Shown in pieces: positions 1-64,000 of a stretch of DNA of 64,000 nucleotides. The translations under genes and the position numbers were made by a program. This DNA is from Octopus vulgaris. Lineage: Eukaryota. The stretch's first letter is position 1, and each line of letters begins with the position of its first letter. Location of the stretch: contig OX597817.1 in the NCBI GenBank assembly GCA_951406725.2, positions 20,956,001 to 21,020,000 of the forward strand, written 5' to 3'. The notes below the pieces were generated by a model. It worked only from the letters and a program-made list of their open reading frames with translations, made no database searches and was not told the origin of the DNA.

Positions 1-337
1 GTTAGTTTTCCTATGGTTTCCGTGTTTCCAGAGTTTCCATTTTTAACCGAACACCGCCTATGGACATGTATTGATGTTTCTTTCGTACTTATAAATACTA
101 TTATTATTATTATTATTGATGTTTCGTCAATCAACTATTTCATAGGAGTTAGGATTATTTGCCGCTAGTCTTTCTCCTTTGGTTAGTTTTGTTATGGGCT
201 CGGTTTTAACAGCGTTTACATTTTTAACTGTATACTGCCCATGGATATATGCTGATGTTTCTTATGATTACAATTATTATTGACGCATGAGCGAGAGACT
301 GGAAAGAAACAGTAGTGTGTATATATATAGAGAAAGA
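1..337 (-). mobile_element. Possible 5' part of a non-autonomous Helitron with ~181-bp internal tandem duplication
   Basis: 1-120 and 182-285 are diverged copies (gttagtttt..catttttaac..atgga..tgatgtttc). The right end reads A|TCTTTCTCTATATATAT on the minus strand, like the Helitron 5' end at 13547. Confidence 0.35.
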
Positions 338-619
338 TCTTTTATAGATATGAATGTATATATAATTAAAATATAACATTTAGAAGTTTACTCATAGGTT
401 TGCAGTTTTCGTATAGACATGTTTTTACATTTTTCCGGACATCTTGCTGTAACGCATTTTCTGAGGGAAGCTACTTTCTCATCTGGAGGAAGATATTTCC
501 ATGTACTCCATATAAGAAAAAAATTCTTCAGATGGCTTACATTTAGATATGCTTGTCTTTCATTTCTTTTACGGATACCGAATTTCTGCTTCGTTATGGT
601 TTCAGATTTCATTTATATC

Positions 620-643
620 CTTCTTCTTCTTCTTCTTCTTCTT

Positions 644-710
<67 letters not shown>

Positions 711-737
711 CACTACCACCACCACCACCACTACTAT

Positions 738-809
<72 letters not shown>

Positions 810-901
810 CTCTTCTTCGTCTTCTTCTCCTGCTTTATCTTGTTCTTGTTCTTTTTGTTGTTGTTATTATTTTTCTTCTTCTTCCTCCTCTTCTTCTTCT
901 T

Positions 902-982
<81 letters not shown>
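620..982. repeat. Compound trinucleotide microsatellite (TTC)n/(TAC)n/(CAC)n/(TTA)n
   Basis: Directly visible; source of the spurious homopolymeric ORFs at 419-1058. Confidence 0.97.
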
Positions 983-983
<1 letters not shown>

Positions 984-1079
984 GGTAGTTTTATTTTTAT
1001 AGCGTGCTTTCACTTCACTACCGAGCGCAGCTCTGTGTGCCTTGGGTATGTGCTGTGATTTGTTGTGATGCTCTGATTG

Positions 1080-2381
1080 TTATTGTATGGAAAGTGTTCT
1101 GCGTAGGATATGTGCAGTGCCTAGTAGTGCAATTTTCTGTATGTTATATGTGTTTGTAAGTCCTGGTGTTTTTGTTATGTATTTGTCTGAATATTTTTTT
1201 ATCATGCCTAATGCACCTACTATGATAGGAATTGTTTCTGTTTTCAGATTCCACATTCTAGTTACCTCTATTTCCAGGTCTTTGTATTTTGAGAGTTTCT
1301 CCATTTCTTTTAGAGACACGTTGTCATCAGCCGGTATTGATACATCAATTAGAAAGCATTTTTTTCTTCATGATCTCTGACAACTATATCTGGTCTGTTG
1401 GCCTTAATTTCTCTATCTGTGTGTATCGGCATATCCCAGAGTATGGTTGCTTTCTCGTTTTCTGTGACCTTTTCTGGTGTGTGCCTATACCATCTTTTTT
1501 CTGTTGTTATTCCATAATGTTGGCATAGCTTCCAATGTATGTAGGTTCCAACTCTGTCATGTCTGTGAATATATTCCTTCTTAGCCAAGACTGGGCAGCT
1601 AGAGATAATATGATTTATTGTTTCTTGTCCATCTCCACATATTCTGCAGTTACTTGTAATATTTCTTTTCATTACATGTTTTTGGTAATTTCTGGTGGGG
1701 AGGCTTTGGTCTTGTGCTGCAATTAAAAATCCCTCTGTTTTTGTTTTGAGTCCTGAGCTTCTCAACCATTGCTGGAGTTTTTCTTTGTCTATTTCTTTTG
1801 CGTTTAGTTTAGTGCAGTATTTACCATGAAGGGGCTTTTCTTGCCATCGTTCTATCATGGTTCGTTGCTGTTCTATTTTTAGTTTGGATTTCATTTGTTT
1901 TATAGCTTTTGTTGTTTCTTCATCTTCTTCTTCTTCTTCATGTTTATTAGGTGGTATGATTTCTTGTTTGTATTTGTCAGCTTCCTTAAATACTGAGAAC
2001 ATTTTTTTTGTTTTGCTCGTGTTTTGCCGCTATCTGGATCAGTTTTCCTTCCTTCTGAAGTAGATATTTTTGCAGTCCTATGGTGGTTATTTTATAGTAG
2101 TTTTCCAGCTGTATAAGGCCTCTACCACCTTCTATACGTTGTATATATAGTCTTTCTATGTCAGATTTTGGGTGATGCATCCTAGATCCTGTCATTATTT
2201 TTCTTGTTTTCCTATCTATTTTGGTCAGTTCATTTCGTGTCCAGTTAAGGATATTGTCGCTGTAACTTATAACTGGGACAGCTAAAGTGTTGATACCTAT
2301 TATCTTGTTTTTAGCATTGAGCTCTGTGTTTAGTATTGATCTAACTCGTCTATAATATTCTTTTTTTATGTTCTCTTTCAT
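1080..2381 (-). pseudogene. Thumb, CCHC zinc knuckle and restriction-like endonuclease part of the Dong/R4 ORF, split over three frames
   Basis: ORFs 1986-2381, 1349-2002 and 1080-1319 join into one R4-like C-terminus. Confidence 0.85.
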
Positions 2382-2466
2382 TTGTGTGTGTTGTGTCTTA
2401 TCTAGTTCATGGATTCCTAAGTATTTGTAAGTTTGGCTTTGGTCTAATTCTGTTATTTCATTGGTT

Positions 2467-3486
2467 TTATGGTGTGATGTTGCTACTCTTAACTAGTTTT
2501 CCTCTTTTCATGGTTACTTTGGCGCATTTTTCTAATCCAAATTTCATATCTATTTCTTTGGAAAATCCATGAACTGTCTTTAATAGTGTTTCCAGCTGTT
2601 TGTCATTTGCAGTGTATAGTTTTAGGTCATCCATATATAAAAGGTGGCTGATCGTTTTGCCGTAACATTTATATCCGCATCCAGTTCTATTTAGCATATC
2701 AGATAGAGGTGACAGTGCCAAGCAGAAAAGGAGTGGAGAGAGTATGTCTCCCTGGAATATTCCTCTTCTAATGGGGATGTCTTTGGTTTTCATGAGTCCC
2801 TCTTTTGTTTGGAGGTGTAGGACTGTTTGCCATTTATTCATAGAGTGCTCTATGAATTTTATGATTATTGGTGCTACTTTGTTAATGGCTAGTGTTTCGA
2901 GGATCCATGTGTGGGGGATGCTATCAAACGCCTCTTTATAGTCAATCCAGGCCATACTGAAGCCTTTCTTCTTTCTGTGGCTGTCTTCAGTTATGGCTTT
3001 ATTAATCATTAGTTGATCTTTACAGCCATATGAGCCTTTGCGGCATCCTTTCTGCTCTTCTGGGAACAGTTTGTTTTCGTCCAGGTGCTTGTTCAGCCTT
3101 TGTGATATCACTGCAGTAAATGCCTTGAACATAGTAGGGAGGCAGGTTATTGGTCTGTAGTTTTCTGGTTTTTCTGTTTCATTTGATTTGGGAATTAAGG
3201 TGGTTTTCCCCTTCGTGAGCCATTCAGGCATTGTCTCTGGCTCTGCTAGTACTTTGTTAAAGTTTTCAGCCAGCTTTTTGTGCATTCCTGTTAGATATTT
3301 CAACCAGAAGTTGGGGATCTTGTCATGCCCAGGTGCCTTCCAGTTGCTTAGTCTTTGCAGTGCCTGGGTGACCTCTTCAGTTGTTATGGGTGTCCAAAGT
3401 TGTTCAGATACCGAGTTTGTTATTCTGATACTCCTCTTTTTTGGTGGTTCGTTCGCCGACCATATTTCTCCCCAGAATTCTTCCAA
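2467..3486 (-). CDS. Reverse transcriptase portion of the Dong/R4 ORF (disrupted element)
   Basis: 339-aa ORF with non-LTR RT motifs including YMDD. Confidence 0.85.
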   Translation of the reverse strand: MEEFWGEIWSANEPPKKRSIRITNSVSEQLWTPITTEEVTQALQRLSNWKAPGHDKIPNFWLKYLTGMHKKLAENFNKVLAEPETMPEWLTKGKTTLIPKSNETEKPENYRPITCLPTMFKAFTAVISQRLNKHLDENKLFPEEQKGCRKGSYGCKDQLMINKAITEDSHRKKKGFSMAWIDYKEAFDSIPHTWILETLAINKVAPIIIKFIEHSMNKWQTVLHLQTKEGLMKTKDIPIRRGIFQGDILSPLLFCLALSPLSDMLNRTGCGYKCYGKTISHLLYMDDLKLYTANDKQLETLLKTVHGFSKEIDMKFGLEKCAKVTMKRGKLVKSSNITP

Positions 3487-3579
3487 TTCTTCTGCCGTTG
3501 GTGCTGCAGTGACTTCTATTTTATTTTTTCCCAGTTCTTGGTAGAACTTTTTGGGGTTAGAGTTGAACTTTTTGTTTTC

Positions 3580-3647
<68 letters not shown>

Positions 3648-3663
3648 CATCATCATTATTATT
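3580..3663. repeat. (TTA)n microsatellite
   Basis: Visible; separates two Dong/R4 copies. Confidence 0.97.
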
Positions 3664-3669
3664 CTGAAA

Positions 3670-4460
3670 GACTCCCGGATAGTTCTTAATTACCGGTCAT
3701 ACTTTACTTGAAAATAGGCAATAACAAATAACCAAAGATTTCCAGAAGTGCCTTCTCTTGTGACTCAAAGAGGCAGTGCGCTCCTTAGAATGCAACTGTC
3801 TTCCCGATCACTTCAAGCCTGACAGCAGCTCCGATATATTTAATATGTTTTTTCAAATCTCTTGTAAACTGCTGCCAGTTCTCCAATTACCACCTGTATC
3901 ACCATTATTTTCCTCGTGCCCCATAACTTTGCTATCTCGTCCCGCAGTGGCTGTTATTTCACACTCTTCTCTGTTTCCTTACAATTCACCCACGAATCGC
4001 CAGGTTTTTGTAACATCTATTATTTTTGCTTCTTTTTTCATCTTCATGGATGAGCACGATACCTGGCTGCCTCGCCTCTATGACCTGGTCGCACAGAATG
4101 TTAAAATCTCAGATTATTTTGTAATGTTCGTTTTCCATTACTCCCTCTGGCTTGTGTTCATACCATTGTTCGGCTTCTCTCTCGGTTTGCTTTACCGCAC
4201 AACAACCAGTGGACATATCTTGCCACATTGTCGTGACTCCTTTTGTTCTCGCGTTGTGTGAGTTTACGGCATTCACTAACATGGCTTATACTTTCTCCCT
4301 TCTCAGAGTACATCCTACACTCTGGCGAGTTAGTGCTTTTGTCAACGTGATATTTGGAATAGTTTGTTCTGAGAGTTTGTTCTTGAGTGCTGCACACTAA
4401 TACCTTAGTGGGTCCTTTTAAGTCTCCTTTCTGCAGACATTGCCAAGTCCCCTTCCAATA
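3670..4460 (-). mobile_element. Older degraded R4/Dong 3' fragment (CCHC/RLE region)
   Basis: ORF 4158-4397: QEQTLRTN..CRM..E.I.H.VSEC..L...HDNVARYVHW.LC; flanked by (TTA)n. Confidence 0.8.
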
Positions 4461-4469
4461 TTATTCTTG

Positions 4470-4586
4470 CTATTATTATTATTACTATTAATATTATTAT
4501 TATTATTATTATTATAAATATTATTTTTATCATTACTGTTGTTGTTGCTGTTGCTGTTGTTGTTGTTATCATTATCATCATTATTA

Positions 4587-4662
<76 letters not shown>

Positions 4663-4706
4663 CATTACTATTATTATTGGTGCTGTTGTTGTTGTTGCTG
4701 TTGTTG

Positions 4707-4765
<59 letters not shown>

Positions 4766-4784
4766 ATTATCATTATTATTATTA

Positions 4785-4872
<88 letters not shown>
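4470..4872. repeat. (TTA)n/(TTG)n compound microsatellite
   Basis: Visible. Confidence 0.97.
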
Positions 4873-4873
<1 letters not shown>

Positions 4874-5629
4874 TCACGCTACACCATGAGGAAACGCATA
4901 CCTAGACATCTCTCCGTTTATCCATCCATCTATCCATCAATGCAGCCGTCTATCCATCCCTCTCAAACTTTAAGTGAAGAACTTCTTAAACTCTACATGA
5001 AGTATACTCTGATTTAGAGCATTTGCAACAGTTTGTGTTTCTGAAGTGTGTAAATCTGTGATTTTAGACATAATTTAATTAAACACAACTCTAACAAACT
5101 CTTTTCAATGCTGCATTCATTTGCAAATGTTTTTGTAAGTTTCTGTGAGTACATTCCTAATTACATATATACATTATGTAATAAATAGAAGCGAAATACG
5201 TAAGATGTCCATTTTTTTCTTCTGAACAATACATAAAAATATTTAGTATCAGGTCTAGTGAATCTTCTCATTTTTAGTGAAGAAGCAATCCATATTTCGA
5301 AATTTCTCTGTAGTTGTACTTGTTCTTCAGTTCTTATATAAGTAATATCGGAACAAGTTTTATTGATAACATAAAATATATACTGTCAATAACAAGAATA
5401 ATAATTTCACCACTGCATGTTTCTGAATGAGTAGTTGGGAATAAAAAACGAAAAATTTATATCTTTGCGCATGCATAATGTTCGCGTGCATTTCAGATAA
5501 CATTAAAACAAATGTAAAAACGGGTTTACGAAGTATACTTACAACAAAAGTCAAAATGTTTTTTTTGAATGAGGTTATCAGAATATTGCACAAGGTATTT
5601 AAAAAAAATAACTGACCTGGTTTTACTTG

Positions 5630-5771
5630 TATTTCAGTGAAAGAAATATGGAAAATCAGGTTTGATCGAATATCATAATCCTTATCTCTACCTGACTGAT
5701 CTGACAGAATTAAAAGCCAAAACCCCACTCCACATTACACCAAGTATTTTGCATCATGTTCACTTTTGGTG
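5630..5771 (+). repeat. 142-bp local duplication, copy 1 (copy 2 at 6827-6968)
   Basis: tatttcagtgaaagaaatatgg...cacttttggtg recurs with about 5 mismatches. Confidence 0.92.
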
Positions 5772-5829
5772 CTAGGTCAAACTGAAAAAATCTAATCAAA
5801 ACGCATGCAAATGATAAACGAAAATATAA

Positions 5830-7382
<1,553 letters not shown>

Positions 7383-7786
7383 TTGAAAGAGGGGATATGT
7401 ATATTCACTGGTGCCGTTAAATAAATTGGTTCACGTGATTCAGATGACGTCAAGTCGCACACAAATGACAGGAAGAGGGAGGTTGCTCTTGTTCCACTTA
7501 GTCCATTCTAGAGATGGGACTAAACGGACGAGGCGTACATAAAAAGACGGAAAGTGTCAGTAAAGTCACAGATGTGTGACCAAGGATTTCCGTACAATGG
7601 ATATGAATTAAATAAGAACAGTAACTAACGATTGAAGAACTAATATATAGTGCGTGTATCTATTTAGCAAAACAAAGGCCATCTCTAATCACAACAATAT
7701 AGATGCACACACACACAGGCACGCACACAAACATACATCCATATACACACATATATAACTTGAATCTGTTACATATATCTTGTATC

Positions 7787-7945
7787 ATTTTCAGTCAAAA
7801 AACTGTGGCTATCCAGTGAGATTGCCTTCTAGAATGTTTAATCGCATGAATCGACCCCAGTACAATTTTTTTAATGTGGTACTTAATCTATCGATTACTT
7901 TTGCGAAAGTGCTAAATTACAGGGACGCGAATACAAATATTGAAA
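7787..7945 (-). mobile_element. Degraded 3' half of a CORE-type SINE
   Basis: Diverged match to tttcagtc..gcggcc..tcgacccc..acttattctatcg..tttgccgaaccgctaa of the other copies. Confidence 0.55.
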
Positions 7946-7951
7946 TCGCAT

Positions 7952-7992
<41 letters not shown>

Positions 7993-8024
7993 ATATACAC
8001 ACACATATATATATATATATACAA

Positions 8025-8364
<340 letters not shown>

Positions 8365-8464
8365 ATCCAAACAAGAAAACACAGAACAAAAGAGAAAAAA
8401 CACAGCAACGCAGGACGTGGAACAATTAAAGTATTATTGACGCTCAGGAAAGAAGGGAAGGAGG

Positions 8465-8499
8465 GTTTAACGTTTCGAGCGGAGCTCTTCATCGGAAAC
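8465..8499 (-). ncRNA. Minimal type-I hammerhead ribozyme, family A (core variant CCGAUGA)
   Basis: GUUU-CCGAUGA-A-GAGC UCC GCUC-GAA-ACGU-U|AAAC: stem I GUUU/AAAC, stem II GAGC/GCUC, palindromic ACGU stem III. Confidence 0.7.
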
Positions 8500-8648
8500 A
8501 AGGAGAAGGAAAGATCCCAAGGAGGGAAGACAGAGAAGACAATATTTGAGCTGGTGGTGCTTAAGAGATCACATGTTGAAAAGAACAGAATTTGGCGGTT
8601 GTTGAAAAATGGTTTTATAATGCAAGAGAGTTCCAAAAAAAGGGAATG

Positions 8649-8692
<44 letters not shown>

Positions 8693-8819
8693 AAGATGAC
8701 AAGTGTGTTTGTGCGTACGTGTGTGTGTGTGTGTGTATTTTTGGTGAATAGAGGTAATGACAAAGCCAGCTGTGGTGATGACTGCTAGCTGTTTGTGTCA
8801 AGCTAGGTCAAAGCCAGGT

Positions 8820-10533
8820 CAAAAAACATCATAATGTGTGTGTTGTTTGTTGTGTGTGTGTGCTTGTGTGTGTTCGTGTGTGTATGCGTAGAGTGTGGGT
8901 GTGTGGCGTAACCTAGTACGTGTGTGCTTGTACATGCCTGTGTGTGTAGGGGGATGTATATGTGGGTTCATTTGTGTGAGAATGTATGTATGTGCGTGTA
9001 TGTGTGCGTTTGTATGTGTTTGTGTGTAGGTGTGCGTGCGCGGATAGGTGTATATTGTGTATGTATATCTATCGTTGTGTATGTGAGTTTCTGTGTGTGT
9101 ACGTGCGTGCGAGTGAATGTATGTATATATGTGTGCGTGTGTGTACAATGTAGGGCTTATATGTGTGTTTATATGTGTGTGTGTATGTATGTGTGTATGT
9201 GTATGTATGTATGTATATATATGCGTGTGTGTATGTATGTATGTTTGTATGTGTGTGTATGTGTGTATGCATGCGTGTGTGTATGTATATATTTGTGTAT
9301 GTGTGTGTATGTGTGTATGTATGTATGTGTGTGGGTGTGCATGTGTGTGTGTATGTATACGTATGTACGTACGTATGTATGTATGTGTGTATGTATGTAT
9401 GTATGTACGTATGTGTGTATTTTTGCATGCGTGTATGTGTGTATGTGCGTGTGTGTACATATGTATATTTATGTATGTGTGTCTATGTATGTATTTATGT
9501 ATGTAGTGTATGTATGTGTGTGTGTATGTATGTATGTGTGCATGCGTGTATGTGTGCATGTGTGTGTGTTTGTATGTATGTATATATATGTGTGTGTATG
9601 TGTGTGTGTATGTATGTATATGTGTGTGTATGTATGTTCGTATGTATGTATGTGTGTGTATGTGTGTGTATGTATGTATGTACGTGTGTGTGTATGTATG
9701 GGTGTGTATGTATGTGTGCATGCGTGTGTGTGTATGTGTGTGTGTATGTGTGCGTGTATGTATGTATGTATATGTATGTTTGTGTATGTATGTATCTATG
9801 TATGTTTGTTTGTATGTGTGTATATATGTATGTATGTGTGTATGCGTGTGTGTATGTGTGTATGTATGTGTGTAAGTGTGTATGTATGTGTGTATATGTA
9901 TGTATGGACGGGTGTATGTGTGTAAGTGTGTGTGTGTATGTGTATGAGTATGTATGTATGTATGTATATGTACGCGTGTGTGTATGTATGTATGTGTGTA
10001 TAGTATGTGTGTGTGTATGTATGTATGTGTGCATGCGTGTATGTGTGCATGTGTGTGTCTGTATGTATGTATATGTATGTGTGTGTATGTATATATGTGA
10101 CTATGTATGTATGTGTGTATGTATGTGTGTATGTGTATGTATGTGTGTGTATGTATGTATGTAGCTGTGTGTGTATGTATGTGTGTATGTATGTGTGTAT
10201 GTATGTATGTGTATATATGTATGTGTGCATGCGTGTATGTGTGTGTGTGCGTGTGTGTACGTATGTGTGTATATGTATGTGTGTGTATGTATATGTATGT
10301 ATTTGTGTATGCATATATGCATGTGTGTATGTGTGTGTATGTATGTGTGTATTTGTGTATGTGTGTGTGTATGTATGTATGTATATGTATGTGTGTGTAT
10401 GTATGTATGTATGTATGTGTGTATGTATGTATGTGTGTATGTGTGTATGTATGTATGTATGTATGTATGTATGTATGTATGTGTGTGTATGTATGTGTGC
10501 GTGCGTATGTGTGTGTATGTATGTGTGTGTGTA

Positions 10534-10564
<31 letters not shown>

Positions 10565-11090
10565 GTGTATGTATGTATGTATGTGTGTATGTATGTATGT
10601 GTGTATGTATGTGTGTGTGTGAATGTATGTATATGTGTGTATGTATTTTTTGTGTGTATGTATGTGTGTATGTATGTATGTATGAATGTATGAATGTATG
10701 TATGAATGTATGTATGTATGTATGTGTGCGTGTGTGTATGTATGTATGAATGTATCTATGCATGTATTATGTGTGTGTACGTATGTATGTGTGTGTGAGA
10801 ATGTATACGTGTGGGGTGTTTGGAGTTGTGTGGGCGTAAGGTACATGTGCGTGTGTGCGCTTACGTGCGTGTATCTGTGCGTCCCATCTAGGTGTTTATA
10901 GGTGTGTGCGTTTCTGTATGAGTATTGTCCCTGGTGTGTGTGCACGGGCATGTGTGTGTGTGCACGTGGGGGTGTGGGGTGTGTGTATGGGTGTGGAAGT
11001 ATGTGTGCGTACATGTGCATGTACGTTGTGTGTGTGTGGTGTGTTGGGAGTAGTTGTGTTCGTGGGTACGTGAGTATGTGTGTGTGACTG
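8820..11090. repeat. ~2.3-kb degenerate (TG)n/(TATG)n low-complexity tract
   Basis: Visible; source of the His/Thr/Tyr and Val/Cys/Met pseudo-ORFs. Confidence 0.97.
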
Positions 11091-11164
11091 CATAAGGACA
11101 ATTATAAAAATTAAAAAACTTAAAAATAAATAATAATTAATAAACAAAAAATAAAAAATAAAAA

Positions 11165-11580
11165 TTAAAAGATGCGGGGGGAGAAGTGAAGCGCAGTCAC
11201 TAAGAGGAGTCCGTGTGGGGTTAGAGTCCGTAGAAGGAATATGAACCGTTGCTCCAAGTGAAGCCTAGATTGGGGAGAGCCGTTGTGTGGGGCAAGACCA
11301 AACACCGAGATGTCATCGGGGGAATGGCTGGCTGAGCGGAAGTGCCGTGCGACGGGAGAATTGGAAAATAGACGAACATCCCACAGATGCTCGGTGAATC
11401 GGTCTGACAACCGGCGTCCCGTCTGTCCTATATACAGCATCCTGCAGCGGTTGCATTTAATGCAGTATATGAGTCCAGACGAGGTGCACGTAAAGGAATA
11501 CCCGATACGTACAGTTCGGCGGTTGGAACCGGTGACAGCAGTGGTGTTGGTGATGAAGGGGCAGGTGTTGCAGCGGGATC
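11165..11580 (-). pseudogene. Penelope GIY-YIG endonuclease domain
   Basis: RCNTCPFI..SFTCTSSGLIYCIKCNRCRMLYIGQTGRRLSDRFTEH..VARHF..H...R..LEQRFIF.L.TL.P.GL. Confidence 0.9.
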
Positions 11581-12965
11581 TGGATCATGGGAAGGATCTG
11601 AGTGGGGCCGAGGGGGAAGAAGGGAGGGTGCTACGGACCAGGAGGTCGCGTAGATTCTGGGCTCGTTTGAAGGAGGACAGGGGTGGGTTGGGGAAAATGG
11701 GGTGGGTCGTGGAATCGAGCTGGAGACGACGGAAGGCACGAAGTAGAGTAGAGGAGTGGAAAAGGAGGGGAAAGTGGGTGCGGTTGGGGGGGGGTGATTG
11801 GAAGGAGAAAGGGCGGTGGTGCGGTCGATACGACGAGCGCGGGCGAAGGCGTTCAAGACCAGGGTAGGTGGGTATCCTCGAAGCCTGAACAGGCGGGCCA
11901 GGTATTGAGACTGGGTCTCGAAATCCTGGTAGGGGCTGCACAAGCGTCGGAGGCGGAGGAACTGGGTGTAGGGGATAGCCCGTTTGGTGTGGAAGGGATG
12001 GGAGGAGGAGAAGTTGAGATAGAGGTGGGAATCCGTGGGTTTGAAGAAGGCGGAGGTGGTGAGAGAGTGGGAGGGGTGGTCGATGCTGAGTAAGATATCT
12101 AGGAAGTTAACGGAAGTATTGGATATGGTGGAAGTGAATTGTAGAGAGGGGTGGAAGTTAGAGAGGACAGAGATGAAGTGGCAGAGTTGTTCGCGGGAAA
12201 GGGAGGTGGCGCCTATACATTCGTCTATGTAACGACCGTATAGTTCTGGGGTCGGCCCGGAGAATTGGGAGAATACTTGGGCCTCAATGTAGCCAACAAA
12301 GAGATTGGCGAAATTGGGACCCATTCTCGTTCCCATCGCGACCCCGGACTGCTGTTGGTACGTTTCCCCGGCGAACGTGAAACAGTTGAGGGTTAGGACG
12401 AGCTCTGCCAGGCGGAGGAGGGTGGGGGTTCTAGGGGTGGGGTCGGGGCGACGGTCGAGGAAGTGTTGGAGAGCTAGGAGACCGTCGTTGTGGGGAATCA
12501 CCGTATACAGTGATTTGATGCCAAGGGTGAAGAGGAGGTGTGAGGGGCTGGAAAGGAAGGAAAAGGAATTGAAGAGACGGAGGGCGTGGTTGGTATCATG
12601 TATGTGGGAAGGGAGGGATTTGACTAAAGGGGACAGGATGCGGTCGAGGTATATGGGAAATGTGTTCAGTAGGGCAATTACAGGCGGAAACAATGGGGCG
12701 GCCAGGGGTATTGGGCTTATGAATTTTGGGAAGGAAATAGATGGTGGAGGTGCGGGGTGTGCGGGCGATGAGGTTGGTGGCGGTGGGGGGGAGAGCAGAA
12801 GAAGAGATGAGATCACGGATAGTGGAGGCCACTCGCTGTTTGTAGGAAGAGGTGGGATCAGAGGGGAGGAGGCGATAGGAGAGGGGATTTTGAAGCTGGC
12901 TGAGCGCTTCCTCCCTGTAGAGATCCGCGCGCCATACCACCACTGCTCCGCCTTTGTCCGCCGGT
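11428..12965 (-). pseudogene. Penelope reverse transcriptase (frameshifted; catalytic motifs mutated)
   Basis: ORFs 12596-13027 and 11428-12816 join; LFTLG (expected D) and YIDE (expected YIDD). Confidence 0.9.
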
Positions 12966-12980
12966 TGTTCCATATTCAAC

Positions 12981-13021
<41 letters not shown>

Positions 13022-13169
13022 GTTCACCGCCTTTTGCGAATAGCACCTGCAAAAAACTTCCTCACTTCACTGTGAGTTAAGACCCTGAGAGTCACAGGCA
13101 AGTGAGACAAGTTAACTACGATCCCATTAAGGAGTGAGGAATACTGTTATGTCCACATTTTATAGCTTA

Positions 13170-13547
13170 CTAGCAGTATCGCCCGGCGTTGCTCAGGTTT
13201 GTAAGGGAAATAACTATAAAGCATTTTTAGAGAGTTATAGCCAAAAAATAGCAAAAAAAAGGGAAAAAAATGATGGTAAATTTTTTTTTTAGTTAAAAAA
13301 GGGTGGAGTTGCGTCCCCTAGACAGTTTGTGTTTCTGATTCTGGACCCCATTTCGAATTTATCGATTTTTTTCAGAACTGGGGGAACTTTTCAAAATTTT
13401 CACTTCGTTAGTTATGAATTATGACATTGGGCTATGTGTGTGTCAAGTTTCATCAGAATCGGTTGAAAGCTGTGGTCAGGGTGAGGGTACAAGCAAACAG
13501 ACACACAGAAACACGCACAGACAAACTGCCGTTTATATATAGAGAGA
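13170..13547 (-). mobile_element. Non-autonomous Helitron (~380 bp)
   Basis: 5' A|TCTCTCTATATATAAAC, internal (GTCT/GTGT) repeat and CCGATTCTGATGAAACTT, 3' hairpin CCTGAGCAACGCCGGG then CTAG|T; A/T target with no TSD. Confidence 0.85.
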
Positions 13548-13642
13548 TTTACATTACTTAACTGAATCGAACCTGAGAGTTTTGACAATATAGAAATACC
13601 GTAAAAACTATTTCCTAGTTTGCCACAAAGATCCATAGATAT

Positions 13643-14058
13643 TTACTCTTTTACTTTTTATTCTTTTACTTGTTTCAGTCATTTGATTGCGGCCATGCTG
13701 GAGCACCGTCTTTAATCGAGCAACTCGACCCCAGGACTTATTCTTTTGTAAGCTCAGTAATTATTCTATCGGTCACTTTTGCCGAACCGCTAAGTAACAG
13801 GGGCATAAACACATCAGCATCGGTTGTCAAGCAATGCTAGGGGGACAAACACAGACACACAAACACACACACGCATACATATATATACATATGTACGACG
13901 GGCTTATTTCAGTTTCCGTCTACCAAATCCACTCATAAGGCTTTGGTTGGCCCGAGGTTATAGTAGAAGACACATGTCCAAGGCGTCACGCAGTGGAACT
14001 GAACCCGGAACCACCTGGCTAGTAAAAAAGCTACTTACCACACAGCTACTTCTGCGCC
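13643..14058 (-). mobile_element. CORE-type tRNA-derived SINE (octopus OR-like), full length
   Basis: tRNA-like head with GGTTCAGTTCC B box, CORE-like CCTTGGACATGT, internal (TA/TG) linker, tail CCAGCATGGCCGC..GACTGAAAC(AAGTAAAAG)n. Confidence 0.9.
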
Positions 14059-14059
14059 T

Positions 14060-14103
14060 ATGAATAAGTTATGAATAAGTTATGAATAAGATATGAATAA
14101 GTT
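14060..14103. repeat. 4 x 11-bp tandem repeat ATGAATAAGTT abutting the SINE 5' end
   Basis: Visible. Confidence 0.85.
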
Positions 14104-14185
14104 CTAAAAGAAATTCAAAGTAGCAGTTGTGTTGTAAATAGTATCGAGTGCTCATACACAGTTTTGTATTTCGTTTATTCGGCAG

Positions 14186-14292
14186 TTCGATGCCTTATAG
14201 CACCTGGGGGAAGATACACTCATTACGCTGGATATATAAATCCTGTCAACGGAGATAGCTCGTTTCCCATGCCTATCACGCGTGATGCATAC
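14186..14292 (+). CDS. Candidate internal coding exon of an unidentified host gene (xRCLIAPGGRYTHYAGYINPVNGDSSFPMPITRDAY)
   Basis: Polypyrimidine acceptor ttttgtatttcgtttattcggcag, donor AC|gtaagt, one open frame, non-repetitive composition. Confidence 0.4.
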
Positions 14293-14611
14293 GTAAGTGT
14301 TCTTACACCGTATATTTATAGAGTCATAGACTGGCAATAAGATTCGTCCACGGTTCAAAAATATAAATGGATAAAAACAGTATCCATCACCCCTAAATGA
14401 GAACGGAGGTACGTTGCATCCCTTGCCAGAGTAATGACGGAGTTATACTCCAGGTACTATTCCGCAGTGAGCTGCCGAAGAAACAAAACATTCAATGAGT
14501 ATGTGCGGTCGATAAAGTTTACAACACTAGCGCTGGTTTTAATTTTTTAATTCGTAGTTCAGACATACTCACAAACACACACACATATATATATCTACAC
14601 ACATACATACT

Positions 14612-14672
<61 letters not shown>

Positions 14673-15158
14673 ATACATACATATACACATGTATATATAT
14701 ATGTATATATATGGATACAGGACATCACCAATTGTGTAAGCAACAAGAAATGCGTAGACAAGCGAGTTAAATACGTAAACAACGAGAGAAAAAATTGAAA
14801 ACAAGACAAGGAAACAGAGACATATCCTTTTGTCAGTGGTGGCTGGGTATATACTCCTCATTTCGAGCATTCAACAACAATATGGATCTTCAAAGAAAGT
14901 CGCTCCCATAAATTCTAAAATACAATTTAGGATTTATGGAGGGTCAAAGTCGGGAACAAAAACAAGACAGTGGAAACATACTAGGAAACCAACCGAAAAC
15001 AAATATAGAGAGCCGTTTGACCAGAAAAAGAAGCAGTCACTGAACAGTGAGAGAAATATATTATAGTTATACCAAAGAAATATAATCGTATAAGGTATGT
15101 TTGCATTTTAGTTCTGTTTCCTACCGGTGTTCAGTGAAAAACTAAAACACGCCTAAAA

Positions 15159-15223
<65 letters not shown>

Positions 15224-15226
<3 letters not shown>

Positions 15227-15742
15227 AAATCTCTGAGTGAGTTATAAACAGTAGTTGCACGACATTGTGAAGTATACTTGCCACTTAAGTGTGTCAATAG
15301 CCAGCTCGAGGTGATATCTTCCTGGGGTTACAAGCTACAGTAGAATCAACCCTTAAGGGTTAGCCACATTTAAGCGGCAATTATACGTCACCATGTCGTG
15401 CAGCTGCTATTTATACCTCGCTCAGATATTTATTATTGTTTGCTTCCACTTTTTCGCCACTGGAAAAATAAGACATTTATATTTGCATTAAGAACACAAC
15501 TTCACATCGCAACCATTGGTTGTCACTCGCTGATGACGGATCAATTATCTAGAAACCCGGGTCTATGTGTTTCTCGTCAGCCTGGAGATGGGAAGGATGA
15601 CTTCCCTTTGCAAATACTGATAGGCCACAGAAAGTGTGTCATTAGCCAGCTGGACGAGATATTTTCCTGGGTCTACAAGCTACAGTAGCATCAACCCTTA
15701 AGGGTTAGCCATATTTATGTGGCAATTATACTTCACCATATC
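15224..15742 (+). mobile_element. Hammerhead-containing non-coding element, family B (345-bp unit, 111-bp terminal direct repeat, 5' inverted piece), in (TA)n
   Basis: 15287-15397 repeats at 15632-15742; 15224-15288 is an inverted copy of ~15370-15432; hammerhead inside. Confidence 0.8.
15524..15569 (+). ncRNA. Type-I hammerhead ribozyme, family B
   Basis: CUGAUGA-C-GGAU CAAUU AUCU-A-GAA-ACCCGGGU-C|; palindromic stem III; stem I degraded here but pairs in the 48762 copy. Confidence 0.72.
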
Positions 15743-16037
15743 TATATATATATATATGAATGTTACACGTAGTGTACAGAAATTGAATATTGAGAAAAAA
15801 CGTCGTATTGTGGAGAAAAAATATCTTTATAATTCTTCATTATTATTGACACTTTCATTCGTTTTTCAAACTTGTCAAATATAATCTTGTAATTGTACAA
15901 ACAGCTTGTTCATTTATAGAAAACGTGTTTTTTGCCTTATTTTTGTTTGTTTAGAAACAAAATTGTTTTTGTTTTTTGTGGGGTTATGGTTTCATGACAA
16001 TTGAGATATATTTATAGATAGATAGATAGTCAGAAAG

Positions 16038-16458
<421 letters not shown>

Positions 16459-16503
16459 GATAGATAGATAGATAGATAGATAGGTAGAGAGATAGATAGA
16501 TAT

Positions 16504-16543
<40 letters not shown>

Positions 16544-16544
16544 G

Positions 16545-16611
<67 letters not shown>

Positions 16612-16653
16612 GTAGGTAGGTAGATAGATAGATAGATATATAGGTAGATAGAT

Positions 16654-17730
16654 ATGTTTCTTTATTAGCCACACAGGGCTGCACACAGATAGAACAAATT
16701 ACAAGGTAGAGCTTTTCTTTTGGGGGAAAAAAAAAAAAAAAAGGAAGTGGTGGTTTTCGATCAAAAGGGATCGTAAAAGGAAAGAAAAAGGACAAAAAAA
16801 GGGAGGGGTTAAAAAAAAGGGGGTGAGAAAAAAAGAAATAAAAAAAAAAAATAAAAAATGAATAATAGGGATCGTTATCACAGAAATGTCAATTTGAAGT
16901 GTAAAGGGGAGGACAGGTGAGGTTTACCCGTGGAAAGAAAAGCCTACGGAAAAGACCACGGTAACCTCGGTCAATGAAGTCACATGTTATATTTTTTTTT
17001 TTTTTTTTTTGCAAATAAGCAACTCTCTGTATTAATTTTTATGGTTCATAGAATCTAGTCAAGGTGGCTTCGTCATTCATACGTGCCATCCTTGCTACAT
17101 TCACCCATCTTTTTTTAAAACATTCACTAGACAAAACCTGCCTCTCTACTCTCACTTTCCTCTTCAAGTGATACTTGAAGAAGTTGATGAGATATTGACC
17201 AGAGAGGAAAGTGTTTGTCTCTAATCCTTTCAGGCGCGTCCACCAGATACATTCTTTCGCCATAGCCACAAGTATGATAAAAATAGCTCTTCCTTCCCGT
17301 TTGAAGGAAGGAGGCGTGACGATATTAACGATAGACTCGGCTGATAAACCGACACGTCCCTCACGTGACAGCAGTCGTTCGACATAAGCCCACAGGTCGG
17401 AAATTGCTGGACGCTGCACGATTGCGTGCAGAGCGGTTTCGTCGCTCTGCCCGCATCTCGGGCAGATCGGCCCCGTGTTTCTCGAGCCATGCCTACAGAG
17501 CTTATCCTGAACGGGTAGCGCTTCTCGGTAGCACCGCCAGGCCAGGGATCTCTGGAAGTTGTCCATAGGTCCCGGGCCGAAAGTCGTTTGAAACAGGCGG
17601 GTCAGGTATTCCTCGTCGACGCCCAGGTTTTCCCCGAGCTCATCATCGTACCTCCCCTCCACTAATCTCCTATAGAATGCTTTGGTTGTGTTGAAGTCAC
17701 TCAAGGTCGACCCGGGACGGCAGAGTTGAG
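16654..17730 (-). mobile_element. Tx1/L1-clade non-LTR retrotransposon 3' end (zf-RVT domain + 3' UTR), 5'-truncated, in (GATA)n
   Basis: ORF 17039-17704: AWRCYREALPV..CPRCGQSDETALH....W..V, ECIWWTR, FKKRW. AATAAA precedes the (TATC)n junction; GATA repeats on both flanks. Confidence 0.85.
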
Positions 17731-17793
17731 ATAAATAGATAGATAGATGGATAGCTAGCTAGCTAGCTAGATAGATAGATATATAGATAGATG

Positions 17794-17866
<73 letters not shown>

Positions 17867-18129
17867 GGAGAGGCAGAGAGAGAAGGGGGATCCCCCTTCC
17901 TATTCACCATTCATTTATTTATTTAGTCATTTACAATTGTATTAGAATAGGTTTAAGAATGGTGACCTCTTCAAAAAACAGGTGTGTTGTGGTCATCAAG
18001 GAAAATGTTTTTGCTTTCTCTCTCTTTTCCCCTTTTTTTCTCCTTTTTAAAACGTTTTGTCTATTCATCCTCATTTCTCTTTCATTCTTTTCTCTTCTTA
18101 CCTTCTTTTTTCCTCTTTATAATACAATT

Positions 18130-18370
18130 TATTTTTACGATCCTTTCTAACATTTCGCCTAAGAGTCCGACGGTCCCTATCTGAAAGAGTAGGTCTTCTT
18201 GGGGAGTTTTGTTTCGACGAGGAGGTTTTTCCCTCTTTCTCAAAGAATGTCATTACATTCAAGACAGTACTTCTTGATACACCAAATATTTCGGCTGTTT
18301 TCGTTACTCTAGAACCTGCCATACGAGCACCGAGAATTTTACATCTTTAAAAGTCCGATAGATCTGTGAT
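18130..18370 (-). mobile_element. Tc1-type transposase N-terminal HTH relic
   Basis: TDLSDF*RCKILGARMAGSRVTKTAEIFGVSRSTV..GKTSSSKQNS.R.P.LSDRDRRTL. Confidence 0.85.
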
Positions 18371-18879
18371 TTTAATGAATTTTGATTACATTTTTTATAT
18401 TTATAATACAAAATTCAACAGTCTCACCTTTTCTTTCAAACTTTCAATTTCGGAGAGACTTATTTGATGATATGTAGTTCTGCATGAAATTACAAATCGT
18501 TCATAACATTAAAATTTAAGTATGTCTGTTGTACAGGTTAATGGACGTTCATTGTGTACTAAAATATATCCAGTTAAGAAGAATAATAAGTGAGTGTAAT
18601 TGTTAAGGAAGACGGCCAACTCCATTATTCCACATTTTAAATAAGCTATTCATTCTATACATCTAAAATATTACCAGTTCTAGACCCAAGCATGTAAAAA
18701 AAAATTAATAATTAAACCAATGTAGAAACAAAAGATAAACTATGCAGAAAATGTTGTCATTCAAAGATACATTATGTTTAGTTTCACTACGGAATAGTCT
18801 CAGGTGACGCCCTTTTGCTTATTTATTTATTTATTTGATATTCTTTCAATCAAAATGCAGTGTATAACAGGAAGATATG

Positions 18880-19698
18880 ATCGTAATATCGGGGACTCCC
18901 AGTGTGCAGAACTAGAATGGTGATTAAAGCGAGGTTCCTTTTTTACAAACAATTGAGAACAGAAATATCTATTAGATTAAAGATTTGATCCAAATTTGGT
19001 GGATTATAATATTGTGCAATTAGAGGAATTTTCAGCTCAGAACATTGAGCCCATTTCAGAATTGGATTTGAGGATTAGATTCTTCATCAGTAGAATCATC
19101 AGACTTCAAGTCATCGATGTCATAGTTTTTGTAAAAACTTGTCTGTGGTGTCATTTCATAACTTTCATTTTTTTTTTATCAGATCTGGAAAAATCTGTAG
19201 GGTTATCAATGGCAATAGTGGTATTGTGGTTAATTCCTTTTTGGCATGCAGTGCATTCTGAACCAAGTAGCTTTTGGATTTGTTGATCATTCTCAAGTTC
19301 TATTTTCTGGCAAATTCTGTTCATAAAGCAATCGTTACCTTTCTATTTCTCGAAACCGACTTCAGACCTGCTTCTTAAGCCGGTTGTTTTCTTTTAAATA
19401 ATGTTCGCGTTCAGCACATTGATTAGCCAATTCCTTTACTCTTTCTACTTTAAAGCGAAGTCTTTCTTTCTCTCGTATTTCTTCAAAACATTTTCGTTTC
19501 TCTAAATCAATAAACTTATCTCTTTCAGCTTCTAATTTCCTTTCCCTTTGTTCTTCAGGTTTTCATTTCACTTCAGCGGCCTTTTTCAACCTCTGATGAT
19601 CTTCAAACTCCTTCTACCTCTGGAGAATGGATTACTGTCGCATTTGTTACTTCTCGTTGCTCTTTCATTTTCTGATTTCGTTCTTTCACTTCCATTCG

Positions 19699-19700
<2 letters not shown>
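18880..19700 (-). pseudogene. INCENP: Decayed intronless INCENP (inner centromere protein) copy: ER/K-rich helix + C-terminal IN-box
   Basis: Translation across frameshifts and stops gives ..EEQRERKLEAERDK..EKERLR.. then SYEMTP..NYDIDDLKSDDSTDEESNP/PILKWAQ.SEL...LIAQYYNPPNLDQIF/LFVKKEPRFNHHSSSAHWESP, matching the IN-box pattern (SDDSTDDE..P.KPIP.WA..QYY.PP..F..KPRY.KR.SSA.W.SP). Confidence 0.85.
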
Positions 19701-19763
<63 letters not shown>

Positions 19764-19766
<3 letters not shown>

Positions 19767-20085
19767 TAAGTAGTTGAATGAATTATCCTAGTATGGATAA
19801 TTCGGTTAACCGATACCCGGGTAGCAAATTTACGTCAGAAAGCACGGTTGAAGCTACATGCCAAGGGCAGAAATCACGTGCTTTCGTGTGGAAATTTGTG
19901 TGTTTTTTTACTATAGATAAATGAAAGAATGGAGTCGAACTACGATTTAACAAAATTCCTTTATTCTCGACATATGTTTCGAAGACTGCATATTCTTAAT
20001 TCTGAAGGAATAAAGGGAGCATTATGCCGTCTTCTCATCAGAAAAGACAAGGAACTTATGTCAGCTGACATAAGTTCCTTGTCTT
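19764..20085 (-). mobile_element. Hammerhead-containing non-coding element, family C, ending in (TA)n with a 42-bp perfect palindrome at its 5' junction
   Basis: Hammerhead followed by AATAAA; palindrome at 20044-20085. Confidence 0.7.
19964..20045 (-). ncRNA. Type-I hammerhead ribozyme, family C (canonical core)
   Basis: UUUU-CUGAUGA-GAAGAC.GCAUA...UAUGC.GUCUUC-GAA-ACAUAUGU-C|GAGA; GUC cleavage triplet; palindromic stem III. Confidence 0.85.
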
Positions 20086-20201
20086 CAGGTCATCAGGTCA
20101 CATAAACAAGTATGAAAATATATCGTTTCTAATGGACGCATGGTCTTCCCGCGTATGTTCCAACAAAAAGTTCGCAAATTCAAAATTAACGACACACGTA
20201 C

Positions 20202-20312
<111 letters not shown>

Positions 20313-20316
20313 GGAT

Positions 20317-20396
<80 letters not shown>

Positions 20397-20940
20397 TGTA
20401 TTTTACGTGAATTTTACGTGAATTGACATATATTTACAATGCGTTTCTTTTGCTGCGCGTCTGTACACAACATATGCAGATATGCTCATTCAGTCTCTTG
20501 CAATTCTATCCAGTTGCAATTGATACCAGATATGCTATACCTTTTATTTCTTATGAAATAAAGCAAACACAAACTTCAGCAGCGCATGTTTGAATGAGAA
20601 ATGTTCTGTTTCTGACACTCTAGAACTGAAGAAATGTGCAAGTTATCTTGTGATCACACATTTAAGAAATTCGTAGCTGAACGAATCAATAAGTTGTCAA
20701 AAGAAGGGTGTAAATGATAGATCTCCCGATAAGCAAGCTACTCCATGCTCAGTTGACCTGCCTAGAATTAAGTACATTTTCTTCAAGTGCAAAAAATGTG
20801 TGATTTCACGTTACTTCAGAAAAGGATTTTATCGGTATCCATGTGAGAGTTGTAATATTTGAAGCATCCTAGTAAACCAAAAATTCAAATCCCTGACTGG
20901 AATCGACTTAAGTCAACACACAAACGCTCACATACACGTG

Positions 20941-20981
<41 letters not shown>

Positions 20982-21018
20982 ATATATGTATATATAAATT
21001 TATATATATATATATAGA

Positions 21019-21149
<131 letters not shown>

Positions 21150-21155
21150 TCAACA

Positions 21156-21189
<34 letters not shown>

Positions 21190-22551
21190 TATGTATGTAT
21201 GTAACTATCTATCTTCAGACACTGCAGTAAACAAAAAACTACCAAATTATACTGTTATATATGCGTTTTAAAAGAACAAGTTGTCAACTACAGGATTTAC
21301 TGGAACAACTTAGCCAAGAGTAAACCTCACACCGACGGTAGTGGCAAGGGCAGTTCTTGTAATATGAAAAAATGGCTCGTCTGGGAAATTTCCTTGGACT
21401 CCGCTACCGGTCTAAATTCAAGAACTGAACTTTTTGGTTCATATCCTTATGTAACAAAATACCTGTTATATATTTTGTGTCCCCAAGATCACGGCTAGAA
21501 TCCATTTTTTTACTGTTTCTGCACAATCTATTTCCCTGTTTTAACTTCCATTAATTTTTTATTTTTTATATATGTATAGTTTTTCGTTTTTTCCTTTCTC
21601 CTTTTTAATTTTGTGAATGTGTACGTATGTGTGTATATGTATGTATATACTTTACATGCATATGTGTGTGTGCGTGTATATATTTGTGTATCTCTACATG
21701 TATGTATATGCGTGTAAGACAAACATTGCACACTCGGAAAACATGCTCAGTACATGCACACGCATGTGCACACACACACACACACATACGCACACACACG
21801 CATACACACTGGAACGCATATACATAAGCAAACACTCGCAAATTTACACACATACATAGAGAACATTTACATTCACAGAAATTACCCAACCACATTACAC
21901 GCACACTAGACCACACAAGCGCACGGGTTGCATGCACTTCTACTCTGTTGTTCTCACCCATTCCAGACATGAGCTAAACCCATTAATATTTATAGGATGA
22001 CAAGCATATCCCAGCAGATCTAAGATCAAGATCAGAAGCAAAATACCCAATGCTCAAGGAAGTCACGGATGGTTAATATACACACACTGATAAAATACAA
22101 ATATGCATGCTGTCAAGTCAGCGAGTTTACACTTAAAACTACAAAAAAATAACCACAATAAAACTCTGCCTTTATTCTCACACACCCATTCTCTTCTAAA
22201 CAACTACACATTTAAACAGACATATACGGACATACATACACTCCGTCATAAGACTAATCCTCAGATAGAAGCAATGTAGAACTTGAATAGAGAAGTTATG
22301 TCAATGATAAGTTTGCGAATAGCAACGAAAAGACATTGACAAACAAACAACCAATTGATAGTGATTCGACGCGTTAAAGCAATAATCTATTACTTTTCCT
22401 GGTTATATATATTAACCCATTGACTAAAAATAAAGAAGTGATATTGAACCAATGGGTGTATTTTTGTTATTAGCTGAATGACCGTCTCAAGGGACAACAA
22501 ATTTTTTTGACAACTCATATATTCGAACAAATACATATATACATATATAAA

Positions 22552-22756
22552 GTTAATCCAAAACAAGAAAACACAAAAAAAACACAGCAACGCGAGGACG
22601 TGGAATAAATAAAGTATTATTGGACGCTCAGGAAAGAAGGGAAGAAGGAGGGTGTAACGTTTCGAGCGGAGCTCTTCGTCGGAAACATAGGAGAAGGAAA
22701 GATCCCGAGAAGGGAAGACAGAAGAAAAAAAAAGCTGGCGGTACTCACAGGTCACA
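22552..22756 (-). mobile_element. Family A Penelope tail (solo) with hammerhead at 22652-22686
   Basis: Highly similar to 8361-8540; core CCGACGA-A-GAGC UCC GCUC-GAAACGUU. Confidence 0.85.
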
Positions 22757-22767
22757 TATATACATGT

Positions 22768-22865
<98 letters not shown>

Positions 22866-22966
22866 GGCATTTGAATATAACTACGAGTATAATAGGCCAA
22901 ACTACTCGTATTTTTGACCTCGTATTAATATTTGGCGTGCAGTTCGACAAATTATATTTTATGACG

Positions 22967-23045
22967 AATCTCACTGATGATCTGTGGATTCATTTTGTAT
23001 GTAAAATGTCATAATTTATTAACAGTGAAACAATTGTTTGGGGTT
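22967..23045 (+). ncRNA. Type-I hammerhead ribozyme, family D, inside a (TA)n-flanked element 22865-23200
   Basis: AAUCUCA-CUGAUGA-U-CUGU...ACAG-U-GAA-ACAAUUGU-U|UGGGGUU; 7-bp stem I with 2 G-U pairs; palindromic stem III. Confidence 0.78.
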
Positions 23046-23200
23046 AATCAATATTTTTGTTATTTTTCATTTGTCCTGCTCGCTTACGTTCTTAGTCTGC
23101 TAAATTCTCCTTGAGAACAATTCTTAGTGGTTGAGACCCTTGTGGATCTATCTTTAGCGTAAGATCGTCCACATAGTGGATTTTCTCTCATATTTGTATA

Positions 23201-24134
<934 letters not shown>

Positions 24135-24177
24135 CACATACGTACATGCTATATATATATACATACATATTTTTATT

Positions 24178-24415
24178 GAGCAGTGCAAGCCATCAAAGTG
24201 ACAATGGGACAATATTTACGAAGCCCAGTATACCCATCATGATTACCAGTCTGATAAGGGTATACCAGGCACATACATCAGAGCCTTATGTGTGCGACAT
24301 GGTGATGTTAATTCACGATTAACTGCGCATGACCTTGCATATGGGACCCAGTTACAAAGTTTTTCGTGTAACCCATCTCACTCCAAATGTCCCTCAATAA
24401 GCGTTGGTTAATGAT
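24178..24415 (-). mobile_element. Diverged 3' fragment of the 555-bp (TAA)n-tailed retroposon
   Basis: gccatcaaagtgaca..acgaagccc..tatacccatcatga..ctgataagggta..ccaggcaca shared with 31295 and 33421. Confidence 0.8.
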
Positions 24416-24471
24416 CTATGTACGTATATATATATATATATGTATGATAGATGGAGATACATTTACATGCA

Positions 24472-24508
<37 letters not shown>

Positions 24509-24537
24509 GTGTGTGTGTGTGTGTGTGTGTTTAAGCC

Positions 24538-24604
<67 letters not shown>

Positions 24605-27011
24605 AGCAGAGAGAGAGAAAAAGGGAGAGAGAGAAAGAGCAAGAGAGAGAGAAGGACGGGATACATATATATATAAGCATGCAAATATTTACACAAATAT
24701 AAAGGAAAATAGGTGGATATACTTAGTTGACAATATGGCTTAATACTGAATAACAAGGATATCTACCTCATGATTTTGGGTACAGCTTTACATTTATGTA
24801 GGAATGCACTGACAGCAACTATCACAGTAAATTCAAGCCTACGACACATCACATAAACTATATTCTTGTCTTTCTATCTTTTGTGCTATACTTGAATTGT
24901 ATACAGCATTATATTCATGCTATATTATGGAGAATAATTCTTGATGTAATTGTGAATAAAGATCGATGCGAGTATTTGCTTACAATAAAACATACCTAAT
25001 GTATTAATGGATTCTAACAACTGAACTACACATACTAGAATTAATAACAATAACAAACGATGTTATGTATAATAGGATTCTTTTTAAGATTTTTCAATTT
25101 GTATAAAGAAACAGATTATGTTTATAAAGATTGTCGTATCATAACTTCCTCTATGACATACTTTATTATACATTAATCGGATGTTGTTACAATGGCTTTC
25201 CGTAAAAGGAAAGAACAATATATGTGCATTACAAAAATCGCTAGTTCCAATGACACTTGAATATTGATGTCTGAACTTAAATTATTTTAAAACACGCAAT
25301 TAGCGTTCCTATCTTTAAGATCATTGTCGATATCAAGAGAAAGATTTTCCTATCAATAACAATGCTTTATAGAAAATGAATGCCAACCACAATTAGATTC
25401 TGTACTTATTATTTACAATTTACCTTACAAGATAGAACATGTGACTTGAGTATAAATACTCATAAATACAAAGAAACCGAAATCTCTATCATCGCGTATA
25501 TTCATTCTTTGTCTCTTTTCCTCTCTCCCTTTTAATCTATTTATGTAGATAGCTTAAAACGTATGAACGTATACTTTCACATGAACATGTAGTAGAGAGA
25601 GACATAAACGCAGTTAATACCATGCACACGCACACGCAAACACATGTAGCTATATGTATACATGTGTTTCGGTAAATAGATAAGTAGATGTGTATATAGT
25701 TAGTCTTATGTACGTGGCCAGGAAGATTGGTAGGCTGGTACTAAAGTGCACACCACCTTACCAATGAGTATGGGGCCCTGGTTAATTGGCCCTACAATAA
25801 CTCTATATTCAACTGCGATATAACATCTAAGGATTTGACAAAGTCAACTTTCGAATCGGTTTACGGAGAAATGCAGGAAAAACATGTTTGATAATGATAT
25901 GACGTTCTACATACATTATTTTTAATCAATCTATCACATATTGCTGAGAAAAATTATGTCAAGAACTACTATATATATTATGTGGGTAAGCTCATGAATA
26001 GCAATGTATAGATACTTAAAATACACAGGCACAGGCAAACACACATACATAAACACTAACAAATGCACACACACACATATTACGCACCTACGTATAATTA
26101 TGTGCATATGGGTAATTCATGAATAAATTTTTGCTGAATTTGTCTTTCAAATTCTTGTACAATTCTTGTACTTATATTCCCGTAAGTTTCTCAATCTCAT
26201 TCCTCTCTCCCACTTTCTCTCTCTCTCTCTCTCACTCACTGTTTTACACTCTCGTGATTAAACATTCACATACGCACATATACACACGCACATTTGTCAC
26301 TCACACACGTGTAATAAAATAGGTACACTTAAATTTGTGTGTTTGGGTTCATATACGTAAGATGTCAACATATATTTGTGAACCTGTATCTACGAACGGA
26401 AGAAGGCGAATATATACCTCTTATTGCTGGGTACGTACTCTTTTGAGATGTGAAAACATTAGTGGGTGATTGGCGCATTTAATCACGGCAAATCATCCAA
26501 TATTCTCTACGTAAATACACGCTGAGAATATATATGTGAATGTGTTTACGCATGCATGTAAGTGCCTTATATATTTGTCATGTGCCTGTGAAACAGGATT
26601 TCATATATTTCAATTCCTTCAGTTAGTTAGCACGCAGTTGATATTACACATGAGCTCACAACTGACAGCAACATTGATTAAATGAACTTTTGGTTCGGGT
26701 CATATAAAACCTTGTAAACTATATATATATATATATATGCAGGAAATGTGAAGAAAATGCGAGTGTAATGACCAGTTCCTGGCATTTATATTACGAAATA
26801 TCTGCGTGTGGGTGTATGCCTATTTGTAGTCAAAGTTATCTCAATTGAAGTCCCGATAAAAAGTGTAAGAACAAACATCAAAATAACAGAAAAGTTGTCA
26901 GAGACGTAGCATAGTTTGCAAGAAGATAAAATGAAACGTTTCGTAGACAAATTGACATAATTATACATACGCTTAGTAGAACATTGTACTTGTGAAGAGA
27001 AATCATAAAAA

Positions 27012-27415
27012 TGTGTGGTATGTAGCTTGCTTACCAACCACATGGTTCCGGGTTCATTCCCACTGCGTGGCATCTTGGGCAAGTGTCTGCTACTATAGCA
27101 TCGGGCCGACCAATGCCTTGTGAGTGGATTTGGTAGACGGAAACTGAAAGAAGCCTGTCGTATATATGTATATATATATGTAGGTGTGTGTATGTGTTTG
27201 TGTGTCTGTGTTTGCCTCCCTAGCATTGCTTGACAACCGATGCTGGTGTGTTTACATCCCCGTCACTTAGCGGTTCGGCAAAAGAGACCGATAGAATAAG
27301 TACTGGGCTTGCAAAGAGTGAGTCCTGGGGTCGAGTTGCTCTACTAAAGGCGGTGCTCCAGCATGGCCGCAGTCAAATGACTGAAACAAGTAAAAGAGTA
27401 AAAGAGAAAAGAGAG
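27012..27415 (+). mobile_element. CORE-type SINE, slightly 5'-truncated
   Basis: Same consensus as 13643-14058 and 63125-63532. Confidence 0.9.
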
Positions 27416-27459
27416 TATATGTATAAATAAGCGTATATATGTATTATGTCTATATGTGT

Positions 27460-27922
27460 GTATCCATGTGTTTTCACACCCCGAGATTATGGAGGTGTCG
27501 ATTGACAATTGTTTATGAAGGATCAATTCCTACGGACAATGAACGGGTGTTTGTGTTTCGCTGTAGCTTAACCTGTGAAAAAGCTCGAAAAAGTAACGCC
27601 TCATCTTCCACATAAGGTTTCCCTGGCCTTGATTTGTCATAGAGGTTTGTGCTTCTGTCCTTGAAACGTTTGAAATGGGTTTCTGTCACACATACATTGA
27701 CTGTTCCCGGGAAGTACAGATCGCTCATTTTCTTCGCGCTGTCCTTGAACTCAATCCTTCTTTTCACCACACTTTATCAAAGCTTTAAAATAAAGAATGT
27801 AAAAATTATGTTTACCTGTAACAAAAATTTAAAAAAATTAAACGTTTCAACAACAATTGGTCAACACATGATTGGTCAAAAATGATCTGTTAATGTCCAA
27901 AACTTATTGGCTTAACCTGGTA
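27460..27922 (-). mobile_element. Mariner relic (5' TIR + HTH)
   Basis: TA|CCAGGTTAAGCCAATAAGTTTTGG terminus; PGTVN...HFKRFKD.STNLYDKSRPGKP.VEDEAL. Confidence 0.75.
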
Positions 27923-29535
27923 GGTATTTATAAGAGAAAAACAAAATGCTTCAAAGACTAATGTGAATAATGTAAAAGTAGTTAGAGACGAATATTGTAG
28001 GAAAATGCTTCTTGAATGAATTTACAGAAGCACGGTGTAATGTATATAATAAGGACAATATAGTTCCTTTTTACGGAACATGATACTGAGTGTTGAAATG
28101 ATGAGTGGATTTAGTTCATTTCAATGCTCTTTATAGATATATACAGTAATTTTGTTTTAAAAAATTGATTTTACATATTTTACTGAAAATTTAGCGTATA
28201 ACTGTGACTGCTTGAACTGCCGAAGGATTACTAAGATTTGAAGATCCTTTTTAAAATATGCCAATAGCGTTTATTTAAATAGGCCTAAAATTTCGACTTT
28301 ATTTTACTCAACAATATCTCAAGGTTTTCTAAAAATACCTACCAAACTCCCAAAAGAAATAAAACAAGGATATATAGGATTTTAATCCAAGAAACAGTGA
28401 AAATGTCAAATTTTACAAAGCCAGTTCGTCATTAAATATAGAACAGTTTAACCGGGTCCGGTGGGGCGAAATAAAATTTGACTTTTACATATTCTTTCTG
28501 ATTAATCCTGGTCTCTAATACCGACTCGATTTATTTTTATTCTTTCTGAAACCTCCGTTGAATCACGCATAGTATGGATAGCCATTATATTCGTTTATTA
28601 GTATCAGTATTTATTCTCATACGAACACGATATTTTCTATTACCGTTAATCAATTACTATTCTGTACAACTTGATTGAATATTTTCCGATCCGTTTTATC
28701 GAAGAGTATTTTGCGCAGCGGATTCCTGTGTGAGTAGGTTTTCATTGATTTTCTCGAAAGCTTGTTGTTCCATTCAGCTGAAACTAACACTTTTCTTTTT
28801 GCTGGTCGCTCACAGATACAAATAATAGTCAATGAGTAGTATTTCATTCCTATATCTTAGTTATTTTCCACGAAAAATGAATTAATTTTCTCAATAAATC
28901 TCATAATTGAGGATATCCGACACCGCAGCCAGAAAGAGAAAAGGAACAAAAAATAACGAAAATAGAAAACCGATTGCAATGGAAAACGAATGTCAGGGTT
29001 CTTTTATAGTTTCTTCACTGATTTAAGAATCTATAAAAGAGGCAGTTTTATCCATTACAACTGAGTAAACATATTTACTTGAAACATAATATAACTGTAA
29101 TCTAGTTTATATTGAACTACCATCAAGAAACGGCAAATGGCATAATTCCTTATCGACGAAGTCTCGGACGGATGCTATTGGCTTAAATTAGGAAAATTGC
29201 GGATAAATACATAATGCAGAGAATAACCGGAAATAAATTTCATTATACAATTAATGTAAAAATATTAGCCGATATACAATAAAAAAAGAACAATGAGGTG
29301 ATTACTACGAATTTATCAATCTGTCATTTATAAAATACATCAATAGAAGTCACCTCTTTTTATTTCGAGTGGGTATGCTAATTTCCGTATCGATGTCATG
29401 TTATCTCCTTCTGTCGCTCTCCCTCTCTTCATCTATATGAATCATTACCGACTTAAGTACATCATGGTGTTTGCCATTCCTTTATTTCGTACGTGTATCT
29501 ATTTATCTATATATCTATCTATCTATATATATATC

Positions 29536-29584
<49 letters not shown>

Positions 29585-29591
29585 ATATGTG

Positions 29592-29632
<41 letters not shown>

Positions 29633-29727
29633 CTGTATATATACATATGTATGTTTGTGTGTGTGCATATATATCTATATATCTATCTAAAAATCTATCT
29701 ATCTATCTCTGTCTGTCTCTCTCTCTC

Positions 29728-29816
<89 letters not shown>

Positions 29817-30279
29817 TGAGAAAGATAGATAGATAGGTATATCTGTACCTATATATTTATGTATTTTGTCTTTTATTTATAAACGCTAAACCGCAAAAGA
29901 AACGCCATTTTTTCAAATGTCATTTTTATACGGTAAATTCTGGAAATGTATTTCGGGGATGTAAGTGTAAATATTCCAATATATGCTGGTTTATGGCAGA
30001 GAACCAAATTATAGGTAACCTTTCAAATTTCACTGAAACGAGATGCGAAAACACAGCAGCGTTGAATTCCGTGGGTAGTAGTCGATAACAATTGTTATGG
30101 AAACTGAAATGCACGTTCATTTCATTGAGGTTATGGGCATAAAAATCAATTTGAACGGTCGTGAAGGAAGCTATAGGAAGAGAACGGCGTGTATCTATTG
30201 GAGACATTCAACGCTGATTGGACTGTCTGTCTAGACAAGGTCTGCTGCAAAATCAACATTCGTATTTCCCACATCAAAT

Positions 30280-31265
30280 CGTCATAGTTGTGTTATTTCT
30301 TCTTCTTCTTCTTTCACATTGATCCTGTTGTCACTGCGGCATGCTATGTCGATTATCATACATGTTATTTCTTTCTTCATCACAACAAGAATGTCGTTTC
30401 CGATGTCTAGTGAGGTGATTGCCCTGGATCGTTGCCTCCCACTGAATTTTGCAATTATCGGTGACTCCATCTAAGGTGACTACATCTCATACCACGTCTA
30501 TTTAACTTGTAGGTATTGATATTTACTAAGATCCCAATGGATCATGCTTGCCACAGTGTCATGGTCTCTTATTTAATCGCCTTGTGACACTTTCGGGCAT
30601 TTGCTAACGTCGTACCATAACGTTTCACCCCTCTGATCACACATTCTGCATTTGTCTCTATAGGTGGTCTTATCTATTCTGCCCTCCATAAAGTTGGTCC
30701 TTAACGCTCGTTCCTGAGCTGCGCATGTCTTTTTTTCAGGTCGCTCTTTCTCCTCTACAGCCACCAGTCCTCTGTATCTGTCTTAGCGCTCACATCTCTT
30801 GCAAACTGAATGTACATTTTCTAACATTTTCGTTAGTCTTGCTTTTTTTTTGTTCGTTTCTTGTTTAAATTTTTCTTTCGTTATAGAATTTTCAATTTTG
30901 ATGATGCCGGACTTTTTCATGTGTTTCAACACTAGTTCCACGGCATTTTTTCATATACCGCACTAGGCTGTTTACCTCTGCTTCGATACAGTTCTGGCAA
31001 TTAATCAAACATCTCCCACCCTTTCTTCTGGGCGAGTACAGCCTTTTGGTGTCTCAATTAGGGTGGAAGTCTCCGCGTACACTCAACATTTTTCTGGTCT
31101 TGGCATCCATTTTCTTTATTTGTCTCGTTTGGCATTTTATAAATTCCTCTCCATACCGAAGTGTTGCTATCGGCCACGTAACAGCTGTCTGGATTTTATT
31201 CAATCCAATCAATTTTAAGTGCAACACCAACGTCAATCTTCGGACATGCTCCATCCTTAGTTACT
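30280..31265 (-). mobile_element. Degraded R4/Dong fragment
   Basis: RRLTLVL..NKIQ..TWPI..LRYG..MDAKTRKML; AAQERALRTN..CRMC..RGET...SKCP; DILVV..CMIIDIAC..D.RI..KE. Confidence 0.8.
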
Positions 31266-31294
31266 CTTTCATTATTATTATTATTATTATTATT

Positions 31295-31850
31295 GAGTGA
31301 GAGAGCAGTTCATGCCATCAAAGTGACACTGGGGTAAAATATACGAAGCCCAATATACCCATCATGACTACCTGTCTGATAAGGGTACACCAGGCACATG
31401 CATCACAACCATATGTGCGCGACATGGTGATCTCATATCAAGATAAACAGCACATGACCTTGCAGGTGGAGCCCAGTTAGAATTTTCTTCAGGTTGAGTA
31501 GCCCATCCCGCTCAAAGGGTCCCTGAATAAGGGTTGTTTAAGGATGTTGAAAGAACCACCCATGTTTCCAGAGGTGAATTATTCAAACCCCAAAGAATCC
31601 CTCTCAACACATGGCTATGATGCTCCCCCACTACTTCTGCTCGTGATCAGAGATGCACATATCGTCAGCCACTAAGGGACATGCTCAACTGGTTAAGGTC
31701 AAACAACTGACAAGCAAATCTGTGGTATTGAGCAGAATATTTGCTGTAGCCCATCTTTTATACCAAGACAAAACAATGTACATGATAACACCTCCAATCA
31801 GTTATGATCAGAAGCCATGAGAGCCACTGACTGGTACTGCATCAGGGCAT
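31295..31850 (-). mobile_element. 555-bp non-coding retroposon with (TAA)n tail, inserted in (TTA)n
   Basis: Near-identical to 33421-33903. All three copies share the left end and differ at the right, consistent with 5' truncation on the minus strand. Confidence 0.85.
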
Positions 31851-31851
31851 A

Positions 31852-32126
<275 letters not shown>

Positions 32127-32149
32127 CTACGGTTTCCTTCCATTATAAT

Positions 32150-33340
32150 TTTATTTCAGCTGCGTTATTACCGGGCATCCTCTAGAAGCAAGATTAGCAA
32201 GAGCACTTCTGTTTTGCTATGGATGCTAAAATTATCACCACAGTTATTCCATTTTAGATGCAGAGTGTATGGAGTGTATGCATCAATTGTATCATTTATA
32301 GTACACAGAGATTGGAGTTAGCAAGGAGTTTCTGAATATACTTCGCAGCTCCCTTTTCATCAATCTCAACCAACCAATACTGCTGGTATTATCGTTGTAT
32401 TAAGCTTCCATATTTTTGTGATTTCCCTTTGCAGATCTTTATAGTGAAAAAGATTTTCGTATTCCTTTCTTGCGATAGTTTTATCTAGTGGGACAGACAT
32501 ATCTATTAACAGACAGGTTCCTCTGTTGTAGTCTTTGATCACAATGTCTGGTCTATTGGAGTCAAATTTTCTGTTTGTTTATAAGAGGAAGTTCCAAAGG
32601 TTGGTGACTCTCTAAACGTTTTGTACGCCCTCCGCTCAAAATTGACCGGATTGAATAAAATCCAAAGCAGTTAATGTTTGGGTATCACATTTTGGGTTGG
32701 AGTATCACATATCTAGTCAGCAACTTGCTTATCTTTCTGTCTAGGCTGTTTAGTTCGTCTACTGTCCATGCAATTATCGCCGCTCCATATCTAAGGAGTG
32801 AAATGACCCAGATGTTGATAGCTTCAATCTTATTCCGTCCATTTAATTTCGACATAAGGATCAGTCTCAGTCTGCGCCAGTACTCTACCTCAAATTTTTC
32901 TGTCATTCTTTTTTTCCGTCAATTTATTCCTTTCCAATATCATCAAGTACTTATAGCCCATCTCTTCTGTGTGCTTCATAACTTCCCCGAACGGTATCTC
33001 TTACCCGCCCATACATTTGATTTTGCTTCTCTTCAAGACTAACACACCAAACAAAGGAATTGATTTGGGATTCAGCTTTAACATAAAGCTTGAGATCAAC
33101 CATGAATAACAAGGGGTTGAATTTTCCTTGGCCGCTTTTGCATACATACCTCGCCTTTGCTTTCCTCAGAATTAGTGTTTGTGGTATCATGCACAGAACA
33201 AAGTTCAGTGGGGAAAGCAGTCCCCTTTCAAGATGCTTCTCCTGAATTCTATTATCCCTAAAATTCTTCCATATGGTGTCAGTGCCGTCCTCCACTTCGC
33301 CATACGTTTTGCAAGGAATCGCTAAAAATTTGATACAATA
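32150..33340 (-). mobile_element. Degraded, internally deleted R4/Dong fragment
   Basis: GLLSPLNFVLCMIP, LLFMVDLKLY, EYWRRLRLIL.SKLNGRNKIEAIN, NRPDIVIKD...CLLIDMSVP.D, YKDLQREI.KIW. Confidence 0.8.
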
Positions 33341-33341
33341 C

Positions 33342-33407
<66 letters not shown>

Positions 33408-33420
33408 CATTATTATCATT

Positions 33421-33903
33421 GAGTGAGAGAGCAGTTCATGCCATCAAAGTGACACCGGGGTAAAATATACGAAGCCCAATATACCCATCATGACTACCCG
33501 TCTGATAAAGGTACACCAGGCACATGCATCACAACCATATGTGCACGACATGGTGATCTCATATCAAGATAAACAGCACATGACCTTGCAGGTGGGGCCC
33601 AGTTAGAATTTTCTTCAGGTTGAGTAGCCCATCCCGCTCAAACGGTCCCTGAATAAGGGTTGCTTAAGGATGTTGAAAGAACCACCCATGTTTCCAGAGG
33701 TGAACTATTCAAACCCCAAAGAATCCCTCTCAACACATGGCTATGATGCTCCCCCACTACTTCTGCTCGTGATCAGAGATGCACATATCGTCAGCCACTA
33801 AGGGACATGCTCAACTGGTTAAGGTCAAACAACTGACAAGCAAATCTGTGGTATTGAGTAGAATATTTGCTGTAGCCCATCTTTTATACCAAGACAAAAC
33901 AAT
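33421..33903 (-). mobile_element. Second, 5'-truncated copy of the 555-bp (TAA)n-tailed retroposon
   Basis: Near-identical to 31295-31777; (TTA)n on both sides. Confidence 0.88.
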
Positions 33904-34005
33904 TATTATCATTATTATTATTATTATTATTATTATTGCCGTTGCGGTTTTTATTATTTGTAGTGGGAATGGCAGCAGCAACAGCAGCAGTGCAAGCAGT
34001 AGTAA

Positions 34006-34048
<43 letters not shown>

Positions 34049-34896
34049 TGTTGTTGTAGTAGCAGCAGCAGCAGTAGTAGGAGGAGGAGTAAGTGGAGGA
34101 AGAGGAGGGAATGAGGAGAGGGAAGAAGAAGAAAAGAAGTTTGTACTTTAAGTTGTTCTAAAACTATGTTCACATGATTATCTCCGGTTTTCGATGAGTC
34201 TGCAAATGTATGCAGACTAATATGACTTGATGAAAAATCATCCTTTGCTTCAAGGTGAGGTTTCTGTGATTTATAAATTATTTTCGTTTCGTAATAGAAA
34301 TACATTTCGCTGGACAATAATGGTAAGAATTGCGGCTGGATAGGTGCGTGTGTCTGGCTAAAATATTAATGGATGTATATGTGCATTTCAACATATATAA
34401 CAATCCCGGTATTATTATTTGCCTTAATACATGTGAGAAGATATATGACATATGTACATGAATATTCTGGGCAGTAGATTCAGTACGTCTCTAGAACGAA
34501 TTATAGAGATTGATAGAGAAATTGATTGATAGAAACGAGGCTAGATGGATGGCACGCGTATAGACTAAGAGTAAGTTATGAATAAATGAATATTCTTCCA
34601 ATATCAGCCATTTTTGCCAACAATATTTCCTATGCATTATAGACCATCTTATTTATATTATGGTACCATTAGCTCTCCTTTAAGCAAGAAAGAATGATTA
34701 AATTACAGTCCGGCTATATAAACCATAAAGTAATAATTTTGTATTGGAAATTAGTTTGAAAACACATAGTAGAATATCAGTTCGGTATATACTTTATTCT
34801 AAATAATAGTCCTCTGGATTAATTCTTTGTTCTGCTCTCCTATTCACTTTTGTAAGCATTGAAAATCTATCTATGTTACTCACTTTCTTTTCGTAT

Positions 34897-34961
<65 letters not shown>

Positions 34962-36559
34962 TAAATACATACATATGTGTGTGTATATACATATACGCGC
35001 GCGTACACAGACTGCAGGCACACATATATATAAATGCTTATGTATGTATATATATATATATATATTTATGTCTCCATTGCTTTCACATCCCCACTCGATT
35101 TTCCTATTTTTCCTTCTCGTCCATTTCAATATTGTAATGCAAGCGTAATTCTAGACTCTGTATTTGTATTTTTTTTTATTTCCCAATAAGACATGTATTT
35201 AGCGTAATGTTCTTTGGGACAATTCGTAGTTATATCGAAAATGGATTTATCTTCCCGTATTATTATTTATAATAATATCATTCTGGTAGTAATATAATCA
35301 TGCGCACATACAAAAACCCCTCTCACACTCTTGTGTGTGTGTGTATATGTATGCCCGTATACAAGCTAAAAGAGCAATCTTAACTATTGTTGTCGGATGA
35401 AAGAGTGAAACGAGAGACTGAAAAGAATTGCCAAGGTAATTTTGATGCATCCTTGTGTTGCAGAATAGAAGTAAAGTAAAGTTGTTTCTTTAGTGATTGA
35501 TGTAAATTTGTTCTGTGCTTTCGTTTGTTGTGCAGAAGGGGAACGATGAAAGAAGGAAAATATGTGTCTTTGTGAGTGGATTGATAATAGAAAATATCTC
35601 TATTGCACTCATATTCTTTCGTACTGATTTGTGTCGTCTTCAAGATTAAAGAGATTTTATTTGAGAAAGCGGACTGCATACTATTCTTACTTAACTTATG
35701 AAACGCAAAGAAATGAGGTGGAAATTTTATAATACAATTAAGATTTCAAATAAATATTTTAGAATTAATGAAATTATTTAATGAGTTAATATAGTTGAAA
35801 ATTAAAGGCAAAAAGAATTTAGTCGCTAGATGTTTTGGAGGATGATCAAGGGTAAATATTAATGCTAGATTTAAATATGGAATCAAATTTTCATTTAAGA
35901 AGAGAATTTATTTGACGTTATGTTCAATTTCACCTAATCTAATATTGCCACATGAATGAAAGTCATAAACTTCAATTAAATCGCTATATATTTATTGAAT
36001 TTGCCGTGTTATATTAACAGAAGTTGTTCCTTCAGAAATGAATTTCTGATAGGGTTTCTAGAATAAAATTTTCAGCAGTTAAATATGAATGTTGAAACAT
36101 GTTTAGATTTGAGCCAATATACCGATTTGGTCATCTGCACGTAGGTTTGCTTCTCGTGTTATGTTTTTGTTTATTTTACATCAGTATGTCATTTGTGTTG
36201 ATGAGGTCATGAAAGAGAAGAAACCAGTTTAATACCTTCTGGTGTGTGTTTGATGACCAAATCTCCCTGAAAACGGCAAGAAAAAAACATCCACGTTTTT
36301 CAAATTAAATGTGCTGAAAAATATATCCCTGAAATTTCAGAAGCAACCAACATTCACTAGTATTTTTATAATCTATACAAAAGTTAATATAATTTAAACT
36401 ATGTGTAAAGCAATTTAACGCGTGAAATATTTCCCTTGAAATTCGAACCCTGCAATATTTGAGTAGAAATTATTCGTCATTCTAAATTTACTTTATAAAT
36501 TTTGGTTGACTCTGCATTTCCAGGACCTTTTATTTTTGAGCATTACTTATCTAATTGTA

Positions 36560-36965
36560 GGCGTAGGAATGGCTGTGTGGTAAGTAGCTTGCTTGCAAAC
36601 CACATGGTTCCGGGTTCAGTTCCACTGCGTGGCACCTTGGGCAAGTGTCTTCTACTATAGCCTCGGGCCGACCAAAGCCTTGTGAGTGGATTTGGTAGAC
36701 GGAAACTGAAAGAAGCCCTTCGCATATATGCGTATGTATTTATTTATGTATGTGCATATATTTGTGTGTCTGTGTTTTCCCCCCAACATCGCTTGACAAC
36801 CGATGCTGGTGTGTTTACATCTCCGTAACTTAGCGTTTTGGCAAAAGAGACCGATGTATTAAGTACTAGGCTTACAAAGAATAAGTCCTGGGTTCGATTT
36901 TCTCGTCTAAAGGCGTTGCTCCAGCATGGCCACAGTCAAAGGAATGAAACAAGTAAAAGAGTAAG
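36560..36965 (+). mobile_element. CORE-type SINE, full length
   Basis: GGCGTAGG head, CACCTTGGGCAAGT CORE-like motif, conserved tail. Confidence 0.9.
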
Positions 36966-37947
36966 ATTATGGTAAATATTATAAACAGAAAAATAAATAT
37001 TCACATAGATATTCCTTTGAATCCAAGTAACTTAAATAGTGTAAGTTGAATATTGAGATTTTGCTACAAAACCCAAGTTATTGCTACAAACGTGGTACCT
37101 TATTTTCATTATTAGGTTCTTATTACCTGCACTGGCTGAGACTGTAATTTCGACCATTGGAATCGCTATAAATATATAAAGGAAAAATTTTTATCGCTTT
37201 CGAAGGGTGGCTATCTGAGTACCCAAAACCACATTGAAAACAATATACGAAAATACTATAAGTAATAAAAAGGAATTTTAATATAAAATATATTATATGG
37301 AGAAGATATTTTAATTATAGATCCAGACATAAAGACATTCACACATGCATATATTTGCATGGAATCACATGCAACACACACACACACACGCACACACATA
37401 CTCACATACAAAGACACACACGCAAGAATACTCAAAAACACCCACACATAACCACGCACACATAAGCACAAACACAGACTCAGACGTAGACACGCATGCA
37501 TAATCACACGCACACACATACTCACACACACATGCACAGACAAACACATATTAGAACCATTGGCTGAGAGAGAAAGAAAGGTGAGAAACAGAGAGAGAGT
37601 GGGTGCTGTCTATGCAAGTATACGTGAGTATGAATAGGCTGGTTGATAAATATGAATATGTCTGTAGTGTCAATTCAGAGTCAGCACTTATTGGAGATAG
37701 ATATGAGTATAGAAAGTGGTGTGAGCATGGTTGCATGTACATAAATATGTATATTTTTGCTAGAAGGCAGTCACTTCAAAGTCATGATGTATTTTGCTCG
37801 ATAACAAACTATTTTCTGTTAATATCTTTATTCAATTAAGTTATCTGAAAATCAATAAAACCATTGAGAAAAAAAAACAATTAAGCTTTTACACACACGC
37901 ACTCAAACCTTACCCCATATATACATATATACATATATATATCTATA

Positions 37948-37988
<41 letters not shown>

Positions 37989-37994
37989 TATATA

Positions 37995-38034
<40 letters not shown>

Positions 38035-39812
38035 TATTTGTATGTATATGTATATGTATACAAACATATATGTATATACATACATATATACTTACATACA
38101 TATACTCATAAATGTATGCGTGCGTGTGTGTAAACATATACATACACATATACACATATGCATACGTGTTTAGGTAGAAATATATATCTTGTAATTATGG
38201 ATATGTGTGTACGCGTGTATGTGTGCATGTGTGTGTGTGTGTGTTTGTGTGTGTGTTTCAGTGTGTCTTCTGCGAAAGAGACAGCTAACCAGTGCTATGT
38301 ATATATAAACGCACTGGTATCATATACATATTTTTCCGTGTCTGTCTCTGTGTTTTTGTATATACCTACACATTATTCCTAAAACTATGGCTATGTGAAT
38401 AAATCTATATAGAGATAGATGCTTTTGCATCCAAATGAAATGAAATTAAATTTCCAATCACTTTGATGTCGGAATAATAAATCAGACATCTTTGGATATA
38501 GTTATTAGTCATACTTCGTCTTCTTAGTTATGAACATTAGTAATTCTTAATTAAAACCTATTTGTTTCTTGTTTCATTGTATATTTACTGTTTTCTTTGC
38601 TGTGTTTGTATGTAAGTTTCCAGAAGGTAAGACCGAATAAAGACGTCTATGTAATTAAAACGAAAGAAAATTCCAGCTATTTAATGAAACTTCAATATTG
38701 TTATATATTCTCGCTTTTAATTATATAGGGTAAGTATATAATTACATATCAAAGAACATCTCTTTTATGAGTGATGGTGTTGGATTGCGTAAATCTTGCC
38801 TATATGTATGATGTGTTAGTGTGTGCTTGTGTTGTGTGTCTGCGTTGTGTATATGTACATGTATGGATACATATACAGAGAGATATATATTTGTCCATAT
38901 ATATATATAAATGTATATATATATAGATGCATACTTGTCCATACACATATGTGTGTGTATATGACTGAATGGGTATGCGGATGTTAGCACGTGTGGATTT
39001 ATTCGTATTGAACATCATGGGAATCTATGTCAACAGTATATATTTGATCGTTTGCTCACTCTTTTCCGAATATGCATATATATTTAAATACTTGAGAAAC
39101 ATGTATACATTTATAATAGACAGGAATACGTTGTTTTACAACATATTGTCCTGTATGTGAAATTCTTAATTACATATTGCTATCATTGTCAAATATATGT
39201 GTTTATATATACACATTTATGCGTTTGTCCATTTTCGTTTGTTCGTTTTTGTGTGCTTATATATATATGTCTATACTTTCGTCTGCGTGTGTAGTAGTTG
39301 GCTAAATGAGTAATTGTAAGCGTGTATATATGAACGTATTATTCTACGTATATAATTAAACAATTTAATTGTTGTTGCTATATATCTGCATCAAAGTAGG
39401 CGTATCACTATAATTCAATTTATGGTTTGATTTATTTCGCTACAATTAAAGACTTTTAATTAAAATATCTTGAACATTTATTCATCCTCAAATATCTGCC
39501 AGACAAAGAAAGTTCTTTTTTCTTTACCAAAACTTGGAAAATTCATCGAACTGTGTATGTACAAAGGTACATTTGATGGTTGGTAAATATATATGAATGA
39601 AAGAAGAAAAAGTGGGTAGAAATTTGTTGAAATATTATATGGTATTTGTAATCATAACAAGTAAATTTCACGGGTCTCTCCAGATCACGATTAAGATATT
39701 CGCATTCATCAAGAAGCGTTTTTCCTTCCTGCTACAAAGTAAATACTTCATAGATACGAGTGTGTTTCTGCTGGTACACATGTATCTGTTTGTGGATGTT
39801 GTTGTGCAAACT

Positions 39813-39891
<79 letters not shown>

Positions 39892-41169
39892 AAAGAAATA
39901 CAAACTGGGACGATACAAAAAACACGGACGGGACATTCGAAGCCTTCAATCTTCAGTCAAGAACCGGATCATCCTCGCAATTTCGGCTGATTAATCTTGA
40001 GATCGCTCCGATCCGGCCAACCCTAAGGAAAAACTAAGCTACGAGCATTACATTTCTTGGAAAAAGGATCGAATATATACGAATGTATGTCTATATATAT
40101 ATATATATATATACATATACATACACATGTATGTATATAAACACATGTATATATATAGATGCATACAAACCTGTTTGTATATACACACACACACACTGAA
40201 TATTATGCTATCAGTATTTTTCAATCTGATTTATGGAATTCGTTAAAATCAGATATATTTACAAAAGACTTTGTTGAAATTAAGAGTCATCAGACGTTGG
40301 AGTTACCTGCATTACTATATATGTCATATGACCTGTCAGTTAGCTATTTGCGCAAGAGATGAAAGAAATTCGCAAAACATTCAGAGAATATTATTTAATA
40401 TATATTCAGCTCCTAGTTTCCTGAACTTGGCAGATATAAGTCATTTTAACCGGCGAGAAATGTTCATGGATCCTCAATCTTCGAAATTATATATTTCCTA
40501 CCATTAAACTTGCTTTCCCAACACATGGAAATATAAATGCTTGTGTTGAAACAAAACTTGAGACACAATATATATTAAATAAACCACGATTTTAAAAACC
40601 ATTTACTGCTCGTCGAACCTAACCACAAAGCCTACTCTATAACTGAAAGATACAACAAACGAAGCCTTTAAAAGGTAACCATTCAATAGGAAAGAGTACC
40701 CAATTTATCTGAAAACATAACTAAGTTAAAAGTGTAAGTCGAATTAGACGTAGATATGCAATGAAAGAAAGTGGCATACTGAGTCACGTGAAAAATCAAC
40801 CGCAGCAGAACTCGCCCGGAGCTAAATAAGAAGCAATGTAAGAAATAACACTATTTAGAGGTGTTTCCTCTGTCTTCACACATAACCATCTTGGTTAAAC
40901 TGTTGTCTCTCTGAGAAAAACCTGAGAACAAGTCTCTACAAAGCATGTTTTGTAGATTTTGCTATTTAAGAGCCGGTTTCTAAATATTTTAGTTTTTATT
41001 TAGGTGTAAATGCATTCAGCATTACTATTGATAGTACATCCATAAAAATTGGAAGCTGTAGAAATACTTGCAACAAATTAGAATCTGTCAAAGGCAGCTA
41101 TGGTCCGAGAAGTAGGTGTCTAATAGGGCAGCACCTTACTTCTTCTACCCAACTACGCCTAGATGTCGT

Positions 41170-41320
41170 TGGACTCAAAACAGAATATGCAGGATAACTT
41201 ATCGACCCTCTAGGAATGAAAAGTAAAGTTGACATCGGGAAGATTTGAGCTCGAAATATTGGAAGTCGGGCAAGTACATAATTTGACGACGCTCGAACGA
41301 CTCTGCCATTTGACCGACTA
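41170..41320 (-). mobile_element. Degraded Meta-type SINE
   Basis: acttatcgaccct..ggaatgaaaagtaaagttgac..gatttgagctc resembles the reverse complement of the 8025 SINE. Confidence 0.6.
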
Positions 41321-41578
41321 CACACCACAAGTTAAAAAGTGACATTGGCACACACAATTAAACACACGAGGACAAAAATACATATAGAAAAAAAACGGTT
41401 AGAGTAATATATTTGCATTACGCTGGGTGATATGTTGTCTAGAAATACCTGAATCAAATATTTTCGCTTCGAAATATACTATACTTTGCTTGAACACAAA
41501 CTTGTATTCATTTAATTAGTCAGTTCCGAAAATTCCTACTAGGCTCGCGTGTGTGTTTGTGGTTGTATATGTATATAA

Positions 41579-41715
<137 letters not shown>

Positions 41716-42188
41716 TGTGTGTGCATCCGAAGCACAACACGCCTGTATACTTTTAGACATAATGAGATAATTAAATTAACAAATTTTGGCTATATCACCC
41801 CGTGCCAATTTACAGCTATTAACAACATACACTCTTGATTCGTGCAGAATTATATTAGCATCAGAATTATATCGCACGCAACTACATTAATATACTACAT
41901 TATGAATTATTCACACTCTTCTGGAAATTGAAAATAATTGTATAGATATTGAATTTTTGTATCATATATGTATTTTCCCAGTGGTGAATATACTCTCCAA
42001 GCGATGTCCACTGTCACTTATTATGTCTACACTGGTTAACGTATTCGAAAAAAAAAAAAAAAAATGTTCAACGAAATCATGTATGTTTATATATTTGTTT
42101 GGGGAATGTAAATAAAGTTTAAAATATATTTGTATTTGTTGTATCTATATGCGTCTATATATGTGCGTATGTGCCTAAGTGCCTTGTG

Positions 42189-42239
<51 letters not shown>

Positions 42240-42591
42240 AGTGAGAGAAAGGGAGAGAGAGAGATAAAAAGAGTGTATGTGTGTATTTTTGTATATAAGT
42301 GAGTAAAGATCAGTAGCATAATGTTTAGTGTATTACACACTCTATGGCTATCTCTTGAGTTCTGCTACTGGACAGGGTGTCTCAATCTCTTCTAGAGCAA
42401 AAACCCTTAATTTCAAGGTGTTCCAGTCCACTCAGCTATAAATTAATCATCCGGCGACGGAATAACCTGTCGATCATGGAGAATGTTGGCTTCTCACCTT
42501 GCTGGCAGTATTGTCTCATTCTCAAGCTACAACAACGCAGAGCGCATAGGGACCAGCGATGTATAACGATTGATAACATGATATACACACA

Positions 42592-42633
<42 letters not shown>

Positions 42634-43486
42634 TGTGTGTCTGTGTGTCTGTGTGTGTTTGTGTGTATTGTTGTCCTTGTCTGTCTGTGTGTACGCCTTA
42701 GAAACAGTTCAAGATCACAACACATAAATTCACTTCATCAGAGTTACTTTTCTTCAATAGGCCCGACTTACTTTAACATTATCCCTAAAAAAAAGTCAAC
42801 GGAGTAACATATCTCATCATCTACAAACAAAACCTGGAGAATTTTCTCCACGGGATGCCAAACAAACCGCCTATACCTGGATACATCTTATATTTAGAAA
42901 ATATTAGCTTTTATTAAAACTAAAAATTTGATGCCTTGTTATATCTCTTTTAAAAACATATTCATTTTTTAAATTAAATAATTAAAAATTTGAAAGTAGG
43001 ATATGAAAATAATAGTACTACATAATTAGTACAATAAATAGAATAATACAAAAACTACTTATATATTATAGTAAAGTCTACCGATAACAACAAATTCACA
43101 GTAAAATATGCTTTAGTTATTACCTAGGTTATTTCTAGGATTTCACATTTTTAGTCTTGATCCAATGCCTGTTTTTTAAATAATGAACTTGCTTACAATA
43201 TATACTACTCTACTTTGCATAAAACTTTAGCTAAATTGGTACATCTCGCTCTCATTTTTTAAATATTCTAATGTGTGAATATTTTAGTAAAATAAATGTA
43301 CCTTTTATAACTATTATGTTACTTTGTATGTTAAAATCAAATAATTTTTAATATTTACATCTTCTCATTCGCAGCAATAGTTTAAATAAACGTTTTCTTG
43401 TACTGCACTTTACCAGAGGTAATAACTTCTGAACTTTTCCAGCTTTATTATCTTGACAATATTATTTCTCTTGCTCGGATTTTTGC

Positions 43487-43520
<34 letters not shown>

Positions 43521-43524
<4 letters not shown>

Positions 43525-43982
43525 TATATTATATTAAATTAGAGATAAAACCACTATTAGGCAAATCATACAATGAAGAACTTAAGCCAATACATAAGAT
43601 TATTTAATTTATATTATTTAAATATATAACAAAATTATTAAAAAAATATAATTAACATAACACTACGATCGTTCATTGATTAAACCTCGCCAAGTTAAAT
43701 ATTTAAACCACCTGATGAATGACTGAAACTCGAACATTTAAAGAAATTAACAGCCATGAAACGATCGTAGTGTTATGTTAATTATATTTTTTAAATAATT
43801 TTGTTATATATTTAAATAATATAAATTAAATAATCTTTTGTATTGGCTTAAGTTATTCATTGTATGATTTGCCTAATAGTGGTTTTATCTCTAATTTAAT
43901 ATAATATAATATTTTACTATAAAATTGGATTCAATCCTAAATCTGATATTTCCCTGTAAGTTTGGATTTATTCCCTAATATT

Positions 43983-43985
<3 letters not shown>
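43521..43985 (+). mobile_element. Hammerhead-containing element, family F, with ~156-bp inverted duplication, in (TA)n
   Basis: 43521-43676 is the near-perfect reverse complement of 43756-43912. Confidence 0.85.
43706..43774 (+). ncRNA. Type-I hammerhead ribozyme, family F
   Basis: CAC-CUGAUGA-AUGACUG...CAGCCAU-GAA-ACGAUCGU-A|GUG; palindromic stem III. Confidence 0.8.
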
Positions 43986-44018
<33 letters not shown>

Positions 44019-44089
44019 GGAGAGTTTACGAAAAAAACAACACAAGACGAAGACACGTGGTGTACAAATATCTATATATATATTGTACC

Positions 44090-44300
44090 ACCTGGTGCTG
44101 TTATAAGTTAAGTCATTTTAAAGTCAGGTAAGTTGTTGTTGTTGACTCAGATGTATCCGGGTATAGGTGGTTTACCTGGCATTCCTTAAAGAAATTTCTC
44201 CACATTCCATTTGAATGTGATGGGATTTTTTACTTTTTCATATGTTTGGGATAATGTTAAATTGAGTTTGTTGATGAAATTGAGCTTGTTGACAAAAAAG
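44090..44300 (-). mobile_element. Degraded CR1/L2-group LINE 3' end
   Basis: FKWNVEKFL*GMPGKPPIPGYI*VNNNNL resembles the FK..LD.FL..PD.P..PGY...NSL C-terminus. Confidence 0.45.
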
Positions 44301-44712
44301 AAATTATAATGCAATTAATTACTGTTGTGTAGGAAGTGTATAGCATATGACCCCGACCTTGAATAATTTCTCAATCCCTATATATACGACTTTGTACGAA
44401 TGCAGGACAAATTAACTTGGAAGTTTCGGGCTCGGATACTTCGAACACATTCACAGTATCACGATACTACAATTGGAGCTCCGCTATGGATTGCGACTAT
44501 TGCATAGTCAACAGAATCACATATATCTTAAAATAACGAACTTATATATCAACATATCTGGATAGGTGGTCCAGTATCGATCTAATAGATGATAATAGTC
44601 ACTACTACTGGGTTATTAAATACTGATAGCAATGAAAAATTTGAGATACAAACCATGTATTTTGTGAATATATATATACATACATTTATATATATATATA
44701 TATATATATGTA

Positions 44713-44823
44713 TATTGGCCTGCTCGCTTAGCCAGCAGGGTGGCGTCATTCGAAGGCTAGAACAATGCGAACACATTGTGACCAGCGATGTGTAGCAACA
44801 TCTGATGATCTGATCGGTCATGT

Positions 44824-44826
<3 letters not shown>
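44713..44826 (+). mobile_element. Short interspersed 3' fragment between (TA)n tracts (diverged relative at ~42485-42580)
   Basis: ttggc..gctagaacaatgc..cat..gaccagcgatgt shared between the two loci. Confidence 0.5.
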
Positions 44827-44859
<33 letters not shown>

Positions 44860-44862
<3 letters not shown>

Positions 44863-46144
44863 CCCATACCAAACACACAAGCAAACGCACAACACAAATT
44901 CATGAGTATACATACATACACACACGTACATATATGCACACACATGCACACACATACATACACACATGCACGTACACACTTGCACACATACAAACATGCA
45001 CGCACACATATGTGTTCACATATACGACCACACACACACACACAACATACAATACATGCACACACGTACATACACGCACGCACACCTACACACATACACA
45101 CATATATACTGACACGTACACACATGAACGCACATATACCTCCACACGCACAACCCTACGCATGCACACATACACACACGCACGCACACAAACATGCAGG
45201 CATGCACACACGTACATCACGCACGCCACACACACATGCATACACTTCCATATTCATTCACGCTTACACAGAGATTCCCACAAACACGCACGAACACACA
45301 CATACATACACTCTCACACTCATACATACTCTTGCACATTCACTCACATTCACATAGACACACAAGCCACCCCACATACAAACGCACACATACATATACA
45401 GGGAGTGATAGAGAGAGAGACACACACAGTGACACAGAGAGTGGTACACATACAGTCACCCATACACATGTACCCTCACACACAAACACACATTCCCACT
45501 TCATCTCCGTATACATACTAACACACACATACACATACGCACAACCACATCCACACATTCACCCACCATTTCGACTTCTATTGACCATCCCATCAACGCA
45601 TATGTGAAAAACAAGCAACCACACAAAAACACACACCTGTTAATATAGCAGCTGACCTATAGGTACGGCACTAACACACGCACAAATCATTCACACATAC
45701 ACATATAAAGAGTTAATACCATACACACCACAGACATACAAATACACACGCACAGCTACCACCACAAGCCACATAACACACGCACACACACTCTGTTACT
45801 GCCACACACACATGCTACTATACACACACACACACACGCAATCACGCACACACATGCGTAAACACCCAAACATACACACAGTTGCCATCCTTTCTTCACT
45901 TTCACTTTCTCTTTGTCCAACTCCTTCGGGACATTCCAAAATTTAACCACGTGTGGTCTGTGGCGAATTTTTTTTCCCAGTCTTCTCTTGGATTTTCAGC
46001 TCTCCCCTGTTTCTGGAAAAAGAGCTTTGTTCGAAACGTAAAACACACTTTCTTTCCTTTTCTGATCGTTTTATTAATACTTTGCGTATACCACGTCCTC
46101 GTGTTGTTGTTTTCCTTGCTCCTTTTTTTTCTCCACTCTTGATC
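44860..46144 (+). mobile_element. Family A Penelope 3' relic: ~1-kb degenerate CA-rich tract + tail with degenerate hammerhead (46008-46045), ending in (TA)n
   Basis: 45950-46140 is homologous to the reverse complement of 8361-8560 (tgtttc..aagagct..tcgaaacgt..aatacttt..ccacgtcct.gtgttg). Confidence 0.75.
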
Positions 46145-46479
46145 ATATATATATATACATATATATATTTAGTATTTGGTTTCAAAGATTCTTTATGTGA
46201 ACTGAGTGTGTTGAATTATATTTTAATGTGTCTGGTGAGAGTAATTCTCATTTAACGCTTTAACGTTTCAATGCCGATAGCAGACAGTCAACGACTATTA
46301 ACAATTTTAGAAATCAAAGAGTTAAATGAGATGAAAATAAACTTGTGGATGTGTTTATTAATAAAGCATTACAATCGAGTGACTCCCCCCAACACACAAT
46401 ATATATATATATATATTTCGAGAAAAAAAATTATCACTGGCCAGCATATTAAAAATACCTTTAAAGGTTAAATTTATAA

Positions 46480-46542
<63 letters not shown>

Positions 46543-48004
46543 CGTACGTATGCATGTATGCATGAATGTATGTATGTATCGAACTCACAACCTCACAATC
46601 ATAAACCCAACATTCAAACATTAAAAAGAAGAGTTATCACCTGGTAGCTCTCAATAGACTGGAGTATTTTTGGATTAAACGCAGTGTTGAATAGAATCTG
46701 TTAAGAATTGTATTATTTAACAGTAGGGTCAAAGGGAAGAAAAAAATTTCAGTTATAAATATGAAGCCTAAAAATAGACCTGGGATAATAAACACCCATT
46801 CCTCCTTCAATATCAAATTTAACATAAGTAACAACATTTCTGGTATTTGCCAGTACAACTGAAATGCAGGAAAATTCTAAATAGTCGGTCGATGAGGAAA
46901 TCAACTTTCATACAGCTGCTACCCAGTATGGAGATCAGTATCACTCACAAATAACACTAAGAACTGTCTCCGAGTTGTAGATGTCGAGACACTGAATCTT
47001 GATACACAATTATTTATGAAACCGACGTTACACTAATGATTCAAGACAACGTAATCGAGAAGAAAAGTGATTTCCGTTCATGCGAAGGTAATTTCAAAAT
47101 TCTTCATGCAAATCTCCAGTCTTCTTTCCGACGCATTGTTAAACTGAGAGCCTCTAAGCTGGTTAGATACTGCAAACAATCAGCGGGAAATTGTGGAGAA
47201 ATATGTGCCATATATTAATGGATAAAAACGATGCAAGTTTTGGGTAGCTGAAAGATCGGACGTTCTTTTTTAAACCCAAAATTCTACTACACTAATTCTA
47301 GATTCCAAACATTTAACAAATGTATGCACATGGACAAGTTATTTTTGTCGAACTAGAGCACACCACACTTCTCGGATTGCATAGTTCTCAGGCAGATTGT
47401 GAACTACTCTTTGTTGTACTAATCTACACCAGCTGGATTAATTCTCATTTCAAAAGACAAAGACAACCATGATGTTGGATTTCTTCTTATTTTTTCTTCC
47501 TTTTCGTTCCGCGTTCTGTATCTATTTTCTTCGCCTTTTTCTTCCTTGACTCTCTGTCAAACAACTCTATCGCTACGGTATTGAAGTAATAGTAACTCTA
47601 TTTTAAAATTGTGTACATCAAATGATATTTAATCTTACTGGATAGATAACAGAAGAGGAATTAATGATATAAGAACCAGTTAATTAAGTGGATTAAAGAT
47701 ATCTCTAGCTTATAAATATAAACAAATTACACGATATCAGTACGCCCGGCACACTGTGATCTTTGAGATTCATGTGGATTGGTTAAAACGCATTCTACAA
47801 ATTCAGCTGGTGGGAGCGTTCTAAGAGTAACTAAAATTGTCAAGACGTCAACGGTCAGTTACACACATTTGAAATCTGATGATTACTCTAGGTATGAAAG
47901 CGCTTATTTACATTTATGAGCATTAAAATACACGTGCTTTTAAATAAGTTTAGAATACCATAATAAAATACATGAAAACCAGGCCATGTTTTCAGCCTAT
48001 TCAA

Positions 48005-48057
<53 letters not shown>

Positions 48058-48378
48058 GAAGGTTTGAAAATGCAATTTTTAAATATGTTTATTCACTTAA
48101 CCCGTTTCACTTTTTAGAAACAGATTGTCAAATGTAAAATGTAAAAGTGTTTACAAAGCTTTGTTGTGTTATGTACCTGTTGTCACAAAATATTACAATA
48201 CATATATACATTAATTCATAATAATAAGAAAATGCTAAAAACAGTTTATATGGAAAAATCTTGAGAAAATATTAAAAAGTTCATTAAGAATATTAGGATT
48301 TCATTAAAAATCACGTTTGTTTGGAAGTATCTATATATATACAGAGAAAATTATAAGTTCAAAAAGGTCATATCTAGT

Positions 48379-48437
<59 letters not shown>

Positions 48438-48549
48438 GAGATATATTTAGGTGTTTACAAAGAATTTTAGATGAACTGATCTGTTTTACCATTTTTCCGT
48501 TTTCTGTGAAACTAATGGCTGATTACTATTTTAAGGGACACACTTTAAG

Positions 48550-48974
48550 ATAACATATTCTCCTGGGGCTACTTAGCTGCAAGCTACAGTAGCATCCACC
48601 CGTAGTGGTTAGCCACATTGTGGTGCAGCTACTGTTTATACCGCGTTCAGATATCTATTATTGCTTGTTTACACTTTTTCGAGATCAGTGAATTTTCGTC
48701 ACTCGAAAAAGGATAGATGTATTTACATTGGGACCTCTTCGAATCGAAGACAGGTGATTGTCGTGTGCTGACGTCGGGCAAATACTCAGAAACCCGGGTC
48801 CGTACGTATCACGTAGGATCGACAATGGGAAGGATGGCCTCCCTTTTCAAATACTGACTGGGCACAAAAAGTGTGGCAATAGCCAGCTGGAGAAGATGTT
48901 TCCTGGGGCTACAAGCTACAATAGCATGCACCCTATGTGGTTAACCACATTTAAGTGGCAAGTATACTTCACAT

Positions 48975-48978
<4 letters not shown>
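48550..48978 (+). mobile_element. Second family B hammerhead element (~340-bp period, terminal direct repeat), ending in (TA)n
   Basis: tcctggggctac at 48561 and 48901. Hammerhead 48762-48806: CGUGUG-CUGACGU-C-GGG..CUC-A-GAA-ACCCGGGU-C|CGUACG. Confidence 0.8.
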
Positions 48979-49030
<52 letters not shown>

Positions 49031-49091
49031 TTTTATATATATATTTTAATATCTACACAGCCTTGGTTTTTTTATCTTATTACGCAAAAAA

Positions 49092-49127
<36 letters not shown>

Positions 49128-49242
49128 TGAGTCCCTTTTTAAAGTAGAGGAAACAGCTAAAATGTTTTGGCTGCTATTTCTAAACTTCGGTATGTGGTAA
49201 AGCAAAGCTTTGCTGAACCCTTATTATTAAGTACATATATAT

Positions 49243-49312
<70 letters not shown>

Positions 49313-49739
49313 ATCGATATAACGCTCATCTTTTAGATACGGGAAACACACTATATCAACACACGCCAGTCACTTACATCATCTTAAAAATAAAAATGCG
49401 TGCTGCTTTTTGCAGTTCATGAATTGATGTGCTTTCATAATGGTGTTCATTTTTGAATCTCTAGTGAACATAGGGAGATTTTGCAAAATAGTGTTGTATG
49501 CTTCATTTTTTCTAGGATTGAATGTTGATATATACAGTAGTGTTTTGAGATGTGGGTTGATGTTACATTTTCTTGCCCTTAATGTTTCAATATCTAATTT
49601 ATTAGTACGCTTAATTCCATCGTATTTCAGTTAGTGTTGTTTTGAGGTATTGAAGACGTAGGTCCCGAGTCACTTGCCTTCTACTATAACCTCTAGCTGG
49701 TGCTAGTGATCCGTATTATGCTTCCAAGTTAGTTGATAT

Positions 49740-50163
49740 ATAACATATTAGAGGGAAAAGGACAACAAAAACCAAAATAGGACAGGTATCTCAAGTCCTG
49801 CACAATATCTAATTAGAGTAAGGTGAATTTAATGTCTTCCTGCTGTTTCTGGGATACCACAACTTATAGTCTTGCATGTCCGTACACTGGGTATGGCATC
49901 TAGGCAGCGAAATTCAGTTCATAAGGAATAAGATAGTATCACCTGTATATTGCTTATATTCTGTGGATTTCCCTGTCTAGATCTTTCCTACATACTCACC
50001 TTCTCTCTAATGACGGGATATCCAGTGTACGGAGTGCCAGCCTATCACATTGGATATCCCAGAAACAGCTGTAAGACTTCCACTCTACGCTAATGAAGTA
50101 TTCTAAATAACTTGACATACCTGTACTGTCTTGTTTTTTGTTGTTTTTCCTTCTAATATAGTT

Positions 50164-50165
<2 letters not shown>
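49740..50165. mobile_element. Family G hammerhead element as two diverged, inverted copies (49740-49905 minus; 49995-50165 plus)
   Basis: ccagtgtacgga, tatcccagaaacagc, cttga.atacctgt and ttttgttgt..ttcc.tctaatat occur in both orientations. Confidence 0.75.
50004..50076 (+). ncRNA. Type-I hammerhead ribozyme, family G (G5A core mutation, probably inactive)
   Basis: UCU-CUAAUGA-C-GGGAUAUCCAGUGU...ACAUUGGAUAUCCC-A-GAA-ACAGCUGU-A|AGA. Confidence 0.75.
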
Positions 50166-50212
<47 letters not shown>

Positions 50213-50213
<1 letters not shown>

Positions 50214-50598
50214 GCGCAGAAGTGGTAAGTAGCTTGCTTACCAACAGTATGTTTCCGTGTTCAGTCCCACTATGTGGTACCTTGGGCAAGTTTCTTCTAA
50301 TATTGCCTCAGGCCGACCTAAGCCTTTTGAGTGGATTTGGTAAACAGAAACTGAAAGAAGCCCGTCAAATATATATGTATACGTTTGTGTGCCTGTGTTT
50401 GTCCCCACCACCATCGCTTGACAACCGATGTTGGCGTGTTTACATAAACATAACATAGTGTTTCGGCAAATTAGACCCATAGAATAAGTACTAGGCTTAC
50501 AAAGAATACGTCCTGAGTTCGATTTCTTCGACTAACGGGGGTGGTCCAGCATGGCCGCAGTCAAATGACTAAAACATATAAAAGGAAGAAAAATAGAG
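50213..50598 (+). mobile_element. CORE-type SINE, diverged
   Basis: Same consensus as the other CORE-type copies. Confidence 0.88.
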
Positions 50599-50743
50599 TA
50601 TATATATATAAATGTATATATGTATATATATAGAGAGAGAGTGAGTGAGTGACTGAGTGAGTGAGATTGATAAGCACATGCATGCACAGAGACATGTTCA
50701 CTGAAACTGGCACAAACCACCTGCACACGCACACACACACACT

Positions 50744-50777
<34 letters not shown>

Positions 50778-52575
50778 ATATGCTTGTGATACATCAATTC
50801 GTTTTGGGAAAGTACACCTTCAGAATACATTGGCATAAGTTTGTTTTAGCATATCCATTACATAAATGTACGATATATACTAACTATATATGCAGAATAG
50901 GTAAAAACCCCACTAATCTTTTCAAACAAGTTTGTCTACACAACCACCACTTTCCTACTTCTCATGTAAGGGTCATTTTCTATTTTGGATTCTGGTAATC
51001 ACAATAAATAATCTTATTGCGTTAATGACGTTCAACTGTCTTGTACTCTTCAGTGTTGTGCGTTTAATGAAAGCTATATAATCAAACTCATTTGTGCAAA
51101 TTAGCTTTTGCTAACGATACCCGATTGCATTCTATACTTACAGATTTTCACCTTGAGAATTTCGAAGCAATTTCTTTTCCGATAGATCACACATTCGCCA
51201 CTCAATTACAGAAGATTTCTGCACCAATGACAAATATCTTTATATAGTTTTCATCAGCTATCCATTGACATAATTTGTTTTTGAAGCAGTTATGTGCGAA
51301 TCCCTAAAGATAATCGTAGTATTTTACATTACAGATCCGTATTATTAATGATAATAGTTAATTTCTGAAATACATTTGTAAGATATAATCGTATTCCTAA
51401 CTACTTGTAGATATTGCACCTTGTAAGAAATCTAATGTGCATTATACCATGTCATGCAGTTTTTCAATGAGATAAAACCGAAGTCTTATCACCAGAGTAT
51501 TGCTACTAATCATTAAATATCTAAAACCCAATTTCCCGTAGATATGAAAACAAAAATATAAATAACCGTTTAAAAATGTTGATACACATTTTATTTTTAC
51601 TCACCATTATATTATGGTAAAGGAGATTAACGCACAAAATTTACTTGAAAAAGAACGCATTATCCTACATTATTATAATATTGCAATTAGACAATTTTTG
51701 AAGATAGGCAGCCTATATTTGAAACTCACTAAGCAGAGATAACAGCATATTACATTAAAGGATATAATATTATATTATTCTCTGAAACGTAAACTGAGAC
51801 TAACACACAAAGACGGTTACAAGAATATTAACATACAATATGTAAATAGAATGCCATAAACCAATAACCATAAAAATAAATAATTTTATGTATCTTGCTA
51901 TTACTCTCATTAAAATGCATAATGACTTATTTTCACTAACAATAATTGAAAGTGTTACATGATTTTCTCTGTGTGGTGGGATAGAAACAAAAGTGGTACT
52001 TAATTTACCACGTGTGCTTCAGAAATATATTCCTTGATGACATTAATTGACATGAAAACATACATGTGATAGATTTAGTAATTCTAGTCAACAGTGGGTC
52101 ATTCGTAAATTTGTTCATGACATCTATATCTCACATTTATTATGAAGCCCGAAATAAATAATTAAACATCAAATTGAATAATGCGTATCATTTACATCCA
52201 ATGATTTAACTATCATATATAAAGTTACTAACGCCCGCCAATTGCGTGCGACAGCGACGATACGCATCCAGCATTTCAAAGTGGTCCCTTGATGACAGTT
52301 ATTTATTTATTTACCATGAATTTCATTTATTCAATCCTACATTTATAAACGTTCAATTACTGTGCATTAAGGGTACAGTATAAAACACTTGGTGCAAATA
52401 GGTGTCAATAAATGCAAAACCAAACAATTACGTATGTACTTATATGTATGTGGTTGTGTATACATACATAATACACACACATACACACACACATATATAT
52501 ACATACACACATATATATACATACATATATATATACATATATATCTGCTTACATAAATATATAACAGCCACACAC

Positions 52576-52644
<69 letters not shown>

Positions 52645-54019
52645 TGCGTGTGTATTATGTATTTATGCATATGTGTAAGAAACGTGCTTCTTCACATTTC
52701 CGCCTCTCAAGATGCCTCAAAATTTAAAGGCCAAATGTCGGATGTAGTCGATGATGAGGGAAAATTGTTCCATGTAAATTGACCACACCTGAAACCATAT
52801 GGCTGCTAAGCGAACATGTTTACCACAATGCCATATCAGCTTTTAATACTGAAAACCTCTCATAGCAATCAAATCTAATATCGTTATTTTCAAAGGCTAT
52901 GTTTAAAGAGAAAATATTAAATTTCATCTTTCATTCAGAAAGGTTTCCTATTAAAATAAATCGGTATTAATATTCATCTACTCGTAATGGTTATGATGTG
53001 AAATATAATTGATTAGATCTACTTCACATCCTTAAAAAAATTCAATTTCAAAACGTAATTAAAATAATGTTAGCATATTTACTGATTCCACTTAAATATA
53101 TGATCGCCAAAAGGTGATGGGAAATATTATACGAATAACATAAATATGAAATAAATAAAAAAATCCCATAGATTGGAAGCGATAAAAATAGTGTTTCTAT
53201 TTTGTGGGGAAATAAAAATTCAGAATTAACGATCAGCTAATTTATGTTTGAGTCAAAATTATACATGTTATTTTTTCCCTGCTGCACTAGTAAATTAATG
53301 AATCTTTGTTGTTGTTTTTTCTTTTTCTTTTTTTTTTTTATTTATTTTTTTTTTCAGTAATGAAGTACGTCGACGAAAGTACTTCTGATAAAAAAAGTTA
53401 AAAGTAGTGTATTTGAAATATTTGGGTAACCTACACCAAACACTTAAACTGAGTTGACAAAAATAATAAATGTTGCATAAATTAAGGCTGTCGAAAGCAA
53501 CCACTTTTCACAATTAACATACAATAAGTTCAGTATATCACATAAGTGTATATACACACCTACAAGCATAAGAATTTAGATATTCTCATAAACGAAGTCG
53601 CACGAAATAATACATATTTATGTAATTTATTAACGAATTACATTTTTCAATCAACGCCAATCGCATATCCCCTTTGGACCTGTTTATATTTGTTATTTAA
53701 TTTTGTTTTCGAGAGTTATATATTAACGATGTATATTTCTAGTGGCTCACATGTGTTGATGGATATTATATATTATATACAGTTAATTTGATTGGTTATA
53801 AATAATTTATATTCTTCAACTGTTAATTCATTTTTTATTTAAGTAAAATAATAATATTATTGCATTCAAAGAATATAAACTTACTTGCATAACAGTTCTC
53901 AAGAACCATTCCAAATATTTTAAAATGTTAACTCTTAATTGACGTGGAGCAATAGTACTTTAAATATACAAGCTGAGAACAAAGTACCGTAAGTATTATT
54001 ATTTGCTTGTCTGGGAAAT

Positions 54020-54345
54020 TCTGGGCGTTGTTTTGCATGCAAAAAGAGACCATACATTTACATGGTCCATACATTTACAAACTGTCAACTACTCTGAAAT
54101 TCCTCTAGTCTTGCAATTTGAGTTTTTTTCAATTTTTGCCTTCAAAATATCTTCATCCATTGCTTAACATCTTCCACTGCGACTGTCATCATCCATGCTA
54201 AACTCTCTAGCTTTAAATTTTGAAAGCCATCTTCGAACAGTTGATTCACTTACATCATCACCGTGAAATTTCACAAATGTTTTTACAAGTATTTACAGCA
54301 TTTTATCTTTTCGTTAAAAGCAAAAGCATTACAAACTCACCAGCT
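54020..54345 (-). mobile_element. Mariner transposase HTH relic
   Basis: GDDVSESTVRRWLSKFKAREFSMDDDSRSGR. Confidence 0.75.
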
Positions 54346-54732
54346 TTAATTCAATAAATAGAGAAACGAAATTCTAGCCATAAAGTTTAAAATAGAAGAC
54401 AAAATAGAAACTCTTGTCCCATGAAATCCTTTTATAACTCAGAAAGACCATAAATATAATTTGATGTAAAATCCTAGCTGTATATTAATAAATCCGACAG
54501 AAAGTGAAATAAGAATTAACAGTAAATCTACATTAGATAATATTATACGACAATTCAGAGCACACTCAAATCGTACGCACTGAATATACAGTTGCGCAAC
54601 TATTGAATGGTGTAAGAAAATAGAAGATAAACACAAAATTTACGCAATTCAACATCGTTGAGTTCTACCCCCTCGGGCTCTTGAATTAGCAAAACATGCG
54701 TCACTATAACAGGTACCGATATAGACATAATT

Positions 54733-55560
54733 ATGACAGCATGGAAGCCATTAGTCTTTCGTGATAATTCCTACTGGGTAAAAAAGAATGGAGACGAGTT
54801 ATTTGAAGTGGCAATGGGGTGCTATGACGGTGAAGAGATAGCTGACCTTGTAGGCCTTTATATACTAGATGATCCTATAAAAGAAATAAAAGAGGCTATC
54901 ATAAGTTTCTATAGGGACGATGGCCTGGGAGTAGTACACAATAAAAGCAGACATGATATGGACGGAATATGGTAAGAATTATGCAAAATATTTAGCCAAT
55001 TAGGCCTAAGAACATCAATTAGTAAAGTAGTCAACTTTCTGGTTCAAAGTTTAGTAAATGAATATTAAATCCTACCACAAAGAAAACGAGGAAGCCTCGT
55101 ACATAGATGACGGTTCCGACCACCTACCACCAGCCAATAAACAAATAGTTAACAACATTAGCATGTGGGTCTCCAAATTATCCGTCGACAAAGATACTTT
55201 TGAAAACGTCGCCGGTTGTTTAGCTGTAAGTAGAGCTAGGCGTTTTGATAGACTGTTTGTGGTGTTGTATGATGCTGTTTTTGTGAGTATACGCCAGTGT
55301 AATCTAATTACTCAACGAAACTAAACAATCTACTACAATAAAACCTCACCCCAGCGAAATTACCAGCTCAAGAACAAAATTTAATGTAAGAATTACTAAC
55401 TTTTGCCTGGATTACCATCACATATGTATCAATTATTTTCGCATCCTAACCGGTGTATCAATCTATTTTTGCATTTTGAAGAGGTATACTAAAACTAGTA
55501 AATCGAAACGATCGTAAGTACTACATTTATCATTGCTTCCTTTTTCTTTATTATCTAAGT
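54733..55560 (+). mobile_element. Degraded, internally deleted Penelope-like element (YRDD-type RT) with downstream degenerate hammerhead (55472-55520)
   Basis: WVKK..FEVAMGCYDGEEIADLVGLYIL..YRDDGL..KIF..LGL..VVNFL..YHKEN..SYI..SDH; then UUGAAGA-GGU.UACU..AGUA.AUC-GAA-ACGAUCGU-A|AGUA. Confidence 0.75.
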
Positions 55561-55621
55561 AAATTAAAGGCATACCAGCGAAACGACGAGTCTCACCTTA
55601 TTATTACATCGTTATATATAG

Positions 55622-56031
55622 TCTTTTACTCTTTTATTTGTTTCAGTTATTTCACTGCGGCCATGCTGGAGCACCGCCATTAGTCGAGCAAATCGACCCT
55701 GGGACTTATTCTTTGTAAGCCCAGTACTTATCCTATCGGTCTCTTTTGCCGAATCGCTAAGTGACGGAGACTTAAACGCACCAGCATCGGTTGTCAAGCA
55801 ATGCTAGGGGGACAAACACAGACAGACAAACACACAAATACACACATACATATATATATACATACATATATACGACAGGCTTCTTTCAGTTTCCGTCTAC
55901 CAAATCCACTCAAGGCATTGGCCGGCCTGAGGCTATAGTAGAAGACACTTGCCCAAGATGCCACGCAGTGGGACTGAACCCGGAACCATGTGGTTGGTTA
56001 GCAAGCTACTTACCACACAGCCACTCCTGGC
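55622..56031 (-). mobile_element. CORE-type SINE, full length
   Basis: Same consensus as the other CORE-type copies. Confidence 0.9.
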
Positions 56032-56137
56032 TTATATATATTATATATATATAATTTGTATATATGTATGTACATATGTATGTATATATGTATATAGATA
56101 ATTACTGAAGTGGCTGCACGCAATTTAAAACTATATT

Positions 56138-56514
56138 ATTTTATTGGTTTCAGTCATTTGACTGCGGCCATGATGGAACATCGCCTTTAGTCGAACAAAA
56201 TGACTTATTCTTTTTAAGCCTTGTACTTATTCTATCGGCCACTTGTGCTGAACCTCTAAGTTATGGGCACGTAAACACGCCAACATCAGTTGTCAAGCGG
56301 TGATGACGGGACAAACACAGACACACAAACATATATACATGTACACATATATTCAACGGGCTTCTTTCAGTTTCCGATTACGAAATCTACCCACAAGGTT
56401 TTGGTCTGTCCGAGGCTATAGAGGAAGAGCTTGCCCAGTTGCCACGCACTGCGAGAACACCGGAAACCATGAGTTTGGGAAGCAAGCTTATTACCACACA
56501 GCCACGCCTGCACC
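56138..56514 (-). mobile_element. CORE-type SINE, older diverged copy
   Basis: Same consensus with many substitutions. Confidence 0.85.
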
Positions 56515-56549
56515 TATATCTATATCTATCTATATATCTACTTAAGATA

Positions 56550-57173
56550 GATCTGTCTTTAATTTTGGCAGAAAATTTTATCGATTTCTACCAAAAACTT
56601 TGTGATACGCAAGGCCACATTATCGAGAAGATTCACAAGACATTATGAGATGGTGCCAGAGGGAAAACAGAAATAAAGAAGTTGTACAACCGGTCCAATG
56701 ATACTTGCTCTTCAGTGGACAGTGACAAACGTGGTCGCCAGAAGATTAACAAAGAATGCTCCCTGGAGTCTCTTCGTTGCCTTCGTGAAACTTTGCGGCG
56801 GAAACGCCCCCATCTGTGTGCAGCGAAGAAATGGGAACTCCACCGTGACAACGCATCCGCTCATCCCACTCACGTCGTCGAAACATTCCTCGTCAAGAAA
56901 AACATATCACTTTTTCGTGAAGCTGTCTACAACAGAGACGTGTCTCCGTCTGACATTTAGCTATGCCTAAAGCTAAAAATAACACTTAAATGAAGATTTA
57001 AGTCAACAGAAGACATGAAGCAAAATTCGACGGCACAGCTCTACTTTTTCCAACAGTGGCAGGAACGCTAGCAGAAGTGTGTAGATTCCCAAGGCGAATA
57101 CTTTGAACGAGTCTTTCAATAATACTTATTTTTAGCCAAATGTCGGATAATATTTTTTACTACAGTTTGTGTA
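56550..57173 (+). mobile_element. Internally deleted mariner (D,D34D) relic
   Basis: LRETLRRKRPHL...W.LHRDNASAH...V..FL.KKNI......YNRDVSPSD; 3' TIR-like gtcggataatattttttactacagtttgtg|ta. Confidence 0.82.
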
Positions 57174-57494
57174 TATATATTGTGAATCGAGAATACTCTG
57201 AGATTTGGAACCAAATAATTTATCTGAAAATGTTCTTCTGTTATCCTTAGAAGATGACAAAAAGGCAACTTTGGCTACCTAAAATTTATACATTTCTTTA
57301 TTCAGTCACTTTCACGTTTTTCTCGTAGCATATTTGCCGGGGCAAACCAATAAAATATTGTTAAATCCTTTTATATCAACCTACATCGTACAAACATATT
57401 TTCCCCATATCATTCTCTATCTTCGGATTCAACTATTTCTTTTGTCTACCACACCACACCACACTTAATTAGAATAGGAAACATCTTGCCGATA

Positions 57495-57770
57495 GGCACC
57501 CAAATACTGCACAATTTTGGGGTAGGGGAATCTTGAAAATTATTATAGATGTTTTCCTTGTACACGTTTGATGCACAAAAATGCAAGTATACATGTGTCC
57601 GGAAGGAACCCAAATAAAGCACAGTCTGAGGATGGGAAGCTTGAAAGTCATTCTCAAACCTTATCGTATTAACATCTAAAACACAACTAGATATAAGTGC
57701 AAGAAAGCGATAGTCCCAAAGTATCTCAAATAAAGCACAGTCTGTAGAAATGGAAATTTGAACGTCTGTC
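57495..57770. repeat. Degenerate ~110-116-bp tandem repeat, 3 units
   Basis: ccaaata..gcaca.t.tg..g..gg.a..ttgaa at ~57498, ~57608 and ~57724. Confidence 0.6.
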
Positions 57771-59125
57771 TTGTAAAGTTTTAACATACAAATATATGCA
57801 TATATATAAATATATATACGGGTGGGTTTGCAATTAAGCTTATATCTCGCTGTTTGAGAATAGATTCTGATAGGTTCAAGTTCAATCATTCGATGAAATG
57901 AACCAAATTGAATAGTTCCCAGGTCCCAAATATGTCTCAATCAGGTTATTGCAGTGTAAAATAATATACATCTTTGTGCAAGTAATATGTATAGAGATTC
58001 ACAAAACGGAAAGTGTGAAAAACTTTTTGGCATTTTGTCATATCGGGCGTTATCACTTTGTTTTATCTAGTTTTGTCTCACTAGAGTCGTTGCTTACTCC
58101 TTTGCATGACACATTACATATCCCTTCTCTCCCAAACTATATACCAAAGTTCAAATCAGACCTTATTAAAATACTCTACCACGTCAGATTACTTTTTTTT
58201 TATACTCCATTTCGTAATGATTTTTTCCCATCGTATAATTTACTCTTTGAAAAACATTACTAAAATTTCATTCTGGAAATTCTCATTATCATATAATTAT
58301 TTCATAAAGAGCAAATAAACGTTATAATTAGATATACTAAAAAAAAAAAAACTAAAAGTGATATTTAACTAATCTTTTCTTTAAAGAAATCTGTATAACA
58401 TTTTAGTTATGAGATACGATTATCAATAAATGTTTCGAACGTGTCGAACTAGAATTTTCATCACTTAATCAATTATCTTTCGTCCTTACATTGAAATACA
58501 TTCATCGAGAAAAAAAACAATTTCTCAATGGTTTACTATTTTTATTGTTTACGTTTACTATAACACTTTTTCAAATTGGAGTCGGAAACAAATAGACTCA
58601 TGAAACGTACAGTTATGCACGAGAAAGCGAGCGTAATTTTTTTTTCCGGTTTTATCATGAATTAATTCTTCTCCATTTTTTGCATAATATATTCTCTCCT
58701 CTAGTTTCAGAGATTTTATTTGCATATATATTGTTTGATAGTGTGTTTGAGTTTTACATCTTTTTTCTATAAAATCTACAATTGATATTTGTGCAAACTA
58801 ATGAAATTTGAAATCACTACAAATATCACTTCTAAAAGATCGTGTTTAAAATTCTTAATCGCAATATTTGCGGTATTTTATTAGAAACACATACAAACAG
58901 ATACGCAAAATTATGTATATATATATATATATATACATACATACATACATACATACATACATGCGTGCTTGTGAATGTGTGCGTATATGAAGATATGCGT
59001 GAGTGTATATATAAACACCCACGTATATATACACATATATTACTAATATATATATATATATATATATTACTAATATACACATGTATATATATATATATAC
59101 ATTTATATATATATACATAAACATT

Positions 59126-59192
<67 letters not shown>

Positions 59193-59613
59193 GTATATAT
59201 TGCTTAGACATTATGAATGCATATATGCATCTCTCTCTCTCTCTTTTAGTCTACATATATAAACAAACATAAGTATATGTAAATATGCATGCACATAAGT
59301 GTGTGTGAGTGTATAAGTGTATGAATGTGCATATGTAATCTAATTATATCTTTTATGGCTGAAATTACATTCCATTCATTTCTCCTTTGCAAGCTTCGGA
59401 CATATTTTGAAATTTAGTGTGTGCTTTTTTGAAATCTCTTATATTGATAATACCACTCGGATAAATACAGTGTTTACGAAATATGCATTCACAGCATAAT
59501 GTTTATATATACTCGTCAGATGGCAATATAATTACATAAACATTAAACATTAGGCAAAAGTTTCTGCTCCGAATTGAAGTAAGTCATTACATACAAAATA
59601 TTATCATGAAATA

Positions 59614-60010
59614 GGCGCAGGCGTGGCAGTGTACACTGGAGCTTGCTTCACAACCAACTGGTTCCGTGTTCGTGCTACCTTGGGAAAGTATCCTCTACTT
59701 AGCTTCGGACCGATAAAACCCTTGTGAGTGTACAAAAACTGCAAGAAGCCCACGTTATATATATATGTGTGTGTGTGTATTTGTGTGTGTGTGCATGAGT
59801 ACGTGTGCGTATTTATGTGAATGCTTCTGTGTCTCTGTATTTATGTCTCAGTAACAAAAGAGACGTGGTTCGTCAAAAGAGACGGATAGAATGAGTACTA
59901 GACTTAAGAATAAGTCCTGGGCACGATTTCTTCGTCTAAAACACTTTAAGGCGGTGGTCCAGCACGGCTGCAGGCGAATAACTGAAAATAATAAAAGAAT
60001 AAAAGAATAA
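59614..60010 (+). mobile_element. CORE-type SINE, older diverged copy
   Basis: Same consensus as the other CORE-type copies. Confidence 0.85.
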
Positions 60011-60604
60011 GCGAAAAATACACAACATCTCCGTAAAAAAATCTATTATAATGCTAATTGCATTCTCATTAATATATACTTCACATTGAATATTTTGTAA
60101 ATTTTCTAAAGCCATTCATATTGGAATATTTGTAAAGCTACGTATTAAAATATTACCATCGAATATATTATATTAATTTTGAAGTGTTTAATTGTAATTC
60201 GAAACAAATGACGATAATACTTTTGGAAACATGTTATTGTTTAATTGTAACGAAAATTTAAAATAATAAAACGAATCACGTTCTGTGGACTGGTCGTTCG
60301 TTTCTTATCCATATGAACTCTGCTTCATTTTACGTAGAATCTATTAGCATGATTGTCAATTAAAATTACACACTCCAAGTTACAATCTAATGACCTTGAA
60401 AGTCATAATTCAGAATCGAAATATGATTCAGATTTTTTTTCTGCAAAAAAAGAGAAGAGGGATAAAAGAGGGTGTGCTTCATCAGTTACAATAAATTAAT
60501 ACATATCAAGGGATCTTCTGAAATAGATAATGATTTTGGGTGTCGGAGTTTTAAGTGAATAAAAATAGAATTGTCACGACCGCCATTAATATACTATAAC
60601 ATAA

Positions 60605-60770
60605 AAGGGGTAAAATACTTAACGGTGAAATACTTAACGGCTCCACCTTCTAAGTTGAAATTCCGTCGAGGTCTACATTGTTTTGATCCATTCGGAGTCG
60701 AAAACAAAGAACCAGTTGTATATTGGGGTCAATTTAATCGACTTACTCCTATCCTGAAATTGTTGGTACC
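60605..60770 (+). mobile_element. Degraded Meta-type SINE
   Basis: ttccgtcgaggtc..gatccattcggagtcga..accagttg..tggggtcaatttaatcgactta matches the 8025 SINE. Confidence 0.65.
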
Positions 60771-62297
60771 ATTATTACTGATACGTGAATGGAAACCGTT
60801 ACTACTGTCACATAGATTGAAACTGGATTACAAAACAAATGGCAGTCTGAATGGACTGATTGTTTTCCTCAAGGCATTGTTATTACATGTTCAATTACAT
60901 ATTTCGGATACGATAATCTGCCTATGTGTCGGATTTATGAAATTATGTAGCCTGATTATATAGATAAAGAAAAATTCATACCGTTTAGCGATATAAGTGA
61001 AAGTTGTAATGAATTATGGATGTTTAGCTTGATGTTCTGAGACAACTTTGGGGTGATTTGAAAGTCTCTCCATTTACTCGAGTGATTCTTTTGGTTTTCT
61101 TTCATTAGAGATTTTAATGGGTGTTACATTGAAGGAATTTTATAAAGATTAGAACAATATTATGATAACATTTTTTGTTCTATAAAATCAATATTGATTT
61201 AAAACCACTGAATTGTTTTGCAAATCACTCCACGTATTAATGAGGGAGATTAGAGAGTGTCAGAAGATGATTGCCCTCAAGTAGCCTTAATATAAGTAAA
61301 GTTAGAATACTTAGACATTTAGATCTACATTTCCTTAATATAGATAATTTTGATCAAATTCGTAGATCGCGTACTTTAATCAAAATAAATTATCAAGAGT
61401 TTAAGATTTGTAAGATAAAATTGCAAAATAATATTTCCTGCTAGAAGATACGGATTTTAGAGTCAGAAAATATCATCCGTTTAACTAAACGTTTCCCAAC
61501 ATGTTCTAACCTAAAGTTTAAGCCTATACTAAAAGCAGTTCTCCACAACAACTGTATCATTTCCAACAATCACTCCGTAAAATTCATTTGTGCAATTGTT
61601 TTCTGAAAAAAAGGATCATCCTTAGGATTTTTTCAAGGAAATCTTCACAAACGTAAACCCGAAATTTGCCCAGAAAATCATTGTATACTGTCTATTGACA
61701 AGAATCAGAAGAAATAAATAAATGACACGTCTCTTTCTACGTTTAAACTGGAATAATAAAAAAATGTTATAATAAAATTTAATAAAATTTAATACATTTT
61801 GCCAAATTTAAAAATATCAGCAGGTAATTCAATCTTTGCATTTATGACTATGTAATATTTTTTCGAAATATCTGTAACGGATTTAAGAATTTAAGAGCAC
61901 CAATTATTGAGAGTACTAAAATATTTCAAAGTAAATTTGTCAATAGTAATTATATCTTTTTCCAAGTTCAATCCGAAGAATGTTATACAAATTTTTACTT
62001 GACTCTATTGAGCATAAGTTGATAATTTTAACTAATTATATGTTTTTAATATTTTGCCTATTTTTTAATCACTATATTAGATTATATATTCGCTTATATG
62101 TTGCCTTGATTTTCTTTATATACTTCTCTCTCCTTCTCGATTTACATACAGTAGTATCCCAATATGTATATATATACTATTTGGAGTAATAGTTCCACAG
62201 AAGAACAAGATAATACAACAAAAATGCAAAAACTACGATTCTTATGTAAAATTTATATTCAGTTTTCATTTCATTCTCACGTCCTAAACTATATCTA

Positions 62298-62366
<69 letters not shown>

Positions 62367-62411
62367 CTTTCTCTCTCTCTATGTATGTATATATGTATAG
62401 ATGTATATATA

Positions 62412-62845
62412 TAAATCCTTAAAATCCATAAAATGTTTCAGCCCGAAGGCTGCGACCATGCTGGGACACCACAGTTGAATGAACTACACTAGTATTTGAA
62501 ACCACCTCTGATACGTAGCACCTGATCAACAAGGGAGTTCGATGCCGCTGCCCGCATCTGTGTTTCCTGCCGAGAGGTAGGTTCAACTGGGACCCTGACA
62601 AGAAGATATCCGGTTTAGTTTTAAGTAACCCACACCCACACCATGCAGGTCTCTTAGGCATTTAGGAAGGATATTGAAGAGATGTGGTTCCCTGAAACCC
62701 AAGCTGTTGCGGTATCTGGTCCTGCATTTTGATGGTATTGTTGGAATATTTGACAACATGCAGTGGCGCCCCTTTCTGCTGTTGGGGTAACTTTGAATGC
62801 CAAAGTTTGGGACAAGACCTTGCAGGATTTTCCCGATGTATATCA

Positions 62846-62850
<5 letters not shown>
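62412..62850 (-). mobile_element. CR1/L2-group LINE 3' end with stem-loop tail and short tandem-repeat terminus
   Basis: [46 protein letters not shown]; tail CCAGCATGGTCGCAGCCTTCGGGCTGAAAC(ATTTTA.GG)n. Confidence 0.8.
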
Positions 62851-62928
<78 letters not shown>

Positions 62929-63065
62929 CATATATATATAGAAAGAGATATAGATATAGTTTGGACGTGAGAATGAAATGAAAACTCATTATAAATCTTA
63001 CATAAGAATCGTATATTTTGCATTTTTGTTGTATTATCTTGTTCTTCTGAGGAACCATTACTCCA

Positions 63066-63655
<590 letters not shown>

Positions 63656-64000
63656 TAGATATATATATACATATTGGGATATTGGGATACTAACGTATGT
63701 AAAGCAAGAAGGAGAGAGAAGTATATAAAGAAAATAAAGGCAACATGTAAGCGAATATATAATTTAATATAGTGGATTAAAAAACGTATATATATATATA
63801 TATGCATATATATATATATACGTTTCTGCGTTTGTACCTGTATAATTTGTTTGATTGGACGTAAAATTACTTTTATAAAGGCACACTTTCGATTTAACTT
63901 ACATTGTCAACATTACACATTTTCTTGATTTTTCGTTCTTTAAATGTTTTTTCAGAGGTAAATTCTCATTAAAATTACAATGTCCGCATGTACACACACA

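What the first reader, a model, noticed from the sequence alone, without database searches (positions are those of the whole stretch)
15224..15742. Family B: terminally redundant 345-nt hammerhead monomer (retrozyme-like)
Seen: about 1.3 tandem units (111-bp direct repeat, period 345) with one hammerhead, no ORF and a 65-bp 5' inverted piece. A second copy at 48550-48978 has period ~340 and ends at the same point before (TA)n. Established: retrozymes are copied from multimeric or circular RNAs, and PLE insertions often have inverted 5' segments. Inference: reverse transcription more than once around a ~345-nt circular RNA, or a solo pLTR plus tail.
Basis: partly seen in the sequence, partly recalled or inferred. 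Interest (0 to 1): 0.72.

Follow-up and report, generated by a model that had tools for sequence, protein, structure and literature searches.

The report
Aged Penelope-pasted hammerhead retrozyme copy
This is one decayed copy of an abundant, protein-free repeat of about 357 bases that carries a hammerhead-ribozyme motif; its copies end at two fixed points against TA repeats just as the Penelope-type retrotransposons of the same genome do, so it was likely pasted by their enzymes, likely from a small RNA circle, which makes it a new member of a known kind of element.

Summary
The repeat, the period and the hammerhead motif are real; two details are wrong. The 345-nt period comes from a private ~17-nt deletion (family mode 357). 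The 'inverted 5' piece' is a second, opposite arm with its own 3' end against (TA)31. Of 193 arms in 132 loci, 155 end at one of two sites 42-50 nt apart; in 29 of 33 two-armed insertions with both ends at these sites, one arm uses each. Autonomous Penelope-like elements (PLEs) in this genome show the same footprint. No copy is the pLTR of an ORF. Hammerhead stems are kept by compensatory changes between subfamilies, yet 139 of 193 arms run through the cut site and 5' ends do not pile up there, which fits a circle or uncut RNA as template. The two long arrays found are later DNA-level expansions, so they do not support rolling-circle copying. This copy's stem I is broken; RNA reads are few, with no cut ends. 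One locus joins a family arm head-to-head with an age-matched PLE: a candidate partner, n=1. Known kind (non-LTR retrozyme, non-autonomous PLE). The scan noted this type many times on other DNA of this genome.

The parts
15162..15223 (.). (TA)31 tract, left target flank; the inverted arm's 3' end lies against it
15222..15293 (-). Inverted arm: family positions 78-149, 3' end at the second fixed site (the PLE 'tail' end)
   Evidence: L001 1433-1504, 90% to the family consensus
15287..15293 (.). 7-bp overlap shared by the two arms (junction microhomology)
   Evidence: 24 of 53 two-armed junctions overlap by 2 bp or more
15287..15742 (+). Main arm, 1.31 units, 3' end at the first fixed site (family position 107-110)
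15287..15397 (+). 5' copy of the 111-bp terminal redundancy
15450..15462 (+). Approximate site of the ~17-nt deletion found only in this copy; explains period 345 against 357
15524..15569 (+). Type I hammerhead motif: core 15530-15536 and 15552-15555, palindromic short helix III, predicted cut after 15563; stem I has two mismatches in this copy
15632..15742 (+). 3' copy of the 111-bp terminal redundancy, followed by a short (TA)n
48555..48972 (+). Second window copy, subfamily 2, about 1.2 units, single arm, ends at position 104 before (TA)n; hammerhead core from 48768 with A9 changed to T

Best explanation
The locus is an aged, two-armed insertion of a non-coding ~357-nt hammerhead repeat family (a non-LTR retrozyme) that was likely copied in trans by the RT-endonuclease of a Penelope-like element (PLE), likely using a monomeric RNA circle as template. 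Shown: three subfamilies, dispersed copies of mostly 0.2-2.2 units, two fixed 3' ends 42-50 nt apart next to microsatellites, variable 5' ends, back-to-back arms that use one end each, and hammerhead stems kept by compensatory changes. Inferred: (1) master RNAs were cut by paired hammerheads and ligated to a monomer circle; (2) the PLE enzyme nicked both strands of a TA-rich target and primed cDNA inside the RNA at site 1 on one strand and site 2 on the other; (3) each cDNA ran through the ribozyme junction for a variable length and the two were joined at their far ends, often through a few shared bases; (4) the copy then decayed (deletion, broken stem I) and is likely dead.
For: 3' ends: 91 of 193 arms at family positions 95-112, 64 of 193 at 143-156, with a microsatellite within 22 nt in 59 of 91 and 45 of 64. 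Of 53 two-armed insertions, 33 have both ends at these sites: 29 site 1 + site 2, 4 site 1 + site 1, 0 site 2 + site 2; 48% mixed expected, P = 2.5e-6. An autonomous PLE family here has two ends 42 nt apart and uses one per arm in 6 of 7 two-armed loci; another has a 49-nt tail. Two internal RT start sites, AT-rich cutting and extension on both strands are shown in vitro for a PLE (PMC11167929); inverted 5' copies and a one-sided tail are the typical PLE layout (PMC8557442; PMC3846280). Hammerhead: 92.6% of 852 cells paired, 45 cells changed on both sides against 18.6 in shuffles (0/500), one stem I pair A-U in 39 and G-C in 26 rows. For a circle: 139 of 193 arms cross the cut site; only 5 of 193 5' ends lie at it, 7.0 expected; direct repeats share 30 rare variants against 14 for the best other locus and 2.8 for the average one, and L230 shares 10 between passes and 9 between arms.
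Against: No circle and no cleavage were observed. RNA reads are rare (236, 287 and 133 of about 12 million), equal on both strands, with no ends piled at the cut site, and reads carry the core uncut. In the PLE studied in vitro, ribozyme mutants insert as well and uncut RNA is the main substrate, so uncut RNA explains read-through too. Only 12 of 65 direct pairs share any rare variant, mostly in one small subfamily where thin sampling can mimic privacy. The two long arrays are secondary. The core has an extra C after A9 and an extra A before G12 (C/A in 106 of 137 motifs), which departs from the canonical form, and no Rfam model matches. Covariation counts reflect few events between related subfamilies. 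No PLE shares sequence with the unit; the partner rests on one locus. In this copy the inverted arm lacks two variants that the direct repeats share, so its arms may come from two RNA molecules.
Confidence: 0.62

Rival explanations
1. Same PLE-driven insertion, but the template is uncut linear RNA read through from partial-tandem genomic copies; tandem units are rebuilt by template jumps and no circle is needed.
For: Uncut RNA is the dominant substrate in vitro and no reads end at the cut site in the PLE of PMC11167929. Primary arms reach at most 2.23 units. 53 of 65 direct pairs share no rare variant. RNA reads cross the core uncut.
Against: Does not explain why the hammerhead stems are kept by compensatory changes in a non-coding RNA, nor insertions such as L230 whose passes and arms share 9-10 rare variants.
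Confidence: 0.28
2. The unit is the solo pLTR plus tail of an autonomous PLE not yet found.
For: Solo pLTRs with a hammerhead are common for other PLE families here (window 22546-22682 and 8419-8495); PLE families were only sampled, not listed in full.
Against: The unit closes on itself head-to-tail; 6 of 132 loci have PLE ORF pieces within the flanks and none is in pLTR position; 0 of 140 PLE-search loci have a related pLTR.
Confidence: 0.05
3. A satellite or SINE-like repeat spread by DNA recombination or by a LINE, with a chance hammerhead-like word.
For: Two arrays (9 and 5 units) did grow at DNA level. Loose hammerhead-like words occur 22 times in the window.
Against: Copies are dispersed on most large contigs, have two fixed internal 3' ends and two-armed layouts, no tRNA head or A-tail was seen in the alignment, and all three helices are kept.
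Confidence: 0.05

Closest known systems
Metazoan non-LTR retrozymes (Cervera and de la Pena 2020, PMC7229834; mussel 350-390 bp, axolotl 330/350 nt)
   Same: Non-coding unit of similar size, one type I hammerhead per unit, low GC, head-to-tail repeats, PLEs proposed as movers.
   Different: Here most copies are 0.2-2 units and dispersed; long arrays are secondary; no abundant RNA seen; cleavage and circles untested; core has extra C and A flanking stem II.
Non-LTR retrozymes as non-autonomous PLE derivatives (Li, Clavereau, Pollet, bioRxiv 10.64898/2026.07.22.740005)
   Same: Co-occurs with many PLE families; monomers dominate, as in some of their families.
   Different: They link retrozymes to PLEs by pLTR homology and co-occurrence; this family has no detectable pLTR homology and is linked by the insertion footprint. 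Molluscs are not named among their 35 species in the parts read.
EN+ Penelope-like elements (Craig 2021 PMC8557442; Arkhipova 2013 PMC3846280; Frangieh 2024 PMC11167929)
   Same: Partial tandem, inverted 5'-truncated copy, optional tail at one end, (TA)n bias, hammerhead upstream of two internal RT start sites.
   Different: No ORF; tail 42-50 nt against 30-40 nt in those papers; helix sizes (6/4/short palindrome) are those of 'canonical' metazoan hammerheads, not of the PLE minimal form (PMC4209133).
Non-autonomous Chlamys PLEs such as MRC1 (PMC8557442)
   Same: Non-coding, form pLTRs and head-to-tail insertions.
   Different: Those resemble their autonomous partner at the 3' end; this family does not resemble any PLE sampled.

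Membership tests
Non-LTR retrozyme | Non-coding unit of roughly 150-400 nt with one type I hammerhead | tested here: met
   357-nt unit, no ORF, 95 of 137 motifs with all 11 core letters intact, three helices supported
Non-LTR retrozyme | Head-to-tail copies with at least two consecutive hammerheads | tested here: met
   Several primary arms of 1.6-2.2 units and arrays of 5 and 9 units; the focal copy itself has only one
Non-LTR retrozyme | Self-cleavage of the RNA | not testable with these tools
   Needs an in vitro assay; no read ends at the cut site in three RNA runs
Non-LTR retrozyme | Expression as abundant monomeric circles | tested here: inconclusive
   12-24 reads per million, both strands; library selection unknown, and the circle junction has the same letters as the genomic tandem
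PLE-mobilised insertion | Two fixed 3' ends defining a tail, variable 5' truncation | tested here: met
   155 of 193 arms at two sites; 5' ends spread over the unit
PLE-mobilised insertion | Inverted 5'-truncated copy, tail at one end only | tested here: met
   29 of 33
PLE-mobilised insertion | Bias for AT-rich or microsatellite targets | tested here: met
   104 of 155 canonical ends have a microsatellite within 22 nt; no matched genomic background was computed
Autonomous PLE or its solo pLTR | Unit joined to an RT + GIY-YIG ORF as its pLTR | tested here: not met
   0 of 132 family loci, 0 of 140 PLE-search loci
Rfam hammerhead families | Score at the gathering threshold | tested here: not met
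   No match in the window or in six better copies
Plant LTR retrozyme | Type III hammerhead in LTRs around a central region | tested here: not met
   Type I topology, no central region

The most novel reading that the evidence does not exclude
A PLE dimer nicks both strands and primes two cDNAs, one from each internal start site, on small hammerhead-made RNA circles, and the two halves can carry different RNAs. Locus L174, where a family arm ending at site 2 sits head-to-head (47 nt apart) with a 5'-truncated autonomous PLE ending at its site 1, would be a hybrid product that names the partner enzyme of a retrozyme that shares no sequence with it.
Probability: 0.25. Interest if true: 0.62.

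Novelty: new member of a known kind. Interest (0 to 1): 0.3.

Why it matters
As a locus it is ordinary: one dead copy among thousands of fragments. The family adds footprint evidence for a link that the papers read propose from co-occurrence and homology: that PLE enzymes move retrozymes. It also gives two cautions. Tandem arrays are not evidence of rolling-circle copying, since both long arrays here grew later at DNA level. A single copy's period is not the monomer length. If hybrid insertions such as L174 are real and recurrent, they would pair each retrozyme with its enzyme and test the two-strand, two-start model of PLE integration.

Tried and rejected
Rfam: no hammerhead match at any threshold tried. 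Partner by homology: the Neptune-type PLE remnant in the window (11168-13066) and its young family, the family beside L014, the GIY-YIG search set and the family beside L174 have other pLTRs; local alignment scores of the unit against two pLTRs were within shuffles (87/200 and 163/200). Pfam PF26215 is not held. A three-unit pattern search was not possible; a dimer DNA query found the arrays. Multimers as proof of rolling-circle copying: rejected, inner units are 99-100% (C2) and 96-99% (C25) identical while end pieces differ by 5-8% (in C25 only the 3' end piece does). RNA joints 'going back 343' (11, 3 and 8 reads) match the tandem seam of other genomic copies and are not circle evidence. 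No RNA holder was listed by the run search. A second read lay on a better copy was not obtained, so read ends were examined only on the focal copy, whose deletion and divergence leave 15459-15548 uncovered. Pile-ups of 5' ends at positions 200 and 357 are alignment artefacts (internal TA tract, consensus seam). Further hybrids: one real PLE head-to-head contact besides L174 (L059) is a nested insertion in the unit's TA tract; the other tagged rows are abundant short repeats in the query flanks. A sequence look-up in earlier findings gave nothing. Paper searches octopus + hammerhead ribozyme, cephalopod + retrozyme, and octopus/Penelope/non-autonomous/ribozyme listed no description of this family; Repbase, Dfam and supplements were not available or not read, so it may be catalogued there.

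Full report
Observation. The window holds a 111-bp direct repeat (15287-15397 and 15632-15742, 88% identical, period 345), a hammerhead core at 15530-15563 and a related copy at 48555-48972. No ORF of 110 codons or more covers the element. The genome is 2.8 Gb in 227 contigs; earlier scan notes call it an octopus, which I did not test. First-look candidate counts were 3407, 2629 and 5579, so the family probably has thousands of fragments; these counts are not copy numbers.

Sample. I examined 158 fetched loci from five searches. They gave 240 aligned arms, of which 193 were unique and at least 40 nt long, in 132 loci; 47 duplicate or short rows were dropped, and one cut duplicate of the C2 array remained. 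Four sets are biased to long copies or intact hammerheads. The least biased set (a 30-base word near the 3' end, 25 loci) has 41 arms of 0.14-1.56 units, 5 of them over one unit.

The unit. The consensus is 357 nt. Periods in 65 redundant arms peak at 357-358; only the focal copy has the deletion at positions 168-190. There are at least three subfamilies: the focal type (copies 87-94% to consensus), the type of the second window copy (90-99% to its own consensus over the selected region, 89% between consensuses) and a 352-nt type.

The ribozyme. Helix I has 6 pairs, helix II 4, helix III 2 with a palindromic loop, the layout described for canonical metazoan type I hammerheads that work as dimers (PMC4209133). 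On 74 motifs (71 distinct), 92.6% of cells pair; 45 cells change on both sides against 18.6 in shuffles, and slid controls pair at most 63%. The structure was drawn from the consensus and the rows are related, so this reflects a few subfamily events, chiefly one A-U to G-C change in helix I. An extra C follows A9 and an extra A precedes G12 in 106 of 137 motifs. An extra base after position 9 is known in PLE hammerheads; the second extra base is not mentioned in the parts I read. No Rfam model matches. The focal motif has two helix I mismatches and does not fold as a hammerhead: it is likely dead.

The insertion footprint. 91 arms end at positions 95-112 and 64 at 143-156, 173-223 nt downstream of the predicted cut; 38 end elsewhere. 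Of 53 back-to-back pairs, 33 have both ends at these sites, and 29 use one site each (P = 2.5e-6). The focal locus is one of them: the main arm ends at site 1, the inverted arm at site 2 against (TA)31, and the arms overlap by 7 bp. Junctions overlap by 2 bp or more in 24 of 53, are blunt in 9 and have filler in 20. An autonomous PLE family in this genome has two ends 42 nt apart and uses one per arm in 6 of 7 two-armed loci. This is the PLE layout in print: partial tandem, inverted 5'-truncated copy, tail at one end, (TA)n bias, explained in vitro by two internal RT start sites and extension of both strands.

Circle or linear template. 139 of 193 arms cross the cut site (partly by selection) and 5' ends do not gather there (5 seen, 7.0 expected), so cut linear monomers were not the usual template. 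That leaves circles or uncut RNA. For circles: the ribozyme is maintained, and repeated passes share 30 rare variants against 14 (best other locus) and 2.8 (mean other locus); L230 shares 10 between passes and 9 between arms, L029 shares 5, and the focal repeats share one unique and two uncommon variants. Against: 53 of 65 pairs share none, gene conversion or unsampled subfamilies could give the rest, and uncut RNA is the main substrate for the one PLE tested. More-than-unit copying of a circle was already proposed for PLEs and for retrozymes. Arrays of 9 and 5 units exist, but their inner units are 96-100% identical while end pieces differ by 5-8%, the mark of later DNA-level expansion or an assembly artefact. 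I put the circle at about two to one over uncut linear RNA, given PLE mobilisation.

Expression. Three RNA runs gave 236, 287 and 133 family reads of 12.9, 12.0 and 11.5 million, equal on both strands, with no ends gathered at the cut site; 31, 44 and 10 reads carry the core upstream of it uncut. This looks like read-through of old copies. Library selection is unknown and could lose circles; the runs were added by species label only.

Partner. None of 140 loci from PLE searches and fetches has a pLTR like the unit; the only hits were the family copies in L125 and L269 and a 63-nt, 73% piece in another repeat. Six of 132 family loci have PLE ORF pieces nearby, none as a pLTR junction. In L174 a subfamily-2 arm ending at site 2 lies head-to-head, 47 nt apart, with a 5'-truncated PLE ending at its site 1. 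That PLE family is of similar age (89-97% to majority) with a 49-nt tail. It is a single case: 0 of 29 other loci of that PLE show a family arm, and the gap is longer than the 31-nt maximum between family arms. It is a lead only.

Papers seen. bioRxiv 10.64898/2026.07.22.740005: parts 1-3 of 5. PMC11167929 and PMC4209133: parts 1-2 of 4 each. PMC7229834: 12 passages and the Discussion. PMC8557442: 12 passages. PMC3846280: 10 passages. No supplements were read; family lists there could include this element. Six searches were run. The labels 'Neptune-type', 'Helitron-like' and 'SINE' for neighbouring repeats are from recall, supported only by the GIY-YIG hit and the cysteine motif seen in translation.

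Verdict. A real but ordinary, aged member of a known kind: a non-LTR retrozyme moved by PLE machinery (about 0.9), probably through a circle (0.62 overall). The scan has reported the same two-armed type many times elsewhere in this genome, including what is probably this family (e1-9582922, not checked).

Noticed in passing
L269-L298, PLE terminal repeat (e.g. L174 about 640-700, minus strand): The PLE family beside L174 has a hammerhead-like motif whose core reads A at position 3 and U at position 8 (an A3-U8 pair in place of C3-G8), with position 7 variable, a palindromic helix III and a GUA cut triplet; seen in 20 of 30 loci by a simple pattern. The parts of PMC4209133 read mention only U3-A8; no search was run for A3-U8.
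   Followed up: partly
window 11168-13066, minus strand: Broken, 5'-truncated PLE (RT + GIY-YIG) of a young family with about 1008-codon open frames elsewhere in the genome; its pLTR hammerhead has C at position 4. Pieces of that pLTR type lie at window 22546-22682 and 8419-8495.
   Followed up: partly
L155 about 6095-6140; L245-L268: Two more autonomous PLE families carry U3-A8 hammerheads in their pLTRs.
   Followed up: no
L052, L054, L059, L060 (unit positions 200-210): The unit's internal (TA)n tract is itself a target: other repeats, including a PLE piece in L059, have inserted there.
   Followed up: partly
L226 (G000:C2) and L227 (G000:C25): 9- and 5-unit arrays made of nearly identical inner units between diverged end pieces: birth of a small satellite from a roughly two-unit insertion, or an assembly artefact.
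   Followed up: partly
L140:2346-2408 and L163: A 63-nt piece 73% similar to unit positions 45-104 sits inside another repeat that looks Helitron-like by recall; a related repeat end lies in the window near 13100-13500.
   Followed up: no
window 15222-15293 against 15287-15742: The two direct repeats share variants at unit positions 94 and 105 that the inverted arm lacks (it has other bases at both), which hints at two different RNA templates for the two arms; two sites only.
   Followed up: partly
window 31271-31777 and 33397-33903: 507-bp direct repeat at 97.8% identity around a stretch with RT-like coding pieces.
   Followed up: no
window about 49400-49620, minus strand: Short PLE ORF fragment about 430 bp downstream of the second family copy (L166 2204-2422).
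   Followed up: no
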